Origin: Verrucomicrobiota bacterium
GTDB taxonomy: Bacteria > Verrucomicrobiota > Verrucomicrobiia > Limisphaerales > UBA11358
Assembly: GCA_050010675.1 (NCBI GenBank)
Contig: JBEKKN010000003.1
Coordinates: 1,668-65,667, forward strand
Reading direction: 5' to 3'
Length of the DNA: 64,000 nucleotides
Within the stretch, counting starts at the first letter, position 1; every line of letters starts with the position of its first letter. The notes under the pieces are model-generated. The model made no database searches and had not been told where the DNA came from. It worked only from the letters and a program-made list of their open reading frames with translations. The position numbers and the translations under genes were made by a program. Positions 1 through 64,000 of this stretch are shown one piece after another.

Positions 1-1
1 C

Positions 2-718
2 GCAAATAACGAAACCGGCGTGATCCAGCCCTGGCGCGAGGCGCTGGCCATCTGCCGCCAATACCAGGTGCCGTTCTTTTCCGATTCCGTGCAGTGGCTC
101 GGTAAAATGCCCGCCAAAGGTTTGGGTGAATGTGATTATCTCAGCGGCGCGGCGCACAAATTTGGCGGACCTCGCGGCATTGGCTTCCTGAAGGTCCCGG
201 CCAAAAGCCGCATCACGCCGCTGATTGTCGGCGGCAAACAGGAACACGGCCAGCGGGCGGGAACCGAGAACGTTCCGATCATTCTGGCGATGCTGGCGGC
301 GCTGGAAGCGCGCGAGAAACAACTTGCGCGCAACGAACACATTTTGCGCGGCGTGTGGCGCGAGAATTTTGCGCGGCAGCTTCTGCACAAGCTGCCCGGT
401 GCGGTGATTGTCGGCGCCGGTTCGCCGCGGTTGTGGAACACCGTCTCGGCGCTTGTACCGGAAGGCAGCCAGCTCCGCTGGGTCTCCAAACTCGACAAGG
501 CCGGCTTTGCAGTTTCCACCGGTTCAGCCTGCACCACCGGCAAGGAGGAGCCGTCGCACGTGCTCGCCGCGATGCACTTCAAGGCGGCGGATGCGCACCG
601 CGTGCTGCGGTTCAGCAGCGGCTGGGAAACCACGGAAGCGGATTGGGACGCACTGGCGAATGCCCTGGCGAAAATTCACGAGGAAATGCGCCACGCCAAG
701 GCGCACGCCGAAGCGTGA
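2..718 (+). CDS. Cysteine desulfurase / class-V aminotransferase, C-terminal part (5' end outside window)
   Basis: Frame of ORF 20..718 is open to the window edge. It contains AAHKFGGPRGIGFLKV (PLP-lysine region) and STGSACTTG (active-site Cys loop), both typical of NifS/IscS-type enzymes. Confidence 0.75.
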   Translation, partial: ANNETGVIQPWREALAICRQYQVPFFSDSVQWLGKMPAKGLGECDYLSGAAHKFGGPRGIGFLKVPAKSRITPLIVGGKQEHGQRAGTENVPIILAMLAALEAREKQLARNEHILRGVWRENFARQLLHKLPGAVIVGAGSPRLWNTVSALVPEGSQLRWVSKLDKAGFAVSTGSACTTGKEEPSHVLAAMHFKAADAHRVLRFSSGWETTEADWDALANALAKIHEEMRHAKAHAEA

Positions 719-724
719 TCACTG

Positions 725-1546
725 CTAAGCGCTGTTCAGCATCCTCACTTCGCGCTGCGGGAACGGAATGGAGATGCTGGCCGCGCGGAGCTGTTCCGCA
801 ATGGCCTGATTGATTTCCCCTTGGGCCAAAACGTAATCGCCTACTTTTATCCACGGCCGGATGGCGATGTTGATGGAGGAATCGGCCAGCATGGTCACGC
901 CGACTACGGGTGCGGGTTCCGTGAGCACGCGCGGGTTGGCGGCCAGCACGCGGCGTACGATGGCCGTGGCATCGCTCAGATTCGTCCCATAGGCCACGCC
1001 CACGGAAAGGTCGAGCTGCCGGACGTTGCCGTAGTTGTGCAGGATTTCGCCGACGATTTTCCGGTTGGGAACTACGACCCGCGACTGATCCGTATGCACC
1101 AGCGTGGTCGAGAAGAGCTCGATTTTGGTCACCTGCCCCGACACGCCGGCGATCTCAATCCATTCGCCCACGCGAAACGGTTTGGTGAAGATGATGGTCA
1201 GCCCGGCGACCAGATTTCCGAGCACGCCCTGCAAGGCCAGCCCGACGCCCACGCCGGCCACGCTGACTCCGGCGATCAATGCCGTCACATCCATCCCGGC
1301 CGTCCCGAGCGCAATGACCAGCGCCATCGCAAAAATGAACAACTTCACGACGCGAACGAGGAGCGTCCGCATGGGCTGTTCCATCGCCCGATGCGTCAGC
1401 CACCGATCGATCAGCTTGCCGATCCAGCCGGCAGCAACCAGGCCGATAATGATGACCACGAGCGCCGACAGGAGCGCGCCGCTGTGGCTGATGACGTAAT
1501 CGATCAGTTTGTCCTGCCAGGGAGTCGAGTTTACCGGGGTCGCCAT
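725..1546 (-). CDS. Small-conductance mechanosensitive channel (MscS family)
   Basis: 273-aa ORF with ATG start. N-terminal TM helices are followed by an MscS beta-domain-like sequence (TKPFRVGEWIEIAGVSGQVTKIELFSTTLVHTDQSRVVVPN). Confidence 0.8.
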   Translation of the reverse strand: MATPVNSTPWQDKLIDYVISHSGALLSALVVIIIGLVAAGWIGKLIDRWLTHRAMEQPMRTLLVRVVKLFIFAMALVIALGTAGMDVTALIAGVSVAGVGVGLALQGVLGNLVAGLTIIFTKPFRVGEWIEIAGVSGQVTKIELFSTTLVHTDQSRVVVPNRKIVGEILHNYGNVRQLDLSVGVAYGTNLSDATAIVRRVLAANPRVLTEPAPVVGVTMLADSSINIAIRPWIKVGDYVLAQGEINQAIAEQLRAASISIPFPQREVRMLNSA

Positions 1547-1616
1547 GGTATTTTATAGGTCGCCTTAAATTGACGGCATTGGTTAAATGAATTTGCCACA
1601 TCACGTCAACATCTGA

Positions 1617-2561
1617 ATGATTGACGCCGGTGCATTTTTTGCCAGATTCCTATCAAGCATGACTGTCAGAACCCGCAACCGGCTGATCACCTTTTCCATT
1701 CTGGCGGGTCCGTTTGTCTTTTTTGTCTGCCTCCTGCTTTTCTGGGACGCCGAGCCGCTGCCGCCTGTCCTGCCGCTGCCCCATCCCAACGGGTATGAGG
1801 ATTTGGTGAAGGCGGGCCATATGCTGGCGAACGACACCGGTGATTTCAACGAGACGAACGCAGCGCAGGTGCGGAAAATAGTCTCGGCAAATGCCGCCGC
1901 TGTGGCGCTGGCACGTGAAGCCTTAAGCAATCAATGCCGCGTTCCAGTTCAATTCTCGGAATCTTTCAATAGCAATCACGTCGGCGACCTGGCACCACTT
2001 AAATTATTGGCGTGGAGTTTCATCGCCGAAGGCCGGTTGGCGGAGATGGAGAATCGCCCGGCGGACGCAGCCAAGTCCTACCTTGATGCTATCCATCTGG
2101 CGAATGAATCGGTGCGCGGGGGATTGCTGATTGACGGACTGGTCGGCATTGCGATTGAAGCCATCGGGATGAGTCATCTGCAGAAATTGCTTCCGCATCT
2201 CAATGCCAATTCCAGCCGGGATGCTGCCACTGCACTGGAAACATTGGATTCCCAAAGACAAACTTGGGACGAAGTCATGCAGCAGGAAAACTCCTGGTCA
2301 CATGCATCATTTCGTGGTTGGCGCTACGAGTTGATGCGGTGGAAGGATCGGAAGTCCATGACAGCCATGTTTACCAAGATCAGACAAAAATTCTACGCGC
2401 AAGCGCAAAGGACGCGTCAATTGACCCTCGACCTTGCTGCACGCGCCTACGAACTGGACAAGGGCCATCCGCCAGCAAACCTCACCGACCTGGTGCCGGA
2501 TTATCTCAAAGCCGTTCCGCAGGACCCGTTCACAGGCGCGAACATGATTTATTCTCCGTAA
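1617..2561 (+). CDS. Hypothetical membrane-anchored protein
   Basis: 314-aa ORF with ATG start and one N-terminal TM segment (LITFSILAGPFVFFVCLLLFW). GC-rich third codon positions match the neighbours. No family recognised. Confidence 0.5.
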   Translation: MIDAGAFFARFLSSMTVRTRNRLITFSILAGPFVFFVCLLLFWDAEPLPPVLPLPHPNGYEDLVKAGHMLANDTGDFNETNAAQVRKIVSANAAAVALAREALSNQCRVPVQFSESFNSNHVGDLAPLKLLAWSFIAEGRLAEMENRPADAAKSYLDAIHLANESVRGGLLIDGLVGIAIEAIGMSHLQKLLPHLNANSSRDAATALETLDSQRQTWDEVMQQENSWSHASFRGWRYELMRWKDRKSMTAMFTKIRQKFYAQAQRTRQLTLDLAARAYELDKGHPPANLTDLVPDYLKAVPQDPFTGANMIYSP

Positions 2562-2573
2562 TGATACGGTGGC

Positions 2574-2613
2574 ACCCGCCTCCGGCGGGTTCAATTCGGC
2601 GTCCCGCCGAATT
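2574..2613. terminator. Two adjacent GC-rich hairpins after the stop of 1617..2561
   Basis: ACCCGCC-tcc-GGCGGGT (2574-2590) and AATTCGGCG-tcc-CGCCGAATT (2593-2613), in a convergent spacer. No U-tract, so terminator function is inferred only. Confidence 0.3.
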
Positions 2614-2674
2614 GCGGCGGTGAGCGCTCGACCGGTCCAAGCCGCACTAAAACCGGTGAGTCCCGTTTCCAAAG

Positions 2675-2715
2675 GTTTCAGGCGCGACGCCCGAAACGAC
2701 CCGCGAGACGCGGGT
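2675..2715. terminator. Two GC-rich hairpins directly after the queD stop
   Basis: GTTTCAGGCG-cga-CGCCCGAAAC (2675-2697, one mismatch) and ACCCGCG-aga-CGCGGGT (2699-2715). The second ends 1 nt from the queD stop codon at 2717-2719. Confidence 0.3.
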
Positions 2716-2716
2716 G

Positions 2717-3076
2717 CTACCCACGATAAACCGCGCGGGCCGTGCAGGTTTCGGCCACGACGATTTCCGTAAGCAACGGGAGTTTTGGCTTCAATTTCTT
2801 CCAAATCCAAACTGCGATTTCCTCGCTCGTGGGATTTTTGAGGCCGTGTATTTCGTTCAGGTAACGGTGGTCCAGCTTTTCCCAAACCGGCTTGAAGGCT
2901 GCGGTGATGTCGGCGTAATCCATCAGCCAGCCGAGCTTCGCGTCACATTCACCGGCGACAACGATGTCCACTTTGAAGCTGTGCCCGTGCAATCGCCGGC
3001 ACTTGTGGGATTTCGGCAGGCGCGGCAGCAGATGCGCCGCCTCAAACTGAAACGTTTTTCGTAATTCCATTTTCAT
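2717..3076 (-). CDS. queD: 6-carboxy-5,6,7,8-tetrahydropterin synthase
   Basis: About 120 aa containing FEAAHLLP, KCRRLHGHSFKV and LDHRYLNE, typical of QueD/PTPS. Start placed at ATG 3076; the longer ORF to 3109 would translate a tandem repeat. Confidence 0.85.
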   Translation of the reverse strand: MKMELRKTFQFEAAHLLPRLPKSHKCRRLHGHSFKVDIVVAGECDAKLGWLMDYADITAAFKPVWEKLDHRYLNEIHGLKNPTSEEIAVWIWKKLKPKLPLLTEIVVAETCTARAVYRG

Positions 3077-3083
3077 AATTTTC

Positions 3084-3222
3084 AACCACGGATGAACACG
3101 GATAAACACGGATACTAAAAATAAATCGCATACAGCCAGAGACCCCTTTCCCCGCGCCGCACGGGCCGAGGGCAGTGAAAGGCACTTTTCCTATCGGTGT
3201 CCATCTGTGTTTATCCGTGGTT
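3084..3222. repeat. Inverted arrays of three RAACACGGAT-type decamers flanking a 79-bp core (fills the luxC-like to queD spacer)
   Basis: Left arm 3084-3113: aaccacggat gaacacggat aaacacggat. Right arm 3193-3222: atcggtgtcc atctgtgttt atccgtggtt, the imperfect reverse complement. Confidence 0.8.
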
Positions 3223-3224
3223 AA

Positions 3225-4583
3225 TTACATTTCCCAATCCGTCCACGTCACCAAATCGCCCAGTGCCGGCCGGCCGTCGTGCCGCCAGGTCAGCGGCGGA
3301 TTTTGCATCTGGCCAAGCGGACAGACCCGCGTCACGCCCCACCGCGCCAGTTGCCGTGCCAGTTCTTCCGCCTGCTCCGGTGCGGCGATGCCGACCGCCG
3401 AAACCTTTCCACGCACGACCTCGGCGTTTTGCAGCAGCTCGGTCAAATCCTTCACCGGTTTTACGTAAATGAACCGGTTCAGGCACGAGGTTTGAAAACG
3501 CGCGTCCGCTTCAAAAACTACCGTCCACGCCGTGGACTCCTTGCTGTGCCACATCAGTGTTTCGGGTGAATGCGCCGCCCGCACCTCGTAAATGCCCCGG
3601 CGCGACGCGATGGTCGCCGCGTGCGGCGCCGGCAATTCGCCGCGCGGCTCGGTCTGTTCACGCCGTTCCAATTCGTCCGCCAGCAACTCCGCGAATCTTT
3701 CGGCCGAAGCGTCACCGCCCGATTGAACGTAAATCACGTGCGGCGACAGGCAGCCAAGCTGGTTCCACGCCACCACGTCATCCGTCACGCGCGCGGCGAC
3801 TCGCGGCGCGCCGGCATGGGATAAAACCTCCTTGGCGACAAAACCAAAGCTCACGCGATGGCCGTAACCAAGAAAGCGCCTGGGTGCCGGCAACCGCGAG
3901 CGGATGACTGCCAGCGCTTCATCGCTGCCGGTCGCCGTGACACAATCGGCTTCGGCAAACAGGATGTCCTCCAGATCCGCGTTTCCGCCACGCCATTGGG
4001 CCAATTCCAGGCAGGCGCCCAGCTTGGGATCCGCCTCGTAGAGCGAGTGCGCGAACAGGCGCGGCAGAAATGCCGAACCGCTCGCACATTTCACGAATTG
4101 CGCCGAGCGCACCAGCAAACCGAGCACGATGCCTGTCAACGTCGGATTGGGAATGTTGCCGGCGGCGATGTGAACGAGGAACTCCGGCCCAACGACCGTC
4201 GCCGCGCGCGACGATTTTTGTTCCACGTCAGTCGCGGTCATGACGTCCAACCGGCGGGTGCTGCCGAATTCCTGAACCAGCAACGCGTGCAAATGGTCCC
4301 GGGTGATTTGCCGGAAGAAGTCATCCAGACCGCGTTTCAGCGTTGCCATGGAAAAACCGGTTTCGGTCGGGCCGAGTTCCAGCGCCAGCTGCCGAAACGT
4401 GTTGTCGGGTTTCAGCCAGCTTTCCGCCACGTCACTCAACACGTTCACAATTTGTTCCGTCGAACGCCCGACCAGGTACCGCTCACGGTTGCGCTTCAGC
4501 GTCTGACACGCCTCCGCCAGCATGACCGGCGACAGGGTGGCTTCCGGCGGCAGATCGACGAGAAAATAGTTTGGCAGATTCAT
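3225..4583 (-). CDS. LuxC-like acyl-CoA (acyl-protein) reductase
   Basis: 452 aa. Aldehyde-dehydrogenase-like catalytic Cys context WNQLGCLSPHVIYV. Length and overall layout resemble the LuxC family by eye. Lies immediately downstream of a LuxE-like gene. Confidence 0.7.
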   Translation of the reverse strand: MNLPNYFLVDLPPEATLSPVMLAEACQTLKRNRERYLVGRSTEQIVNVLSDVAESWLKPDNTFRQLALELGPTETGFSMATLKRGLDDFFRQITRDHLHALLVQEFGSTRRLDVMTATDVEQKSSRAATVVGPEFLVHIAAGNIPNPTLTGIVLGLLVRSAQFVKCASGSAFLPRLFAHSLYEADPKLGACLELAQWRGGNADLEDILFAEADCVTATGSDEALAVIRSRLPAPRRFLGYGHRVSFGFVAKEVLSHAGAPRVAARVTDDVVAWNQLGCLSPHVIYVQSGGDASAERFAELLADELERREQTEPRGELPAPHAATIASRRGIYEVRAAHSPETLMWHSKESTAWTVVFEADARFQTSCLNRFIYVKPVKDLTELLQNAEVVRGKVSAVGIAAPEQAEELARQLARWGVTRVCPLGQMQNPPLTWRHDGRPALGDLVTWTDWEM

Positions 4584-4585
4584 CA

Positions 4586-4613
4586 GATTTACGATTTACG
4601 ATTTGCGATTTAC
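4586..4613. repeat. Four tandem heptamers GATTTAC/GATTTGC (GTAAATC on the minus/sense strand)
   Basis: gatttac gatttac gatttgc gatttac. The array contains the LuxE-like stop codon (4610-4612) and ends 2 nt before the luxC-like ATG (4583). Confidence 0.9.
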
Positions 4614-5935
4614 GCACTCATCAATGAACAGCCGCGCAGCTCAGCCATCCGGGCGCGACCCATTAATTCAAATCCGCCCTCCCGGCGAACACCCAAATCC
4701 TCCGTTTGAACAGCCATCACGGAAGAGACATTCGCCAGATCCAAAACCCGGATCAATCCCGTTTCGCCGTCCGCCACCTCACGTCCAGTCTCCGGTGAAA
4801 TTATTTGCACCCGGGCCCAGGGGGGAAAATGGAAGTGACAGGTGACCGGTGACAGGTGACACGATGAGGCGGCTTCTCCTGACACTTGCCACGTGTCACC
4901 TGTCACGCCATAAGCTTGCGAACCCAACTCGCTCATGCCGTATTCGCACACGATATTTTCGGGCTGAACGCCGAGCCGCTCCGTGATGAGCGCGTGCAAC
5001 TCCTCCTTTGGCATCGCGCGGGAACGGTTTTTGTAACCGCCGGTCTCCATCACGTGCGAACCGACCGGCAGTTGGACACGCAAATTGTTTTCCACCAGAA
5101 AATCCAGCAGATGCACGAATGAAAAGGCCGTACCAAGCAGGAGACGGGGTCTGGGGTCAGGGGTCCCGGATCCGGGAGACAAAGCGGCGAGCACGGCGTC
5201 AAAATCGAGTTCCCAGGAACCGTCGGCGGCAATTTTGCCAAGAAATTCGGCCCGGCTCGCGGGGACGCTCGCCCCATCCATTTTTTGCCGCACGGTTTCA
5301 AACATGTGGACGAGCGACGAATGCGGCGCCTGCTCCCGGGGCGGCGTAAGGCAAAGCAATCGTAAATCGCAAATCGTAAATCGCAAACCCGGCAGGACGC
5401 TGGCGAGAAACCACGACCACAATGAAGTCTCGTAGAGTTCCAATGAAGCGGGACAATGGAAATGGCGGCTTGGCTCTTGCCCGGTCGTGCCGCTGGAATG
5501 GAAAACGGCGGTGCGTTCCGGTGGCGGCAGGCAGGTCAGTTCCAGTTCCTTGAACGCGGCGGTTGGCACGGCGGGAATTTGCGTCCAGTGCTCGACCGTC
5601 CGTGGTGTACGGCCCCGCGCCTCGCAGATTTTTTGATAGGCAATGTTATGTTCGAATTGGAGCGCGAAAAGCTTGAGTGCCAGCGTGTCAAATGTCAGTT
5701 CCGGGTAGGGGCGGCGCGCTGCGCCGACCGGACGCCGCAGCGCGGCGTCCCTACCTTGAATGGCCTCGCGCAGGCGGGCGGCAAAACTGGAAAGTTCTTT
5801 ATGCACGCGGTTTTTGGTTGTCGGCTGGTTTTCCGCCACAGCCGAAGCGCAGGATAGCACGAAAGGCAACCGCAGCAAGTGTGATTGATGCGGGACTTGC
5901 GCCACAGGATTGCCAAGGCCGCTTTTGTCCGTCAC
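4610..5935 (-). CDS. LuxE-like acyl-protein synthetase (adenylate-forming), start uncertain
   Basis: Contains HSSGTTG, METGGYK, YGMSELGSQ and PPWARVQIISPETG blocks, as in LuxE/ANL-type enzymes. There is no in-frame ATG in the N-terminal ~200 codons; GTG candidates lie at 5935 and 5806. The ORF contains three repeat elements in frame. Confidence 0.7.
   Translation of the reverse strand: MTDKSGLGNPVAQVPHQSHLLRLPFVLSCASAVAENQPTTKNRVHKELSSFAARLREAIQGRDAALRRPVGAARRPYPELTFDTLALKLFALQFEHNIAYQKICEARGRTPRTVEHWTQIPAVPTAAFKELELTCLPPPERTAVFHSSGTTGQEPSRHFHCPASLELYETSLWSWFLASVLPGLRFTICDLRLLCLTPPREQAPHSSLVHMFETVRQKMDGASVPASRAEFLGKIAADGSWELDFDAVLAALSPGSGTPDPRPRLLLGTAFSFVHLLDFLVENNLRVQLPVGSHVMETGGYKNRSRAMPKEELHALITERLGVQPENIVCEYGMSELGSQAYGVTGDTWQVSGEAASSCHLSPVTCHFHFPPWARVQIISPETGREVADGETGLIRVLDLANVSSVMAVQTEDLGVRREGGFELMGRARMAELRGCSLMSA
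4835..4906. repeat. 72-nt hairpin element: 4 GTGACAG-type heptamers, 16-nt spacer, 4 inverted CTGTCAC-type heptamers (inside the LuxE-like CDS)
   Basis: gtgacag gtgaccg gtgacag gtgacac (4835-4862) and ctgacac ttgccac gtgtcac ctgtcac (4879-4906). The element is exactly 24 codons. Confidence 0.9.
5355..5389. repeat. Five NNAAATC heptamers inside the LuxE-like CDS (inverted relative to the 4586-4613 array)
   Basis: agcaatc gtaaatc gcaaatc gtaaatc gcaaacc on the plus strand. Translated on the minus strand as RFTICDLRLL. Confidence 0.85.
5704..5755. repeat. 52-nt GC-rich double-hairpin REP-like element (GGTAGGG...CCCTACC family), inside the LuxE-like ORF
   Basis: ggtaggggcggcgcgctgcgccgaccggacgccgcagcgcggcgtccctacc. 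It is the near-identical reverse complement of 53690-53741. Confidence 0.85.
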
Positions 5936-5947
5936 ACTGGTGGTTCA

Positions 5948-7513
5948 ATGAACAAACGGTTTTTTATCACGACCGCGATCGATTACGTGAACGGCCAGCC
6001 GCACCTCGGCCACGCCTACGAAAAGATCGTTGCCGACGTGATCGCGCGGTCGCGGCGCAGTCTGGGTCAGGAGGTTTTTTTCCTGACCGGTCTCGACGAG
6101 CACGGCCAGAAGGTCCAGCAGGCCGCCATTGCCGAAGGCAAGACGCCGCAGGCTTATTGCGACCAACTGGCGGCGGACTGGAAGGCGTTTGCGAAAAAAC
6201 TGGAACTGACCAACGATGATTTTGTCCGCACCACCGAGCCGCGCCACAAGGAATTTGTCCAGGCGATTCTGGCCAGACTTCACGCCGCCGGACAATTTTA
6301 CAAGGAAACTTACAAGGGCTTTTACTCGACGAAAGAGGAGACGTTTTTGACCGACAAGGACCGCCTGCCTGATGGCACGTTTGATCCGGCGTACGGTGAA
6401 GTCATTGAACTCGAGGAAAGCAACTACTGGTTCAAGCTGCGGGCGCAGCAGCAGTGGTTGATTGATTACCTCGAAGCGAACCCCACGTTTGTGCAGCCCG
6501 ACTACCGCCGCAACGAGGTGCTCGGCTTTCTCAAGAACAGCACTTTGGAAGATCTCTGCATCACGCGTCCGGCGGCGCGGTTGAACTGGGGCATTCCCCT
6601 GCCTTTCGACAAGGATTTTGTCACCTACGTCTGGTTCGACGCCCTGGTCAATTACATCAGCATCCCTGCCGCCCACGGCGATGCCACCGTTCTGGCCGCA
6701 TCGAACTCCGAACTCCGAACTCCGAACTCCGAGTTTGAATTGTGGCCCGCCGACATCCATGTCATCGGCAAGGACATCTTGAAATTTCACGCCGTGTTCT
6801 GGCCGATCATGCTCAAGGCGATGGGCCTGCCGCTGCCGAAACAAATTCTGGTCCACGGCTGGTGGCAGAAGGAAGGCGCGAAGATCAGCAAGAGCACCGG
6901 CAACATCGTTGACCCCATCGCGGTCATCGACGAATGGGGCCTGGACGCCTTTCGTTTTTACGTCCTGCGCGAGCTGGACATCGGACCGGACGGCAACTGG
7001 ACCGACGCCGGATTCAGAGCGCGATACCAGGCCGAGCTCGCCAACGGGCTGGGCAATCTGGTGAACCGCTCGCTCTCCATGCTCAAACGTTATCGCAACG
7101 GCGTCGTGCCGGCCAAACACGATGAACTGGCCGCCGCGGCCGCCAAGGCGGCGGATGAGACCCACGCGTTGTTGAAACTGAACCAGCTACAAGCCGCACT
7201 CCAAAGCATCTGGGGGCTGGTTACCCGCGCGAACCAATACGTGGACCAGACCAGGCCGTTCAGCCTGGCCAAGGATCCAGCCCAAGCCAAACGGCTTGAC
7301 GAGGTGCTCTATAATCTCGTGGAAACGTGCCGGGTACTCGCGGTATTGTTATGGCCGTTTCTGCCCGACACGGCCACGAAGATTTACGCGCAACTCGGTT
7401 TGACCGGTACACCGGACAAATTCTCCGAAGCCACGTGGGGCGGATTGCCACCCGGCCACCCAATCGGCGAACCGGCACCGCTCTTTCCGCGTAAAGACAG
7501 CCCGCAACCTTGA
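5948..7513 (+). CDS. metG: Methionine--tRNA ligase
   Basis: HIGH-type motif GQPHLGHAYEKI, KMSKS-type motif AKISKSTGN, and WPADIHVIGKDILKFH. Start placed at ATG 5948 (MNKRFFITTAIDY). Confidence 0.95.
   Translation: MNKRFFITTAIDYVNGQPHLGHAYEKIVADVIARSRRSLGQEVFFLTGLDEHGQKVQQAAIAEGKTPQAYCDQLAADWKAFAKKLELTNDDFVRTTEPRHKEFVQAILARLHAAGQFYKETYKGFYSTKEETFLTDKDRLPDGTFDPAYGEVIELEESNYWFKLRAQQQWLIDYLEANPTFVQPDYRRNEVLGFLKNSTLEDLCITRPAARLNWGIPLPFDKDFVTYVWFDALVNYISIPAAHGDATVLAASNSELRTPNSEFELWPADIHVIGKDILKFHAVFWPIMLKAMGLPLPKQILVHGWWQKEGAKISKSTGNIVDPIAVIDEWGLDAFRFYVLRELDIGPDGNWTDAGFRARYQAELANGLGNLVNRSLSMLKRYRNGVVPAKHDELAAAAAKAADETHALLKLNQLQAALQSIWGLVTRANQYVDQTRPFSLAKDPAQAKRLDEVLYNLVETCRVLAVLLWPFLPDTATKIYAQLGLTGTPDKFSEATWGGLPPGHPIGEPAPLFPRKDSPQP
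6703..6730. repeat. Four perfect tandem GAACTCC heptamers inside metG
   Basis: gaactcc x4, followed by gagtttg. Translated in frame as SNSELRTPNSEFE. Confidence 0.95.
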
Positions 7514-7576
7514 ATTTACCAGCCGGCACCAGCTGCAAGATTCAAATGAAAACCGGTGCACCACAAGAAACTGAAT

Positions 7577-7957
7577 ATGAAAAATAAAATCGCCACCCGG
7601 TTCCTGCCGATCGCGCTCGGAGGAATTGCCTTGCTGATTTCGGGCTGCGCCTCCACCGGGCCACTGACCACGCAACAGGCCAATTATCCGGCCGACAAGG
7701 TGGATGCCCGCGGGTTGTTTGAAGAAAATTGCGTTGTCTGCCACGGCCAGAACGGGCGCGCCCGGAACTTCCATGGCTGGCTCGTCGGGGCGCAGAATCT
7801 CACCGACGCAACATGGCAGGCCGATACCACGGACGGGGAGATTCTCCATGCGATCAAAACCGGGCCGAGCGTGATGCCGGCTTTTGAAAAGAAATTATCC
7901 CCGTCGGAGATTGAAGCCCTGGCCGGATACGTGCGTTCCTTCAAACCGGCGCATTAA
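7577..7957 (+). CDS. Class I c-type cytochrome lipoprotein
   Basis: Signal peptide with lipobox LLISGC, heme motif CVVCHG, and a distal Met candidate in GPSVMPAF. Confidence 0.75.
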   Translation: MKNKIATRFLPIALGGIALLISGCASTGPLTTQQANYPADKVDARGLFEENCVVCHGQNGRARNFHGWLVGAQNLTDATWQADTTDGEILHAIKTGPSVMPAFEKKLSPSEIEALAGYVRSFKPAH

Positions 7958-8025
7958 GAGCTAGAGCGGAAATCAGACCACCGTACGTAGTTGGCAGGTG
8001 ACGCCGCTTTGATTAAGTTAGATTT

Positions 8026-8382
8026 ATGAAAATGAACTCCGTCGTGAAAGGTTTCCTGCCGGTCGTTTTATTTCTGGCCATCACCTTCATCACCGGCTGT
8101 GCGACGGCCCCGCCGGTCGATTGGAACAGCCGCGTCGGACATTTCACCTACGCGCAGGCCCTCAATGAACTTGGCCCTCCGAACCGGCAGGTCCGGCTCA
8201 GCAGCGGGGCCACGGAGTTCAAATGGTTCCTTCAGCCCTATGGCGTCACCGGCGTCCCGAACAACGGCATGAACAACGGCTTTGGGGTGGGTCAAAATAT
8301 CAGTCCCGGCTTCAACGACCGCTATCTGCAACTAACGTTCGATGCCAAGGGACTGCTGACCGACTGGTCGAAAAGTTACTGA
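8026..8382 (+). CDS. Hypothetical lipoprotein
   Basis: 118 aa, with a signal peptide and lipobox (AITFITGC). No family recognised. Confidence 0.55.
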   Translation: MKMNSVVKGFLPVVLFLAITFITGCATAPPVDWNSRVGHFTYAQALNELGPPNRQVRLSSGATEFKWFLQPYGVTGVPNNGMNNGFGVGQNISPGFNDRYLQLTFDAKGLLTDWSKSY

Positions 8383-8384
8383 AT

Positions 8385-9662
8385 TCAGTTCAACGCCACA
8401 CCGCGCCGGATGTAGGTCGGGATATCGAGGTCTTCACCCTTGTGAATGGTTGGCTCACTTTTGTCGAACCGGCCTTTGGAAATAATCGCCAGCGGCAGCT
8501 GGGCCTGACGCATTCGGGAAGCCGCTTTTCGACCGCGGCCACTACTCGGCCGGGTCAGTCCTTGTTCCCGCTGCTCCAGTGGCGAAGCCGGGGGAACGCA
8601 GCGGGACGTGGACCACGCGGAACCGCGTACCGCCGACGGTTCCGTCGTGTCGGCGGGTGACGCCGGCAATTCCGCGGGCGGCGCGGTGCTGTTTTGTTTC
8701 GCCGCGATCACGGTGACCGAGAGACGGGCTTTCATCGTTTCGTCCACGGTCGCGCCCATGATGACCTGCGCCCGTTCGCAATGCCGGCCGATTTGTTCCA
8801 TCACGCGGCCGACTTCGTTCATCGTCAGATCCTTGCCTCCCATGATGCTCACCAGCACCGCGTCGGATTCCCCGAGCGCGCGGCCCTCATCGAGCAGCGG
8901 ATGGTTGAGGAGTTTTTCCACGACCTCGCGCGAGCGCGCGGGGCCCGAGGCCTCGACGGAGGCAAACGCGCTTTCGGAATGGCGGTCGCGCACCAGCGCG
9001 CAGAGATCGTCAAAGTGAATCTGGATCAAGCCCGGCCGCGTCAGCAACCGCCAGACGCCGCGCACGCCCTCGACCAGCAGCTCGCCGGTGATGCGGAAGG
9101 TGTCGAGCACGCTCGTATTTTCGTCAATCAACTTGAAGGTTTTCTGGCACGGAAGGCAAATCACGCCGTCGGCGACGGATTTGAGCTGCTCCAGACTTTG
9201 CCGTGCCTGTTGCTGTCGCCGGTTGCCTTCGCACGCGAACGGCAGCGTCACAAACGCCAGCACCAGCGCCCCGGTTTCCTTCGCCGCCCGCGCGAGCACG
9301 GGAGTGATGCCGCTGCCGGCGCCTCCGCCCAGGCCGGCAACAATAAAAATCACGTCCGTGCCTTCACACGCGGTTTTGAGCGTGGCGAATTGTTCCTCGG
9401 CAATCGCGCGGCCGCGTTCGGGGTCGCCGCCGGTGCCCAGACCGCGCAACAACCGGGTTTCGAGATGAATTTTCAGGGCGGCGGACGAAGCCGCCAGCGA
9501 CGCCGCATCCGTGTTGACCGCCACGAAACCAGCCCCGGCGAAATCCTCGCCATTGACGGCGTCCAGCAGGCGGACGCCCGCGCCGCCGACACCAAATATT
9601 TTGGCGGCGGGCAGTTTGGCCGGCGGGAACATGGCTGCGGAGGTTTCCGTTTTGGTTTTCAT
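8385..9662 (-). CDS. ftsZ: Cell division protein FtsZ
   Basis: Contains KIFGVGGAGVRLLD, a tubulin-signature variant GLGGGAGSG, a long disordered linker, and the conserved C-terminal peptide DLDIPTYIRRG. It is the last gene of the dcw cluster. Confidence 0.95.
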   Translation of the reverse strand: MKTKTETSAAMFPPAKLPAAKIFGVGGAGVRLLDAVNGEDFAGAGFVAVNTDAASLAASSAALKIHLETRLLRGLGTGGDPERGRAIAEEQFATLKTACEGTDVIFIVAGLGGGAGSGITPVLARAAKETGALVLAFVTLPFACEGNRRQQQARQSLEQLKSVADGVICLPCQKTFKLIDENTSVLDTFRITGELLVEGVRGVWRLLTRPGLIQIHFDDLCALVRDRHSESAFASVEASGPARSREVVEKLLNHPLLDEGRALGESDAVLVSIMGGKDLTMNEVGRVMEQIGRHCERAQVIMGATVDETMKARLSVTVIAAKQNSTAPPAELPASPADTTEPSAVRGSAWSTSRCVPPASPLEQREQGLTRPSSGRGRKAASRMRQAQLPLAIISKGRFDKSEPTIHKGEDLDIPTYIRRGVALN

Positions 9663-9673
9663 GAGGGCGGGAT

Positions 9674-10888
9674 TTAAGGTCGTGGCAAAAATTTACCGAT
9701 GACATGTTTCAGGCCCCACGGTTTGCCTTCCCGTTTGCGGGTCTTGAACGAGCCGAACTTCACGAGGCCGATGGCCGTGACGAACTCCGGCTGGTCGAGC
9801 GCGGATTTGAGGCCGCTGACAGAATTGGTCTGGCCGATGGAAACCGGCAATTGCAGGACCTGCTCCGCGAGCCGGGCAATGTGCGGCACGCGCACGCCGC
9901 CGCCACAGAGAAATACACCCGCGCGCAAATAATCAAACAGCCCAGCCTGTTCCAAATCCTGCGCCACCAACTGAAAGATTTCCTCAAACCGCAGCGACAT
10001 GATGCGCTGCAAGTGCTCGACGTTGACCGTTTTGAGCGGCAGACCGAGCTCATTGGTGATGGTGACGGCCTGACCCTTGATTTTCTCGTCCAGCAACGCG
10101 GAACCATGTTCCAGCTTGAGTTTTTCCGCGCGGCTCAACGGCACCTTCAAGCCATAAGCCAGATCATTGGAAACATGGTCGCCGCCGACCGCCAGCACGC
10201 CGGTGTGCCGGATGACGCCTCCGGCGTAGACGACGTAATCGGTTGTGCCACCACCGATGTCAATGACCAGCGCGCCCAGTTCCTTCTGTTCACCCGTCAG
10301 CAACGCGAGCGACGAGGCAAGGCCGTTGAACACAATTTCGTCCACTTCCAATTGCAAACCCTTCACCAGCCGGATGGCGTTTTGCAGGCGATTGGTGTTG
10401 CCATGAACGACATGGACATCCACCTCCAGGCGCGAGCCGAGCATCCCGACCGGGTTCGTCACGCCGTCCTGGCCGTCCACGAAAAAATGCTGGCGGATGG
10501 CATGAACGACGTTGTTCTCCGTGGGTAAGTTGATTGCCTTCGCATTTTTAATGACGTCCTGCACGTCGTCCTCGGAAATTTCGCGGTCGGCGGAAACCAC
10601 CGGATGCACGCCGCGATTGTTGAAGCCGCGGATGTGTCCGCCGGTCACCCCGAGGTACACGTTGCGAATCTCCACATCGGCCATCTGCTCAGCCTCGACG
10701 ATGGCGTTGCGTACGTCCTCCTCGGCCTGGGTCGTATCGGCGACCTCGCCCTTGCGCACGCCACGCGAGCGGGCCTGGCCCAGACCAATGATGTTCAGCG
10801 CGCCATCGGCTCCCTGTTCGCCGATGACGGCGCAAACCTTGGACGTGCCGATTTCCAAACCGACAATGATGGATGAATCATCAAACAT
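9674..10888 (-). CDS. ftsA: Cell division protein FtsA
   Basis: Actin-fold motifs VGLEIGTSKVCAV and DIGGGTTDYV. ATG at 10888 is preceded by GGAGG with a 4-nt spacer and overlaps the ftsQ stop region. Confidence 0.9.
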   Translation of the reverse strand: MFDDSSIIVGLEIGTSKVCAVIGEQGADGALNIIGLGQARSRGVRKGEVADTTQAEEDVRNAIVEAEQMADVEIRNVYLGVTGGHIRGFNNRGVHPVVSADREISEDDVQDVIKNAKAINLPTENNVVHAIRQHFFVDGQDGVTNPVGMLGSRLEVDVHVVHGNTNRLQNAIRLVKGLQLEVDEIVFNGLASSLALLTGEQKELGALVIDIGGGTTDYVVYAGGVIRHTGVLAVGGDHVSNDLAYGLKVPLSRAEKLKLEHGSALLDEKIKGQAVTITNELGLPLKTVNVEHLQRIMSLRFEEIFQLVAQDLEQAGLFDYLRAGVFLCGGGVRVPHIARLAEQVLQLPVSIGQTNSVSGLKSALDQPEFVTAIGLVKFGSFKTRKREGKPWGLKHVIGKFLPRP

Positions 10889-11840
10889 TTTTCCTCCGGA
10901 GGGGTGGTGGGTTGTCCTGCCTCGACGAAGCGCCCGGCACGGCGACGGCTTCCATCCAACGAACCGGCACGTTGTTGGAAACCGCCAGATTGAGCGCGGC
11001 AATCGCCTTGTTCATGCGTTGTCCCAAATCGTAAATCTCGCGCCAGCGTTGCAGCTGTTGGTCCAGGTTGTCGAGACCAAAAGTAATTTCGCCACCCTGC
11101 ATCGTGGTCGCCACGATGACGCCCGGCGCCGACACGTCAATGCGCCGCAGACCCACCAACCCCGCCATCGCGGAATGGTTGAACGCGCCGATCAACTGCA
11201 ACGCGGCGGACACCTGCGGCGACTCGACGCGTTGGCCGGGCTGCAATTGAAACACATTCAAGCCCGCAATCACCGGCAACTGGTCCCGGACCTGCGCCAG
11301 GGGAATCAGGCACAGCCGGGGATCGAGCGGTTGCATGACATAGCCATCCGCGTCGAGCTGAAACACCTTCACCACGATGCCGCCCGCCGCGCCGGCGCGC
11401 GGCACATCCACCTGCGCCACCGGCCGGCGCTCCCTCACCCGGATCTGCAACGTACCGGGCAGTACGCGCTCAACGGAAACGGAACCCACCGTTGAAACCA
11501 GCTCCAGATTCCGTTTCACCGAGCCCAAATCCAACGCCATCAGATTGGCGCCGGGCTTCACGCCGGACCACCGGCGCAACTGGTCGGGCACGATCACGCC
11601 ATCCGTCTGCACGTCGATGCGTCGGATGGCAAACTCGGAATTTTCATACACGAAGGTATCGAGCGCCCATACGCCCACGCGCCAGAACAAAAAAAGCCCA
11701 AACACCGTGCCAAAGGTGACGGCCAGGGCCACGGCCCCGAGGCGCAGGCGCGTCGCCCGCACCTGACGTGAACGCAGCTTCACGTCGAGCACGTGCCGGT
11801 GGCTCAATCGCCGGTTTTTTTGTTCGCGTCTAAACCACAT
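10881..11840 (-). CDS. ftsQ: Cell division protein FtsQ (POTRA domain)
   Basis: Basic N-terminus, a single TM (LGAVALAVTFGTVFGLFLFW), then a periplasmic domain. Position between ddl and ftsA. Confidence 0.8.
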   Translation of the reverse strand: MWFRREQKNRRLSHRHVLDVKLRSRQVRATRLRLGAVALAVTFGTVFGLFLFWRVGVWALDTFVYENSEFAIRRIDVQTDGVIVPDQLRRWSGVKPGANLMALDLGSVKRNLELVSTVGSVSVERVLPGTLQIRVRERRPVAQVDVPRAGAAGGIVVKVFQLDADGYVMQPLDPRLCLIPLAQVRDQLPVIAGLNVFQLQPGQRVESPQVSAALQLIGAFNHSAMAGLVGLRRIDVSAPGVIVATTMQGGEITFGLDNLDQQLQRWREIYDLGQRMNKAIAALNLAVSNNVPVRWMEAVAVPGASSRQDNPPPLRRKNV

Positions 11841-11879
11841 GGTTCAATTCAATATTCAAAAGGAAAAATTAAAAACCGC

Positions 11880-12827
11880 CTACCCAACCGACGCCGGCAC
11901 GATTGCATTTTTAATTTTATATTTTTCATTTCTTTGCAAGGCCAGGTCCACCATGCGCTGGCAAAGTTGCGCGTAATCCAACCCCGCCGCCGCCGCCGCC
12001 TTCGGCAATAAACTGGTTTCCGTCATGCCCGGCAGCGTGTTGACCTCCAGCACCACCGGTTCGCCGTCCGCACGCAGCATCACGTCCACGCGCGCGTAAT
12101 CCCGCCCGCCAACGGCCTGGAACGCACCCAGCGCCGCGTCCTGAATCCGCCGGGTCGTCGCCGCATCCAATGGCGCGGGGCAAAAATACTCCGTGCAACC
12201 GGCCGTATATTTGTTGCGATAATCGTAACTGCCGACCTTGGGCCGCACTTCCACCACCGGCAGCGGCCGGCCACCCAGAATACCGACCGTGGTTTCGCGG
12301 CCAATGATTTTTTCCTCGACCAGGACCTCCGAATCAAATTTCAAGGCTTCCGCCAGCGCCGGTTGCCAGTCTTCCACGCGCTCGACAAATTGTAATCCGA
12401 CGCTGGAACCCTGTCGCACCGGTTTCACCACCAACGGCGGCGACCAATCCTTCGGCCAGGGGGTTTCCGCCGAATTCACCACCAAAAACTTCGCCGTGGG
12501 AATTCCGGCTTGGATACAGCACTGCTTGGTCAGCACCTTATCGAAGGCAATCCGGCTCGCCCCGGCCTCGCAACCGGTGTAAACCGCGCCGAGTTCATCC
12601 AGGCGGCGTTGCACCGTGCCGTCCTCGCCGTAGGAGCCGTGCAACACCAGAAAGACCACGTCCGTCTCTCCCGGTAAAACCCATGCCGCATCGCCCGGAT
12701 CCAGTTCCCGGACCTCGTGGCCAAGCGAGCGCAACGCCTTGGCGACCGCCGCCCCGGAACGCAGGGACACTTCGCGTTCCGCGCTCGGACCGCCCAACAT
12801 CACCGTGATGTTCAATTTTGGATTCAT
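11880..12827 (-). CDS. ddl: D-alanine--D-alanine ligase
   Basis: ATP-grasp Ddl layout (GGPSAEREVSLRSG, HGSYGEDGTVQ, EVNTLPGMT). The ATG overlaps the murB stop (ATGA). Confidence 0.9.
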   Translation of the reverse strand: MNPKLNITVMLGGPSAEREVSLRSGAAVAKALRSLGHEVRELDPGDAAWVLPGETDVVFLVLHGSYGEDGTVQRRLDELGAVYTGCEAGASRIAFDKVLTKQCCIQAGIPTAKFLVVNSAETPWPKDWSPPLVVKPVRQGSSVGLQFVERVEDWQPALAEALKFDSEVLVEEKIIGRETTVGILGGRPLPVVEVRPKVGSYDYRNKYTAGCTEYFCPAPLDAATTRRIQDAALGAFQAVGGRDYARVDVMLRADGEPVVLEVNTLPGMTETSLLPKAAAAAGLDYAQLCQRMVDLALQRNEKYKIKNAIVPASVG

Positions 12828-13774
12828 CCTTCGCCGATGATCTCAACTTCCGTCTGCAATTCAATTCCGCGCCCGGCTTTCGCGCGTTGTTGGAGCAGGT
12901 CAATCAACTCCAGAACATCGCGCGCCGTCGCCGTGCCATTGTTCACAATGTAATTGCCATGTTCGGCGGAAACCATCGCGCCCCCGACGCGCGCCCCCTT
13001 CAAACCGAGCTCATCCACCAGTTTTCCCGCCGGAATCCGGTCGGGATTCTTGAACATGCAACCGGCGCTGGGGGCGGCCGGCTGCGATGCCCAGCGCTTT
13101 TCGCTGAAGGCCTTCATGCGGGCTTCAATTTCTCCGCGCGGCGCCGGTTTGCCTTTGAACAAGGCGTCCAGGGCGACGTGACCTTCCAACGTGGCGCACC
13201 GGCGATATTCAACCGCCATGGCCTTCGGCGCGAGTTCCCGGACGTTGCCGTGAAAATCCATGAGGCGGACGGATTCGACCACGTCGAAGGTCTGGCCACC
13301 CATCGCGCCCGCGTTCATCCGCAACGCGCCACCGACGCTCCCCGGAATGCCCTCCAAAAATTCCAGGCCACTCAGACCACTTCGCTTCGCCTCCACCGCG
13401 ACGTTTTTCAATTTCGCGCCCGCGCCACAGCGCAGACGCTCGGCCGCCACCTCAATCCGGCTGAAGCTCGCATGTCTCAGGCAAATCACCACTCCACGAA
13501 AACCGCCATCGCGCACGATCAGGTTCGAACCGCGGCCCATCACAAAGAACGGCACGCCGCGCGCGGAGCAATATTTCACGATGGCGGCCAAATCCGCTTC
13601 CAATGCCGGCTCCACCAACACGTCCGCCGGACCGCCGACGCGCAGCGTGGTGTATTTGGCCAGCGGTTCGGCGCAGCGGATGACGGTCGCGGGTGTAACG
13701 CACCCGCCGAGTTGACCGGCAATTTGTCGAGCAGACGTCATCGGTGGTTCCAACATGCAGGTTGTCGTTGTCAT
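12824..13774 (-). CDS. murB: UDP-N-acetylenolpyruvoylglucosamine reductase
   Basis: Contains YTTLRVGGPADV, GRGSNLIVRDGG and a MurB C-terminal domain. Start set at ATG 13774, which overlaps the murG stop (ATGA); the upstream extension of the ORF is not MurB-like. Confidence 0.9.
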   Translation of the reverse strand: MTTTTCMLEPPMTSARQIAGQLGGCVTPATVIRCAEPLAKYTTLRVGGPADVLVEPALEADLAAIVKYCSARGVPFFVMGRGSNLIVRDGGFRGVVICLRHASFSRIEVAAERLRCGAGAKLKNVAVEAKRSGLSGLEFLEGIPGSVGGALRMNAGAMGGQTFDVVESVRLMDFHGNVRELAPKAMAVEYRRCATLEGHVALDALFKGKPAPRGEIEARMKAFSEKRWASQPAAPSAGCMFKNPDRIPAGKLVDELGLKGARVGGAMVSAEHGNYIVNNGTATARDVLELIDLLQQRAKAGRGIELQTEVEIIGEG

Positions 13775-14949
13775 GCCACAACCTTCAAATTCATTTCGCC
13801 GGGCCGGCCGGTTTTGTCCCCGTTCCGCCGGGCCAGACCGAACGGTTCCCCAATCGCTTTCAAAATGGTGCTGGCAATCTGCTCGGCGGCTTGCGGCGCG
13901 TGCCATTGCGCCAGCGCCGTTTGCATGGCCGCGCGGGTGGTCTCGTTTTCGACCAGTTCATCCAACATGGCCACCACGCCTGCCGGCGTCGCATTTTTTT
14001 GCTCGACCAGCCGGGCGGCGCCCGTGGTTTCGAACGCGCGCGCGTTATGGAATTGATGATTATCGGCCGCGGCGGGAAACGGCACGAGCAGTGATGGCAA
14101 CCGCATGGCCGCTATTTCGGCCAGCGAGGAAGCCCCGGCCCGGCTTACCGCGACTGCGGCCGCGCCCAGCGCCAGGTCCATTTCCGCGAGAAATGGACGA
14201 ACGACGGCCTTCAAGCCGAGTCGGGCATAGGTTTCCCCCACCTTTTCACAATGGCCCGCACCGGTGAGGTGCAGCCATTGCCAGGTGCCGGCGCGCCCGG
14301 CCAGCAAGGGCAAGGCGGCCAGGATGATTTCGTTGATACCGCTGGCGCCTTGGCTGCCACCCATCACCAGAATGACGGGCCGTTGCGGGTCCAGACCCAG
14401 CGCGGTGCGGCAGGTCGCGGCATCGCGCCGCTGGAATTGCGGGCGTACCGGCGTACCGGTGTGCGTAACTTTGCGCACGCGCAATCGCGAAGCGGTTTCG
14501 GGAAATCCCACAAACGCTTCGTCCACCCAGCGCGCGAGCAGACGATTGGCTCGTCCGGGGATGGTGTTCGATTCGTGCAGAAAGGTTTTCGCACCAAAAT
14601 CCTTTCCGACCCAGACCGGCGGCGCACCGGTAAATCCGCCCATGGTGAGCACGGCATCGGGTTTGCGCCGGCAAAAAGTTTTCCTCGCCGCAAACAGCGA
14701 TTTTACAAAGCTGCGGGCAAACGAAAAATAGTTTCGATTTTGCAACCCCACCGCCGGCAGCGTGACGACGGCCAGGTCGCCGGCCGACTTCACGGCCTGC
14801 TGGTCAACCTCCTTTGGGGAAACCAGGAGCATAACGGCGCAACCGCGCTGCGTCAGCTGCCCCGCGACGGCCAGACCCGGAAAGAGATGCCCGCCCGTGC
14901 CGCCGCACGCGATGGCGACGAAGGGCGTTTGGGCTCCAGACCGGGTCAT
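13771..14949 (-). CDS. murG: UDP-N-acetylglucosamine--N-acetylmuramyl-(pentapeptide) pyrophosphoryl-undecaprenol GlcNAc transferase
   Basis: Contains ACGGTGGHLFPGLAVA and GGSQGA motifs. ATG 14949 overlaps the ftsW stop (ATGA). Confidence 0.9.
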   Translation of the reverse strand: MTRSGAQTPFVAIACGGTGGHLFPGLAVAGQLTQRGCAVMLLVSPKEVDQQAVKSAGDLAVVTLPAVGLQNRNYFSFARSFVKSLFAARKTFCRRKPDAVLTMGGFTGAPPVWVGKDFGAKTFLHESNTIPGRANRLLARWVDEAFVGFPETASRLRVRKVTHTGTPVRPQFQRRDAATCRTALGLDPQRPVILVMGGSQGASGINEIILAALPLLAGRAGTWQWLHLTGAGHCEKVGETYARLGLKAVVRPFLAEMDLALGAAAVAVSRAGASSLAEIAAMRLPSLLVPFPAAADNHQFHNARAFETTGAARLVEQKNATPAGVVAMLDELVENETTRAAMQTALAQWHAPQAAEQIASTILKAIGEPFGLARRNGDKTGRPGEMNLKVVA

Positions 14950-16076
14950 GTGGATTGGGCGGAAGGAAGTTCGTCGGGTTCGATGGCGGTGGTGGGAACT
15001 TTTTCGCGCACCTGGGCGTGCCGCGCGATGCTGAACAGAATGCCCACACACGTCAACATGGCCATCAGGTTCGAGCCGCCGTAACTGATAAAGGGCAGCG
15101 GCAGGCCCTTGTTCGGCAGCGCGCTGGTGACCACACCAATGTTAATCGCCGCCTGCAGACCAATGAGCAGCGTGACGCCGGTCCCAAGCAACAAACCGAA
15201 CAAATCGCGCGCGTTAAGTGCGATATAAATTCCGCAAATCACAATGATGACAAAGGCCAGCAGGATAAACAGCGTGGATACCAGACCCAGTTCCTCGCCA
15301 ATGATGGAAAGAATGAAATCGGTGTGATCCTCCGGCACGAACCCGAGCTTTTGCCGTCCGTTGCCCAGGCCGAGGCCGGTCCAGCCGCCGGAACCGAGCG
15401 CAATCATGGCCTGATAGGCTTGATAACCGACACCGTCCTTGTGCTGTTCCAAATCCCACCAGCTGAAGACACGCTTCAGGCGCATGGGATCGAACAAAAT
15501 GGAGATCACCAGCGCAACGACCCCCAACGCGATGGGCGGGATGATGTATTTCCAGCGGGCACCTGCCAGCAGCAACATCGCGCCGCCAACGGCCGCCAGC
15601 AGAATGGTCGTGCCGCGGTCAGGTTCAACAAACACCAAACCGAGCACCAACGCGATGAAGACGCCGGGCAAGAGGACTCCGCGGCTCCAGGTATGCATGG
15701 ACCGCTGACTGTGGTGGCCATACCATGCGAGCAGGATGACCAGCGCGAGTTTGGCAAATTCCGAGGGCTGAAAGCGCATGCCGTTAAAATCGAACCAACG
15801 GCGCGCGCCATTGATCTTTCTGCCGATGTGGGGCACGAGCACCAGCACCAGCAAGGCCAGGGCCAGCAGAAAAATCGGCCAGGCGAATTTTCTGAGCAGG
15901 TGATAGTCGAGCGTGGTCGCGGCCACGCAGAGCACGAAACCAAACGCGCACCAGACGAGTTGCCACATCAGGTAGTGCGCGCCGACCTGGCTCATGCTTG
16001 AGCTGTAAAGCATCACCAGCCCCAGCGCCAGCAGGGCGGCAACGCAAAAAGCCAAGGTCGTAACGGCGAATTTCAC
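14946..16076 (-). CDS. ftsW: SEDS-family lipid II flippase/peptidoglycan polymerase FtsW
   Basis: 376-aa polytopic membrane protein with SEDS-type blocks (GARRWF, PSEFAKL, PEDHTDFI, GLPLPFISYGGS). Confidence 0.9.
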   Translation of the reverse strand: MKFAVTTLAFCVAALLALGLVMLYSSSMSQVGAHYLMWQLVWCAFGFVLCVAATTLDYHLLRKFAWPIFLLALALLVLVLVPHIGRKINGARRWFDFNGMRFQPSEFAKLALVILLAWYGHHSQRSMHTWSRGVLLPGVFIALVLGLVFVEPDRGTTILLAAVGGAMLLLAGARWKYIIPPIALGVVALVISILFDPMRLKRVFSWWDLEQHKDGVGYQAYQAMIALGSGGWTGLGLGNGRQKLGFVPEDHTDFILSIIGEELGLVSTLFILLAFVIIVICGIYIALNARDLFGLLLGTGVTLLIGLQAAINIGVVTSALPNKGLPLPFISYGGSNLMAMLTCVGILFSIARHAQVREKVPTTAIEPDELPSAQST

Positions 16077-16118
16077 CTCAACATTTCAAAAAATCCCCCG
16101 ACCGTGAATGAGTCTCCG

Positions 16119-16865
16119 CTATTGTGTATCCGAGTTATTATCCGGCGCGGGCGTCGTGCTCGCTGCCGGCGGGGCGGAAACCGGAGCCGGGGCGGCCTCG
16201 GGAGCCGGAGCCGCTTCGGTCTTCGCCGGTATCTTCAGTTTTTCCCCCACTTTGATGCGCGTGGTGGACAGGCCGTTTTCCGATTCAATCGCCTTAACGG
16301 TCACGCCGTTGCGTTTGGCGATTTTGGATAACGTGTCACCCGACTTGACGATATAAGTTTCCCCACCATTGTCCGTACCGGCCGAACCGGTCATATCGGT
16401 TGCCGACCCGGCAGCACTGGTCGCGCCCGGGATGGAAAGTTTTTGGCCCACTTTCAATTTGGCGGGATCAATATTGGGGTTGGCAGCTTCAATCGCCTTG
16501 ACCGTCACGCCATTCTTCTTGGCAATTTTCCAAAGCGAATCGCCCTTGATCACGACGTACTCCGACCCGGCGGCTTCCGGAGCAACCGGCGGCGGAGTCA
16601 TTGCCACTGGCGGCTGAACTGGTGGATTGGACGCCTCGACCGCGGGCGGAACATTGGTGTCCACTGCCGGCTGGTTGGTGTCAAGTGCCGGCGGCTGATT
16701 GTCCGCCTCCGTCTGCTCGCGCTTGCAACCCTGCATGAGCAGGGCCATAAGGCCGACGACGTTGACCGTCAGCACGCAGAACACGGCGAACTTTACCCGT
16801 GAACGGCGTTTGCTTTGTTGCTCCAGCAGGGAGCCTTGGGGTACGAATGGGTTGGGACTATTCAT
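16119..16865 (-). CDS. Membrane-anchored protein with two LysM domains
   Basis: One TM segment, a Pro-rich linker, and two LysM repeats (YVVIKGDSLWKIAKKNGVTVKAIEAANP..., YIVKSGDTLSKIAKRNGVTVKAIESENG...). Confidence 0.85.
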   Translation of the reverse strand: MNSPNPFVPQGSLLEQQSKRRSRVKFAVFCVLTVNVVGLMALLMQGCKREQTEADNQPPALDTNQPAVDTNVPPAVEASNPPVQPPVAMTPPPVAPEAAGSEYVVIKGDSLWKIAKKNGVTVKAIEAANPNIDPAKLKVGQKLSIPGATSAAGSATDMTGSAGTDNGGETYIVKSGDTLSKIAKRNGVTVKAIESENGLSTTRIKVGEKLKIPAKTEAAPAPEAAPAPVSAPPAASTTPAPDNNSDTQ

Positions 16866-17171
16866 TGATTTGGCGCTGATTGCGTCCTTTCGTGATGAGG
16901 TTGGTTTGTTGAGTTTCCTGCCCTGAGGTTTTCCCTCTCAAAACGTCATGGCATTTTAAAGTGTTATCGTTCATCAAGTTACGCTTGAAGCTGCAGCAAT
17001 GCAGGTCGCTCAAAACCGCGTGGGTCTCAAGCCTTCGGGTCGATAAAAGCACCTTTTGGGCCACCACGCGCCCCACCGCTGCTGGCAATGTTTTTAACAA
17101 CAGACGGCCCGTAACGCAAGGGGCAAAGCGATCTGAACAAAGTTTATTATTAGTCGATTTGAACATCAACT

Positions 17172-18320
17172 TTACCTCAGTTTCAACGTGGCCAGCGCGA
17201 CCACCGCGAACAGCACGCACAGAATGTAAAAGCGCATTACCACTTGCGATTCGTACCACCCCTTTTTCTCGAAATGATGATGCAGGGGTGCCATCAAAAA
17301 AATTCTCCGACCGGCGCCGTACCGCTTCCGCGTGAACCGAAACCAGCCGGTCTGGAGAATGACCGAAGCGGCTTCCATCACAAACACCCCGCCCGCAATC
17401 ACCAGCACAAACGGCTGGTGAATCAACACCGCGATGATGCCAAAGGCACCGCCGAGCGGAAGGGATCCGGTGTCGCCCATAAACACCTGTGCGGGATGGC
17501 AGTTGAACCACAAAAATCCGAGGCCCGCGCCGATCAGCGCGGCGCAAAAAACGGTCAACTCGCCCGCACCGGGCACATAGGGAATTTGCAGATAAGCCGC
17601 GGCCTTCAGATTGCCCGCCAGATACGTGAAAAACAAAAACACAAACGCCACGATGAGGGTGCAGCCGGTCGCCAGCCCATCGAGGCCATCCGTCAGATTT
17701 ACCGCATTGGAACTCCCGACGATCGCCAGCACCACGATGGCCAGGCCAATCCATCCCGCGTCCACCGCCACCGGATACTTGTAAAATGGCACCATGATTT
17801 CCGTCACGAGCTTGCCGGTCGAGGGGGTCAGCCACAGATACACGCCGATGAAGGTGGCCAGCAGGATTTGCACCCACAATTTCAAGCGCGGCGGGGTGCC
17901 GCCGCCGCTTTGTTGAATAATTTTGGCGTAATCGTCGTAAAATCCCAAACCCGCCAGCACGAGCACGGAAAGCAGGGTCAATTCCACCTGCGCGTTCCAC
18001 TGCGCCCATAACATGGTCGAAAACACCAGCACCGCGACGATCAGAATGCCGCCCATCGTCGGAGTGCCTTTCTTGCTGAGCACCCGCGCGCCCAAACCGC
18101 CGGCGGTCTCGGCCTTGTCCGCGTAATCCTGGCCAAATTTCAACTGCTTGAGCCAATGAATAATTTTCGGTCCGAGCCACCAGCTTAAAATCAGCGCCGT
18201 GATCGCCGCGCCGGTACTCCGGATGGTGATGTAGCGAAAGAGCCGCAAAGCGGAGAGATGATCCCCCCAACGCGTTCCCGCCGACCAATCGAGCAACTTT
18301 TGGCTCAAATAATAAAGCAT
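17172..18320 (-). CDS. mraY: Phospho-N-acetylmuramoyl-pentapeptide transferase
   Basis: 382-aa polytopic protein with MraY blocks (KKGTPTMGG, NAVNLTDGLDGLA, MGDTGSLPLGG, HHHFE). Confidence 0.95.
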   Translation of the reverse strand: MLYYLSQKLLDWSAGTRWGDHLSALRLFRYITIRSTGAAITALILSWWLGPKIIHWLKQLKFGQDYADKAETAGGLGARVLSKKGTPTMGGILIVAVLVFSTMLWAQWNAQVELTLLSVLVLAGLGFYDDYAKIIQQSGGGTPPRLKLWVQILLATFIGVYLWLTPSTGKLVTEIMVPFYKYPVAVDAGWIGLAIVVLAIVGSSNAVNLTDGLDGLATGCTLIVAFVFLFFTYLAGNLKAAAYLQIPYVPGAGELTVFCAALIGAGLGFLWFNCHPAQVFMGDTGSLPLGGAFGIIAVLIHQPFVLVIAGGVFVMEAASVILQTGWFRFTRKRYGAGRRIFLMAPLHHHFEKKGWYESQVVMRFYILCVLFAVVALATLKLR

Positions 18321-18329
18321 GGCCTTGAT

Positions 18330-19715
18330 TCACGACTGCTCCGACTTCAATGATTCCGCGATGCGTTCCAGACGCGACGCTCGCGACGCCTTCAACAACA
18401 CCACATCACCTGCCTTCAAAAAATTCTTCACTGCGCCCTTTGCCGCCTCGACATCGGCAAATTCAATCACCCGACTCAAGCCGGCTTTGCGCGCCGCCGC
18501 CCCCATCACCGGGGCCATTTTACCGACGGCAAACAACTGGCCAATGCCCAGTTCCGCCGCGCGACGGCCGACTTCCGCATGGGCGGCCTCGCTTTGCACA
18601 CCCAGTTCAGCCATGTCGCCGAGTACCGCCACCCGCCGTCCCTGCAACGGCAGATCACAAAGCGTTTCCAGTGCTGCCACCGTCGAATCCGCGTTGGCAT
18701 TGTACGCGTCGTCGAGCACCCGCACACCGCCGGCTTCCCAAAATTCCATCCGCATCCTTGCCGGTTTGCAGTCGGCCACGCCGTCCCGCACCCCGGAACA
18801 ATCCAGGCCCAGTTCCTCACCGACCGCAACCGCCAAAAGCGCATTCCCCACTTGATGGCGACCCAGCAAATTCACCCGGTACTCGCCGCTGAATTCATGC
18901 TTCGGCGCGTCCACGCGAAACGTCGCGCCGCTTTTGTCCAGCCGGACACCCTTTGCCCGCCAGTCGTTCTTTTCACCAAAGCCGACGCGCACCACCGTTG
19001 CGCGGGTGCGCCGGACGACCGCTTCCGTCCACTCGCTGTCCCCATTGACAAAGAGCCTGCCGTCGGGCGGCAACAGTTCCGCAAGCCGGCCTTCTTCCTC
19101 CGCCACACCGGCCACATCGCCAAAATATTCCAAATGCTCGCGCCCGATGCTGGTAATCACGCCGTATTTTGGCTGAATCATTTTTACCAGCGGCGCCAGC
19201 TCACCGGGATGGTTGGTCCCCGCTTCCAACACGGCGGCCTGATGTGATTTTTCCAGGCGCAACAACGTCAGCGGCACACCGATGTCGTTGTTGAAACTGG
19301 CTTCACTCCACAGGACCGTCCACTTTTGACGGAGCACCGATGCAATCAGTTCCTTCACCGTCGTTTTGCCGTTTGATCCACCCACAGCAGTCACCGGCAG
19401 GCTGAATTCCCGCCGATAGGTCGCCGCCAGCCGACCCAGCGCCCGGCGCGCGTCATCCACGACCAGCACCGCACATTCCGGCAACGCCGCGGGGATTTTC
19501 TCCCGTTCCACCACCACCGCGCCCGCGCCTTTGGCGGTGACTTCGTTCAGGAAGTCGTGACCGTCAAAGCGCTCGCCGCGAATCGCGAAAAACACATCGC
19601 CCGTCCGCGCCTGTCGCGAATCGGTGCAGATACCCTGAATGAACATCTCTCCGGAGCCGCGCTTCAATTCGGCAGCGCAGGCTTCGGCCACAAATTTCAA
19701 AGAGCGTGTTTCCAC
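18330..19715 (-). CDS. murF: UDP-N-acetylmuramoyl-tripeptide--D-alanyl-D-alanine ligase
   Basis: Contains GSNGKTT (P-loop), FNNDIGVPLTLL and DAYNANADS. The MurF-type N-terminus (TDSRQARTGDVFFAIRGERFDGHDF) argues for MurF rather than MurE. Confidence 0.9.
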   Translation of the reverse strand: METRSLKFVAEACAAELKRGSGEMFIQGICTDSRQARTGDVFFAIRGERFDGHDFLNEVTAKGAGAVVVEREKIPAALPECAVLVVDDARRALGRLAATYRREFSLPVTAVGGSNGKTTVKELIASVLRQKWTVLWSEASFNNDIGVPLTLLRLEKSHQAAVLEAGTNHPGELAPLVKMIQPKYGVITSIGREHLEYFGDVAGVAEEEGRLAELLPPDGRLFVNGDSEWTEAVVRRTRATVVRVGFGEKNDWRAKGVRLDKSGATFRVDAPKHEFSGEYRVNLLGRHQVGNALLAVAVGEELGLDCSGVRDGVADCKPARMRMEFWEAGGVRVLDDAYNANADSTVAALETLCDLPLQGRRVAVLGDMAELGVQSEAAHAEVGRRAAELGIGQLFAVGKMAPVMGAAARKAGLSRVIEFADVEAAKGAVKNFLKAGDVVLLKASRASRLERIAESLKSEQS

Positions 19716-19733
19716 GACAATGGTTCACCGCCA

Positions 19734-21641
19734 TCACGGATTTCCCGCGCTGGCCATCGACTTGACGGCGCCGGTGGCGACGAGCGGCGGCGGCGCATCG
19801 GGATCCGGTAAATTTTGCTCGGACGGAATATTCAAATAACTGGCACAACGTTCGGCAATTTCCTTGAAAATCGGGCCGCAAACCTGGCCGCCGTAGTAAC
19901 CTTCCTTGGGATCATCCATGACAATGGAAATGCAGAGTTGCGGGTTGTCCGCCGGAAAAAATCCAATGAACGATGCGAAGTATTTGCCCGGGAGATAACC
20001 GCCGGGGCCGGCTTTTTGCGCCGTGCCGGTCTTGCCTGCGACCACATAATCTTTCATGGCCGCGTCGGGCGCGGTGCCATCCGGTGAAACCACGGTTTTG
20101 AGCGCCTCGATCATCAATTTATCCGTGGCCGGACTGATGACCTGCCGGATCATCTGGGGCGCGTATTGCGCCACGACATCGCCATTGCGATCCATGAGGC
20201 GACTGACCAGCATCGGTTGCATCAAACGGCCGCCATTGGCAACGGCGCACATCGCCATGGCCATCTGCAACCGCGTCACCGCCACGCCCTGCCCCATCGG
20301 AATCTGCGCGATGGACACCTTGCTCCAATCGTTGACCGGATGCAGAATGCCGCTGACTTCCCCGGGCAGCGGTATGCCGGTGCGCTCACCAAAGCCGAAA
20401 TCCCAGGCGTAATCGTACAGCCGGTCTTCTCCCAGCCGGATCCCAATCTTTGCCGCGCCAATGTTCGACGACTTGGTAATGATGCCCTCGGTGGTCAGAA
20501 GATCGAAAGGCTCATGGTCATGCAAAATCCGTCCCGCGTAGGCAAAATGACCATGGTCACAATCAAAGGTGTCATTGAGTTGCACCACCCCGTCGTTCAA
20601 GGCGCCGGAAACCACCACAATTTTGAAGGTCGAGCCGGGTTCCATAATGTCACTGATGACCCGGTCGCGGCGGGCATCGGCGGGCGACGCGCCGGGATTG
20701 TTCGGATCGAAATTGGGCAACGTCGCCATCGCCAGAATTTCGCCCGTCTGCGGACGGATGACGATTCCGGTGATACTGATGGGCGTGTGTTTCGCCAACG
20801 CGTTGGTCAGCGCGGTTTCGACAATGTGCTGGATGACTCCATCGATGGTGAGCGCCACATTATAGCCGTCCCGCGGCGTCACATCCTGATCCCGCAAGGA
20901 CGCCAGTTCCTGGCGGCGGCGGTCCATTTCCGTGACGCGCCAGCCCGGGACTCCGCTCAACGACGAATTCAAGGACAATTCAACACCGTCCTGGCCCGAG
21001 GTTTCCAGGACCGGCTGGCCGCCCACCGACAGTTCATCGGTGTTGACAAAACCCAGCACATGCGCGGCGAGCGACCCGTTAGGGTACACGCGCAATTGAT
21101 CCTCCACGGGACCCGGAAAAATCGCCTGCGTGCGCAGGTTGCGGTAGAAGGCCCGCTGGTCCTTCGTCCAGCCTGCTTCGTCCGGGCCGACGCCAAGCCG
21201 GCTCATGGCCAATTGAATTTCCTGCCAGGTTTCATCCCTGACTTTGCGCCGCAAAACGACATAGCGGTTGGTAACCATTTCCCCCTTGTCGTTCTGCCGC
21301 GCGCGCGGAAGCAATCGCTGATACAGATCCGCCTCGTTCAGGTGCAACAACGGGGCCAGCGTGTGCGCCACCACCGCCCGCTGGTTGCCGATCAAAACCG
21401 GATCGGCACAAACCGTTTTTACAAAGATGCTGGTCGCCAGCAAATTGCCGTGCGCATCCAGGATGCTGCCCCGGCGGGGTTCGCGAAAATATTGGAGTCC
21501 CGTGTTCTGCTGCGCCAGGGCCGCCAGTTCGTCATGGCGCAACCACTGCAAATCCACGAGCCGGTAACCCAGGCCCGCAAACGCCAGGCCCAGCACCCCC
21601 AGTAACAGCAGCATCCGTCTCAGTTGCAGTCGTTTTATCAT
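19734..21641 (-). CDS. ftsI: Peptidoglycan D,D-transpeptidase (class B PBP, FtsI)
   Basis: Contains STFK (SxxK), SSN (SxN) and KTGT motifs, with an N-terminal TM. Start set at ATG 21641 (MIKRLQLRR...). Confidence 0.9.
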   Translation of the reverse strand: MIKRLQLRRMLLLLGVLGLAFAGLGYRLVDLQWLRHDELAALAQQNTGLQYFREPRRGSILDAHGNLLATSIFVKTVCADPVLIGNQRAVVAHTLAPLLHLNEADLYQRLLPRARQNDKGEMVTNRYVVLRRKVRDETWQEIQLAMSRLGVGPDEAGWTKDQRAFYRNLRTQAIFPGPVEDQLRVYPNGSLAAHVLGFVNTDELSVGGQPVLETSGQDGVELSLNSSLSGVPGWRVTEMDRRRQELASLRDQDVTPRDGYNVALTIDGVIQHIVETALTNALAKHTPISITGIVIRPQTGEILAMATLPNFDPNNPGASPADARRDRVISDIMEPGSTFKIVVVSGALNDGVVQLNDTFDCDHGHFAYAGRILHDHEPFDLLTTEGIITKSSNIGAAKIGIRLGEDRLYDYAWDFGFGERTGIPLPGEVSGILHPVNDWSKVSIAQIPMGQGVAVTRLQMAMAMCAVANGGRLMQPMLVSRLMDRNGDVVAQYAPQMIRQVISPATDKLMIEALKTVVSPDGTAPDAAMKDYVVAGKTGTAQKAGPGGYLPGKYFASFIGFFPADNPQLCISIVMDDPKEGYYGGQVCGPIFKEIAERCASYLNIPSEQNLPDPDAPPPLVATGAVKSMASAGNP

Positions 21642-21716
21642 TCCAAAATGGCCAACCGCCCGCGGCGATCGGTTCCTCACCCGACGGCGTCACGGGCGGC
21701 GGCCAAAATTCTCAGA

Positions 21717-22088
21717 TCATTGTGTCATCCCGCCATCCTGCCTTGCCGCGAACCGGCGATTCGCCTCGCCATTCGATGGCGGCTCGACCAGCCGGTAAAT
21801 CTGGGTCGGCACGGCGGGCACCAGACCCAGGTTCAATTCATGCACGCGTTGATCGACCATCATCGGCGAACGCAACACGGCCAACTGGTCGCCCAGTCTT
21901 TGGTTCTCATCGCGCAACTGCGCCAGCCGGGTTTCCGATGACGTGATCTGGCGACCCAGCTGGTAAATCTGGCCTTTTTGCCAGACGTAACCCACCGCCA
22001 GCCCGGCAATCACCAGACATAACAGCAACGCCTTCAGCGCCGGACCAAACCGGATCGCTGCCGACTGATGTTTTCGATTTTTTGCCAT
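21717..22088 (-). CDS. ftsL: FtsL-like cell division protein
   Basis: 123 aa with a single TM followed by a coiled-coil-like segment. Lies at the canonical position between rsmH and ftsI. Confidence 0.6.
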   Translation of the reverse strand: MAKNRKHQSAAIRFGPALKALLLCLVIAGLAVGYVWQKGQIYQLGRQITSSETRLAQLRDENQRLGDQLAVLRSPMMVDQRVHELNLGLVPAVPTQIYRLVEPPSNGEANRRFAARQDGGMTQ

Positions 22089-22124
22089 GTTCGTTTGTTC
22101 GATCGAAATTCGCCGTTTGTCCCA

Positions 22125-23054
22125 TCAACACTTTTCAAACACCCGCAACTGGGCGCTCCGGCTGCGCGGATTTTCCGCCAATTCAGCTTCACCCGGCTTG
22201 ATGGCCCGGCGCGCCACCCATTTCAATTCCGGCGCGCGGGGCGTACGCAACTCCGGAACGTCCACCCCCCCGGCAAACGTGTAATCCCGCGACCGGGCCC
22301 GCGCAAAATCCTTTACCACCCGGTCTTCCAGTGAATGAAACGTGATGACCGCCAATCGCCCGCCGGCTTTCAATAGGGTCACCGCTGCTTCCAGCCCCGG
22401 TTTCAAAGAGCCCAGCTCGTCATTCACCGCAATCCGCAGCGCTTGAAAAACCTTGGTCGCCGGGTGCGTTTTTTTTCCGCGCCGCGGCACCAGCCGTTCC
22501 AGCAACTCCGCCAACCGTCTCGTCGTCTCAAACCTCCGCTGCTGGCGGTCATTCACAATCGCGGCCGCCAGCCTCCGCGATTCGCGCTCACCCCCCCATT
22601 CCCAAAAAATCCCGGCCAGCTCGACGGCGCTCGCGCCATTCACCAGATCCGCCGCCGTCAGCGGTTGCCGCACATCCATTCGCATGTCCAGCGGACCGTC
22701 ATGCTGAAAACTGAATCCGCGTCCGGGCGAATCCAGTTGCGGCGAACTCACGCCCAAATCCAGCAGCACGCCGTCGCAACTCGCCGCCGGAATCCATCCG
22801 GCCAGCTCTGTGAAATTGCCGTGGCGGATTTCAAACCGGCCCGTAAATTCCCTCAGCCGCGCCCGCGCCGCTTCAACCGCGACGCCATCGCGATCGCACC
22901 CATACAGCCATCCAGTCGGCGAACTCGCGTTCAGAATGCTCGCTGCGTGTCCAGCCCCACCGACCGTGCCGTCGGCGTAGCGGCCGCCCGGCTTCGGCTT
23001 CAGCGCGTCCAGCACCTCCGCCACCATCACCGGTTTGTGAACGAAATCGGGCAC
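22125..23054 (-). CDS. rsmH: 16S rRNA (cytosine1402-N4)-methyltransferase
   Basis: HKPVMVAEVL, DGTVGGAGHA, DLGVSSPQLD and FHSLEDR blocks. GTG start. Confidence 0.95.
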   Translation of the reverse strand: MPDFVHKPVMVAEVLDALKPKPGGRYADGTVGGAGHAASILNASSPTGWLYGCDRDGVAVEAARARLREFTGRFEIRHGNFTELAGWIPAASCDGVLLDLGVSSPQLDSPGRGFSFQHDGPLDMRMDVRQPLTAADLVNGASAVELAGIFWEWGGERESRRLAAAIVNDRQQRRFETTRRLAELLERLVPRRGKKTHPATKVFQALRIAVNDELGSLKPGLEAAVTLLKAGGRLAVITFHSLEDRVVKDFARARSRDYTFAGGVDVPELRTPRAPELKWVARRAIKPGEAELAENPRSRSAQLRVFEKC

Positions 23055-23074
23055 TGCGCATTGGATTTAAAAAT

Positions 23075-23587
23075 TCAGACCGCCTTCACTCCAAATATCT
23101 TGGCGCCCAACCGGCCCCAGGACTCTCCACCCTGGGCCGGTGGCACAATCGGTTCCGCCACTTCCGGCAGCGTGCGCGATTTGATCGGTACAATCTCCAC
23201 ATCCGCGTCACTCAGATCGTTGTGCACCACCTTCACCCGGTCCAGTGAAAGCTCGGCTTGCAGGGGGCACCGCGCCTTTTCCGGTGTTGGCGGGCGCGCG
23301 TCGCGCCAGATTGAAATGGGATTTAATTTTTCCATCCAGCCCGGTTTGCGGGGAAGGGCCTTTGGAAAAGCAGGCAATTTCTGGGTCTTGGTCCCATCGG
23401 AAGCCGTCCGGCTTTTGACCGGTGCGGGCGCCACGACCGGCGCAGGCTCCGCCCGGGCCGGCGGCACAAACGGATTCTTCGGTGAAATGAATTTTGGCAG
23501 ATAGGAGCGGTCGCTGATGTGATAGGAAATCTCCCGACTTCCCCCGATGATGCTTTTTCCAGTGGCCAATAATTTTCCAAGATTCAT
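23075..23587 (-). CDS. Hypothetical protein encoded between mraZ and rsmH
   Basis: 170-aa ORF with ATG start. It is tightly packed between mraZ (10-nt gap) and rsmH (20-nt gap). Pro/Ala-rich centre. No family recognised. Confidence 0.5.
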   Translation of the reverse strand: MNLGKLLATGKSIIGGSREISYHISDRSYLPKFISPKNPFVPPARAEPAPVVAPAPVKSRTASDGTKTQKLPAFPKALPRKPGWMEKLNPISIWRDARPPTPEKARCPLQAELSLDRVKVVHNDLSDADVEIVPIKSRTLPEVAEPIVPPAQGGESWGRLGAKIFGVKAV

Positions 23588-23597
23588 AATTTTATGT

Positions 23598-24062
23598 TTA
23601 TTCCATCAACCTGAAGGCATCCGGCGCCAACGCCGCGTCGGCCGCCTGGACCTTCTCATAACGGTCCGGATTCCAGATTTCAAACCGGTCCAGCAACCCG
23701 ACCAGCACCGCTTCATTTTTCACGCCGGCCGCGCGCGCCATTTCGTCCGGCAGACAAATCCGTCCCGCCTTGTCCACGCTCGCCTGGGCCGAGTCACTGC
23801 CAATGATGCGTTTCAAAACGACCTTCTTGGGGTCGTGGTTCGGCATCTCGTCAATGGACTGCATCAATTTCCCCATCTGCCCCGGCGGCAACACCCGCAC
23901 GCAGGCCCCGACCCCCTCCCGCGGCCACAAAATGAGCGTTAACTCCCCCGTCGGCTTTTGCGGCCGCCACTTGGCGGGGATTTGCACACGCCGTTTCTCA
24001 TCCACGCCATGACGAAAGCGTGAATTGTAATAGGTCGGCTCCGCATTTATTGTGCTGCCCAT
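23598..24062 (-). CDS. mraZ: Transcriptional regulator MraZ
   Basis: Two SpoVT/AbrB-like halves (DEKRRVQIPAKWR and DKAGRICLPDEMARAAG). It is the first gene of the dcw cluster. Start set at ATG 24062. Confidence 0.9.
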   Translation of the reverse strand: MGSTINAEPTYYNSRFRHGVDEKRRVQIPAKWRPQKPTGELTLILWPREGVGACVRVLPPGQMGKLMQSIDEMPNHDPKKVVLKRIIGSDSAQASVDKAGRICLPDEMARAAGVKNEAVLVGLLDRFEIWNPDRYEKVQAADAALAPDAFRLME

Positions 24063-24094
24063 TTTATTCGCAGGACAAATGAAAAAGCCATTTT

Positions 24095-24131
24095 CACCCA
24101 CGACGACCCACTTTTAACCACTTTGACCCAC
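24095..24131 (-). promoter_or_regulatory. Candidate MraZ operator: four GTGGKT boxes at exact 10-bp spacing
   Basis: Minus strand reads GTGGGTC aaa GTGGTTA aaa GTGGGTC gtc GTGGGTG, 33-69 nt upstream of the mraZ ATG at 24062. Confidence 0.6.
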
Positions 24132-24263
24132 TCAAGTCAATACAAATTCACGTTAAATTTTAGGGGTTATTCAGAAGTTATTCACAACCCCCTTTTGGCA
24201 CAAGTCGGAGCCAAAAAATGTCACCCTGTTTTTCCATCGGCGGCCTGCTAGGATTCGGTCGCG

Positions 24264-25340
24264 ATGCGAACCGCTGATTTTGACTTTACCCTGCCGCCCG
24301 AACTGATCGCCCAGCATCCCGCGCCTCGACGCGACGACTCGCGACTGTTGGTGTGGCGACGCGACAATGGGCGGGTCGAACACCGGAAATTTCGCGAGCT
24401 GTTGGAATATCTCCACGCCGGGGACGTATTGGTCTTGAACAATTCGCGTGTCATTCCCGCGCGCTTACGCGCCACCCAGGCCGATTCCGGCGGCCGGTTT
24501 GAAATTTTGTTGGTGGAGGAAAACGCCCGCAACGATTGGTGGGCGATGTTGCGTCCCGGCAAACGCGCGCGCCCCGGCACGCCCCTGGTTCTCCAGGACA
24601 CCCAGGGCGGTCCCACCGCCATCCGCGCGATGGTTCTCGAAGTGAACGAAGCCGGTCATCGGCGGCTGCAATTCTCCGGCACCCCGGACCTCAAACAGGA
24701 GCTGGAACGGCTCGGCGAAGTTCCCCTGCCTCCCTACATCACGAGGCGCAACCCAGACGAAATGAGTGAAGACCGGGAACGTTATCAAACCGTGTTTGCC
24801 CAAACCGGCGGATCCATCGCCGCCCCGACGGCCGGCTTGCACTTCACCCCGGAATTACTGGACCAAATCCGCCGCCGGGGTGTGCAGGTTCTTTTCGTCA
24901 CGTTGCACGTCGGTCCCGGCACGTTTCTGCCGGTCAAAGCCGGGGTGCTGACCGGGCATCGGATGCACGAGGAACGGTTTGAACTGGGCGAAGAAGCCGC
25001 GCATGCCGTAAACGCAGCGAAGGCCGCTGGCCGCCGCGTCCTGGCCGTGGGCACAACGACCGTGCGCGTGATGGAAAGTGTGGCCGCGCAAAACGGAGGA
25101 AAACTTGTGAAATACTCAGGAAAAACGGGTATTTTCATCCATCCCCCGTTCCGGTTTCAAATCGTTGACGGGCTGCTGACCAACTTTCATTTGCCGCGTT
25201 CGACCCTCTTGATGCTGGTGAGCGCCTTTGCCGCACCGGAGGCGACGCGGGGGGGCGAGCTGACGTTATCCGTTTACGCGGAGGCGATTCAAGCGGGTTA
25301 CCATTTTTACAGCTACGGCGACGCCATGTTCATTCTTTAG
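24264..25340 (+). CDS. queA: S-adenosylmethionine:tRNA ribosyltransferase-isomerase
   Basis: MRTADFDFTLPPELIAQHP N-terminus, plus GSIAAPTAGLHFT, LHVGPGTF and YSYGDAMFI blocks. Confidence 0.95.
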   Translation: MRTADFDFTLPPELIAQHPAPRRDDSRLLVWRRDNGRVEHRKFRELLEYLHAGDVLVLNNSRVIPARLRATQADSGGRFEILLVEENARNDWWAMLRPGKRARPGTPLVLQDTQGGPTAIRAMVLEVNEAGHRRLQFSGTPDLKQELERLGEVPLPPYITRRNPDEMSEDRERYQTVFAQTGGSIAAPTAGLHFTPELLDQIRRRGVQVLFVTLHVGPGTFLPVKAGVLTGHRMHEERFELGEEAAHAVNAAKAAGRRVLAVGTTTVRVMESVAAQNGGKLVKYSGKTGIFIHPPFRFQIVDGLLTNFHLPRSTLLMLVSAFAAPEATRGGELTLSVYAEAIQAGYHFYSYGDAMFIL

Positions 25341-25390
25341 GTTTCCGTTTCGGTTTTTTCGTTCTAAGTTGAAGCGGCCGTGGACTCAAA

Positions 25391-26089
25391 GTGAAAACCA
25401 ATAAATCGAAGGTCCCCTTTGTCCTCGTGAACATGGCGATGACGGCGGATGGAAAAATCGCCACCGCCAATCGCGCCGTGTCCTCCTTCACCAGCACCCG
25501 TGATCACGAGCACCTGCTCGAACTGCGGGCGACGGCGGACGCCGTCATGGCCGGGGCCCGCACGGTGGATTCCGCCCCCATCAACCTCGGGCCCGGCCCG
25601 GCCCGGTACCGGCAGAAGCGGCTGCAACGCGGACTGGCGGAATATAATTTGCGGGTGATTGTCAGCCGTTCGGGTTCGATCAATCTCCGCGCCCAGGTGT
25701 TTCAGCACCGTTTCTCGCTCATTATCATCCTGACCACCCGCCGGGTTGACGCCCGTCGGCTCAAGCAGCTGCGCGCGCTGGCGGACGTCGTTAAGATCTG
25801 CGGCCGGAACGAAATCAACTTCCGCGCTGCGTTCCGGTGGCTGCGGAAGCGGTGGCGGGTAAAACGGCTGCTCTGCGAAGGCGGCGGCGAGTTAAACGAT
25901 GCGGTGTTTCGCGCGGGTTTGGTGGACGAACTTCACCTCACGATCTGTCCTAAAATTTTCGGCGGCCGGCGCGCGCCCACCATTGCGGACGGTCACGGCC
26001 TTCGGCATCTGGCCCGCGCGGCGCGGTTTCGGCTGAAATCCACCCGCCGTAACGGCAACGAGTTGTTCACCGTCTTCGACCGCGGCTGA
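25391..26089 (+). CDS. RibD C-terminal-domain (pyrimidine reductase / DHFR-like) protein
   Basis: Contains VNMAMTADGKIAT, LCEGGGELN and DELHLTICPKIFGG. GTG start. Confidence 0.7.
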   Translation: MKTNKSKVPFVLVNMAMTADGKIATANRAVSSFTSTRDHEHLLELRATADAVMAGARTVDSAPINLGPGPARYRQKRLQRGLAEYNLRVIVSRSGSINLRAQVFQHRFSLIIILTTRRVDARRLKQLRALADVVKICGRNEINFRAAFRWLRKRWRVKRLLCEGGGELNDAVFRAGLVDELHLTICPKIFGGRRAPTIADGHGLRHLARAARFRLKSTRRNGNELFTVFDRG

Positions 26090-26156
26090 TAATCATCCGT
26101 TTCCCCCGCCCTTCCAGGCTTTATGCCCGAATGGTAACCGGGCAGCCCTGAGCCAC

Positions 26157-26708
26157 TTACCGGCGCTCTTTTGCCGGATCGCCCTTCGATTCGACCTGGC
26201 GCGCCATCAGCCACAGCAGGTCGGAAAGGCGATTGAGATAAATGATGATCTCGGTGTTTTTTAGTTCGCCGGCTTCCTTGAGCGCACACGCGTGCCGTTC
26301 CGCCCGGCGGCAAACCGTTCGCGCCACATCCAGCGCCGCGGAAGTCATGGTCGCACCGGGGGTCGCCCAGCCTTTGAAACTGACCCCCTGCGCCTCAACT
26401 TCCCGGACGAGCGCGTCGAGTTTTACCGTCATCGCCGGTGCCACGACCGAATAACCGTCTTTCACATATCGCGGCAAATCTTCCGAAGCCACGGCCAGTT
26501 CGCCCATCAACGTAACGAGGTCATTTTGAATCGTCGGCAAAGGGTCGCGTATAAAATTATCTTTGGCGGTCGCGCGCGCCAGCCCGAGGGCGGCGTTCAA
26601 TTCATCCACCGTGCCGTAGGTTTCGACGCGGGGATGATTTTTGGGGACGCGCCGGCCATACATCAACGCCGTGCTACCGTCGTCGCCGGTTTTGGTCACA
26701 ATGCTCAC
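26157..26708 (-). CDS. PduO-type ATP:cob(I)alamin adenosyltransferase
   Basis: TKTGDDGSTALMYGRRVPKNHPRVETYGTVDELNAALG N-terminus; 183 aa. Confidence 0.85.
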   Translation of the reverse strand: MSIVTKTGDDGSTALMYGRRVPKNHPRVETYGTVDELNAALGLARATAKDNFIRDPLPTIQNDLVTLMGELAVASEDLPRYVKDGYSVVAPAMTVKLDALVREVEAQGVSFKGWATPGATMTSAALDVARTVCRRAERHACALKEAGELKNTEIIIYLNRLSDLLWLMARQVESKGDPAKERR

Positions 26709-26845
26709 GGCGACAGCTAATCCACGAAAGGCAGGTTTGCCAAGCAGAACCCGCCAAAAATTTCAACTCCTTCATTGGTGGTCGCCGGCCATTCCAATCG
26801 AATCCCATCTCAAAACCTGTCGCTCACGGCGGGATGCATACCGGG

Positions 26846-27910
26846 CTATTCTCCCACGCCCGATAATTTCTTTACGGAAGGCCCGCCGCCGGACTTTCCC
26901 GGGTGATGATTAACCACCGGCAGGGCGGGCGGCGGGGGTAACCCCAGCTTTTGGTAGGCGAGAATGCCTTTAACAATTGCTTGCACCATCTGGTGGCGGT
27001 AGGCGGCAGTATAAATTTGTTTACCCTCGTACGGATTGGTCATGTAACCGCCTTCGATCAAAATCGCCGGCATCCGGGCATCACGCAACACGGCAAAGCG
27101 GGCGCGCCTTACGCCACGGTCCTCCGCATCCAAATTCCCCACGAGCGATTTTTGGATCTGATAGGCAAACAACAGGCTTTCCCCCTCGTCACGGTTTGCG
27201 GGAGTCGGGCCGTGATCGCTCCCCTCGCCGCGCGCATTGGTGGAACTCGCGCCCACGGGCGTGATGCAATAGGTTTCGGGACCTTCCACTTCACCGCGGG
27301 CTTCCTCGGTGGCATTGAAGTGCAGACTCACAAACAAATCCGCACCCCGCTGGTTCGCCAGCGCGGGACGGTCGGGCAATTCCACGTACGTATCCTTCGT
27401 GCGGGTCAGGATGACGTTGAAACCGGCTTGCCGGAGCTGGTCGCGCAATTCCGCCGCCAGTGCCAGCGTATAGACCTTTTCGTAATGCCAGCCGACACGA
27501 TTGCCGGTGTCCCTGCCGCCGTGGCCCGGATCGAGGCAAATGGTTTTGATGGCCACCGGCCGGGCATATCGCGCCGGGAACATCAACGGGCGGATGGCCG
27601 CGTCGAGGTCGAACTGCGCCACCAGCGCCACGCCCTTTTGATTCGCAATGGGAAATGACAGCGCCACCTGAATGCCGTTGATTTCCACGTAATGTGAATC
27701 CACGCCAAACACCAGCCGGGTGGTCCGGTTGGTGGCGGCCATTTCGTCGCCGTGCTTGAGCCAGACGCAATGCAGACCGTTCGCACGCGCCCAATCCGCA
27801 ATCGGCACATAGTTCTGGCCGTTGAAGCGAAAGGCCCCGGATGGGTACGTGCCGGCGTGAACCAATATTGCTCCCATCAACAAAAACAGCGGCCCGAAAA
27901 AATTTCTCAC
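26846..27910 (-). CDS. N-acetylmuramoyl-L-alanine amidase (Amidase_3 family) with N-terminal extra domain
   Basis: Signal peptide. Contains ICLDPGHGGRDTG, DLFVSLHFNA and RFAVLRDARMPAILIEGGYMTN. Confidence 0.85.
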   Translation of the reverse strand: MRNFFGPLFLLMGAILVHAGTYPSGAFRFNGQNYVPIADWARANGLHCVWLKHGDEMAATNRTTRLVFGVDSHYVEINGIQVALSFPIANQKGVALVAQFDLDAAIRPLMFPARYARPVAIKTICLDPGHGGRDTGNRVGWHYEKVYTLALAAELRDQLRQAGFNVILTRTKDTYVELPDRPALANQRGADLFVSLHFNATEEARGEVEGPETYCITPVGASSTNARGEGSDHGPTPANRDEGESLLFAYQIQKSLVGNLDAEDRGVRRARFAVLRDARMPAILIEGGYMTNPYEGKQIYTAAYRHQMVQAIVKGILAYQKLGLPPPPALPVVNHHPGKSGGGPSVKKLSGVGE

Positions 27911-28129
27911 GATGACGCAATCTGCAATCCGCCCAGTTCCAGCTCAAGAGAAATATGATTTTGACCCGCGCTTTGCCGGGCCGGCACCGGCACGCCTTGT
28001 TCAAAGCCTCGGCCGGCCAATGCGGCCGAGTATCATGGCGGCGGGTTGCATTTCCCATCCCCGCCAGTTACTTAAAAGTTTGATTTCCGGCGCCAATCAC
28101 CTTTCAATGCGGCAGGTTTTTATCAGGAC

Positions 28130-29341
28130 ATGAACATTCACGAATATCAGGCCAAACAATTGCTCGCCCAACATGGCGTCGCCGTCCCGCTGGAGATCCC
28201 CGCGCGATCGCTCGAAGAGGTCCGCAGTGCGGCTGGAAAAATCCTGGCCGGCGGCAGCGCGAAAGTCGTGGTCAAATCCCAGATCCACGCGGGGGGACGC
28301 GGCAAGGGCCTGTTCACGAGCGGGTTTCAAGGCGGCGTGAAGGCGGCGGCCTCGGTGGAGGAAGCGGTTTCCCTGGCGGGCAGGATGCTCGGCAACGTGC
28401 TCGTCACCAAACAGACCGGCGCGGATGGCCGGCGCGTGCAAACCCTGCTCGTCTCCGAAGGCGCGAATATCAAAAAGGAATTTTACCTGGCCGTGCTGCT
28501 CGACCGCGCCGTCGGCCGCCCGCTCGTCATGGCCAGCACGGAAGGCGGCATGGACATCGAGGAAGTCGCCGGCAAAACGCCGGAGAAGATTTTCAAGGAA
28601 TGGGTTGACCCCGCCGTCGGCATCCAGCCGTTTCAGGCCCGTAAAATTGCCGCCGCGCTGGGGCTCAAAGGCGATTTATTCAACGCCGCCGCCCGGTTGG
28701 TCACCGGCGTTTTTAAAACGTGGTGGGAATGCGACGCGTCCCTCGTCGAAATCAACCCCCTGTGCGTCGTGGCGGCGCCCGATGGCAAGGAGACCGTGAT
28801 GGCCCTGGACGCCAAGATTTCAATCGATGACAACGCGCTTTACCGGCACAAGGATATTCAGGAAATGCGCGACCTGAACGAGGAAGCGCCGCTGGAAATC
28901 GAGGCCAGCAAATTCAATCTCAATTACATCAAACTCGATGGGTCCATCGCCTGCCTGGTCAACGGCGCGGGCCTGGCCATGGCCACCATGGATATCATCC
29001 AGCATTTCGGTGGCAGCCCGGCCAATTTCCTCGATGTGGGCGGCGGCGCGAGCAAGGAACAGGTGACGGCCGCGTTCAAAATCATCCTGCAGGATCCGCA
29101 CGTGAAGGGCATTCTGGTGAATATTTTCGGCGGCATCATGGATTGCAACGTCATTGCCACCGGCATCGTCGCGGCGGTCAAGGAAACGCACTTGCACATC
29201 CCGCTGGTCGTCCGGCTGGAAGGCAATAACGTGATGGCCGGCAAAAAAACCCTGGCTGAATCCGGTTTGAAACTCATCACCGGCGATTCCATGGCCGATG
29301 CGGCGCAGAAGGTGGTCCAGGCGGTGGCCGCCAGGCCGTGA
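28130..29341 (+). CDS. sucC: Succinate--CoA ligase, beta subunit
   Basis: [13 protein letters not shown]-terminus, ATP-grasp layout, and a [14 protein letters not shown] block. Confidence 0.95.
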
Positions 29342-29361
29342 CTCAAGGAATTTAAAACGCG

Positions 29362-29643
29362 ATGCTTCAAGACGAGGGGGACATACAGGCCATCAAACCG
29401 GCGGGGGACGATTCGGAACCGTACCGGCGGCTGATTGAATTGCAGAAACAGATGATTGGACTGGTTCAACAACACGAAAAGACGAAGCGCGAGTGCGCCG
29501 CCTTGCGCGCTCAATTGTTGGAGGAAACGGCTGGGCCGCGGCGGAGTTTGCGCCAGGGCATCGGCCGGCTGTTGGCCGGCGCGCTCCGGCGCGGCGCCGC
29601 CTCCTGGAAACCTCGCGTGGAAAGCCGCTCGCAACCGATATGA
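29362..29643 (+). CDS. Hypothetical small protein (coiled-coil-like) between sucC and sucD
   Basis: 93-aa ORF with ATG start. Its stop overlaps the ATG of the next gene (ATGA at 29640-29643), suggesting translational coupling. Confidence 0.4.
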   Translation: MLQDEGDIQAIKPAGDDSEPYRRLIELQKQMIGLVQQHEKTKRECAALRAQLLEETAGPRRSLRQGIGRLLAGALRRGAASWKPRVESRSQPI

Positions 29644-29999
29644 TCACCGAAATCGCATTTACCGGAACTCCCGTCACCGACATCCAACGCGCCCGCGCCT
29701 TTTACGAAGGCGTGCTGGGCCTCAAGCCCACCATGGAATCCGCCGGCGGTATGTGGGTCGAATACGAGATCGGCACCGGCACGCTCGGCATCGGCTGTTA
29801 CGGCGATGCCTGGAAACCGTCGCCGGACGGAACCTGCATTGCCTTCGAAGCGGACGATCTGGATGCGGAAGTTTCCCGGCTGAAGGCCTGCGGCGTGAAA
29901 TGTGCCATGGAACCCATGGACACACCGGTCTGCCGGTTCGCCATCTTTTGCGACCCGGACGGAAATAAAATCATGATTCATCAACGCAAGGCCGGCTGA
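29640..29999 (+). CDS. VOC (glyoxalase/bleomycin-resistance/dioxygenase) family protein
   Basis: 119 aa. Contains FYEGVLGLKP and FCDPDGNKIMIHQ, typical of the VOC fold. Confidence 0.75.
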   Translation: MITEIAFTGTPVTDIQRARAFYEGVLGLKPTMESAGGMWVEYEIGTGTLGIGCYGDAWKPSPDGTCIAFEADDLDAEVSRLKACGVKCAMEPMDTPVCRFAIFCDPDGNKIMIHQRKAG

Positions 30000-30001
30000 C
30001 C

Positions 30002-30036
30002 GTCAATCGCAAATCAAAAATCCGAAATCGAAAATC
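30002..30036. repeat. Five NNAAATC heptamers filling the spacer upstream of sucD
   Basis: gtcaatc gcaaatc aaaaatc cgaaatc gaaaatc, then aa, then the ATG at 30039. Confidence 0.9.
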
Positions 30037-30038
30037 AA

Positions 30039-30941
30039 ATGTCCATTCTCGTCCAACCCGACACCAAGGTCCTGGTCCAGGGCATCACCGGCAGTTTCGG
30101 CGCCAAACACGCGCAGCTCTCGATGGATTACGGCACGCAGGTCGTTGCCGGCGTCACCCCTGGCAAAGGCGGCCAGGTCTTCGAACACGGCGGCAAAAAA
30201 GCGCCCATCTTTGATACCGTCGCCGAGGCGGTGAAGCAAACCGGCGCGACCGCCTCCGCCATTTTTGTTCCGGCGGCCTTTGCCGCGGACGCCGTCCTGG
30301 AAGGGGTGGACGCCGGGCTGGCCGTGGTGGTGTGCATCACGGAAGGCATTCCGGCGCGCGATATGATTCGCGTGAAGCGGGCCATGCAGGGCAACACCCT
30401 GACGCACCTGATCGGACCGAATTGTCCCGGCGTGGTCACCCCGGGTGAAGGCAAGGACTCTCATGGCGGTTGTCGTATCGGAATCGCGCCCGGTTACATT
30501 CACAAACAAGGCCACATCGGCGTCGTCTCCCGCAGCGGCACGCTCACTTACGAAGCCGTCTGGCAACTCACCTGTCGCGGCGCGGGCCAAAGCACCTGCG
30601 TCGGCATCGGCGGCGATCCAGTCCCCGGCCTGTCGCACCTGGACGTCATCAAACTGTTCAACGAAGACCCGGACACGCACGGGATCATCATGATCGGCGA
30701 AATCGGCGGCAGCGCCGAGGAGGAGGCCGCGGCCTGGATTAAAGCGCATGGCAAAAAGCCCGTGGCCGGATTCATCGCCGGGGCCACCGCGCCGCCCGGA
30801 CGCCGCATGGGTCACGCCGGCGCCATCATCAGCGGTGGCAAGGGCACGGCGGCGGCAAAGATGACGGCCTTCCGCGATGCAGGCATTGGCGTGGCCGCCA
30901 CGCCGAGTGAAATGGCGGACACCCTCTTGAAAATGATGTGA
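30039..30941 (+). CDS. sucD: Succinate--CoA ligase, alpha subunit
   Basis: [24 protein letters not shown] and a phosphohistidine block ([11 protein letters not shown]). Confidence 0.95.
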
Positions 30942-30943
30942 AT

Positions 30944-31003
30944 GTCGTTGAATCCTGAATCGTTAAGTCGTTAAATCGGTTTGACGATTCACCGGTTCAA
31001 CGG
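30944..31003. repeat. Imperfect hairpin built from CGTTGAA/TCGTTAA-type heptamers (sucD 3' spacer)
   Basis: The left arm tcgttgaatcctgaatcgt and the right arm acgattcaccggttcaacgg are imperfect reverse complements. Confidence 0.6.
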
Positions 31004-31008
31004 TCTTT

Positions 31009-31842
31009 GTGGGCATCATTGATTTCATCCTGAACCTCGCCGGCCTGTTGTTGTGGCTCAACTGGCGCTCGCTCCGCTTCGACCCGCTCGGCCAACGCAC
31101 ACCGGCGACGCTCATTGGCACGCTGCGGCGGGCCGAGCCGCGACGGCTGCGGCGATGGCATCTGCCAACGGTACTGGGCGGACTGCTGTTTCTGCGGGCC
31201 GTGCTCTATTGGCAAATCGGCTCGGGCGTCGGTTGGGCGGCGGGAAAACTGAATCTGGGTGTCATTGAACTCTCGTTCCGCAGCGACCACTTCAGACCCA
31301 TTCTGTTGTTTTCCTTTTTTAGCTTCGGACTGACGCTGGGGGTGTTCTATCTCTGGCTGTTGTTGTTTTCCATTTTGGACGGGCCGGAACCGTTTCATCG
31401 CCTGGTGCGAATGCAATTGGGCCCGGTTGACCGCTGGCCGCGCTGGCTAAAATTCTCCCTGCCACCCGTCCTGGCAGCCTGGTCATGGTGGCTGGCCAGC
31501 TGGGTGTTGGCCTGGCTGGCCATTGTGCCACCCCCGGTTTCAGCCGCACATCGGATTGAAGAGTCCCTGATCATCGGCTTGGGGAGTTATCTGGCCTGGA
31601 AATTTGCCGCCGGGGCGCTGCTGGTCCTGCATCTGTTGAACAGCTACATCTACTTCGGCAAACATTCGTTCTGGTATTATGTGGGCGCCGAGGCCCAAAC
31701 CCTGTTGCGGCCATTGCGTGCCGTACCGCTCCGCGCCGGCAAGGCGGATTTCGCGCCGGTCGTGGGAATCGTGCTGGTATTTTTGTTCGCGGAACTCGCT
31801 GAACGCGGTCTGGCCGTCCTCTATGCGAGGTTGCCGTTTTGA
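31009..31842 (+). CDS. Hypothetical polytopic membrane protein
   Basis: 277 aa with GTG start and at least 6 hydrophobic segments. No confident family call. Confidence 0.5.
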   Translation: MGIIDFILNLAGLLLWLNWRSLRFDPLGQRTPATLIGTLRRAEPRRLRRWHLPTVLGGLLFLRAVLYWQIGSGVGWAAGKLNLGVIELSFRSDHFRPILLFSFFSFGLTLGVFYLWLLLFSILDGPEPFHRLVRMQLGPVDRWPRWLKFSLPPVLAAWSWWLASWVLAWLAIVPPPVSAAHRIEESLIIGLGSYLAWKFAAGALLVLHLLNSYIYFGKHSFWYYVGAEAQTLLRPLRAVPLRAGKADFAPVVGIVLVFLFAELAERGLAVLYARLPF

Positions 31843-31845
31843 GTT

Positions 31846-32964
31846 TTAAACCGAGCCGTTCTCGGGTGCAGGCTTCGTTTTCGGCAGTTTGACGGTGATG
31901 GTGGCCCCGGAACCTTTGGTGCTTTCGATGGAAAGCGTGCCACCGTGCAGCCCAATCAGCCGCTTGCCGATTGAAAGTCCCAGTCCCAGCCCCTGCTGTT
32001 CGTGCATTCTGCGATCGAACTGCATGTAAGCACCGATGCGCGTAATCTGTTCGGTGGAAAACCCGCAACCCTGGTCGCTGACGGACAAGACGGCCACGTT
32101 AAATGCCTCGTGCAGCTTGACGTGCACGGGCGTGCCGGGTTCTGAAAATTTGAAGGCGTTTTGGACCAGTTCATCCACAATTTTTACGAAATATTCCTCG
32201 GCCATGGGCACGGCAACGTCCGACAATTCAAGGGTCAAATCCCGGGAACGATTGGCGTGCGTCGCCAGCGCGTTTGCCTGCTTTTCAATCAACGGAACCG
32301 GATGTTCCGTCTGCCCGATCCGGAGGGCGTTGATATTTTTAGGGTCACTGGCAACCAGTTCGAGCTGCGCGTAGATCAAAAAGTTTTCAATCAGCCGTTC
32401 CAATCGCCGGCCCGACTGGTGGATGACATGGCCCATTTCCGCGACTTCCGCGGCCTTGAGCGTGGCCGTGTCCGTGGCCAGCATTTCACCATAAGCCAGA
32501 ATGCCGTTCAGGGGCGTGCGCAGTTCGTGCGGCAGCATCAGGCTGATGTTGTCGCGCAGGCTGGCGAGTTTGCGTTCAGCCTCATCGCGCACGGTCTGGG
32601 CCTTTTTCAGGCGCGCATCCACGGCGGCATACAGCGCGTCCGTGGTGAAAGGTTTTGGCAGATAATCGTCCGCACCCAGTTCCATGCCGTGTCGCATGCC
32701 GGCGTTGTCGGCCAGCCCGGTCATGAGAATGAACGGAATGGCGGCGGTGGGAGCCTCGTTGCGTAGGGACGCCAGCGTCAGATATCCGTCCACCTTTTCC
32801 ATGTTGATGTCGCACAGGATCAGGTCGGGCAGCTCCTTCCGCGCCCGCTCAATGCCATCCGCGCCGTTGGGAGCTTCGATGACTTCGAAGCCCTTTTGCT
32901 TCAGCGCCAGATGAATCATCTCGCGCAGCCATTCTTCGTCATCGATTACCAGGATTCTTTTCAC
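31846..32964 (-). CDS. Hybrid response-regulator receiver / histidine kinase
   Basis: N-terminal REC domain (ILVIDDE...DLILCDINMEKVDG), an H-box (LPHELRTPLNGI), and HATPase N/G boxes (DQGCGF, GLGLGLSI). Confidence 0.85.
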   Translation of the reverse strand: MKRILVIDDEEWLREMIHLALKQKGFEVIEAPNGADGIERARKELPDLILCDINMEKVDGYLTLASLRNEAPTAAIPFILMTGLADNAGMRHGMELGADDYLPKPFTTDALYAAVDARLKKAQTVRDEAERKLASLRDNISLMLPHELRTPLNGILAYGEMLATDTATLKAAEVAEMGHVIHQSGRRLERLIENFLIYAQLELVASDPKNINALRIGQTEHPVPLIEKQANALATHANRSRDLTLELSDVAVPMAEEYFVKIVDELVQNAFKFSEPGTPVHVKLHEAFNVAVLSVSDQGCGFSTEQITRIGAYMQFDRRMHEQQGLGLGLSIGKRLIGLHGGTLSIESTKGSGATITVKLPKTKPAPENGSV

Positions 32965-33059
32965 GGTAAGTACGCCCCAAGTTCAGCACGAATCATGCCT
33001 TATCCCCGGCCCGGTCGGACGTATTTCCCCGGTTTTACAACCGAAACCGGCGGTGGCCC

Positions 33060-34355
33060 CTACTTCCGCTCTTCCAGAGGCACATAATGATTCAGCGTGC
33101 GCCCGGTGTAGACTTGCCGCGGGCGGCTGATGCGGCTCTTCGTGTCTTCCATGATTTCCTTGTAATTGGCAATCCAGCCGGGCATCCGGCCGATCGCGAA
33201 AATCACGGGGAACATCTCCACCGGAATACCCAGCGCGCGCATGATGATGCCGCTGTAAAAGTCCACGTTGGGATACAATTTGCGCTCCACAAAATACGGA
33301 TCTCGCAGCGCCGCTTCCTCCAGATGCTTGGCAATGTCCAGCAACGGGTCGGCCACGTTCAACTTGGACAGGACTTCGTCGCACGCCTTTTTAATGATCT
33401 TGGCGCGTGGATCGTAATTTTTATAGACGCGGTGGCCAAAGCCCATGAGTTTTCGGCCGCTGTTTTTGTCCTTCGCCGCCGTGATGAATTTCGAGCCGTC
33501 ATCGCCTTCCCGGTGGATTTCCACGAGCATTTCAATCACCGCCTGGTTGGCGCCGCCGTGCAACGGCCCCCACAACGCGCACACGCCGGCCGACGCGCTC
33601 GCAAACAGATTGGCCTGGCTCGAGGCCACCATGCGCACGGTCGAAGTCGAACAATTTTGTTCGTGATCCGCGTGCAATAGAAAAATCAAATCCAGCGCCT
33701 TCACGATCTCCGGTTTCAATTCGAAATCCTCGTACGGCGTGGAAAACAGCATGTGCAAAAAGTTGGCCGTGTATTTGTACGCTTTCTTGGGGTAAATCAG
33801 CGGCAGGCCCCGTGATTTGCGATAGGAATAGGCCGCAATGGTGCGCACCTGGGAAATCAGCTTCGCCGCGTAGATGTCAAACTGGTTCGACTTGCCCCAG
33901 CGCCAGTTCATGAGTTCCTCGTCGAAACAGCTGGTCGCGTTGATCATGGCCGAGAGGATCGCCATCGGGTGCGCGCCCGTGGGAAAGCTCTCAAAGTGAT
34001 ACTTCATGTCCTCATGCAGGAATTGATATTCCGTGAACAGGTCGGAGAATTTCCGCAACTCCGCCCGCGTCGGCAGGTCGCCGTAAATAATCAGATAGGC
34101 GGCCTCGATGAAGGTGGATTTCTCCGCCAATTCTTCAATCGGAATGCCGCGGTAACGCAAGATCCCCTTTTCGCCGTCGATGAAGGTGATTTTGCTGATG
34201 CATGAGCCGGTATTGCCGTAGCTCTCGTCCAGCGTGATATAGCCCGTGTTCGCGCGCAGGGACGAAATATCCACCGCCTTCTCGCCTTCGGTGCCTTCCA
34301 GCGTCGGCAGCGAATAGACTTTCCCTTCCAATTCCAGTTTTGCCTCTTTGTTCAT
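33060..34355 (-). CDS. gltA: Citrate synthase (type II)
   Basis: 431 aa. Contains [15 protein letters not shown] and [14 protein letters not shown] catalytic blocks. Confidence 0.95.
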
Positions 34356-34493
34356 GATGTCGTCATCGTCGTTTTCGACAATTTGTGGTCAAAAGCGCAA
34401 ATTGGCAAGGCGTGAAAGCAGAATTTTGGGGAAATCCCGGCGCCGATTTCGCTGGTGCATGGTTCACCTTTTTGACTCAATCCCCGCACATCC

Positions 34494-35273
34494 ATGAAAC
34501 GCTGGGCCGCCCTCACCGTCCTGCTCTATGCGCTCGCCCTGCTGCTGCTGACCGTGCCGGTCATTGCCATCGCCTTTGGCGGTTGGGCCAAAGGCGGCAA
34601 TGGCATCGGGTGGCTCGGCGCCCTGAAGACCTATTCCTACCTGGGTTATTGGATCTGGCTCGCCGTGCTCGTCGGCGGACAGGCCTTGCTTCTGTTATTG
34701 CCCATCCATATCGCTGAACGCCGACTGCCGGCGCGACGCCCCTTGAAACTGCCCGTCATCGTCGGCGCGTTCCTTCTAGCCAATCTTTTTGTCGCCGGGG
34801 TTTTCTCCCTGCTTTGTGCCATATTCAAGGAAAACGCTCTCGAAGCTTCTAATCTGCCGGGCCTGTTTCTCAACATCGCAAATTACCTGTATGACAACCC
34901 GGCCACCAATGCGTCCGTTCCCGGCTGGCAAGCCGTTTTAAGCATCTTCGTTCCCGTGCTCGTTTTCTGGTTGATGTGGTCGGTTATTTTCCGTCGCGCC
35001 ACCAAATCCGATGAGCCCGAAGCACTGCTTAAACGGCTCACCCGCTGGCTCCTGCGCGGCAGTATCCTCGAACTTCTCATCGCCGTGCCCAGTCATGTCA
35101 TTGTGCGCCGACGCGACGATTGCTGCGCGCCCATTGGCACGTTCTGGGGCATCGCCACCGGCATTTCCATCATGCTGCTCTGCTTCGGTCCCGGCATTTT
35201 CTTCCTGTTTGTCGAACGTTTCCAACGGTTAAAACCGAAGGACACACATTCCACCGCCAGCCAGGAGAATTAG
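34494..35273 (+). CDS. Hypothetical polytopic membrane protein
   Basis: 259 aa with ATG start and multiple TM segments. No family recognised. Confidence 0.5.
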   Translation: MKRWAALTVLLYALALLLLTVPVIAIAFGGWAKGGNGIGWLGALKTYSYLGYWIWLAVLVGGQALLLLLPIHIAERRLPARRPLKLPVIVGAFLLANLFVAGVFSLLCAIFKENALEASNLPGLFLNIANYLYDNPATNASVPGWQAVLSIFVPVLVFWLMWSVIFRRATKSDEPEALLKRLTRWLLRGSILELLIAVPSHVIVRRRDDCCAPIGTFWGIATGISIMLLCFGPGIFFLFVERFQRLKPKDTHSTASQEN

Positions 35274-35286
35274 CTTCCCTTGGAAG

Positions 35287-35946
35287 TTATCCCGCAATTC
35301 TGTAGGCGAAGCCGACACTGACAATCATGGAGAGAATGAACATGGCTGCAATGTCACCAAACATGAGGTAAAGCGTCCCGGCGGTGGAAGCAAGCGCAAC
35401 ACCCCCGGCAATGACACCCAGCGTCATGTCGGTCCCTTTCGCCAAGAGCCGCGCGCCCAGACCGGAGAGCGCCCCGATGCAGGTGCCCATCAGCGGAAAC
35501 CGGAAATCCGCCCACAGAAAGAATCCGTACATCAATCCCGCACCCAGGCCGGCGCCGAGAACGGCACCCACAATCCCCATGACCAGACTGTATTCCCCCT
35601 GCTCCTTCGGCTTTTTTGCAACTGGCGCGATCGGGCGCACGGCGGTGATGGGCGCGGGCGCGGATGGAATCGGCAGCGGTGTAACGGCCGCCGCCGGTGC
35701 GGGGGCGGGCCGATTGATGCGCAGTCCGGCACCGGGAGGAGGTGGCGCGGGGGCGGCGGGCACGGGCGACGCTACTGGTATCGGCGGGGGCGGGCTGGAA
35801 AACGCCTGGGATAAGATACCATTGGCCGCAGCGGTCCCGTCTGCGCCGCAGACCGGACAATTGACCTTCACCGGCATTCGACCGTTTACCGGCTCGACGT
35901 CAAACTTGTATTTCTGGCCGCAATCGCAAACAACTTTCAGTTCCAT
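35287..35946 (-). CDS. Hypothetical zinc-ribbon / Pro-rich / C-terminal TM protein
   Basis: N-terminal CDCG...CPVCG four-Cys ribbon, a Pro/Ala-rich linker, and Gly-rich TM helices. Confidence 0.5.
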   Translation of the reverse strand: MELKVVCDCGQKYKFDVEPVNGRMPVKVNCPVCGADGTAAANGILSQAFSSPPPPIPVASPVPAAPAPPPPGAGLRINRPAPAPAAAVTPLPIPSAPAPITAVRPIAPVAKKPKEQGEYSLVMGIVGAVLGAGLGAGLMYGFFLWADFRFPLMGTCIGALSGLGARLLAKGTDMTLGVIAGGVALASTAGTLYLMFGDIAAMFILSMIVSVGFAYRIAG

Positions 35947-36191
35947 AAGGGCTCCCTTCCGGTTCCATCTACTGTCAACGGGGAATTTGCGCGGAGATTA
36001 ATTCCGGCCCCAAATGGTGTCCACAGGTTTTTGCACAGACTGTCGGGCAACTTTGCGCCGGCAGTGTTTGCCGACCGCCAACCTGCAACGTTTTGGAATC
36101 AAACCTGCTGGACAGAAACTGAACCGCGAAATAATGTCAAAACCATGAAACCGGACAGGCTGATCTTAGCCAAAGATAGGCTGCAAACCCA

Positions 36192-36215
36192 GCCGCCTAG
36201 TCACTGTTAGGCGGC
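36192..36215. other. 8-bp-stem hairpin containing GTTAGGC, 12 nt upstream of the GNAT gene
   Basis: gccgccta gtcactgt taggcggc. The left half AGCCGCCTA recurs directly after the GNAT stop (36639-36647). Confidence 0.6.
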
Positions 36216-36227
36216 AGCGCACCACTC

Positions 36228-36638
36228 ATGAGACTCACAAGCGATTGCTATTCACTGACTGATGATACGTCTCAATTCGACATTGATGCGATTATGGCAC
36301 TTTTACGGTCCACCTATTGGGCTGCAGACCGCACCCGCGAGCAGGTTGAACTTTCCATACACCATTCGGTATGCGTTGGCCTCTTTCATCAGTCACGTCA
36401 GGTCGGTTTGGCAAGAGCGGTCACAGACTGTGGCGCATACAGTTGGCTTTGCGATGTTGTCGTTCATCCCGACCATCGCGGTAATGGTTTAGGGCGTTGG
36501 ATGCTTGAGCGATTGCTTGAGCACCCCAACGTTGCGCCCACGCGAGTTATCCTTGTCACCAAGGATGCTCAGGAATTTTATCGAGAGCATCGGTTCGAGA
36601 CGCACCCATATCAGTGTATGATAAGGCATCCACAATGA
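36228..36638 (+). CDS. GNAT-family N-acetyltransferase
   Basis: 136 aa. Acetyl-CoA-binding block VVVHPDHRGNGLGRWMLERLL. Visibly lower GC and A/T-rich third codon positions compared with the neighbours. Confidence 0.75.
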   Translation: MRLTSDCYSLTDDTSQFDIDAIMALLRSTYWAADRTREQVELSIHHSVCVGLFHQSRQVGLARAVTDCGAYSWLCDVVVHPDHRGNGLGRWMLERLLEHPNVAPTRVILVTKDAQEFYREHRFETHPYQCMIRHPQ

Positions 36639-36755
36639 AGCCGCCTAATATCAGAATAGACCGCAAACCTACTTCACCAGCTTTGCGTCTTTGCGCCTCG
36701 GCGTGAGATTTTAACTTTTCTTTCGCCGGTTCCAGCTTACTTTGCGCGGACGTAA

Positions 36756-38222
36756 ATGGCCCTGAAACTGTTCAACACCCTGTCGCGCTCGATCCAGGAA
36801 TTCACACCGCTCGATTCCGCCGGAAAAAAGGTCGGCATGTATTGCTGCGGGCCGACGGTCTATGACTTCGCCCACATCGGCAACTGGCGTACGTTTGTCT
36901 TCGCTGATCTCGTCCGCCGTTACCTCGAATTCAAGGGCTACGCCGTCACCCACGTGATGAACATCACCGACGTGGAGGACAAAATCATCAAGCGGGTTCG
37001 TGAAACCAAAACGTCGCTCCGCGAATTCACCGGGAAATACGAGACCGCGTTCTTCGCGGACCTGAAGACGTTGAACTGCCTCGAGCCACATCAGACGCCG
37101 CGCGCCACCGGGTATATTGCCGAAATCATTGCGCTCATCGAAAAACTGGTCGCCCGCGGCATCGCCTACCAGGCCGCCGATGGTTCGGTTTATTTCAGTA
37201 TCGAGAAGTATCAGGGCTGCGGCTGCACCTACGGTCGGTTGCTCAAGCTCAACTTCGACGAACTCCGCCCCGGCGAACGCACCCGGAGCGATGAATACGC
37301 CAAAGAATCGGTGACCGACTTCGCGCTGTGGAAGGCGCGCGCGCCCGAAGACGGCGACGTTTGCTGGCCCAGCCCCTGGGGCGAAGGCCGGCCGGGCTGG
37401 CACATCGAATGTTCGGCCATGAGCATGAAAGTGCTCGGCGAAAGTTTTGACCTGCACCTCGGGGGCGAGGACCTGAAATTTCCGCATCACGAAGACGAAA
37501 TTGCCCAGAGCGAAGGCGCCACTGGCAAACCGTTTGCGAAATATTGGCTCCACGGGGCGTTCCTGCTCGTGGAAGGCAAGAAGATGAGCAAATCGCTCGG
37601 CAACTTTTTCACGCTGCGCGATTTGCTGGCGAAAGGTTTTACCGGACGCGAAATCCGTCATCTGCTGCTCACGGCGCATTATCGCGAGACGTTCAACTTC
37701 ACGCTCGAAGGTTTGCAGGGCGCGCGCGCGGCGCTGGCCCGGATTGATGAGTGCATTTCGAAACTGCGGGACATTTCGTCGTCAACCTCCACCGGGAGCG
37801 CCGGCTTCCAGCCGGCGGGTTCACAACCGAAGGAAAATCCAGCCGCCGGCAGGATGCCGGCGCTCCCGGCAGCACTTCAACCCTTCAGCGATTCACTCGA
37901 TGAAGATTTGAATATTTCCGCCGGGTGGGGTGCGGTTTTTGAATGGATTCGTGAATTGAACCGGCGTATGGCGGAGAGTTCGTTAAGCACGACCGACGCC
38001 GCGGCGGCCCTGGCGGCCTGGAATAAAATCGATTCCGTGCTCGGCATTGGCACGCCGGCAGAAGCCGAAGCTCCGGCGGAAATTGTTGCCTTGCTGGCAG
38101 CCCGCCAAGCCGCCCGCCAGGCCAAGGATTTCAAAAAGTCGGATGCGATTCGCGACGGGTTGAAGGCAAAAGGCTGGACCATCGAAGACACGACCCAAGG
38201 ATCGAAGCTGAAGAAGATTTAA
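36756..38222 (+). CDS. cysS: Cysteine--tRNA ligase
   Basis: [17 protein letters not shown] (HIGH region), KKMSKSLGN (KMSKS), and Zn ligand context WHIECS. Confidence 0.95.
37794..37867. repeat. 74-nt GC-rich palindromic REP-like element inside cysS
   Basis: The arms gggagcgccggcttccagccggcgg (37794-37818) and ccgccggcaggatgccggcgctccc (37843-37867) pair at 23 of 25 positions. Translated as [25 protein letters not shown]. Confidence 0.9.
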
Positions 38223-38300
38223 ACACGAATGCCCGAAACAGAATCCGGCGAGAAATTTCTTTCGTGTGTTTCAGGTATTTTGTGGTTTGATTCGTTGTGC

Positions 38301-38328
38301 CAATCGTAAATCATCAATCGTAAATCAT
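38301..38328. repeat. Two tandem 14-mers (four NNAAATC-type heptamers) abutting the tmk start
   Basis: caatcgtaaatcat x2, then aa, then the ATG at 38331. Confidence 0.9.
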
Positions 38329-38330
38329 AA

Positions 38331-38987
38331 ATGGCAAGAGGCCTGTTCATCACATTTGAGGGCACGGAAGGCTGCGGCAAATCCACGCAGATTGAACTGC
38401 TCGCCAAAACGCTGCGCGTGCTCGGCTACCGCGTCCACATGCTGCGCGAGCCGGGCGGCACGCCCGTGGGCGAGGAAATCCGCCACACCCTCAAGCACAG
38501 CAAGGCCAACGTGGCCATGACCCCGGAAACCGAATTGCTGCTGGTGAACGCCAGCCGGGCGCAGCTCGTCCGGGAAATCATCCGCCCCGCGCTGGCCGTC
38601 GGTGAGGTCGTCCTGTCCGACCGCTTTTACGATTCGACCACGGCATACCAGGGTCATGGCCGGGGGCTCGATCTGGCGCTGGTGAAAAGCGTGATTGATG
38701 TTGCCGTGGGCGACACCCGGCCGGATTTGACCTTGTTTCTGCACGTGTCACCCGAAGTCAGCGCGGAACGGCTGCTGTCGCGGCAATCCACCCTGCCCTT
38801 CATCCGCGACCGGATGGAAGAAGGGGACCGGAACTTTTTTGCCCGCGTCGCCAAAGGCTACGAGGCCATTGCCGCCGCCGAACCCCGGCGCGTACAGGTG
38901 GTGGACGGCGCCAGCTCCATCGAGTTTGTCTGCGCAAAAATCTGGGAACAGGTGCAGCCCATCCTGCCGCGCGTCGGGCGTTGGTGA
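38331..38987 (+). CDS. tmk: Thymidylate kinase
   Basis: P-loop FEGTEGCGKST, DRFYDSTTAYQG, 218 aa. Confidence 0.9.
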   Translation: MARGLFITFEGTEGCGKSTQIELLAKTLRVLGYRVHMLREPGGTPVGEEIRHTLKHSKANVAMTPETELLLVNASRAQLVREIIRPALAVGEVVLSDRFYDSTTAYQGHGRGLDLALVKSVIDVAVGDTRPDLTLFLHVSPEVSAERLLSRQSTLPFIRDRMEEGDRNFFARVAKGYEAIAAAEPRRVQVVDGASSIEFVCAKIWEQVQPILPRVGRW

Positions 38988-39027
38988 ACAAACTTGCCGA
39001 ATTCCCGGCAACGAATACGTTGGCAAC

Positions 39028-39360
39028 ATGAATGAAGGCAATCTGAACGAAATCGAGGAAAAAATCCGCGAGGCGAAGTCCATCAGCGAGGAACGCAAAC
39101 GCGAGCTGCTCCAACTGCTCGGCACGCTGAAAGCCGAGATTGGCCGGCTCTCCAAAACGCACGACGAGCAGGCGCAGAGCATCGCCGGTTTTGCGGAGCT
39201 CTCGGCCCATGAAGCCACGCGCCGGCAACAAAATCCGGATTCATTGCGCCATTCGCTGGAGGGACTGCGATCGTCCGTCGAGGGTTTTGAAAAATCACAC
39301 CCGCAACTCGTCCGGATCGTGGACAGCATCAGCAACATGCTGTCGAACCTGGGAATCTAA
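39028..39360 (+). CDS. Hypothetical small helical protein (DUF4404-like, from memory)
   Basis: 110 aa from ATG 39028. Charged, coiled-coil-like composition. The longer ORF from 38839 overlaps tmk. Confidence 0.45.
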   Translation: MNEGNLNEIEEKIREAKSISEERKRELLQLLGTLKAEIGRLSKTHDEQAQSIAGFAELSAHEATRRQQNPDSLRHSLEGLRSSVEGFEKSHPQLVRIVDSISNMLSNLGI

Positions 39361-39364
39361 TTGT

Positions 39365-39433
39365 GGGAGGGACGGCGTGTCGCCGTCCCTGACTGCTCGT
39401 AAAATTGGGGACGCCGACACGGCGTCCCTCCCC
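39365..39433. repeat. Double-hairpin REP-like element (GGGAGGGAC family), copy A, between convergent genes
   Basis: Contains gggacggcg-tgt-cgccgtccc and gggacgccg-aca-cggcgtccc inside an outer gggaggg...ccctccc pair. Reverse complement of copy B at 45854-45922. Confidence 0.9.
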
Positions 39434-39442
39434 AAACACATA

Positions 39443-40081
39443 TCAGTCTTCCCGCGGCTCCAGTTTCGCAATGGCCGCCATGATTTCATCCGCGATTTCC
39501 TGGTAAATTTCCTTCAGCCGCGGCTTGGAACAGGTCTTCGCCTCGGCGCGCCATTGTTCAAAACTCATCGGCCGGCCATATTTCACGGTGATCCGTTTAG
39601 GGCGCGGAAATTTTACGTGGCGCCCATACGCCTCGTACGTGCCAAACACGCGCACCGGCACGACCGGGGCGTTGGATTTGATCACCACCAGGCCGATGCC
39701 CGAACGCGCGGGCTGCAAACGGCCATCGCGCGTTCGCGTGCCTTCCGGAAACAGAATGATGCCGCCACCGGCGAGCAGCCGGTCGAGAATCGCCTTCAAG
39801 CCCGCCGCACCGCCGCCGTCGCGGTCCACCGGCACGGCATTCCACGAACGCAGGAGCGCGCCGATGCCGGGAAATCGAAACAGGCTTTCGCGGGCGAGAT
39901 AATTGATGCCACGGCTCAACCCGGCGCCCACCAGCGGTGGATCCAGAAAGCTCGCGTGGTTGGAGGCCAGAATCACCGCCCCGGTCCCGGGCACGCGTTC
40001 CGGATTGAAGACCCGCCAGCGAAAATACGTCGCATACCACGCGCGAAAAAAAAGCCAGCCGAGGCGATACGAGAAATTCAT
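39443..40081 (-). CDS. plsC: 1-acyl-sn-glycerol-3-phosphate acyltransferase
   Basis: NHASFLD (HX4D) and FPEGTRTRDG motifs. ATG 40081 overlaps the cmk stop (ATGA). Confidence 0.85.
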   Translation of the reverse strand: MNFSYRLGWLFFRAWYATYFRWRVFNPERVPGTGAVILASNHASFLDPPLVGAGLSRGINYLARESLFRFPGIGALLRSWNAVPVDRDGGGAAGLKAILDRLLAGGGIILFPEGTRTRDGRLQPARSGIGLVVIKSNAPVVPVRVFGTYEAYGRHVKFPRPKRITVKYGRPMSFEQWRAEAKTCSKPRLKEIYQEIADEIMAAIAKLEPRED

Positions 40082-40740
40082 TGTTCCGCCAGCCGTTTCC
40101 TGACCTCCGCAATGATGAGCCCGCTTGTTTGTTCGGACGTCAGGTTTGAATTGTTGATGACCTTCGCCCCCAACGGAACCATCAGCGGGGCGACGGCGCG
40201 CTGGCTGTCGCGCTGGTCGCGCATGGCCAGGTTTTCCCGGACGCCGTCGGCGGCGCGGCGGCGCGATCGTTCCTCCAATTGGGCGTCCAGATAGAATTTG
40301 AAATCCGTTTCCGGAAAGACATTTGTGCCGATGTCGCGGCCTTCCATGACGAGATTGCCGAACTGCAGGCATTCGCGCTGGCGTTTGACCATCCATTCGC
40401 GCGCCTTCGGCACGGCGGCCACATGCGGCACGGCGGCGCTGACTTCGCCGGTGCGGATTTCCCTCTCGGGAAAATAGCCGTCCACCAACAATCGGGCCGC
40501 GCGCAGGCCGCCGGTGTCCACACAATGCAGGACGGCCTTCCACTTGCGGCACGCGGCGGCGACGGCTTTGGCGTCCGACACGTCGATCCGGTGGCTGAGG
40601 CAATACCACGCCAGCGTGCGATACATCGCCCCCGTGTCCACGTAAACACAGTCGAGTGCCCGGGCCACCAGTTTGGCGTTCGTGCTCTTGCCGCTCGCGC
40701 TGGTGCCATCGATCGCTATGATAATTTGCGGTTTCATCAA
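40078..40740 (-). CDS. cmk: Cytidylate kinase
   Basis: IAIDGTSASGKST P-loop, VYVDTGAMYR, GRDIGTNVFP. Confidence 0.9.
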   Translation of the reverse strand: MMKPQIIIAIDGTSASGKSTNAKLVARALDCVYVDTGAMYRTLAWYCLSHRIDVSDAKAVAAACRKWKAVLHCVDTGGLRAARLLVDGYFPEREIRTGEVSAAVPHVAAVPKAREWMVKRQRECLQFGNLVMEGRDIGTNVFPETDFKFYLDAQLEERSRRRAADGVRENLAMRDQRDSQRAVAPLMVPLGAKVINNSNLTSEQTSGLIIAEVRKRLAEQ

Positions 40741-40749
40741 ATCGTAATC

Positions 40750-42087
40750 TTAATCGGCAAATAAATCCTCGATGGCCAGCGTTTGTCCCGTCTTCGCATC
40801 CAAAATCATCGCCCCCAAACCCGGCGGCGGCGGCGTGGCAAACTTTTGGAAGAAATTCGGAAAGGTCTTTTTCACACAGGCCGGATTCCTGATTTTGATG
40901 CCCGGCACCTTCAGGCCCAGCGTCGCAAAACACATCGCCATGCGATGGTCGTTGTAAGTTTCAATTTCCGCGCCATGCAGCGGCGAAGGGTAAACCGTCA
41001 GGGTGTCGCCTTCCTCGACGACTTTGGCGCCGCACTTGGTCAATTCCGTGTGCACGGCGGAGACCCGGTCACATTCCTGCACGCGCAGGTGGCCGAGATC
41101 CGTGAATTTCACCGGATGATTCGCGAACGGCGCGGTCACCATCAAGGTCATGATGCTGTCGCCCAGATCAGCTTCCCGGGAAACCGTTTCGGGAAGAATG
41201 CGGTAGTTCAAAAACTTTGTATCAATTTGAAAACCCGCTCCGAGGATCGGCCAGCGCATTACGGTGACAGGATGCGCTTCGGTCTGGGCGGAACCGGCCG
41301 CCAGCCAGCCAGCGGCGAGGAAATAACTGCCACTGGACGAATCGGGGTCAACGGGATAGACGCCTCCCTTCATGCCGCGTTCCGGATGCCGGCTTTGCTT
41401 CCGGCTCCAGTAAAAATACGCGCACATCTCGCGGGTCATGTAAACATAAGGGGATTCCTCGATGTTTTCGCCGACGATTTCGACCTGCCAGCCGGCGGCC
41501 AGCGAGCACATCAACAGCGCGCTGGCAAACTGCGAACTTTCCTCGATGCTCACCTGGCATTGGCCCGCGCGCGGACCCGCTCCGTGAATGACGGCGGGGA
41601 GCCGGTCGTTCGGCGAATCCACGCGATAACCCAGCTGGCGCAAGGCCTGAAACAAGGCCGCCTGCGGGCGTTCGTGCATCCGGGGCACGCCGCTCAAACG
41701 ATAGGCGCCGCGGCCCAGACAAACGAACGCCGCGAGAAACCGGGCCGCCGTTCCGGAGTTGCCCACAAACAATTCCATCGGTTTTTCCCCGGTCCCCGTA
41801 CCGCCCTGCGGCAGGATTTTCCCGCCCAGACCTCCCACCGTGATGGTGCGGTTGCACAACTCCTCCGGATCGGGCGCGACGTTGACCACGAAGCCGAGCT
41901 GCTGCAGGCACTCCACCATGATTTGCGTGTCCTCGCTCCAGAGGGCGCTCTCCAGCGTGACCGCGCCGTCCGCCAGCGCCGCCAGGATGAGTGCGCGGTT
42001 GGTGATGCTCTTGGAGCCGGGCACGGTGACTTCCGCGTGCACCGGTTTATCGAGCGGCACGATTTCGATGAGGTCAGGTAAAGGCAT
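40750..42087 (-). CDS. aroA: 3-phosphoshikimate 1-carboxyvinyltransferase (EPSP synthase)
   Basis: VPGSKSITNRALILAALA, LFVGNSGTAARFL and DHRMAMCFA blocks. Confidence 0.9.
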   Translation of the reverse strand: MPLPDLIEIVPLDKPVHAEVTVPGSKSITNRALILAALADGAVTLESALWSEDTQIMVECLQQLGFVVNVAPDPEELCNRTITVGGLGGKILPQGGTGTGEKPMELFVGNSGTAARFLAAFVCLGRGAYRLSGVPRMHERPQAALFQALRQLGYRVDSPNDRLPAVIHGAGPRAGQCQVSIEESSQFASALLMCSLAAGWQVEIVGENIEESPYVYMTREMCAYFYWSRKQSRHPERGMKGGVYPVDPDSSSGSYFLAAGWLAAGSAQTEAHPVTVMRWPILGAGFQIDTKFLNYRILPETVSREADLGDSIMTLMVTAPFANHPVKFTDLGHLRVQECDRVSAVHTELTKCGAKVVEEGDTLTVYPSPLHGAEIETYNDHRMAMCFATLGLKVPGIKIRNPACVKKTFPNFFQKFATPPPPGLGAMILDAKTGQTLAIEDLFAD

Positions 42088-42111
42088 GTTAACCGCGGAT
42101 CCCGCGTTGCC

Positions 42112-42230
42112 GGACAGATGGACACAAATGAAAATGGATGGATGGATGGATGGATAAATGGAGAATTGGCGTTTTCACCAATCCATCAATCCATTTATCC
42201 ATCGATCCAACGATTGTATCCGGGTTCATC
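42112..42230. repeat. GGAT-rich imperfect inverted repeat (tyrA-aroA spacer)
   Basis: The tandem run aatggatggatggatggatggataaatgga faces ccaatccatcaatccatttatccatcgatcca. There is a perfect complementary 14-mer core: gatggataaatgga at 42149-42162 and tccatttatccatc at 42190-42203. It shares acagatggacac with the 3193-3222 arm. Confidence 0.75.
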
Positions 42231-42240
42231 GAGGGTTGAT

Positions 42241-43131
42241 TCATTCCGGCGACGGCGAAGCGCAACGCGCGCACCAATGATCGCGACGGGCTTTGGCGGT
42301 TTCAAAAAACCTCGTGACCGCCTTTCCATCGGCTTTGGCCAGCCACGTTTGAAATTGACACAACTCCGCAATGAAGCCGGTCAAAGCTTTCGTCAGATTT
42401 TTACGGTTCGCCAGCGCGATGTCGCGCCACATTTCCGGTGAACCGGAGGCAATGCGCGTCGTGTCCCGGAACCCGTTGGCACAAAGCGCCGCCTGATGTT
42501 TGAGGCCTGACGGATTCAAAATATGACCGGCCAGACCTGCCGCCACCACATGCGGCAGATGGCTGGACCGGCTGACGAGCAAATCGTGTTGTTCGGGCGC
42601 CAGCCGCAACGTTCGCGCGCCCAGCGCCTGCCAAAACTGCTCAACCTTGCGAACCGCAGCCGGATTCGATTTTTTGGTCGGCGTCACGACGCAGATGGCG
42701 TTCACGAACAAATCCGCGCTGGCGGCGCCCACCCCGGTTTTTTCCGCCCCGGCCATGGGATGGCTGCCGACAAAATGCGCGCCGGCCCGGGCCACGAGCG
42801 ATTCGAGCTCGCGCACGACACTGGCTTTCACACTGCCGACGTCGGTAACCAGCGCGCCGCGCTTCAATGCCGGGAGCATTTCCCGGACGCGGGAACGCAT
42901 TTGCGCCAGGGGCGTGCACAGAATCACCAGGTCGGCGTCCCAGACGGCGGCCAGCAAATCGGTGGTGGCAAAATCCACCGCGCCCGCCTTTTCACAATCC
43001 TTCAGGCTGGCGGTGCGCCGGACGAAACCGCCCACTCCCCCGCGTGAAGCGAGCTTGCGGCGTTTCACGGCCAGGCCGATGGACCCCCCGAGCAGACCGA
43101 CGCCGATGATGGTGATTTTGTGAAACGGCAC
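42241..43131 (-). CDS. tyrA: Prephenate/arogenate dehydrogenase
   Basis: Rossmann motif ITIIGVGLLGGSIG right after the proposed GTG start at 43131. Also GSHPMAG and a TyrA-type C-terminal domain. The upstream 54 codons of the ORF look non-coding. Confidence 0.8.
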   Translation of the reverse strand: MPFHKITIIGVGLLGGSIGLAVKRRKLASRGGVGGFVRRTASLKDCEKAGAVDFATTDLLAAVWDADLVILCTPLAQMRSRVREMLPALKRGALVTDVGSVKASVVRELESLVARAGAHFVGSHPMAGAEKTGVGAASADLFVNAICVVTPTKKSNPAAVRKVEQFWQALGARTLRLAPEQHDLLVSRSSHLPHVVAAGLAGHILNPSGLKHQAALCANGFRDTTRIASGSPEMWRDIALANRKNLTKALTGFIAELCQFQTWLAKADGKAVTRFFETAKARRDHWCARCASPSPE

Positions 43132-43302
43132 GCGGCGAAGATAGCGGATGGAGGACGCCGGATGAAAGATGGAAATAGCGGCGGTAGATGCATCCAAAAG
43201 CGTCAGAGGGCTGGCGCAGTCCAAGGCGATCACGCGTAAACCGGAGTCGCCAAAATATCCGAAAGGTCCTGGAGTGCGGCAGCCCGCCGCCACCTTGTAA
43301 TA

Positions 43303-44400
43303 TTATGGGGCAACCCCCGCCGAGTTGTTGTTTGCCGATTTGAAGCACGCATCCATCACCCGTTGCGTTTGCAGCGCCCACATTGGCCATTCGTCGTTCA
43401 ACTTGCCGGAAAAAACCTGGTTGGCAAAGTTGCGGAACATGAGGGTGTTCTGCGCAACCGCATGGCCAAGGTCAGCCGGATCGGAAGCCGGCGTTGGTGC
43501 TTGGGCCCGGGTCGGAACCCGGACCTCCGTCCGATTGACCTCAAAGGCCGGTTCATAGCCGTTGAACGGATGGACAAAATCGGGCATCCGCAGCCAGCCA
43601 TCCCGGCCACTGACAAAAACCCATTGCTGCGGGGCGGCGAGAAACGAACAGTAGAATCCCGCTGAAACGCCACCATCAAAAACCAGTTCGGCGGAAAAGT
43701 CGGTGGGCGCGGGTACCCGGCCGCCGGCCGGCCCGGATTGCGAGAGAATCCGGCCCGTGACGGTATGCGGCAGCCGCCACTTCACCGCCCACAGCGTGAA
43801 CCGGATGCAATACCAGCCCAGATCGCCAAGGCAGCCGGTCGGTTCCAGCCGTCCGTCCACGCGGATGTTGGTGTCGGAAAATCCGCCGGTGCCGAGAAAA
43901 CTGAACGCCGACTCAATCCGCCGCATCGGGCCGACGCTTTTATCATCGTCCAACATTTCGCTAACCCTGGGCAACCGGGGGTTGTGCATGAACATCACGC
44001 CATCCATGAATTGCACGCGATGTTTGCGACAGGCGTCGGTCATCTCCTGGACATCGGGAAAACCGATGCCGCACGGCTTTTCGCAAACCACATGCTTGCC
44101 GGCCGCCGCCGCGCGCAACACCCATTCCTTGCGCAGCCCCGTCGGCAACGGAATGTAAACAGCATCCACGTCCGGCGACGCGAGCAGTTCCTCATAACTG
44201 CCAAGCGCGGCGGGTTCGGCGGCAAAGGGAAACTCGGCCTGAAGTTTACCGATGAATTCGCGGCTGCGCCCCGCGTCCCGGCTGGCCACGGCCGCGACGA
44301 CGGCGTTGCCGGAATTGGAAATCGCCTTCCAGTTCTGGCGGCCGATGTTGGCCGTGCTTAAGATTCCAAACCGCAGTGGTTTCATAAATTCAATCATCAT
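43303..44400 (-). CDS. Gfo/Idh/MocA-family NAD(P)-dependent oxidoreductase
   Basis: N-terminal Rossmann fold (LRFGILSTANIGRQN) and a VVCEKP block. Confidence 0.8.
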   Translation of the reverse strand: MMIEFMKPLRFGILSTANIGRQNWKAISNSGNAVVAAVASRDAGRSREFIGKLQAEFPFAAEPAALGSYEELLASPDVDAVYIPLPTGLRKEWVLRAAAAGKHVVCEKPCGIGFPDVQEMTDACRKHRVQFMDGVMFMHNPRLPRVSEMLDDDKSVGPMRRIESAFSFLGTGGFSDTNIRVDGRLEPTGCLGDLGWYCIRFTLWAVKWRLPHTVTGRILSQSGPAGGRVPAPTDFSAELVFDGGVSAGFYCSFLAAPQQWVFVSGRDGWLRMPDFVHPFNGYEPAFEVNRTEVRVPTRAQAPTPASDPADLGHAVAQNTLMFRNFANQVFSGKLNDEWPMWALQTQRVMDACFKSANNNSAGVAP

Positions 44401-44403
44401 CTT

Positions 44404-44469
44404 TGTAGGAGACGACGTAAGGAGTCTCAGATTTTATTCAGTTCGAGTCTCGTCACCTCGACTCCTACA
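44404..44469. repeat. 66-nt palindromic REP-like element (TGTAGGAG...CTCCTACA) overlapping the cbiX 3' end
   Basis: tgtaggagacgacgtaaggagtctc ... gagtctcgtcacctcgactcctaca. The cbiX stop (44434-44436) and its last ~11 codons lie inside the element. Confidence 0.75.
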
Positions 44470-45285
44470 GGCCTCCCGCACACTTTCCAAAATCACGTCG
44501 GCCAGATGCGGCTCGCTGCCGATGGCGGGCGCGTACCAGACCAGTTTGCTGTTTTTTTCAGTCGGATTGCGCCAGACCGGCTGGCCGGCGGCCAGCCGTT
44601 GCGAAACCGCCGCCCGGGATTCGCCCAGCAAAACCGGAATATCTTCCCGCGTGTGCAGCCCGTCGCTGATAAAAAACGGCACGACGACGAGATTTTTTGT
44701 CTGCGCGAGCTGGTAGCATTCGGGAATGCGCGGGCTTTCTTCAAGAAAAATCGCGTGCACACCGGCGTAAAGGTTCATCGCCCGCAGCAAGGCCACCTGC
44801 CGGTCAACCGGTTTGCGTGAATTCTCGTTTTTCTCCGTGCCATGCCCGGCAATGAACAGCGTGAGCTCTCCCGGCCGGGGCGCGCGGGGGAATGGAAACT
44901 TTTCAACAATTTCCCGGGCGCGGGACAGGATCACGCCCGTCATGCTGTCGTGCGAACCAACGGGACGGCAGTAAATCCGTGTTGAATGTTGAGTGTTGAG
45001 CGTTGAAAGACCAGGGGCAAAACCAAGCTCGCGGGGGATGACTTCACTGGCGAAATAGCCTTCGCTGATGAAAAGCGGTGCGATGAAGACGCGCGGCGCG
45101 GAAAGTTTCGCGAGGACCCGCTTGATTTGCGGTTGCTGTTTCCAGAACGCCTCGTGGACTTCGGCGAAAAGGCTCCGGCGGCGCAATTCCGCCGCGTGTT
45201 GACGGACCGGCGCGGCGGAATCGGCGTTTTGCTCCGTGCCGTGACCCAGCACCACGAGCGCGGCATCGGTAAAAGTATTGTCCAC
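44434..45285 (-). CDS. cbiX: Sirohydrochlorin chelatase, two-domain CbiX/SirB type
   Basis: Two CbiX-like halves (VVLGHGTEQNADS...APLFISEGYF and FIAGHGTEKNENS...VPFFISDGLH). Confidence 0.75.
   Translation of the reverse strand: MDNTFTDAALVVLGHGTEQNADSAAPVRQHAAELRRRSLFAEVHEAFWKQQPQIKRVLAKLSAPRVFIAPLFISEGYFASEVIPRELGFAPGLSTLNTQHSTRIYCRPVGSHDSMTGVILSRAREIVEKFPFPRAPRPGELTLFIAGHGTEKNENSRKPVDRQVALLRAMNLYAGVHAIFLEESPRIPECYQLAQTKNLVVVPFFISDGLHTREDIPVLLGESRAAVSQRLAAGQPVWRNPTEKNSKLVWYAPAIGSEPHLADVILESVREACRSRGDETRTE
44979..45006. repeat. Four RYGTTGA heptamers inside cbiX
   Basis: gtgttga atgttga gtgttga gcgttga. Translated on the minus strand as part of LSTLNTQHSTRIY, between the two CbiX halves. 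Confidence 0.9.
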
Positions 45286-45408
45286 GCGAAAGGGTTAGCC
45301 CAGGAACGGGCCATTCGCAAGCTGGCCATCCGCAAAAGTGCATTTTGATTGAAACCTTTTTACCGTTGGCCCATCTTAAGTTCAAATTGTCCGGGAAATA
45401 AGCAAACC

Positions 45409-45834
45409 ATGAAAATCAAGACTTGGATCAAACCCGCCTCGGTCCTGGCCATTCCGCTGGGTTTGGCGCTGGCCGCGGCCGCCGATGATGCCGTGCCGGG
45501 CACGCTGCCGCCCGCCGCCACCAAACCGGGCGTGACCTACACGGGAGACATCAAACCGATTTTGGACAACTCGTGTGCCAAGTGCCACAGTGGCGACAAG
45601 CCCCGGGGCCACTTGAAGCTCGACAGTCTCGCGGGCGTGTTCAAGGGCGGCAAGGACGGCAAGGTGATCGTCGCCGGTGACAGCGCCAAAAGCATGCTCA
45701 TCCAGGCGGTCGCACACCTGAGCAAGGACGATATGGATTGGATGCCGCCGCTTCACAACCGGGCGAACATCGGCCCGCTGACGCCGGAACAGATCGGCCT
45801 GTTGCGCGCGTGGATCGATCAGGGCGCGAAATAG
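45409..45834 (+). CDS. Secreted standalone Planctomycete-cytochrome-C-like (PSCyt1-type) domain protein
   Basis: Signal peptide. Contains DIKPILDNSCAKCHSGDKPRGHLKLDS (CxxCH) and MPP...LTPEQIGLLRAWIDQGA, as in the N-terminal domain of PVC PSCyt1 proteins. Confidence 0.6.
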   Translation: MKIKTWIKPASVLAIPLGLALAAAADDAVPGTLPPAATKPGVTYTGDIKPILDNSCAKCHSGDKPRGHLKLDSLAGVFKGGKDGKVIVAGDSAKSMLIQAVAHLSKDDMDWMPPLHNRANIGPLTPEQIGLLRAWIDQGAK

Positions 45835-45853
45835 TTCGTGGTTTTGATTGTTT

Positions 45854-45922
45854 GGGAGGGATGCCGTGTCGGCGTCCCCATTTTCGCAAATCAGTCAGGG
45901 ACGGCGGCACGCCGTCCCTCCC
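45854..45922. repeat. Double-hairpin REP-like element (GGGAGGGAC family), copy B, between convergent genes
   Basis: gggagggatgccgtgtcggcgtcccc ... cagggacggcggcacgccgtccctccc. It ends 3 nt before the dnaG stop codon (45926-45928). Confidence 0.9.
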
Positions 45923-45925
45923 ACA

Positions 45926-47785
45926 TTACAACGGTGACAACGGCGCGCGTTTTTGTTCGCGCAACTTCTGCTGCTGGCGCAGCAATTCATTTTGTTCCGC
46001 TTCGGGCATGCCCGGCTGGCTGATTTTTTGGGTGAGGCTGGCGATTTGCCGGTCCAAAAATTGATTCCGCAATTTCGACGCGACGTCGCCCAGCTGCTGT
46101 TCGGGATTGGGAATTTTGCGGTCTTCGGCCACGGCTTCGGTGATGAGACCCCGCATTTCGGGCAATTCGCATTCGTCCAGAAACGCACCGAGACTCTTCC
46201 AGGTTTCATTCGTCTGCGCGGCGAGTCGTTGCGCGACAATTTGCCGCACGAGCGGATGGGAAATCCAATTCACATCCAGATGCAGCGCCGCCCAGGCCAC
46301 CAGATCGTCGTGCAACAGCAACAGTTTCAGCAGATGAAATTCATGATTCGGCGGACGTGACGGTTCCGACTGGCCGGCCATCGGTTCAGCCTCGCCCTGG
46401 TCCGGTTCGGTTCTCACCGCTGGAACCTTTTTGAATTCGGCCCGCACGGCCTCGGGCGCAACCCCCAGCCGCAATGCGGTTTTTTGCGCGTAGGTGTCAA
46501 TCAAGACGGAGTTGGCGGTTTTATGAATGGCCTCGGCCATGTCATGTAAAATGGTGTTCCGGCCCTTGTCGCTGTTGGCATCATTCTGCGCGCACAGCCG
46601 GTTCAAATAGTAATCGAAAAATCCCCCGGCATTTTCAACGAGCTTGCGAAAGGCTTCGCCGCCGTTGGCCTTGATAAAACTGTCCGGGTCGTGCGGCGCG
46701 GGCACGACGGCGACGCGCACCGCCAGGCCGGACGCGAGCAGATGGTCGAGTGAACGCACGGCGGCGTTCTGGCCGGCTTCGTCCGAATCGAAACAGAGCA
46801 CGACCTCGTCCGCGTACCGCTTGAGGATGCGTGCGTGCTGATCGGTGAAGGCGGTGCCCTGCGGCGCGACGACGTTTTGCACGCCGCCCATGAAGCAGGC
46901 GATCAAATCCAGCTGGCCTTCGCAGACCACCGCAAACCCGGCGTCGAGGATGGCGCGTTTCGATTTGTCGAGGCCGAAGAAAATCCTGCTCTTGGTGAAA
47001 ATCGGCGTCTCCGGCGAGTTGACGTATTTGGCCGTTTTTTCGTCGCCGGACAAAATCCGGCCGCTGAAACCGATTACCCTGCCCTGCTCGTCGCAAATGG
47101 GAAAGATGAGGCGCCCGCGGAAACGGTCATAGTAATGCCGGAAGGCAGACGCCTGAGGCCGGAGATCCGATTTCACACTTTCGCTTTCCGACTTCTGACT
47201 TCCGGCTTCTGACTTCTGAATAATAAGTCCGGCCTTTTCGACCAGCGGCAGGTCGTGGTCCTTGCTTTTGGCCCAATTGACCGTGTCATCCCACAAATCC
47301 GGCGCGGCGCCGAGGCGGAAGAGTTTTACGGCGTCAGCGGATACACCGCGTTTGGCCAGATAATCGCGGGCCATCTGCCCGGCGGCCTCATTGAGCAGGC
47401 AATTCTGCCAGCGTTGCGCGATTTGCTCGTGAATCTGGAGTAATTGGTCCTTGAGATGACGGGTTTGCTGTTCGGCGGGGTTTTGATCAAATTCGAGCGG
47501 AACCTTCGCACGGTCGGCCAGGCGGCGCACAGCGTCGACGAAACCGATGTTTTCGTATTCCTTGACGAAGGTGAACACGTCACCGCCCTTGTGGCAGCCG
47601 AAACAATGGAATATCTGCCGGTGCGGATTGACGTTGAAGCTCGGGCTTTTTTCCTTGTGAAAGGGGCAGAGCGCGACAAAGTTCGCCCCGGCCTTTTTCA
47701 ACGGCAGATACGAGCCAATGACATCCACAATGTCACTGGCCGCGCGGATGCGTTCAAGGATTGCAGGAGGTATGGTGCCCGCCAT
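45926..47785 (-). CDS. dnaG: DNA primase
   Basis: Zinc-ribbon CPFHKEKSPSFNV...CFGCHKGGD, YDRFRGRLIFPI, and TOPRIM blocks VVCEGQLD and CFDSDEAGQNA. Confidence 0.9.
   Translation of the reverse strand: MAGTIPPAILERIRAASDIVDVIGSYLPLKKAGANFVALCPFHKEKSPSFNVNPHRQIFHCFGCHKGGDVFTFVKEYENIGFVDAVRRLADRAKVPLEFDQNPAEQQTRHLKDQLLQIHEQIAQRWQNCLLNEAAGQMARDYLAKRGVSADAVKLFRLGAAPDLWDDTVNWAKSKDHDLPLVEKAGLIIQKSEAGSQKSESESVKSDLRPQASAFRHYYDRFRGRLIFPICDEQGRVIGFSGRILSGDEKTAKYVNSPETPIFTKSRIFFGLDKSKRAILDAGFAVVCEGQLDLIACFMGGVQNVVAPQGTAFTDQHARILKRYADEVVLCFDSDEAGQNAAVRSLDHLLASGLAVRVAVVPAPHDPDSFIKANGGEAFRKLVENAGGFFDYYLNRLCAQNDANSDKGRNTILHDMAEAIHKTANSVLIDTYAQKTALRLGVAPEAVRAEFKKVPAVRTEPDQGEAEPMAGQSEPSRPPNHEFHLLKLLLLHDDLVAWAALHLDVNWISHPLVRQIVAQRLAAQTNETWKSLGAFLDECELPEMRGLITEAVAEDRKIPNPEQQLGDVASKLRNQFLDRQIASLTQKISQPGMPEAEQNELLRQQQKLREQKRAPLSPL
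47167..47222. repeat. Eight YNNNCTT-type heptamers (AAGTCAG on the sense strand) inside dnaG
   Basis: ccgattt cacactt tcgcttt ccgactt ctgactt ccggctt ctgactt ctgaata. Translated on the minus strand as QKSEAGSQKSESESVKSD. Confidence 0.85.
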
Positions 47786-47825
47786 GCTGGTTCAGTGCCG
47801 GTCTCCGCCCGCCCGCCAAAGCCGG

Positions 47826-48458
47826 TTATTGAGCCGGCTCATCGGGTTCGGGTTTGGTGCCGCTCGTCGTGGTGGGTTCAATCAGCAACACGCCGAGATA
47901 TTTTCTAATGTAAGGTCCGGTGAAGGACTTTTCAAACACCTGACTCTGCACGGTGTATAAATCGGGAAATAAATGCGCGCCATACCAGCGTTCCTGGTAC
48001 TGGTTGTTGTCCTCGATTTGCGCCGTGGTGTAGTGGCGTGCGTTCAAAAAGGCCAGCGCAAAAATCAGCATGCAGGCGTACCGGACCAGGCCGGAAGGCA
48101 TGCCGAGGTAGTACTCGGCGTTGCCGAACAGGTTGCTCCCGAATAATTTCAAACCCACCGTGCGTTTGATGAGCGAGCAGAACAAAAACACGACCGCCGC
48201 CAGAATGGCGTATGCCAGCAGATTGCCGATCAGCGGATCCAGTTTCACCATCTGGGCGATCGACTGGGCCACCATGGCGTAAAACAAGCCGCTGACCAGA
48301 ATCACGGCGAGCCACTGAAACAACGGCAGGATTTCCTTCGACATGCCGTTTTTACGGCCGCGAAAGAGACCAAATCCGAGGATGAACACGACCACCACGT
48401 CGAACCAGTTTACCGGTAAATTATCGGACGTCAGCGATTGTATGGCATTGGCAAACAT
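47826..48458 (-). CDS. CvpA-family membrane protein
   Basis: 210 aa with four TM segments. N-terminal pattern NWFDVVVVFILGFGLFRGRKNG is typical of CvpA (colicin V production) proteins. Confidence 0.6.
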   Translation of the reverse strand: MFANAIQSLTSDNLPVNWFDVVVVFILGFGLFRGRKNGMSKEILPLFQWLAVILVSGLFYAMVAQSIAQMVKLDPLIGNLLAYAILAAVVFLFCSLIKRTVGLKLFGSNLFGNAEYYLGMPSGLVRYACMLIFALAFLNARHYTTAQIEDNNQYQERWYGAHLFPDLYTVQSQVFEKSFTGPYIRKYLGVLLIEPTTTSGTKPEPDEPAQ

Positions 48459-48509
48459 AGACCGAGATTAGATTCTTCGACCACCTGTTCCAGCAACATT
48501 CATTCCATG

Positions 48510-50207
48510 CTAGGGCGGATTCGACGAGAGCCAGAACTGGATATCCGCCGCCTGTGAATTGCGCGGATCCAGTTGCAATACTCGCAAATACTGCGCCCGC
48601 GCCCGCGCCACGTCATGGAGTTGCTGCGCGTAAAGGTTGCCGAGCGCGAGATGCGCGCGGACATCACCCGGATTCGAGGCGAGCAATATTTTTAACTCAT
48701 TCGCGGCGTCGGGCACATAACCGGCCGCCTTCAGGGCCAGGGCAAAATTGTAACGCGCGTCGGACGAATCCGGCCGGATGACCAGCGCCATTTCATAGGC
48801 GGGCAGCGACTGATCAAAATTCCCCAAACGGTAGGCCATCACGCCGGAATTATATTGCGCTTCAAACCAGCCCGGATCCAGGTCCGCCGCCGCGCGATAC
48901 GAATTCAGCGCATCCAGATACTGCCGGTCCCGTTCAGATTGCTGCGCCTGCGTAAACGCGCGTCCCGCCGCCTGCCGGTCGCCCGCCCCGGGCCGGGCCG
49001 GCGAAAGATACAAATATTGCGGAAAGGCCGGCGGCGCGGGCTGAACCATGCGAAACGGTTTTGACGGGTTGTGCATGGGGGTGCCGAACGCCGTGAGATT
49101 GCTGGCTTCGGGTTTCGACGCCGGCTTCACCGGATTACTGTTGGCATCGGATGGCGACAATGGCGTCACCTTCGGCTCCGGCGAGGTGCCGCGAAACCAG
49201 TTCATCGGATTGAGCGGGTTCGAAGCCCGCGGTTTCCCGTTGCCTGGCTTCGGCGGCGTCCCCGCGGCCGCGTACGAATTCTCCTCTGCGGCAGACGAAT
49301 TTTGCGTTCCTGTGGCGGCGGACGGCGATTGGGCCTCGGTATCTTCGGACGCTGAATTGGCGCTGGAGGGAGTCCAGGTACTGGTCGCCGTCCGCTGCGT
49401 CGGCGGTGGGCTCGACGACGCGGAAGCCGCGGTGCCATTCATTTGTTGCTCCAAATCATTGGCGATGGCGTTCACCTGGTCCCAATCCGCCCGACGCGGG
49501 GTCAACGCCAGATACGCGCGGTAATTTTGCAGGGCAAGCGTGTTGTTGCGCAAATACTGCCGGGCCATCGTCGCCAGGTTCAACAGTGCGGGCGCATACT
49601 CCGGCTGCGCCCGGTTGGCGGCGGCGAAATACTGCACCGCTTCGCGCGGATGACCCCGCTGCATCTGGGCGAGGCCCAGACCATTCCACGCTTCGGCGTT
49701 GTTGGTATCCAGGGCCAGCGCGGCGCTGAAACTTTTTTCCGCCGACGCGAGGTCGCGGAGGCGCAGTTGGGCAACGCCCATTTTGGTCCAGCCCTCCGGG
49801 GCCTTGCTGCGGCGGAGCACATAGGCGGTGAACTCAATCTTCGCCACGTCCGGCTTGTTCTGTTCCAGCCACAAACAGCCGAGATTGTAATGGGCCTCCA
49901 CCAGATCACGGTCCAGGGTCAGGGCGCGTTGATACGCGAGCGCGGCGTCGGCCGGCTGACCGGTGTGCTGGTAGGCGACGCCCAGATAATTCCAAGCCTG
50001 TGCGTTCGTGGACATCAGCGACGTCGCCAATTTCAGTTTCTCCACCGCGTCAGGATAATCGCCGCGAACCAGAAGCTTTTCCCCTTTCAACAACGCGCGC
50101 GGCCCGGGCGGCCCGCAGCCGGTAAGGAAAACGGCGAGCGCCAGAAAAAAGGCCATGCCGCACCGGGTTATGTTTTTTGTGGCCAGCATCGGCGTTGGTG
50201 GTAGCAT
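48510..50207 (-). CDS. TPR-repeat lipoprotein
   Basis: Lipobox LTGC. Multiple TPR units (AWNYLGVAYQHTGQ..., AHYNLGCLW..., AWNGLGLAQ...) are split by a Ser/Pro-rich low-complexity insert. Confidence 0.7.
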   Translation of the reverse strand: MLPPTPMLATKNITRCGMAFFLALAVFLTGCGPPGPRALLKGEKLLVRGDYPDAVEKLKLATSLMSTNAQAWNYLGVAYQHTGQPADAALAYQRALTLDRDLVEAHYNLGCLWLEQNKPDVAKIEFTAYVLRRSKAPEGWTKMGVAQLRLRDLASAEKSFSAALALDTNNAEAWNGLGLAQMQRGHPREAVQYFAAANRAQPEYAPALLNLATMARQYLRNNTLALQNYRAYLALTPRRADWDQVNAIANDLEQQMNGTAASASSSPPPTQRTATSTWTPSSANSASEDTEAQSPSAATGTQNSSAAEENSYAAAGTPPKPGNGKPRASNPLNPMNWFRGTSPEPKVTPLSPSDANSNPVKPASKPEASNLTAFGTPMHNPSKPFRMVQPAPPAFPQYLYLSPARPGAGDRQAAGRAFTQAQQSERDRQYLDALNSYRAAADLDPGWFEAQYNSGVMAYRLGNFDQSLPAYEMALVIRPDSSDARYNFALALKAAGYVPDAANELKILLASNPGDVRAHLALGNLYAQQLHDVARARAQYLRVLQLDPRNSQAADIQFWLSSNPP

Positions 50208-50219
50208 CCGCGCCTTGAA

Positions 50220-51290
50220 GTGTCAAGAAACGCACTGGCCCAGTTCATTCGTGTATTTTGCCGCCTGATGGCGGCAGGCGCCCTCGGGCTTGCCTGCCGG
50301 CAGGTTTCGGGCGCAGATTTGCCGTTGCGTCAGGCCGACAGCGCACACGCGCGGGTGCTGATCGTCGAACACCCGGACGCCACCTATCGATACCAGCCGG
50401 ATGATGCGGCGGTCCAGGACATGGTCGACCGCGGCCTGACCCATTTCACCGGCAAACCGACGGTCGTGGCGGCATGGCTCAGCCTCGTTTCGACGCAGGA
50501 CGTTGTGGGCATCAAGGTTTATTCCACCGCCGGGCCGATCAATGGCACCCGCCCCGCGGTCGTCGCCGCGGTGATTCACGAGTTGCTGAATGCGGGCCTG
50601 CCACCGGAACATATCATCATCTGGGACCGGAACAGTGGTGATTTGCGGGCCGCCGGATTTTTCAAACTTGCCGCCCAACTCGGCGTGCGGGCCGCCGGCA
50701 GCGCCGAGGCGGGTTACGACCCGACCAATTTTTATCTGCCCGACACCCCCATCATCGGCCAGCTCGTGTGGGGTGATTATGAATTCGGTGAAAAGGGGCC
50801 GGACATTGGCAAACGATCCTTCGTTTCGAAGCTGGTCACCCGCCATATCACCAAAATCATCAGTATCGCGCCGCTGTTGAACCAGGATTCCGCCGGCGTA
50901 TGCGGCCATCTTTACGGTCTGGCCATGGGTAGCGTGGACAATACCCTGCGTTTTCAAGGCGACCCCGGACGGCTGGCCGTAGCCGTGCCGGAAATTTATG
51001 CGTTGCCAGTGCTCGGCGATCACGTCGTCTTCAACATTACCGACGCGCTCATTGGCCAGTATGCCGGCGGTTCAAAGGGATTATTGCAATATTCCACGGT
51101 GCTGAATCAGCTTTGGTTCAGCCGCGATCCGGTCGCGCTCGACACGCTCGCCATCAAGGAGCTCGATCGCGAACGCCAGCTCATTGGCGCACCGGGATTC
51201 ACCCCCAATCCGGATCTCTATGCCAACGCCAACCTGCTTCAGCTGGGGGTGAACGATCCCGCCAGGATTCGGGTGGATAAAATTCATTGA
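50220..51290 (+). CDS. Hypothetical secreted protein (possibly DUF362-like)
   Basis: 356 aa, GTG start, signal-like N-terminus. The VGIKVYS...PAVVAAVIHELLNAG...IIIWDR pattern is reminiscent of DUF362. Weak call. Confidence 0.4.
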   Translation: MSRNALAQFIRVFCRLMAAGALGLACRQVSGADLPLRQADSAHARVLIVEHPDATYRYQPDDAAVQDMVDRGLTHFTGKPTVVAAWLSLVSTQDVVGIKVYSTAGPINGTRPAVVAAVIHELLNAGLPPEHIIIWDRNSGDLRAAGFFKLAAQLGVRAAGSAEAGYDPTNFYLPDTPIIGQLVWGDYEFGEKGPDIGKRSFVSKLVTRHITKIISIAPLLNQDSAGVCGHLYGLAMGSVDNTLRFQGDPGRLAVAVPEIYALPVLGDHVVFNITDALIGQYAGGSKGLLQYSTVLNQLWFSRDPVALDTLAIKELDRERQLIGAPGFTPNPDLYANANLLQLGVNDPARIRVDKIH

Positions 51291-51314
51291 AAAACCAGAC
51301 GGGAGCCGTCCGGC

Positions 51315-51743
51315 TCAGCCGGTTGCCGGCTCGCTTTGCCGTGCGCGCCTTTCCTTTTCAATGGCGTCCTTTTTCTGGCGCAGGCATTCCGGGCAGATGC
51401 CGTGCGTCGTTGGTGTGTCAAAGCCCTGCTCCATGAACTCCTCGAGCGGCATCCATTCGCCCTTGTAATCAATGCGCCGGCACCAGGAACACACGCGCAG
51501 GAAGTCTTCCAGTTGCCGGACCTGCTTCAGCAACCGGCGTGTCGAATTGCTCACCAACAGCCAGACGGCCAGAAACAGCAGCATCTCCAGCGTCGGCCGG
51601 CGGTAAAGGACCACGAAGGGATGACCGGAGAATATCAACGCAGGCAATTGCAGCAACTCATCCAGAAAACAAAGTACGATGACCGCCAGAAACCCGACAT
51701 TTTGATAGACCACGATCCTTGCCAACTGCGAATTTTTTACCAT
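51315..51743 (-). CDS. Small membrane protein with C-terminal four-Cys motif
   Basis: Three TM segments followed by CSWCRRIDYKGEWMPLEEFMEQGFDTPTTHGICPEC. Start set at ATG 51743; the ORF track begins at a TTG at 51764. Confidence 0.5.
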   Translation of the reverse strand: MVKNSQLARIVVYQNVGFLAVIVLCFLDELLQLPALIFSGHPFVVLYRRPTLEMLLFLAVWLLVSNSTRRLLKQVRQLEDFLRVCSWCRRIDYKGEWMPLEEFMEQGFDTPTTHGICPECLRQKKDAIEKERRARQSEPATG

Positions 51744-51780
51744 AACGACAACGTCATCTAACAACTTGCGGCAGGCCGGC

Positions 51781-51800
51781 GGTCATTTTCTCAAATGACC
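51781..51800. promoter_or_regulatory. Perfect palindrome GGTCATTT-tctc-AAATGACC upstream of 51315..51743
   Basis: 8-bp arms with a 4-nt spacer, 38 nt upstream of ATG 51743. Operator or hairpin function is inferred only. Confidence 0.35.
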
Positions 51801-52237
51801 TTTGGTTCCCTTTACTTTATCGCCCCGGCCACAACCACCGCCAGTTCGTCGAACCGGTCAAACGGAACGCATAAATTGTGCCGCGGTTTTTCGCCGTTCG
51901 ATAGATTGAAAGTCAGCGTGCACCACCAAACTGTTCCACCAGCGCCACAACATTCTGACAGCTCGTGTGGATGGAAGTTCAATCCGACGCGGGAGAAACA
52001 AAATTCGACTCCAAAACCTGGGAAAAATCATCACCCATTCCCATAAACGGCGAATCGGGCATCGGCTGATTGTCGGTTGGCTAAGGCAACAGGGTTTCAA
52101 CCTTCCACCCGCTGATGCGGCTGCTTATCAGATGTCTCGTCGGCCCTTCAATCCGACCCGATGCCCAACCTCAACTATTTCGTTAATATCAACCTGCCAT
52201 CGGGTGGCCGCCTGCGATTTTTTTTCTAACATGAAAT

Positions 52238-52885
52238 TCACAAGGTCGGTGCCGAAATCAGCTCCAGTCGGAAGCTTTTGATGCCGTTGAGCATGAATTG
52301 GATGGCCACCGCCGCCAGCAGCAACCCCATGACACGGATGGCGATACTCATGGCAATCGGGTTCAACCAGTGCGCGCTCCGCACCGCCAGCCGGAAAATC
52401 AGATAGCTCGCCACCGCCACCGCCAGGATGCAGCCGTAAAGTGCAATGTGCTGCGGGACATTGTGTGCCTCGTTTTGGAGCAGGATCGTCGTGGAAATGG
52501 CGCCCGGTCCGGCCAGCATCGGAATGGCCAGCGGCGTGATGGCAATGTCCATCTTTTCCGCGCCGGCCTGCTTTTCCTCGCGCGTCTCCTGCACCCGCGA
52601 CCGTTGCACGCGCAACATGTCCAGCGCGATGATCAGCAGCACAATGCTGGCGGCGATTTGAAACGCGGCCATGGTAATGCCGAAGATTTTGAACAGGAGC
52701 GTTCCGGCCACGGAAAACACCAGCAACACCACGGCCATCGTGACACACGCCATCCGCGCCGTGCGGAGACGCTGCTCCGGGGTGTCGTTCGGGGTCATCG
52801 CCAGAAACGCCGGCGCCGTCGCCAACGGATCCACAATCACGAACAGTGAACTCGCGGCCAGCAGGACGTATTCGATCAAACTCAC
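52238..52885 (-). CDS. MarC-family (UPF0056) integral membrane protein
   Basis: 215 aa with six TM segments. N-terminal FVIVDPLATAPAFLAMT motif. Confidence 0.8.
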   Translation of the reverse strand: MSLIEYVLLAASSLFVIVDPLATAPAFLAMTPNDTPEQRLRTARMACVTMAVVLLVFSVAGTLLFKIFGITMAAFQIAASIVLLIIALDMLRVQRSRVQETREEKQAGAEKMDIAITPLAIPMLAGPGAISTTILLQNEAHNVPQHIALYGCILAVAVASYLIFRLAVRSAHWLNPIAMSIAIRVMGLLLAAVAIQFMLNGIKSFRLELISAPTL

Positions 52886-53003
52886 GTGATGGAATTAGGG
52901 ATAGATTGAAGCGAAAGTCAATGGAGAGAATAAAACCGCTCCAAAACCGGTCGGCCGTTGTGGATCGCCTTTCTGCTGCTTAAAGTAACCCCATCGAAAG
53001 TGG

Positions 53004-53681
53004 TCAGGCCGCGTGCGAGCCGTCGCAGAAGGGTTTGTTGTTGGAAACCCCGCAGCGGCATAGCGTCATCCGATTCCGAACTTCATAGGCTTTGCCATCG
53101 GCGGCAATCACCGGGATGCCCCCGCGCACCCAGATCGGGCCGCTGACCTTCTTCTCCGTGTCCTCAATCAACCCAAGCGACGGTTCGAATTTTGGCTCGA
53201 TGGCTTTGCCCGTCTTCTTATCCCATACCACCAACCGGCCCGCCGGACAATGCGCAGCCTCATACTCCGCCAATCGCCGGGCCTCGGGGTCGTCCGAGGC
53301 CGGAACCAGGTTCCAAATCTTCCCTTTCGGGTCGCAGAACCGGGCAAAGGCACAAAGGCTCTCCGCGTCGGTGAGTCGCAGGGTCGGCCCGTCAATGGTC
53401 TCTGCCTGCTCCAGGTAAGGCTCGCGGCTGGCGGTCTCGGTCCCGTCGAACCTGACCTTCTGATGGCTGCCATCGCAGAACGGCTTGTTGCCCGAATGAC
53501 CACAACGGCACAGTGAATATTGCGGCGCCGCCGGATGTTTTTTGCCCTCCCGGTAATCGAGCGAATCGCCCTCGGCATTCGTGACAATCCATTGCTCGCT
53601 GAGCCGCAGGCCGCCAGTCACGAGGTAGGGACCATTTTGGGTGACTTCGATTTTCGCGTTCGACTGTTCATTTTTTTTCAT
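53004..53681 (-). CDS. CDGSH iron-sulfur domain protein (two CDGSH motifs)
   Basis: Contains CRCGHSGNKPFCDGSH and CRCGVSNNKPFCDGSH. Start set at ATG 53681; the upstream ORF extension translates a REP element. Confidence 0.8.
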   Translation of the reverse strand: MKKNEQSNAKIEVTQNGPYLVTGGLRLSEQWIVTNAEGDSLDYREGKKHPAAPQYSLCRCGHSGNKPFCDGSHQKVRFDGTETASREPYLEQAETIDGPTLRLTDAESLCAFARFCDPKGKIWNLVPASDDPEARRLAEYEAAHCPAGRLVVWDKKTGKAIEPKFEPSLGLIEDTEKKVSGPIWVRGGIPVIAADGKAYEVRNRMTLCRCGVSNNKPFCDGSHAA

Positions 53682-53689
53682 AATAAGAT

Positions 53690-53741
53690 GGTAGGGACGC
53701 CGCGCTGCGGCGTCCGGACAGCGCAGCGCGCTGTCCCTACC
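53690..53741. repeat. 52-nt double-hairpin REP-like element (GGTAGGG...CCCTACC family), 9 nt upstream of the CDGSH gene start
   Basis: ggtagggacgccgcgctgcggcgtccggacagcgcagcgcgctgtccctacc. It is the reverse complement of 5704-5755 with few differences. Confidence 0.9.
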
Positions 53742-53832
53742 TTTAAATCGCCACACTCCCGTGTTTCCTTCAACACCCAAAACTCAGCCACGATAGGCCG
53801 CCCCTGTCAATCCCGACTTGCCGGAAACCCTG

Positions 53833-54204
53833 CTAGGCAATCTTGCAGGGAATTACCGCATCTTCGTCGAATGTGTAAACGGCGCACATCCGATGGTAGC
53901 CATCGGCAATGATCACCTTCCCATTGGCTGAATCCCTGACCAGCAGGAGCGGCGATACAGCACTGCCGGACTCGATTTTCAGCTGGTCCTTTTTGACATG
54001 GGAATTGGTGATCCCGAGCAGCGGTAATCGGGCCGCCCGGAAAATATCCTTGGCTTTGAACTCTGACGTCGGCGCCTTTTTGATTTTTTTAACAAAGCCG
54101 GCGGCCGTCCTGGCATCGTAGATCAAAGTCAAATACGACAGGGCCGCCGGATAATCATGCTCTTCCGGCTTGCTCAACCATTTAATTTTGAATTTGGGGG
54201 ACAT
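53833..54204 (-). CDS. Small hypothetical protein with ParB/Srx-like DGxHR motif
   Basis: 123 aa from ATG 54204. Contains SPLLLVRDSANGKVIIADGYHRMCA, which resembles the ParB/sulfiredoxin-fold core. GC is lower than in the neighbours. Confidence 0.4.
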   Translation of the reverse strand: MSPKFKIKWLSKPEEHDYPAALSYLTLIYDARTAAGFVKKIKKAPTSEFKAKDIFRAARLPLLGITNSHVKKDQLKIESGSAVSPLLLVRDSANGKVIIADGYHRMCAVYTFDEDAVIPCKIA

Positions 54205-54257
54205 AGTGTCATCACTTCTCCTTTTTTGGTTTCTTCTTTCAATCTGCATGAGCCGCG

Positions 54258-57059
54258 TCACCGTTGCCGGGTCCGGTAGAACTGGCCGGCTGTTCCCGGC
54301 GCGAGCGGCAGGGTGACAATATTGGACGCGCCCGCCAGCCACGGAGTGTTGCTGGCGTCCAACCAGTTGTTTGGGTTGCCGGTCAACTGATTCACCTGTT
54401 GCAACACGAAGCCCGGACCCGGACTCACCCAACTGACCGTGAGGTTGGTGCCGGAAAGCGCCGCCGCCAACTGCGGGGCCGCCGGCGGTTGAAAGGCGTT
54501 TGCGGGTGTGACCGCCAGTGTTCCGTCCTCGTTGATGGTTTCGCTGTCCGGCAAGGTCGTCGCGTTCACGTTGTTCGCGAAGCGGAGGTTGGGATAATCG
54601 GAAACCCACAGGTCCGCGACCACGTCGTTGCTCAACGGCGCGTAACCATCGTTCGTCAACGGCGGCCCGAAATAGTTTCCCATCACATTCACGTCCGTGG
54701 CGTTGTGGAGTGAAATGGGCGCGCGACGCCAGTCCAGAAACGCGTTGTAAAGAATCCGGATGCCGGAGGCTTCAAAACCGTTGGTCACGTAATCCGAGAT
54801 GATGGCGGCGTTGTGGAATTCCACCAGTGCGAAGGCGGGTTCCGCCATGGGAATGTTGTTGCTCAGGGCTGGCTCGGAATAACTGCAATCGGAAAGCACG
54901 TTGTCCATGATGACCACATTCGTCGGCACAAAGAGGTTGAGAAACGTCGAGGTCATGGCCGGGAAGGCGGCGATGGCGCTCAAGGCCATGCCGCTGATGG
55001 TGTTGTGAGCGATGAGCGTGTTGTTCGCCCGGCAATAAATCCCGTGCTGCCGGCTGTTGCTGAACTGGTTGTCCAGGTAAACCGCCGAGGTGTCGAGGGT
55101 CTCATCCACCAGCAGCGTGTTGGTGTCGTACGTACCGGTCACAACATTCGAAATCGCGTGGTCGAAGGTGATGTCGGGCAGATTGACCGCCGTGATGGTC
55201 GCCTGGTCGAACACTTCGCCATTGGTTGCGTTGAAAAAGAGGACCGTGTCGCCGACCTGGGCTTCATACGGAATCAGGTTGGTCGGGATGGTGGTATCCT
55301 CGCCATTCTGATACACCGCAAACGTATTCGTCGGCTGGACGGGCGCGTTGGTAACGATGAACGGGCTGATGTTGGGGTTGGCCGTGTCATCGCTCAAGGC
55401 GGTGAAGTTGCATCCCTGCACCCATGGCCCGATCCGCGGATCGACGAAATAACCCCCATCAGCATTGGAAGTCCGCAGGCGGGGGGCGTTTGTACCCGCA
55501 GGCGGCGGCCCGAGCTGAATCTGGTCGTTGATTTCATTTACCAGCGACGAATACCGTCCCGAATAACTGACACCCGCGCCGGCATAGTTGGTGTTGTTCA
55601 GGAACGTGACCTGCCACGACTGGTTGACGTTGAACAACGGCGAGCCGTTCCACCGCGAAATCATGTTCCAGAGCGCGCCCGGTTGGATGGACTTCGCCTG
55701 GGCCGCAAAAGAAAGATACACCTTGAACGCACCGTTGCTGTTCGTCTGGACCACATTGGTATAAAGGCAGGCCGCGTAGCTGGCATCCGCGCCGCGGCCG
55801 GGTCGGGTCGGGTCCATGACCGTGCCCCAGAGACGCGCGGTACTGAGCGCATTCGTATCGGTGTAGTTGGCATTCGTGGGAGCCGGGTACCCGGTGTCCA
55901 CCTGAAACTCAATGGCCAGTTCCTTTGGTGTATTGGTAAAGAAATTATGCGTCACCACCCCTTGCGTGTACGGCAACGGGTCGTAATCCACCGTAAACCC
56001 CTGCACAATCACGTTGGAGCACGAGATGACATTCAGAAATCCAATGCGCGGATTGGTGATGAGGATTTTGCAGCCGTTGCCATTGACCAGTACATTGGTG
56101 GCATTGGACAGCAGAAGCGGAACTCCTTTCGTCAGCGAACCGTTCGTGATGATATAGGTCGCGCCTGCCGTGAAGCGAATCTCCGTCCCGCCCGCGAAGT
56201 TGCCGACCGAATTTAAAGCGTTCGAGATGAGCAGCACGTCGTTGGTGCCGGGCGATCCGACGAAGTTCGTCTGCTGCACGAGCACCGGCAGCGTCAACAG
56301 GGGCGGTGGCCGGGGCAGCCAGTCCACCGTAGCCGCGGTGGCCCAACGCGCGGTCGGAGGGGTGAGATTCGTGGACATTTGGAAAATCAAATAGCGCGGC
56401 GTGATGGAGCCCGCCGAGTTCGTCACCGGCCACTGGTCAAAAATCAGGTTGGTCACACCGCTGATGACGGTTCCCACACTGGCCGTGGCATGGAACGCGT
56501 CGTAGGTAAGGAAAATTTGCACGGGACTGCCGGTGTTGGTAAAGGCATTGAGCATACTCACCGGATTGTTGAGCGCGGTCCCGCCGTAGAGCGTGACCGT
56601 CCCGGTCCCGAACACTTGAACCCACGGACCACTGCCGCTGGCGGGAGATGCCAGGAACTGGTTGCTGTTGCCGAATCCCATGCCGATCCATTCATTGAAG
56701 CCCGTTGGGAATTGCATCATCGCCGAGGCCGTCATTGAACCATGCGGCCCGATGGGCACGAGTTGTACGCCGGCCGTCGCCCCGGCACCGGGAGCGGCGT
56801 TGTACAAATGCCCACTGCCATCCAGGGCCAGTTGCGAAGGCACTGCGCCCGACTGCCACCCGTTCCCCTCGACGTCAATCCAGGGAATACTATTGCTGAT
56901 GTTTCCCGCCGGTTGCGTGAAAAAATCCTGAAATACAACTTCCGCCGACACATTCACGGCAGCGATTCCGACCAGGCCAAGCGCAAGGAGCGTCCGGCTC
57001 AAGCACCGGCAGCATGCCGACGGGAACATTGACCAGAAAAGGGAATGCACAACTTGCAC
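54258..57059 (-). CDS. Large secreted protein with right-handed parallel beta-helix repeats and C-terminal Ig/FN3-like domain
   Basis: Signal peptide (LLALGLVGIAAVNVSA). Asn/Thr/Gly/Val-rich repeats include NATNVLVNGNGCKILITNPRIGFLNVISCSNVIVQGF. The C-terminal tail ends ...GQFYRTRQR. Confidence 0.55.
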   Translation of the reverse strand: MQVVHSLFWSMFPSACCRCLSRTLLALGLVGIAAVNVSAEVVFQDFFTQPAGNISNSIPWIDVEGNGWQSGAVPSQLALDGSGHLYNAAPGAGATAGVQLVPIGPHGSMTASAMMQFPTGFNEWIGMGFGNSNQFLASPASGSGPWVQVFGTGTVTLYGGTALNNPVSMLNAFTNTGSPVQIFLTYDAFHATASVGTVISGVTNLIFDQWPVTNSAGSITPRYLIFQMSTNLTPPTARWATAATVDWLPRPPPLLTLPVLVQQTNFVGSPGTNDVLLISNALNSVGNFAGGTEIRFTAGATYIITNGSLTKGVPLLLSNATNVLVNGNGCKILITNPRIGFLNVISCSNVIVQGFTVDYDPLPYTQGVVTHNFFTNTPKELAIEFQVDTGYPAPTNANYTDTNALSTARLWGTVMDPTRPGRGADASYAACLYTNVVQTNSNGAFKVYLSFAAQAKSIQPGALWNMISRWNGSPLFNVNQSWQVTFLNNTNYAGAGVSYSGRYSSLVNEINDQIQLGPPPAGTNAPRLRTSNADGGYFVDPRIGPWVQGCNFTALSDDTANPNISPFIVTNAPVQPTNTFAVYQNGEDTTIPTNLIPYEAQVGDTVLFFNATNGEVFDQATITAVNLPDITFDHAISNVVTGTYDTNTLLVDETLDTSAVYLDNQFSNSRQHGIYCRANNTLIAHNTISGMALSAIAAFPAMTSTFLNLFVPTNVVIMDNVLSDCSYSEPALSNNIPMAEPAFALVEFHNAAIISDYVTNGFEASGIRILYNAFLDWRRAPISLHNATDVNVMGNYFGPPLTNDGYAPLSNDVVADLWVSDYPNLRFANNVNATTLPDSETINEDGTLAVTPANAFQPPAAPQLAAALSGTNLTVSWVSPGPGFVLQQVNQLTGNPNNWLDASNTPWLAGASNIVTLPLAPGTAGQFYRTRQR

Positions 57060-57152
57060 CTTTCTAATTTAGCAGGGCCGGCAGCGGATGCAACCACACG
57101 ACATGCAAGCTTGAAGTGGCGGCGGAATGCGGTAAGTCTATGCCACTTCAAC

Positions 57153-57722
57153 ATGGCAGCGATTTCAGATTCAATCATCCTCGGTTGTTGGATCATCTTC
57201 CTGGCGTACTGGATTATCAACGCGTTCGTGGCCAAGCGGACGGCGGAACCGCAATACTGGCTGTCCGCCCTGGCACACCGGATTCCCGTGAGCTTGGGCT
57301 GGCTTCTGCTGGCATATCAGGGATTACCGCCGCCCATGAATCTGGTGTGGATGCCGCGCACGGATTGGGCGCGCGTGATGGGTGTGGTGATCTGCGTGGT
57401 CGGGCTGTTCGTAACGATCTGGGCGCGCCGGACACTCGCGGGGAACTGGAGCAGTGATGTGACCTTCAAGCAGGACCACGAACTGGTAAAGACCGGGCCT
57501 TACCGGTTCGTGCGGCATCCCATCTACACCGGGCTGCTGGTGATGTGTCTCGGCTCAGGAATTGAAATCGGGCGGGTTCGTTGCCTGCTGAGCCTGGTGA
57601 TGGTTGGCATTGGTTTTTGGATCAAGCTCAAGCAGGAGGAAGCGCTCATGTTACGGCATTTCCCCAATGAATATCCGGCCTATCAAAAGGAGGTGAAGGC
57701 GCTCATCCCATTCGTCATTTGA
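57153..57722 (+). CDS. Isoprenylcysteine carboxyl methyltransferase (ICMT/PEMT) family membrane protein
   Basis: Contains RRTLAGNWS...ELVKTGPYRFVRHPIYTG. Start set at ATG 57153. Confidence 0.75.
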   Translation: MAAISDSIILGCWIIFLAYWIINAFVAKRTAEPQYWLSALAHRIPVSLGWLLLAYQGLPPPMNLVWMPRTDWARVMGVVICVVGLFVTIWARRTLAGNWSSDVTFKQDHELVKTGPYRFVRHPIYTGLLVMCLGSGIEIGRVRCLLSLVMVGIGFWIKLKQEEALMLRHFPNEYPAYQKEVKALIPFVI

Positions 57723-57725
57723 AAA

Positions 57726-60323
57726 TCACTTCGCCTTGAAGACCAGTTTTTCCCCGTCGGCCGTTACTTTGATTTTATCGCCGGGCTTAAATTCCCCGTC
57801 GAGCAGTTTTGTCGCCAGCGGATTGAGAATGTGTTCCTGCACCGCCCGTTTGAGCGGGCGCGCGCCGAATTGCGGGTCGTAACCTTCCCGGGCCAGCAAT
57901 TTCTTCGCGGCCGCATCCACGTCGAGCGTGAGATTCTGCTGCGCCAGCCGTTGCTTCAGCTTCTCCAGTTGGATGTCCACGATACGCTCAATTTCGCTTT
58001 CGTCGAGACTTTGGAAAATGATGACATCGTCCACGCGGTTCAGGAATTCGGGCCGGAAATGCCGTTTCAATTCGGCCATCACCTTGTCTTCCATTGTTTG
58101 ATGCGACGACTTGTCCGTGCGGCCGTCCATGAAATATTCCTGAATGATGGACGAGCCGAGGTTGCTGGTCATGATGACGATGGTGTTCTTGAAATCCACC
58201 GTCCGCCCCTGCCCATCCGTAAGCCGGCCGTCGTCGAGCACCTGCAACAACACGTTGAAAACATCGACATGGGCCTTTTCAATCTCGTCGAACAGCACCA
58301 CCGCATACGGCCGGCGCCGCACCGCTTCGCTCAATTGTCCGCCTTCCTCGTAACCGACATAGCCCGGTGGCGCGCCGATGAGCCGCGCGACGGTGTGTTT
58401 CTCCATGTATTCGCTCATGTCGATGCGAATCATCGCGTTTTCGTCGTCGAATAGAAATTCCGCGAGCGCCCGGGCGGTCTCGGTTTTGCCGACACCGGTC
58501 GGGCCGAGAAAAATAAACGAGCCGATGGGCCGGTTCGGGTCCTGCAATCCGCTGCGGGCGCGGCGCACCGCATCGGACACGGCCTTGATGGCTTGCTTCT
58601 GCCCGATGACGCGTTGCGCCAGGCGTTCCTCCATTTTCACCAGTTTTTGCCGCTCGCCTTCCAGCATCCGTGAAACGGGAATATGCGTCCAGGCCGCGAC
58701 GACTTTGGCGATGTCCTCGTCGGTCACTTCCTGGCGGAGCAAGGATGTGCGCGTGGCCTGCGCTGATTGTTTTTCGATGGTCGCCAGCTTCTTCTCCAAA
58801 TCCGGAATCTTGCCGTATTGAACCTCGGCAGACTTCGTCAAATCCCCGCGCCGCTGCGCCTGCTCCAGTTCGATCTTCGCCTGTTCGAGTTGCGATTGCA
58901 CCACGCTGACGGCATTGACGGCGGCCTTTTCATTCTGCCATTGCGCGGTGAGCGCCTTGGATTTGTCCTTGAGGTTGGCGGTTTCCTTGTCAATGAGCTT
59001 GAGCCGTTCCTTGCTCGCGGCATCTTTTTCCTTGGCCAGCGACGTGCGCTCAATTTCCAGTTGCAGAATCTGCCGGTCGAGCTGGTCCAGTTCCGTCGGC
59101 TTGGAATCCAGCTCCATCTTGATGCGCGACGCCGCCTCGTCCACCAGGTCAATCGCCTTGTCCGGCAAAAACCGGTCGGTGATGTAGCGATGCGACAGCG
59201 TCGCCGCCGCCACGAGCGCCGAATCCTGGATGCGCACGCCATGATGCACCTCGTAGCGTTCCTTGAGTCCGCGCAGAATCGCGATGGTTGCCTCCACGGT
59301 CGGCTCAGCCACCATCACGGGCTGAAAGCGGCGTTCCAATGCCGGGTCCTTCTCAATGTGCTTGCGGTATTCGTCGAGCGTCGTCGCGCCGACGCAGCGC
59401 AATTCGCCACGGGCGAGCTGTGGTTTCATGATGTTCGCCGCGTCCGTCGCCCCTTCCGCCGCGCCCGCACCGACGATGGTGTGCAGCTCATCAATGAACA
59501 AAATGATTTTGCCTTCGCTGGCGACGATTTCCTTCAGAAAAGCCTTGAGCCGGTCCTCGAATTCGCCGCGATATTTCGCACCGGCAATCATCGCGCTCAA
59601 ATCCATGGCCACCAGCCGTTTGTTTTTCAGTGATTCGGGCACGTCGCCACTCACGATGCGCCGGGCCAGGCCCTCCGCAATCGCCGTCTTGCCCACACCG
59701 GGTTCGCCGATGAGCACCGGATTGTTTTTCGTCCGGCGCGTCAGCACCTGCATCACCCGGCGGATTTCCTCGTCGCGACCAATGACCGGGTCAATCTTGC
59801 CCTGCCGCGCCAGCGCCGTGAGGTCGCGGCCGTATTTATCGAGCGCTTGAAATTTGGCCTCGGGATTCTCATCGGTGACGCGCTGGTTGCCGCGCAACCC
59901 GGCGAGCACCTGGAGCACGGCATCGCGCTTCAGGCCGTGCCTGGCGAAAATCTTTTTCAACCCCGAACCACCGCTGTCGATCAGGCCGAGCAGCAGATGT
60001 TCGGTGCTGACATAATCATCCTTGAGTTTGGTGGCCTCGGATTGCGCGGCGGCGAGGGCTTTTTTTAGATCGTTGCCGGCGTAGGGGTCGCCCGCGCCTT
60101 CGACCTTGTGCCGGCGCGCGAGTTCGGCCTCCACATCCGGTTTCAGCCGGGTGACCGGCACCCCCATCCGCTCGAGCAGATCGGGAATCAAACTGTCCGT
60201 TTGGGACATCAGCGCGAGCGCGAGGTGCTCACCGTCAATCTCCTGGTGGGAATATTCGCGGGCCAGCCGTTGCGCCTCCGACAAGGCTTCCTGGGATTTT
60301 TGTGTGAACCTTTCCGGTTGCAT
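57726..60323 (-). CDS. clpB: ATP-dependent chaperone ClpB
   Basis: 865 aa. Two AAA+ modules ([16 protein letters not shown]) with a long coiled-coil middle domain. Confidence 0.95.
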
Positions 60324-60398
60324 GACGCGAATCTAGCGCAAAGTGGCAGGGACGCAAAGCCGCGAAATTTGCACCAAACGGGCGGCCCGAAATTGTTG

Positions 60399-61373
60399 CT
60401 AACGTCCGTGGACGCCAACCATGCGCTGGGCTTCCACGTCCCAGACTTTCAGGCGCAGGCAGCGGATGATGTCGAAGGGGCGGAGCGAGGTGGTCTTGGC
60501 CTGGCGCAATTCGGGAAGGTCACGGTAGAGTTCGGGCAACCGGTAAAACGGGACGCGGTGGTTCAGGTGGTGGATGTGGTGGTAGCCGATGTTCGCAGTG
60601 AACCAACTCATAAGCGGGCCGGTTTTTAAATAGCTGGAGGATTCGAGCGCGGCCTTTTCATAGGTCCAGCCGCCCTTGTCGTTGAAGGAAACACCGGGGA
60701 AATTATGCTGCGCGTAAAAAAGATAGCTGCCGAGGGCGGCGGCCAGGAACAGCGGAAATTCCAGCGCCAGCACCCAGGTCAGCCAGCCGAACAGGCACAC
60801 CAGCGCCACGGCCAGCCCCAGGTGCAGCAGCAAAGCCAGCAGGCAATCGTAGTGTCGGCGCGGGGAATTGAGGAACGGGTTGATGATCATCCCGAAATGA
60901 AAGACGAAAATGTAGCCGAACAGGATGGTCAAGGGATGGCGCATGAACAGGTATTTGAAACGGACGCCACGGGAGGATTTTTGATACTGCTCCCGGGTCA
61001 TGATGGGATACGAACCGATGTGGGAGCCAAACAGCTTGGAATTGTGCGCATGGTGATGGTCATGCGAGCTGCGCCAGATGCTGCTGGGACTCAGGGACCA
61101 GATGCCAAAGAGACGCATGAACAATTCCGCCAGCCACGATCGGGGCAGGATGGCGCGATGCTGTTGATCGTGGTAAATGACGAACAGTCGGAGACTCAAA
61201 AGCCCGGCCAACAAACTGGCCCCCATCCTCAGGAGCATCGGAAAGACCGGCAGCGTCCCCGCCAAGGCAACCATCAGCAGGACGGCGGTGGAAAGGATGC
61301 ACCACCAGCTTCTCCATGTATGGTCCCGGGCATATGCCTTGGTTCGCGCGTGAAGCGTCTGGGCAGAATTCAT
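60399..61373 (-). CDS. Membrane fatty acid desaturase
   Basis: Three His boxes: HDQQH, HDHHHAHN and HHIHH. Four TM segments. Confidence 0.85.
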   Translation of the reverse strand: MNSAQTLHARTKAYARDHTWRSWWCILSTAVLLMVALAGTLPVFPMLLRMGASLLAGLLSLRLFVIYHDQQHRAILPRSWLAELFMRLFGIWSLSPSSIWRSSHDHHHAHNSKLFGSHIGSYPIMTREQYQKSSRGVRFKYLFMRHPLTILFGYIFVFHFGMIINPFLNSPRRHYDCLLALLLHLGLAVALVCLFGWLTWVLALEFPLFLAAALGSYLFYAQHNFPGVSFNDKGGWTYEKAALESSSYLKTGPLMSWFTANIGYHHIHHLNHRVPFYRLPELYRDLPELRQAKTTSLRPFDIIRCLRLKVWDVEAQRMVGVHGR

Positions 61374-61585
61374 AATCTATCCAGAGCCAAGGTTCGACCA
61401 TGGCAAAGTTAAGGTCAATAACGTTCATTATTATTTTTCCAGGAGGTGGACGCAGGGCGTGTTGGCTTTCTCCGGGATGCCGGAAATTTCGGTGAACCGC
61501 CCGGACCATACCGGCGGGAAACAAATTATATTTGTCCAGGGCATTGCGGCGTTGCGTTCATCTGATTTTTGTTTAGTTTGCGCGC

Positions 61586-62569
61586 ATGAAATATCGCGAA
61601 TTGGGACGCACGGGCTGGAAGATCTCGGAAATCAGCTTCGGCGCGTGGGCCATCGGCGGCACCTGGGGCACGGTGGACGACCGGGAATCGCTGGCCGCGC
61701 TGCACGCCGCGCTCGACGGCGGCGTGAATTTCTTCGACACCGCGGACGTTTACGGCGACGGCCACAGCGAACGGCTGCTGGCGAAGTTGAAAAAGGAACG
61801 AAAGGACAAATTTTACATCGCCACCAAGGCCGGCCGCCGATTGAACCCGCACACGGCCGAAGGTTACAATCGCCGGAACCTCACGGCCTTTGTGGAGCGC
61901 AGTTTGAAGAATCTGCGGGCCGACGCGATTGACCTGCTGCAACTGCACAGCGCGCCCACGGCGGTTTATTATATGCCGGAGGTGTTTGCGGTGCTCGACG
62001 ACCTCGTGAAGGCCGGCAAAATCCGCCATTACGGCGTGAGCGTGGAAAAAGTCGAGGAGGCGTTGAAAGCCATCGAATTCCCCGGCGTGCAATCGGTACA
62101 GATCATCTTCAATATTTTGCGCCAACGGCCTGCGGAGTTGTTCTTCCCGGAGGCGCGGCGCCGACGGGTGGGCATCCTGGCGCGCCTGCCGCTGGCATCG
62201 GGCCTGTTGTCGGGCAAACTGACCCGCACCAGCACTTTCGCGCGGGATGATCACCGTAGTTTCAACCGGCATGGCGAGGCCTTTGACCGCGGCGAAACCT
62301 TTTCGGGCGTCGATTATGAAACGGGATTGGAACTGGTCGAACAGTTGCGCCCCCTGGCCCCGGCCGGCCTGACCATGCCGCAACTGGCCTTGCGCTGGAT
62401 TCTGGAATTTCCGGCCGTGACCTGTGCCATCCCGGGCGCCAAACGCCTGGGGCAGGTGCAGGAAAACGTCGCCGCCTCGGACCAGCCCCGCCTGTCCCGG
62501 GCCGCGATGAAGAAAATCCAGGCGCTTTACGACCGGCGGGTGCGTCCCCTCGTGCATCATTATTGGTAG
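61586..62569 (+). CDS. Aldo/keto reductase
   Basis: Contains GAWAIGG, FFDTADVYGDGHSE, LLQLHS and IPGAKR blocks. Confidence 0.9.
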   Translation: MKYRELGRTGWKISEISFGAWAIGGTWGTVDDRESLAALHAALDGGVNFFDTADVYGDGHSERLLAKLKKERKDKFYIATKAGRRLNPHTAEGYNRRNLTAFVERSLKNLRADAIDLLQLHSAPTAVYYMPEVFAVLDDLVKAGKIRHYGVSVEKVEEALKAIEFPGVQSVQIIFNILRQRPAELFFPEARRRRVGILARLPLASGLLSGKLTRTSTFARDDHRSFNRHGEAFDRGETFSGVDYETGLELVEQLRPLAPAGLTMPQLALRWILEFPAVTCAIPGAKRLGQVQENVAASDQPRLSRAAMKKIQALYDRRVRPLVHHYW

Positions 62570-62586
62570 AACGCGGAATCTGGAAT

Positions 62587-63399
62587 ATGTCTTGCTGGGA
62601 GCAGGGCATGCAGCAGCAGGACGTTTCGGCGAACCTGGCCGGCAAAAAGACACGCCAGCTTGAACAACGGTGGAACACCCGCAGAAAAATCATCGGTTTA
62701 TCAGCCATCGGCCTGATTTTTATCGTTAGTACCCTCTCGGTTCTTTATCTCCTGGGAAATCGCACCTCCATCTTTCAAACCGGCGGACTGCTCCTGCTCT
62801 GTGTCTCATTCTTAATCATGAGAACGGCCGAACGCATCGCCGGGCCGGAAATGGACAGACTTTTTCGACGCGAGAAACACGCCCGGCGGGGAGCCGCGGC
62901 GGAGGAAAAAATCGGCGCCCTGCTCGACGGCCTGGCGGAGAACTATGCGGTGCAGCACGATGTGAACACCGGCCATGGCACCATTGACCATCTGATGTTC
63001 CGACGGGACGGCGCCGTGTTCCTGATTGAGACCAAATCGCATTCCGGCTGGATCACCCGGCACGACCGCCAACTGCGCCGGAACGGACAGCCGTTGGAAA
63101 CGGATTTCATCCAGCAAACCCTCAACCATATTTCCTGGCTGAAAAAAATCCTGAAGGCGCGCGCCGGCTTTGAACCGTGGATCCACGCCGCGATCGTTTT
63201 CACCGACGCCCACGTGGAAAAGCATCTTAACCTCAACAATGTCGACGTTTTCAACGCGAGCCACCTGACCCGCTGGCTGGAACGGGCACGCGGCAATCCC
63301 CGGGCTTCCGTGTTCCTTTGGCCACAGGTGGAAAATCTGAAAAACGAACTGGCCGCGCCGGATTCAATCCACCTTGCCTGCCAGCCGCTTTTGCGCTAG
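62587..63399 (+). CDS. Membrane-anchored NERD (nuclease-related) domain protein
   Basis: Two TM segments, then GAAAEEKIGALL...TIDHLMFRRDGAVFLIETKSHSG, a NERD-like core. Start set at ATG 62587. Confidence 0.6.
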   Translation: MSCWEQGMQQQDVSANLAGKKTRQLEQRWNTRRKIIGLSAIGLIFIVSTLSVLYLLGNRTSIFQTGGLLLLCVSFLIMRTAERIAGPEMDRLFRREKHARRGAAAEEKIGALLDGLAENYAVQHDVNTGHGTIDHLMFRRDGAVFLIETKSHSGWITRHDRQLRRNGQPLETDFIQQTLNHISWLKKILKARAGFEPWIHAAIVFTDAHVEKHLNLNNVDVFNASHLTRWLERARGNPRASVFLWPQVENLKNELAAPDSIHLACQPLLR

Positions 63400-63411
63400 C
63401 TTGCGAACACT

Positions 63412-64000
63412 ATGGACATAGCGCCTTTTGCTTCCGGAACGGTACCACCGCCGCCACCGCCGGTAATCACACCGTCACCAATGCCCAAACCGCGCCGCAG
63501 CCGGGGTTGGATGATTTTTGCCATCATTCTGCTGGTCCTGTTGCTGATCAGTTTGTTCGGCAATTTCGCCCAGTTGGTTTCGCAGGCGCTGAACTTCAAG
63601 GGCGGCCTGGGTAAAGGGATTTCGCGCGAAGTGGGTCCCAACCTGGACGAATGCCTGCTCAAGGACAATGATGCATCGAGTAAAATTGCCGTGGTCACCG
63701 TGGACGGCATCATCAGCGGCCAGACGGTGGACCAGGCCGGCAACAACCTGATCGACGTCATCCAGGCGCAGCTGGATCGCGCCAAGGATGACCATCGGGT
63801 CAAGGCTGTGATCCTGAAGGTGGATTCCCCGGGCGGCGAAGTGCTGGCCTCGGACGAAATTTACCGCGAGATAAAGGATTTTCAGAAGGATTCCGGCAAA
63901 CCGGTCGTTTGTTCCATGGGCAGCCTGGCCGCGTCAGGCGGTTATTATATTTCATCGCCGTGTCGCTGGATTGTGGCCAACGACCTGACCATCACCGGCA
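63412..64000 (+). CDS. sppA: Signal peptide peptidase SppA (36K type), 3' end outside window
   Basis: My own translation from ATG 63412 is open to the window end. It has a TM anchor followed by VKAVILKVDSPGGEVLASDEIY...MGSLAASGGYYIS (ClpP/SppA serine block). Confidence 0.8.
   Translation, partial: MDIAPFASGTVPPPPPPVITPSPMPKPRRSRGWMIFAIILLVLLLISLFGNFAQLVSQALNFKGGLGKGISREVGPNLDECLLKDNDASSKIAVVTVDGIISGQTVDQAGNNLIDVIQAQLDRAKDDHRVKAVILKVDSPGGEVLASDEIYREIKDFQKDSGKPVVCSMGSLAASGGYYISSPCRWIVANDLTITG

Follow-up and report, generated by a model that had tools for sequence, protein, structure and literature searches.

The luxE gene described here carries at least five small repeats, at sites A to E, all of them in frame. 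Most probably these repeats are 'selfish' DNA tolerated in permissive loops of the LuxE protein, rather than a sign of decay or a special feature of the protein, because in relatives these five loops hold other repeats or none. The gene lies on the reverse strand of the window (the whole 64-kb stretch of DNA that was analysed) as ORF 4610..5935, with 441 codons in the program-made ORF list. The initial annotation had described three unrelated elements in frame within this LuxE-like ORF, those of sites A, B and E. They are present as placed and far beyond chance, but sites B and E both belong to the tandem-heptamer class and two further in-frame elements, at sites C and D, had been overlooked (Table 1).

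The ORF matches the Pfam LuxE family PF04443 (4.1e-13, 49.4 bits against a cut-off of 24.9) in an alignment restricted to residues 264-438; besides LuxE, Pfam gives a sub-threshold AMP-binding match and no intein domain for this ORF. The orthologue profile aligns with both halves of the solved LuxE structure PDB 7xc6_E (7.8e-17), with GCSL on GCSL. Residues S104 S105 G106 T107 T108 and R391 G392 C393 S394 L395 are invariant among the orthologues, and the nucleotide-binding SSGTTG motif and the conserved C-terminal cysteine of the family are both present. In the LuxE proteins of Vibrio and Photobacterium the acylation-site cysteine is found near the C terminus. ORF 4610-5935 thus appears to be an intact, functional LuxE-type enzyme gene with a putative fatty-acid activating activity. 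It is open throughout its 441 codons as annotated, but GTG 5806-5804 is the likelier start, since about 80% of the orthologues have a methionine at the equivalent position and the 40 nt upstream form a highly conserved non-coding leader. The real coding sequence is therefore probably 4610-5806, which encodes 398 aa and ends with a TAA stop at 4612-4610.

The luxC gene follows 26 nt downstream and this synteny is kept in the related contigs L081-L085; luxE and luxC appear to form a functional operon of Limisphaerales (Verrucomicrobia subdivision 3), here of a soil or peat verrucomicrobium. A single luxE frame is recovered by tblastn in 80 of 80 related species, all Limisphaerales MAGs, which serve as the comparison set. 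The core of the gene evolves with a dN/dS of 0.11-0.19 (dS 0.7-1.6, 309 core codons). luxE is intact and under purifying selection, and the earlier opinion that it is not a decaying pseudogene holds.

Table 1. Repeat elements of the luxE region and associated features of the window
Feature	Coordinates	Strand	Details
Site A, GTAG-tagged REP, double or long hairpin	5703..5755	-	in frame, peptide GRDAALRRPVGAARRPYP
Site B, tandem heptamer array	5358..5387	-	sense GATTTRC, about 4.3 units (TRF); peptide RFTICDLRLL
Site C, 5-codon insert	5261..5275	-	in frame, sense GGGGCGAGCGTCCCC, peptide GASVP
Site D, heptamer array	5146..5173	-	+ strand GGGGTCN x3 then CGGATCC; peptide GSGTPDPRP
Site E, inverted pair of four-heptamer arrays	4835..4906	-	24 codons, VTGDTWQVSGEAASSCHLSPVTCH
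luxE-luxC spacer, 26 nt	4584..4609	-	entirely CGTAAAT/CGCAAAT heptamers
luxC (acyl-CoA reductase), downstream operon partner	3225..4583	-	PF05893, 5.7e-67
Sister REP copy	53690..53741	+	same REP family as site A; folds as double hairpin

Site A is located between the N-terminal helix and the FxxLALxLF helix of LuxE and reads GGGTAGGGGCGG...CCCTACC, a sequence for which shuffles give an expectation of 0. The annotated REP is found here as a short G+C-rich stem-loop ended by GTAG (GGTAGGGAC...GTCCCTACC), with a stable RNA fold of -40 to -43 kcal/mol (z about -4.5 to -5); on inspection by eye, two of its three reading frames are open. The sister copy differs from it by a few substitutions, including a paired change in the second stem (by eye). 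The sister copy was annotated as non-coding. This is probably correct, since a CDGSH iron-sulfur gene on the - strand has its ATG (53681) 9 nt past the end of the copy, which would accordingly lie in the 5' UTR of this gene. An ORF nevertheless remains open across the sister copy, in the same frame. The REP family has two clear copies in the 64 kb and is present at the orthologous site of at least five other species. A RAYT-like gene gave no match within the 64-kb window, in a weak test with an approximate E. coli RAYT query sequence.

The remaining sites mostly contain tandem heptamers. Period 7 is a genuine genome feature: it accounts for seven arrays in the window, where periods 4-6 and 8-13 have 0-2, and for 217 in the 80 related loci, where the other periods have 0-14. 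Copy number in the window is 4.1-4.4 (TRF), and in-frame arrays also occur in other housekeeping genes of the window, namely metG, dnaG and cbiX. With 1.48 arrays per kb, luxE is about eight times as dense in them as its flanks, which have 0.18 per kb. A total of 224 arrays fall into 27 unit families, of which the top six account for 71% of the arrays and are each found at several different sites; GTSACNN, ATTTACG, AACTCNN, AATCSGC, AAGTCAG and other families coexist. Strict detection of inverted array pairs misses most of the known cases. The heptamers annotated as translated at site B are recovered by TRF as an array with the extent given in Table 1, and site C is probably the remnant of a larger hairpin element known at this site in other species. 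The junction array extends over 4586-4614, its first unit provides the TAA stop of luxE, and it repeats the site B array in inverted orientation, with 27 nt that are 96% complementary to 5361-5387. A conserved long-range RNA pairing of 4588-4614 with 5361-5387 was provisionally rejected, as by eye it does not seem to be conserved; many species have GATTTAC at site B without a junction array (by eye).

Site E is the most elaborate element. Its sense strand is laid out as GTGACNN x4, a 16-nt spacer and NNGTCAC x4, with arms of 30 nt that are 80% complementary and 12 nt apart, and its RNA folds at -40.3 kcal/mol (z -6.0). As annotated, the palindrome makes up exactly 24 codons between conserved blocks, here YGMSELGSQAY and FHFPPW. 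In 15 of 15 species the third unit of the left arm has G at its position 4, giving TGG in place of an in-frame TGA, whereas the other units mostly have A there; ribosomes thus appear to read through site E. This argues against processing of the RNA, which the initial annotation had offered as one way out, and a scan of Rfam matched no intron, ribozyme or other family and gave a sub-threshold miRNA-precursor look-alike only. No further GTGAC palindrome exists elsewhere in the 64-kb window. Metagenomes widely contain (GTGRCNN)x4 arrays, and palindromic pairs as well.

Across the 80 species the LuxE orthologues are 353-504 aa long and sites A-E are either empty or filled with different repeats. 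All sites are unoccupied in only two of 81 genes, and three to five are filled in most. At site A, 24 species have a short or bare form of about 8 aa, 18 have an array of CAATCSG-type heptamers, and 31 have a long insert that forms a hairpin, several of these inserts being GTAG-tagged. Site B contains an array in 52 of the 80 species, made of 25 different units, and its bare form of 8 aa differs from the array form of 15 aa by 21 nt, or three units. Site C has a 13-aa form in 24 of the 80 species, an 8-aa form in 37 and long inserts in six, and site D an array in 50 of the 80 with 20 different units, the commonest of which is TCGTCAC (peptide NSSLVTRHPS). For site E 27 different heptamer units are seen; it is short or bare in 10 of the 80 species, with five or six residues when empty (ADENGT, AISGGK) as opposed to 25, and has a long non-heptamer insert in 22. 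Empty forms have loop lengths similar to those of canonical LuxE. It had been suggested that the protein tolerates the repeat-derived peptides, and this is borne out by orthologues with unrelated peptides of this kind or none at the same places. The same orthologues answer the concern that repeat-free relatives might encode the same segments, as those with empty sites lack them. In some species the elements are nested: heptamer arrays lie within GTAG hairpins at site A of L020 and L056, and a GTAG hairpin lies within a heptamer palindrome in L125.

The AF2 model (59 close orthologues) is of low confidence with a mean pLDDT of 62, and Foldseek with this model retrieves only the general PaaK/ANL fold (TM about 0.3 to PaaK-type ligases). 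Sites A-E fall between the predicted helices and strands of this low-confidence model and coincide with indel sites relative to the 7xc6 LuxE, and it is mainly on this indel pattern that their placement in surface loops rests.

The lengths of the arrays differ according to their position. Across species the luxE-luxC spacer measures -4, 5-7, 11-13, 19-20, 26-27, 34 or 40 nt, which are 7-nt steps, whereas coding arrays differ by multiples of 3, such as the 21 nt of site B; 7-nt steps are thus only seen where the array is non-coding. The initial annotation considered three in-frame insertions improbable, an argument that loses its force since selection removes out-of-frame and stop-containing insertions, so that survivors are necessarily in frame, and since the REP is open in two of three frames. 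Where identity between species is 0.3-0.4, a base and the one 7 nt downstream of it have an identity of about 0.8 within a species. The heptamer units evolve in concert, being alike within a species and different between species.

Near-identical strains give a closer view of the turnover. Site E is a hot spot of differences from a 99.1%-identical strain. Hypermutation in situ was rejected on account of about 20 nt of flanking substitutions that travel along with the site, and a recombination patch, which distinguishes the two strains, is preferred for the same reason. Similarly, what looked like a concerted switch from A:T to G:C in a comparison of the window with L081 is explained by an imported allele that L082 and L083 also have.

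It is proposed that the lineage is rich in GTAG-tagged REP hairpins and in arrays of about four heptamers, which occur singly or in inverted pairs, and that both kinds of repeat would settle at five permissive LuxE sites between conserved blocks. The repeats would be transcribed and then, as the open frames suggest, translated as low-complexity extra loop peptides. Selection would merely act as a filter for insert lengths that are multiples of 3 and for a stop-free frame, leaving the peptide sequence free, and this filter would account for the change of TGA to TGG in the palindrome. Arrays would turn over in place, so that units are alike within a genome and drift between genomes, while whole alleles would pass between lineages through homologous recombination. 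The inserts are likely to be neutral or slightly deleterious for the enzyme; REPs may arrive via a RAYT-type transposase, and heptamers through slippage or another copying process.

Among the alternatives, a nucleic-acid function is rather unlikely. The repeats would serve as mRNA hairpins or as iterated protein-binding sites, with GTSAC every 7 nt, and could tune translation, mRNA stability or luxE-luxC coupling, or else be recognition sites of a copying or repair enzyme, their read-through being a side effect. The GTGAC core of all eight site E units is 0.9-1.0 identical across species in all three codon phases, compared with 0.525 at 4-fold sites and a neutral level at unit positions 6-7 and in the loop, but these species were picked for at least 2+2 GTGRC/GYCAC motifs and the figure is therefore somewhat inflated. 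Arrays also persist at the same positions in many species with the eight-fold enrichment in luxE, the hairpins of sites A and E are very stable, and the junction array, immediately before the luxC start, takes the place of an ancestral ATGA overlap of start and stop. In metagenomes palindromic GTGAC pairs are often placed directly past stop codons in a terminator-like position, and 69 of 91 GTGRC arrays have exactly four units, a predominance shared with Geobacter and Xanthomonas (PMC2700814, PMC4692102). However, the arms of site E do not covary: of 28 positions, 20.2 pair when both arms come from one species and 20.2 when they come from different species (p = 0.56, 15 species), and the values with G-U pairs allowed (23.6 and 23.5, the same 15 species) show no excess either, so that compensatory evolution of the 72-nt hairpin was rejected. 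The sense and antisense strands of site E fold about equally well (-38.9 and -36.9 kcal/mol), the palindrome is replaced by short or bare forms and by long non-heptamer inserts in the 10 and 22 species mentioned above, and several species with a CGTAAAT junction carry an unrelated unit at site B (by eye).

It is likewise doubtful that four-unit arrays, above all (GTGACNN)4-spacer-(NNGTCAC)4, constitute a distinct class of actively maintained elements rather than passive products of slippage. GTSAC would then form 5-bp sites at 7-bp spacing that are written, copied or bound by a putative protein, an improbable scheme in which machinery or selection would hold the cores constant even inside coding sequence and the arrays in luxE and at the junction would affect operon expression. 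The preferred reading of tolerated repeats in turn does not explain everything: pure neutrality leaves the core identity of GTGAC relative to 4-fold sites and the eight-fold array density of luxE over its neighbours unaccounted for, and tolerance of repeats does not explain how units are homogenised without frameshifted intermediates.

It is very unlikely that the peptides are adaptive, i.e. flexible loops under protein-level selection that modulate LuxC docking or substrate access. It is true that the inserts keep to the same five loops, that a site E peptide of the class VTxDxWxVTG...SxHLSPVTxH is present in most of the 120 closest homologues, and that a similar peptide (GVASGRWQVTG...RVTCHVSL) is found where a metagenomic pair lies in frame in an unrelated 855-aa membrane-protein ORF. 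Yet codon positions 1, 2 and 3 of site E are equally conserved (0.76, 0.80 and 0.78), which indicates conservation at the level of the nucleotides and not of the peptide, and the same loops hold chemically unrelated peptides or none. The conserved tryptophan is attributable to TGA avoidance and the membrane-protein peptide to recurrence of the same DNA element. The suggestion in the initial annotation that the protein uses these peptides therefore finds no peptide-level conservation in its favour.

With a 7-nt unit that is not a multiple of 3 and arrays inside ORFs, the heptamers might also be taken for contingency (phase-variation) switches of luxE, metG and dnaG that operate via 7-nt slippage, all the more as the unconstrained junction array changes by single units and luxE or metG is called in pieces in two near-identical contigs. 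Nevertheless this is extremely unlikely: all 80 species are in frame, and the arrays of site B, site D and metG have the same length in the window and in the 99%-identical L081 and L085, without any +/-7-nt variants. What breaks the genes of L085 is a scatter of 1-nt indels away from the arrays, probably sequencing errors, and L081 with its split metG has an array region of the same length as the window. The arrays moreover have only about four imperfect units and are located in essential genes such as metG and dnaG. A pseudogene, an assembly artefact or intron- or intein-like segments removed before translation would account for nothing beyond the oddity of the sequence and have a next to negligible probability, given the same arrangement in independent assemblies from many samples, the low dN/dS, the avoided in-frame TGA and the lack of an Rfam intron or ribozyme match and of a Pfam intein domain.

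The tolerated repeats of luxE are a known kind of phenomenon, represented by the RPEs of Rickettsia, intragenic REPs and the heptamers of Geobacter, in an unusually dense form. It was initially thought that the phenomenon had not been described, but it is known from other genes and lineages (PMC3733652, PMC2700814, PMC4679880); as far as the literature searches show, in-frame palindromic repeats and intragenic heptamers are new for LuxE and for Limisphaerales. The five sites provide a natural map of the loop tolerance of one enzyme, with 5 to >50 foreign residues accommodated in hundreds of wild genomes, and an unusually clean view of how repeats behave in genes, comprising the frame filter, stop avoidance, concerted evolution and allele exchange. 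The picture of 'selfish DNA in coding genes', drawn from Rickettsia, now takes in free-living Verrucomicrobia that abound in soil and peat, and the sites isolate the question of why four-unit arrays are so common in distant bacteria and what holds their cores constant. In practical terms, such inserts inflate or fragment protein families, as in the Pfam alignment that covers the C-terminal half only, and break metagenome assemblies and gene calls.

RPEs are inserted in frame in protein-coding genes of Rickettsia (Ogata et al. 2000, as cited in PMC3733652). Like the luxE inserts they are small palindromic repeats in functional ORFs that are read in frame as extra segments, and many unrelated proteins tolerate them, in some cases with several in one gene. 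The resemblance is functional only: the sequences are presumably unrelated, and the present host is free-living with a large genome; luxE further differs in its five recurrently occupied sites in one gene, whose contents vary by species, and in its mixture of repeat classes (REP, tandem heptamers and inverted heptamer pairs). Di Nocera et al. (2013, PMC3733652) described GTAG-tagged REPs, also within genes, in Opitutus terrae of the Verrucomicrobia and elsewhere; the intragenic copies encode 20-30 extra residues and N-terminal cases call for care with the start codon (PMC3733652). The element of site A shares with them the GTAG tag, the G+C-rich stems and the dimer organisation. It differs from them in REP sequence family and in host order, and the orthologous site holds several types of hairpin insert, some of them GTAG-tagged, or heptamers.

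REPINs are REP doublets that form hairpins (Bertels and Rainey 2011, PMC3116915). Site E is alike in that two inverted 28-nt modules around a short spacer form one long hairpin. Unlike in a REPIN, each module consists of four tandem heptamers, and there is no population of near-identical copies in the 64-kb window, the copies of other genomes being found at few recurrent sites. In Nostoc small dispersed repeats are reportedly nested in tandem heptamers. The two cases would share tiny repeats or heptamers inside conserved genes that are not destroyed by them, and nested elements; the phylum and the sequences differ.

The STRR sequences of cyanobacteria are tandem heptanucleotide arrays. Further heptamer repeats are GGGACCG x4 of Geobacter metallireducens, with 49 copies that also occur within genes (PMC2700814), the GGGAATC-type arrays of Xanthomonas and Nostoc (PMC4692102) and the TAACTGA repeats of Beggiatoaceae and Microcystis, which are translated (PMC4679880). 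The luxE arrays resemble these known arrays in their period of 7, in their typically four units and in being dispersed between and within genes. In both, length and sequence vary between close relatives and intragenic copies are read as 7-residue periodic peptides. What sets the luxE arrays apart is the large number of unit families, the conserved orthologous positions across 80 species combined with concerted evolution, and the inverted pairs that give rise to 70-nt hairpins inside coding sequence.

The luxE-family ORF and its neighbours are described in the table below. A solved LuxE chain, 7xc6_E, is matched by the orthologue profile at 7.8e-17 with the C-terminal GCSL included, and SSGTT and RGCSL are invariant in 59 aligned homologues. 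A protein search returned more than 6,000 homologues, and the top 120 of these belong to Verrucomicrobiota MAGs (60-98% identity, 376-504 aa, one truncated entry aside). A scan with one genome per species provided 80 luxE loci; in nearly all cases the label is Verrucomicrobia subdivision 3 or Limisphaerales, and a few record titles differ. The initial annotation considered a decaying pseudogene improbable, and this view is borne out, as luxE is matched in one frame in 80/80 loci (353-504 aa) and the core dN/dS of 0.11-0.19 at dS 0.7-1.6 (309 codons) indicates a functional gene. Translation most likely begins at the GTG at 5806, for a protein of 398 aa, because Met occupies that column in about 80% of orthologues and the upstream 40 nt are not codon-like. 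This 40-nt stretch directly 5' of the start (UCGGCUGUGGCGGAAAACCAGCCGACAACCAAAAACCGC; window 5807-5850, minus) shows conservation of at least 90% across 79 species, far above synonymous sites and with no codon-like pattern, and includes a small inverted repeat, CGGCUG..CAGCCG. It has no match in Rfam and may serve the luxE-luxC operon as leader or operator.

Features of the window, with the occupancy of insert sites A-E across the related luxE loci
Feature	Position	Strand	Description
luxE-family ORF	4610-5935	minus	441 codons; Pfam LuxE PF04443, 4.1e-13
luxC acyl-CoA reductase	3225-4583	minus	26 nt downstream of luxE; PF05893, 5.7e-67
metG	from ~5948		divergent from luxE
Site A (REP)	5703-5755	minus	bare or short (~8 aa) in 24 species; heptamer arrays in 18; long hairpin-forming inserts in 31
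Site B (heptamer array)	5358-5387	minus	bare or short form 8 aa; heptamer arrays in 52 species, 25 different units
Site C (5-codon insert)	5261-5275	minus	overlooked initially; bare or short (8 aa) in 37 species; no heptamer arrays; 5-codon insert in 24, long inserts in 6
Site D (in-frame heptamer array)	5146-5173	minus	overlooked initially; heptamer arrays in 50 species, 20 units
Site E (72-nt palindrome)	4835-4906	minus	bare or short form 5-6 aa; heptamer arrays in 41 species, 27 units; long non-heptamer inserts in 22
Spacer array	4586-4614		overlooked initially; fills luxE-luxC spacer, provides luxE stop codon
metG in-frame heptamer array	6697-6737	plus	peptide SNSELRTPNSEFE
CbiX-family gene in-frame heptamer array	44978-45009	minus	peptide LSTLNTQHST
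dnaG in-frame heptamer array	47166-47219	minus	peptide KSEAGSQKSESESVKS

The three repeat elements first reported inside luxE lie at the positions originally given and their translations agree; the observation is correct and understates the case. Three further elements were overlooked. The GTAG-tagged hairpin repeat (REP) at site A has a single occurrence at up to three mismatches (0 expected), with a folding energy near -40 kcal/mol (z about -4.5 to -5). TRF detects heptamer arrays at 5358-5387, 4835-4861 and 4878-4906, the latter two forming one 72-nt hairpin of -40.3 kcal/mol (z -6.0). The sister REP (53690-53741), initially called non-coding, is probably so: it stops 9 nt 5' of the ATG with which a CDGSH-domain gene begins, although it might conceivably encode an N-terminal extension. 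Over 53682-53783 (minus) the ORF of this gene is open across the sister REP in the same frame as in luxE, GRDSALRCPDAAARRPYH, and contains upstream TTG and GTG codons.

Length differences of luxE are confined to five sites, the three original elements among them, and only 2/81 luxE genes have no site occupied. Several of the long site A inserts are GTAG-tagged, and the GTGAC palindrome accounts for about 15 of the 41 heptamer-array species at site E. The loops of bare sites are similar in length to canonical LuxE, and all five sites fall between predicted helices or strands in a weak AlphaFold model (pLDDT 62; TM ~0.3 to PaaK-type ligases). The proposal that the protein tolerates these peptides is thus upheld by sites that are bare or carry different repeats across 80 species, while the alternatives that it uses the peptides or that the RNA is processed find no support. 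In two species (L020 and L056) site A holds a GTAGGAGACGACG...CGTCGGCTCCTAC hairpin whose loop contains nested heptamer arrays.

Period 7 is a specific feature. With an identical array test applied to every period, the window contains 7 arrays at period 7 vs 0-2 at periods 4-6 and 8-13, and the 80 related loci contain 217 vs 0-14. At period 14, twice 7, the counts are 4 and 106 arrays, respectively. Neighbouring units of one array are about 80% identical whereas orthologous arrays of different species share only 30-40% at those positions, a case of concerted evolution. The 224 arrays sort into 27 unit families; 71% belong to six families that each occur at several sites and genes. Array density is 1.48 per kb in luxE vs 0.18 per kb in the flanks, where arrays recur at set positions within metG and luxC and downstream of luxC. 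Among the 80 loci, at least nine species carry a GTGAC/GTCAC-type array about +360..+430 nt into luxC, where the window is empty, and at least ten an inverted AGTCAGT/ACTGACT pair after luxC (about +1400..+1520 nt) that probably acts as a terminator hairpin.

Contig L081 is 99.1% identical to the window across 15.9 kb, and 38/136 differences lie in the 72-nt element. The L081 allele agrees, along with about 20 nt of flanking sequence, with those of L082 and L083 (proteins P0019 and P0006, 68% and 82% identical to that of the window), and the allele of the window matches L084. Alleles are therefore exchanged by recombination, which rules out local hypermutation here. A further contig, L085, is 99.3% identical to window 3379-7339, with 9/26 differences in or beside the element and a 4-nt deletion in the luxE-luxC spacer array. 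The gene calls for metG and luxE are fragmented in L081 and L085, and in L085 the cause is scattered 1-nt indels resembling sequencing errors. L083 also encodes a gene with Pfam matches to 23S_rRNA_IVP / bAvd (2734-3141, between luxC and a PTPS gene) that is absent from the window, L081 and L082.

Signs in the sequence suggest that the luxE inserts would be translated and merely filtered. Each GTGAC unit contains TGA, and three units cover all three frames; in the luxE frame a stop would arise only in left-arm unit 3, which is GTGGC (Trp) in 15/15 species at a position that is mostly A in other units. Coding arrays vary in length by multiples of 3, as at site B, where forms of 8 and 15 aa lie 21 nt, or three units, apart. 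The ATTTACG family occurs there in the stop-free sense orientation, and its opposite orientation, containing TAA, only in the luxE-luxC spacer. In 26 species this non-coding spacer is replaced by an ATGA overlap (-4); in the remainder it measures 5-7, 11-13, 19-20, 26-27, 34 or 40 nt, a series of whole heptamers added singly.

It is unlikely that the repeats are instead kept as working nucleic-acid elements, for example as a hairpin. Arm-to-arm pairing shows no excess within species over that between species (20.2 vs 20.2 of 28, p = 0.56; 23.6 vs 23.5 of 28 with G-U allowed), and the sense and antisense strands of the palindrome fold about equally well. The main ground for such a role is that the GTGAC core is 0.9-1.0 identical in all eight units and every codon phase across 15 species, in sequences chosen with at least 2+2 core motifs and hence with some ascertainment bias, vs 0.525 at four-fold sites, a neutral level at which the loop and unit positions 6-7 also lie. 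The neutral model does not account for this conservation, the ascertainment bias notwithstanding, and the nucleic-acid role is mainly for this reason retained as an unlikely alternative.

The same class of element is widespread. Scanning metagenomes for (GTGRCNN)x4 found at least 120 contigs, with a G+C of 0.41-0.73 among the matches listed. In 80 metagenomic loci analysed, 69/91 arrays have exactly four units and about ten loci have the inverted-pair architecture, several immediately 3' of stop codons. In L152 the palindrome is in frame within an 855-aa membrane-protein ORF of normal coding composition (GVASGRWQVTG...RVTCHVSL), with Trp at the critical unit here too. In metagenome contig L125 (12646.., minus) a GTGAC heptamer palindrome has a GTAG hairpin nested in its spacer. 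Within the window, the in-frame arrays of metG, dnaG and the CbiX-family gene lie in three further housekeeping genes; the one in metG recurs in place, built of different units, in many of the 80 related species. Further AAATCNN / AATCGTA-type arrays, whose unit family is that of the luxE-luxC spacer and site B, are located at the ends of genes or between them (30011-30039, 30958-30978, 38302-38332 and 11906-11931), their coding status being judged from ORF geometry alone. An intergenic element at 42132-42209, with two inverted (A)ATGGAT-type arrays and a 16-nt spacer (TRF period 4/8/12), resembles the 72-nt palindrome in architecture, differs in period and may be terminator-like.

Literature searches found no report for Limisphaerales or LuxE. 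For other genes and lineages, in-frame palindromic repeats (the RPEs of Rickettsia) and intragenic GTAG/CGTC REPs of several species, among them the verrucomicrobium Opitutus terrae, are described in PMC3733652, and TAACTGA arrays of Beggiatoaceae and cyanobacteria are reported to be occasionally translated (PMC4679880). Heptamer arrays of Xanthomonas and Nostoc are reported to have a modal count of four units (PMC4692102), and polymerase slippage favoured by 7 nt is an idea summarised in PMC4679880. The luxE repeats are a dense form of a known phenomenon, and this dense form spans a whole lineage.

Follow-up and report, generated by a model that had tools for sequence, protein, structure and literature searches.

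In the 64,000-nucleotide stretch of a Verrucomicrobiota contig analysed here (JBEKKN010000003.1 of assembly GCA_050010675.1; in the following, the window), short tandem arrays of the heptamer NNAAATC directly abut, in sense orientation, the ATG start codons of sucD, luxC and tmk. This is the case at all three of these sites, and the same rule of orientation and distance extends well beyond the window, to at least five major lineages. The explanation towards which we lean, with a little more than even confidence, is that slippage-prone heptamer arrays occupy gene junctions, that before an ATG only their start-codon-free and unstructured orientation survives, and that such an array serves there as a passive leader for initiation independent of a Shine-Dalgarno (SD) motif.

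The three leader arrays had been described in an earlier note on this DNA; they lie where that note had placed them, and their sequences agree with it. Each array consists of four to five units, TRF assigns a period of 7, and at all three sites the array either leaves a gap of 2 nt to the ATG or contains the start codon in register. The sucD leader array (30002..30038, forward strand) is composed of the units GTCAATC, GCAAATC, AAAAATC, CGAAATC and GAAAATC plus aa, followed by the ATG at 30039. It fills the whole spacer: The 39 nt at 30000-30038 are cc, the five units and aa, and the gene on the 5' side, which is glyoxalase-like, ends with a TGA at 29997-29999. The luxC leader array (4586..4613, reverse strand) reads GTAAATC, GCAAATC, GTAAATC, GTAAATC, followed by tg (4585-4584) and the ATG (4583-4581); the stop codon TAA of luxE (4612-4610) is located inside its first unit. 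For tmk, the leader array (38299..38333, forward strand) begins with GCCAATC, GTAAATC, ATCAATC and GTAAATC (38299-38326) and continues with ATAA-ATG, such that the start codon (38331-38333) is in register within a fifth unit, ATAAATG. Pfam confirms the identities of all three genes and indicates that their called starts coincide, at least nearly, with the true N-termini. In sucD, which encodes the alpha subunit of succinyl-CoA ligase (30039..30941, forward strand), positions 3-97 of the CoA_binding profile match residues 8-103; in tmk, which encodes dTMP kinase (38331..38987, forward strand), positions 1-185 of the Thymidylate_kin profile match residues 9-204. The luxC-like acyl-CoA reductase (3225..4583, reverse strand) was also identified by means of Pfam, and its start, ATGAATCTGCCAAAC, is called likewise in relatives. 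The names of homologues and the metagenome sources point to a peat or soil verrucomicrobium as the host.

Arrays of this kind are strongly enriched in the window. With at most one mismatch allowed, nine three-unit matches to NNAAATC were found, compared to 0.00 in 100 shuffles; for period-7 arrays of all words, the numbers are 7-9 in the window versus 0.4-1.4 expected. The window also contains a fourth NNAAATC array (5357..5389, forward strand; CAATC GT AAATC GC AAATC GT AAATC GC AAACC), which is antisense to and within the luxE-like ORF (4610-5935, reverse strand), where it is translated as ...RFTICDLRL... This array is absent from the list given in the earlier note. Period-7 arrays of other words occur in frame inside metG, dnaG, cbiX and luxE.

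A public genome collection was scanned for four exact units, a pattern that chance alone should produce about once in 596 Gb. The resulting sample consists of 144 arrays from at least 120 public loci plus the window; none of the public loci stems from the window's own genome. All 144 arrays were oriented to read NNAAATC before counting, and gene starts at the public loci were defined by ORF rules, not by annotation. The listed loci belong to Cyanobacteria, Bacteroidota, Chloroflexota, Acidobacteriota, Verrucomicrobiota, Planctomycetota, Patescibacteria and other groups. Counted from the last C, 37 of the 144 arrays among the matches listed have an ATG at positions +2 to +5 when read in sense, versus 6 when read in antisense; of those, 26 sense and 2 antisense cases open an ORF of at least 100 amino acids. 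In a strict test, which demanded an ATG, an ORF of at least 100 amino acids and an offset of -3 to +9, 31 sense cases stood against 4 antisense cases among the matches listed (p = 3.5e-6). This result from several phyla bears out the claim, made on the basis of the window, that the arrays take a preferred orientation and distance relative to the ATG; a random placement of the arrays was not found. The sense bias is seen in every major clade of the matches listed, the listed loci include many cyanobacterial arrays that abut ATGs, and the downstream proteins are all different. These include, in a sample of ten, L16, ATP synthase gamma, NrdR, an RsmI-type methylase, DUF520 (YajQ family), a glyoxalase and TsaE; aconitase is also among the downstream proteins. 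For 8 of the 10 sampled proteins, profile position 1-2 of the Pfam entry falls on residues 1-7.

The two orientations differ in their content of start codons. Among the matches listed plus the window, 135 of 144 arrays read in sense are free of ATG, GTG and TTG in all frames, whereas 125 of 144 read in antisense contain at least one of these codons in at least one frame, leaving 19 of 144 free of them; the content of stop codons is alike in both orientations. A reversed array directly before a gene would put false starts beside the true one, and the sense orientation is free of start codons, which offers a simple selective filter acting on orientation. Such a filter agrees with the established view that, at starts lacking an SD motif, accessibility is the main determinant of initiation. 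Heptamer arrays made of other words and located at starts gave no significant indication of a general A-rich-sense rule, although this comparison is underpowered (n=10; A about as frequent as T, G 10% on the sense strand).

With respect to initiation, the earlier note had contrasted the lack of an SD motif at the three genes with a clear GGAGG at ftsA. Both observations hold: An SD 4-mer was not found before sucD, luxC or tmk, and ftsA carries GGAGG-aaaa-ATG, which is one of two clear SD cases in the window. The contrast is, however, not distinctive, as SD motifs are rare window-wide. Of 59 window genes, 10 have an SD 4-mer ahead of any of their candidate starts, which is below the chance expectation of about 24%, and most window genes resemble sucD, luxC and tmk in lacking one; because the window hardly uses SD motifs, their absence does not set the three genes apart. 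The same is true for the relatives, in which sucD lacks an SD motif in 75 of 77 cases, array present or not, and no more than 2 of 77 show so much as a weak resemblance to one. Unlike the absence of SD motifs, a low degree of predicted structure does distinguish the three leaders. Over positions -35 to +25, compared for 32 start regions of the window, their predicted ΔG values are -1.9, -3.9 and -4.5 kcal/mol versus a median of -8.9 kcal/mol, which corresponds to ranks 1, 3 and 5 of 32 for least structure. Likewise, the predicted accessibility of the three leaders is 0.82, 0.72 and 0.66 versus 0.51.

A metatranscriptome contig covering 29906-30106 connects the upstream gene with sucD across the array, which suggests that transcription includes the array as an intercistronic spacer; note that this is a single contig, for which DNA carry-over is possible. 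No promoter-like site spanning the arrays was found on the coding strand, a search for promoters or terminators in the sucC-to-sucD region gave nothing above shuffle expectation, and Rfam yielded no match at the gathering threshold in the whole window. For tmk, the array was considered as a promoter or as part of a leaderless-mRNA arrangement, and this candidate was rejected: There is no sigma-70-like site on the coding strand, and TAAATC stands too near to the ATG and does not end in T.

The comparison of relatives, which covered metagenome loci of sucD and 10 syntenic loci, indicates a turnover of the arrays. For sucD, 77 metagenome loci (84-100% SucD identity; 80 were retrieved) were compared. 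In 35 of 77 relatives, the gene is preceded by at least two exact AAATC cores in register, and in 24 of 77 by at least three; the number of such cores ranges from 0 to 5, and an antisense array was found at this site in none of the 77. The sucD tree contains at least 11 strongly supported array gains or losses. Arrays occur after any upstream gene, be it the glyoxalase-like gene, another gene, or sucC, and in some relatives the end of the upstream gene runs into the array (...AAC AAA TCG TAA ATC...); several other relatives have a spacer of 6-8 nt and no array. Within the window's own clade, the sucD array is inherited and substitutions are found mainly at the NN positions. The tmk site is more stable: In five of six lineages (80-95% Tmk identity), 3-4 units reach the ATG in register, a period-9 repeat takes the place of the array in the sixth, and the last 28 nt are 46-79% identical compared to 23-32%, i.e. 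random level, for the spacer further upstream.

At the luxE/luxC junction, the window and the related locus L207 have an AAATC array. The junction is empty in L206 (LuxC 89% identity), where the genes overlap as ATGA; L208 and L209 have a GC-rich hairpin, and L210 (LuxC 75% identity) has a period-8 array, GTTAAAYC. The empty junction and the other repeats imply that the arrays are dispensable and that these junctions are recurrent sites of landing or expansion. An alternative offered in the earlier note, namely that the elements preferentially insert at or spread from such sites, fits both this junction and the at least 11 changes at sucD. A derivation of the luxC array from a native ATGAATC at the start, duplicated between the states seen in L206 and the window, was considered as well; the registers align unconvincingly, and we regard it as speculation. 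From the same note's first proposal, an A-rich, unstructured, SD-independent initiation leader, the A-richness and the low predicted structure can be retained. A dedicated initiation signal is unlikely, however, since close relatives dispense with the arrays, and for the same reason any benefit must be small.

The number of units, which varies from 0 to 5 exact cores before sucD and between 3 and 4 before tmk, brings to mind contingency loci, in which gain or loss of a 7-nt unit by slippage would switch or tune the downstream gene, as 5' tandem repeats do in some pathogens (reviewed in MacGregor 2015, Front Microbiol 6:1397, PMC4679880). Such phase variation is highly improbable here. The genes are housekeeping genes, and the arrays are untranslated, with the upstream stop in or before the first unit, so that changes by 7 nt in the leader leave the downstream frame intact. 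Furthermore, within-strain contigs from four independent metagenomes contained point variants and one 1-nt insertion but no 7-nt indels, bearing in mind that contigs hide rare variants.

The NNAAATC word is found in three settings: as solo sense arrays ahead of starts, as hairpin pairs behind stops, and in frame within ORFs. The consistent orientation named in the earlier note therefore holds at starts and does not extend to the antisense array inside luxE or to the inverted hairpin pairs after stops; arrays that lack stop codons also occur in sense inside long ORFs. Positions relative to gene ends were evaluated for the listed loci with a GC content of at most 55%, where long ORFs are reliable. 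In this low-GC subset, the AAATC-3' end is at most 10 nt away from a start in 26 cases, whereas the 5' end is adjacent to a divergent start in a single case. Beside convergent stop codons of genuine long ORFs, the AAATC-3' end is also in excess, with 9 versus 3 cases within 10 nt and 16 versus 6 within 30 nt among the low-GC matches listed; a first-pass asymmetry of 32 versus 12 had shrunk to these values. The asymmetry at stop codons is thus not firmly established, and it is partly explained by inverted pairs: One third of the stop-adjacent arrays have an inverted partner. Such pairs are almost always of the form (GATTTNN)n-loop-(NNAAATC)n (29 versus 5 among the matches listed). For example, L202 and L204 have AAATC inverted arrays between the convergent DUF4404 and acyltransferase genes, a site where the window has a GC-rich palindrome (39361-39442) instead. 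Taking all gene boundaries together, convergent stops included, 35 of 75 arrays among the matches listed have their AAATC-3' end no more than 10 nt from a boundary, compared to 4 of 71 for the 5' end.

This outward polarity could also originate from the process that makes the arrays, or from a small mobile element, placing the AAATC-3' end toward the gene without any role in translation; the arrays would then be selfish or neutral products. A selection filter alone leaves unexplained both the sharp spacing of 2-5 nt to the ATG and the AAATC-3' polarity at convergent stops and in inverted pairs; a polar generating mechanism, though we consider it unlikely, therefore stays a serious rival. It would accord with the many gains and losses at the sucD site, with the presence of other repeats or of nothing at the same junctions of relatives, and with the arrays of Microcoleus, which have conserved inverted 7-mer flanks (GTCAATC...GATTGAC). 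On the other hand, the bias at starts, 26:1, is far above that at stops, and the AAATC cores at tmk are retained in lineages whose protein identity has dropped to 80%, with a randomised spacer beside them. The arrays could be linked to no transposase, target-site duplication or donor copy, and the NN positions differ between the units of one array, as predicted by slippage in situ plus mutation and unlike copies of one element.

Conservation of the AAATC core with variable NN positions, both at sucD and in five of six lineages at tmk, might instead reflect binding of a protein. AAAUC cores would then be sites for S1, a Csp- or CsrA-like protein or another protein that recruits or blocks ribosomes, and the arrays would define a post-transcriptional regulon. 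A role of this kind has been proposed for TAACTGA repeats (PMC4679880) and for heptamers of Nostoc (bioRxiv 10.1101/2022.06.06.494920), and the core recurs before starts in Cyanobacteria, Bacteroidota, Acidobacteriota, Chloroflexota and PVC bacteria. We nevertheless give this reading little credence: No function is shared by the genes behind the arrays (sucD, tmk and luxC in the window; L16, ATP synthase gamma, NrdR, TsaE, aconitase and others at other loci), close relatives manage without the arrays, AAATC cores are also found in hairpin pairs and inside ORFs, and a candidate binding protein was not found. Equally doubtful in our view is a composite model, in which the arrays would constitute a cross-phylum initiation module of SD-poor bacteria, acquired convergently or horizontally and built by a polar mechanism that targets CDS boundaries; AAAUC would be read by S1 or a dedicated factor, and inverted pairs would double as terminator-like hairpins.

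According to the explanation that we prefer, i.e. passive leaders filtered by orientation, the NNAAATC arrays would be members of a widespread class of short heptanucleotide arrays at gene junctions. They would arise, change their unit number, decay and be replaced repeatedly, probably by means of slipped-strand mispairing. In an SD-poor host, they would make up the entire 5' leader or intercistronic spacer of a transcript, and a G-poor, A-rich and structure-free leader without competing starts would keep the AUG accessible. Before a start codon, selection would keep only the sense orientation, as the reverse one (GAUUUNN) would bring UUG, GUG and AUG ahead of the start. We infer an effect on translation, a selective filter and an origin by slippage. 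Most likely, the cell tolerates the arrays and perhaps draws a mild benefit from them, but does not depend on them.

The closest known counterparts are the TAACTGA heptamer repeats of marine Beggiatoaceae, Cyanobacteria and Bacteroidetes (MacGregor 2015, PMC4679880). These are forward repeats of 2 to about 6 copies that end approximately 1 nt before starts lacking an SD motif; some overlap the upstream stop, reverse copies are found inside ORFs, the downstream genes have no common function, and the host is SD-poor (25% of genes) (PMC4679880). For TAACTGA, binding of S1, Csp or CsrA, or else irrelevance, was proposed without tests (PMC4679880). The arrays of the window share with this class the tandem 7-mers, the sense orientation at starts, the lack of SD motifs, the overlap with a stop, the antisense occurrence within an ORF, the unrelated genes and the SD-poor host. 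The word differs, being NNAAATC with two free positions and not a fixed TAACTGA; the window arrays are therefore of the same broader kind and do not belong to the TAACTGA family itself. Moreover, the phylum is a different one, Verrucomicrobiota, and TAACTGA provides stops in all three forward frames, whereas NNAAATC does so only for some NN. To the TAACTGA account, NNAAATC adds comparative turnover, an empty site and the replacement by other repeats. In Nostoc sp. PCC 7120, heptamers are located within 30 nt of or overlap the starts of at least 13 genes, and a role in translation or regulation has been suspected; deletion of the repeats left basal promoter activity unchanged and altered the effects of LexA and NtcA (Pradhan et al. 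2022, bioRxiv 10.1101/2022.06.06.494920). These words (TTCAAAA and GAC[C/T]AAT) as well as the STRR words of other cyanobacterial heptamers differ from NNAAATC, and the position near starts is alike. STRR heptamers of heterocystous cyanobacteria were reportedly described by Mazel et al. in 1990, and Mrazek, Guo and Shah are said to have reported in PNAS in 2007 an excess of period-7 repeats in certain bacterial genomes, which was largely unexplained and did not correspond to classic phase-variation loci. That survey is not known to have reported a link to start codons or an orientation bias for a word of the AAATC type. The history of heptanucleotide repeats goes back to 1990 in cyanobacteria and to the 2000s in other bacteria, and no established function is known for them.

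A second group of related systems comprises leaders that work without an SD motif. S1-dependent enhancers are reportedly A/U-rich unstructured leaders (Boni, 1991, and Komarova, 2005, are the names associated with them), a local lack of structure at SD-less starts is attributed to Scharff (2011), and A-rich, Kozak-like leaders are said to have been found in Bacteroidetes by Baez (2019). The (CAA)n leader omega of TMV is an SD-independent unstructured leader, too. Common to these and to the arrays are an A-rich, G-poor composition, low predicted structure before the AUG and little use of SD motifs; S1-type and unstructured leaders are, however, not tandem heptamers and show no repeat turnover, and an enhancer activity of NNAAAUC arrays is hypothetical. 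Finally, REP/REPIN sequences and the Rickettsia palindromic elements are small repeats that occur at gene junctions and in frame within genes. The likeness to REP/REPIN consists in interchangeable repeats at permissive sites, both gene junctions and loops of proteins, as exemplified by the hairpin in L208 and L209 and by the palindrome of the window located where relatives have inverted AAATC arrays. The start-adjacent arrays differ in that they are solo direct repeats without a hairpin, and neither a RAYT transposase nor a GTAG-type motif is associated with them.

In summary, the NNAAATC arrays extend the known anatomy of start-proximal heptamer repeats to a new phylum and a new word family. 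For one word family, a rule of orientation and distance is now quantified across at least five major lineages. The orientation bias has been given a concrete and testable reason, as start codons are absent in sense and present in antisense, and a natural deletion series is at hand, with 0 to 5 units at sucD and the empty luxE/luxC junction. If the arrays aid initiation, they would be an example of how SD-poor bacteria make accessible starts from repeat DNA; if they do not, they would be a clean case of selection that filters selfish repeats at gene junctions.

In the window, a glyoxalase/VOC-family gene (29493-29999) is located between sucC (28130-29341) and sucD. The corresponding interval of relatives contains other genes or no gene, and in many relatives the final codons of the upstream gene, together with its stop, double as array units (...AAC AAA TCG TAA ATC...). 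Shortly after the sucD stop, at 30958-30978, follows a period-8 relative of the NNAAATC word, AATCGTTA; a further period-8 array, GTTAAAYC x4, was found at the luxE/luxC junction of L210 (about 4950-5000), a syntenic locus from a relative. Thus, the period of the repeats is not strictly fixed at 7. With respect to translation initiation, the window is strongly SD-poor: only 10 of 59 genes have a Shine-Dalgarno (SD) 4-mer ahead of any of their candidate starts, which is less than expected by chance.

In nine public loci of Microcoleus and related cyanobacteria (L007, L011, L019, L039, L041, L088, L091, L112, L113), (TAAAATC)n arrays are bounded by the inverted 7-mers GTCAATC ... GATTGAC/GACTGAC, and a conserved left flank, TTYATCYGTGGA, is frequent beside the arrays of this group. 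Where a gene lies downstream, the right flank is GAATGAC, which provides the ATG.

Inside long ORFs, NNAAATC arrays of stop-free words (CAAAATC, CCAAATC) were observed 17 times in sense versus 5 times in antisense orientation, as counted in low-GC loci among the matches listed; examples from the low-GC part of the 120-locus sample are L107, L108, and L029. The rule of reverse orientation in ORFs therefore holds for stop-bearing words such as GTAAATC only. On the long contigs of the syntenic loci L203 and L205, the calls for numerous housekeeping genes (dnaG, cysS, EPSP synthase, citrate synthase) are split into fragments, which probably reflect frameshift errors of long-read assembly rather than pseudogenes.

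Housekeeping genes of the window carry, in frame, heptamer arrays of words other than NNAAATC, namely CGAACTC, TTCTGAC, TGTTGAA, the inverted pair GTGACAG/CTGTCAC, and GGGGTCA. These are located in metG (6702-6732), dnaG (47186-47219), cbiX (44980-45006), and luxE (4835-4906 and 5146-5165); for metG, cbiX, and dnaG, the Pfam domain match is broken into two stretches each. Between the genes of prephenate dehydrogenase and EPSP synthase, the window contains short repeats of the ATGG/ATCCAT type, arranged as an inverted pair (42132-42209). In the relatives' loci L201 (14883-14912) and L202 (14896-14923), a period-7 array (GGATGNA)n precedes the start codon of the dehydrogenase gene by 12-15 nt; thus, words besides NNAAATC also occur near start codons.

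In L103, a Thermoanaerobaculia MAG, a nested composite hairpin at about 2820-2967 and 5050-5193 consists of an inner inverted pair (GATGAAC)n / (GTTCATC)n with AAATC-family arrays on its flanks. The spacer of the convergent DUF4404 and acyltransferase genes is occupied by a GC-rich palindrome in the window (39361-39442). In L202 (11035-11116), two AAATC-family arrays stand there as an inverted pair, (GATTTAC)n ... (NNAAATC)n; in the syntenic locus L204 (11032-11063), the (GATTTAC)n arm was the sole one detected by the scan. At this one site, differing repeats appear to be interchangeable.
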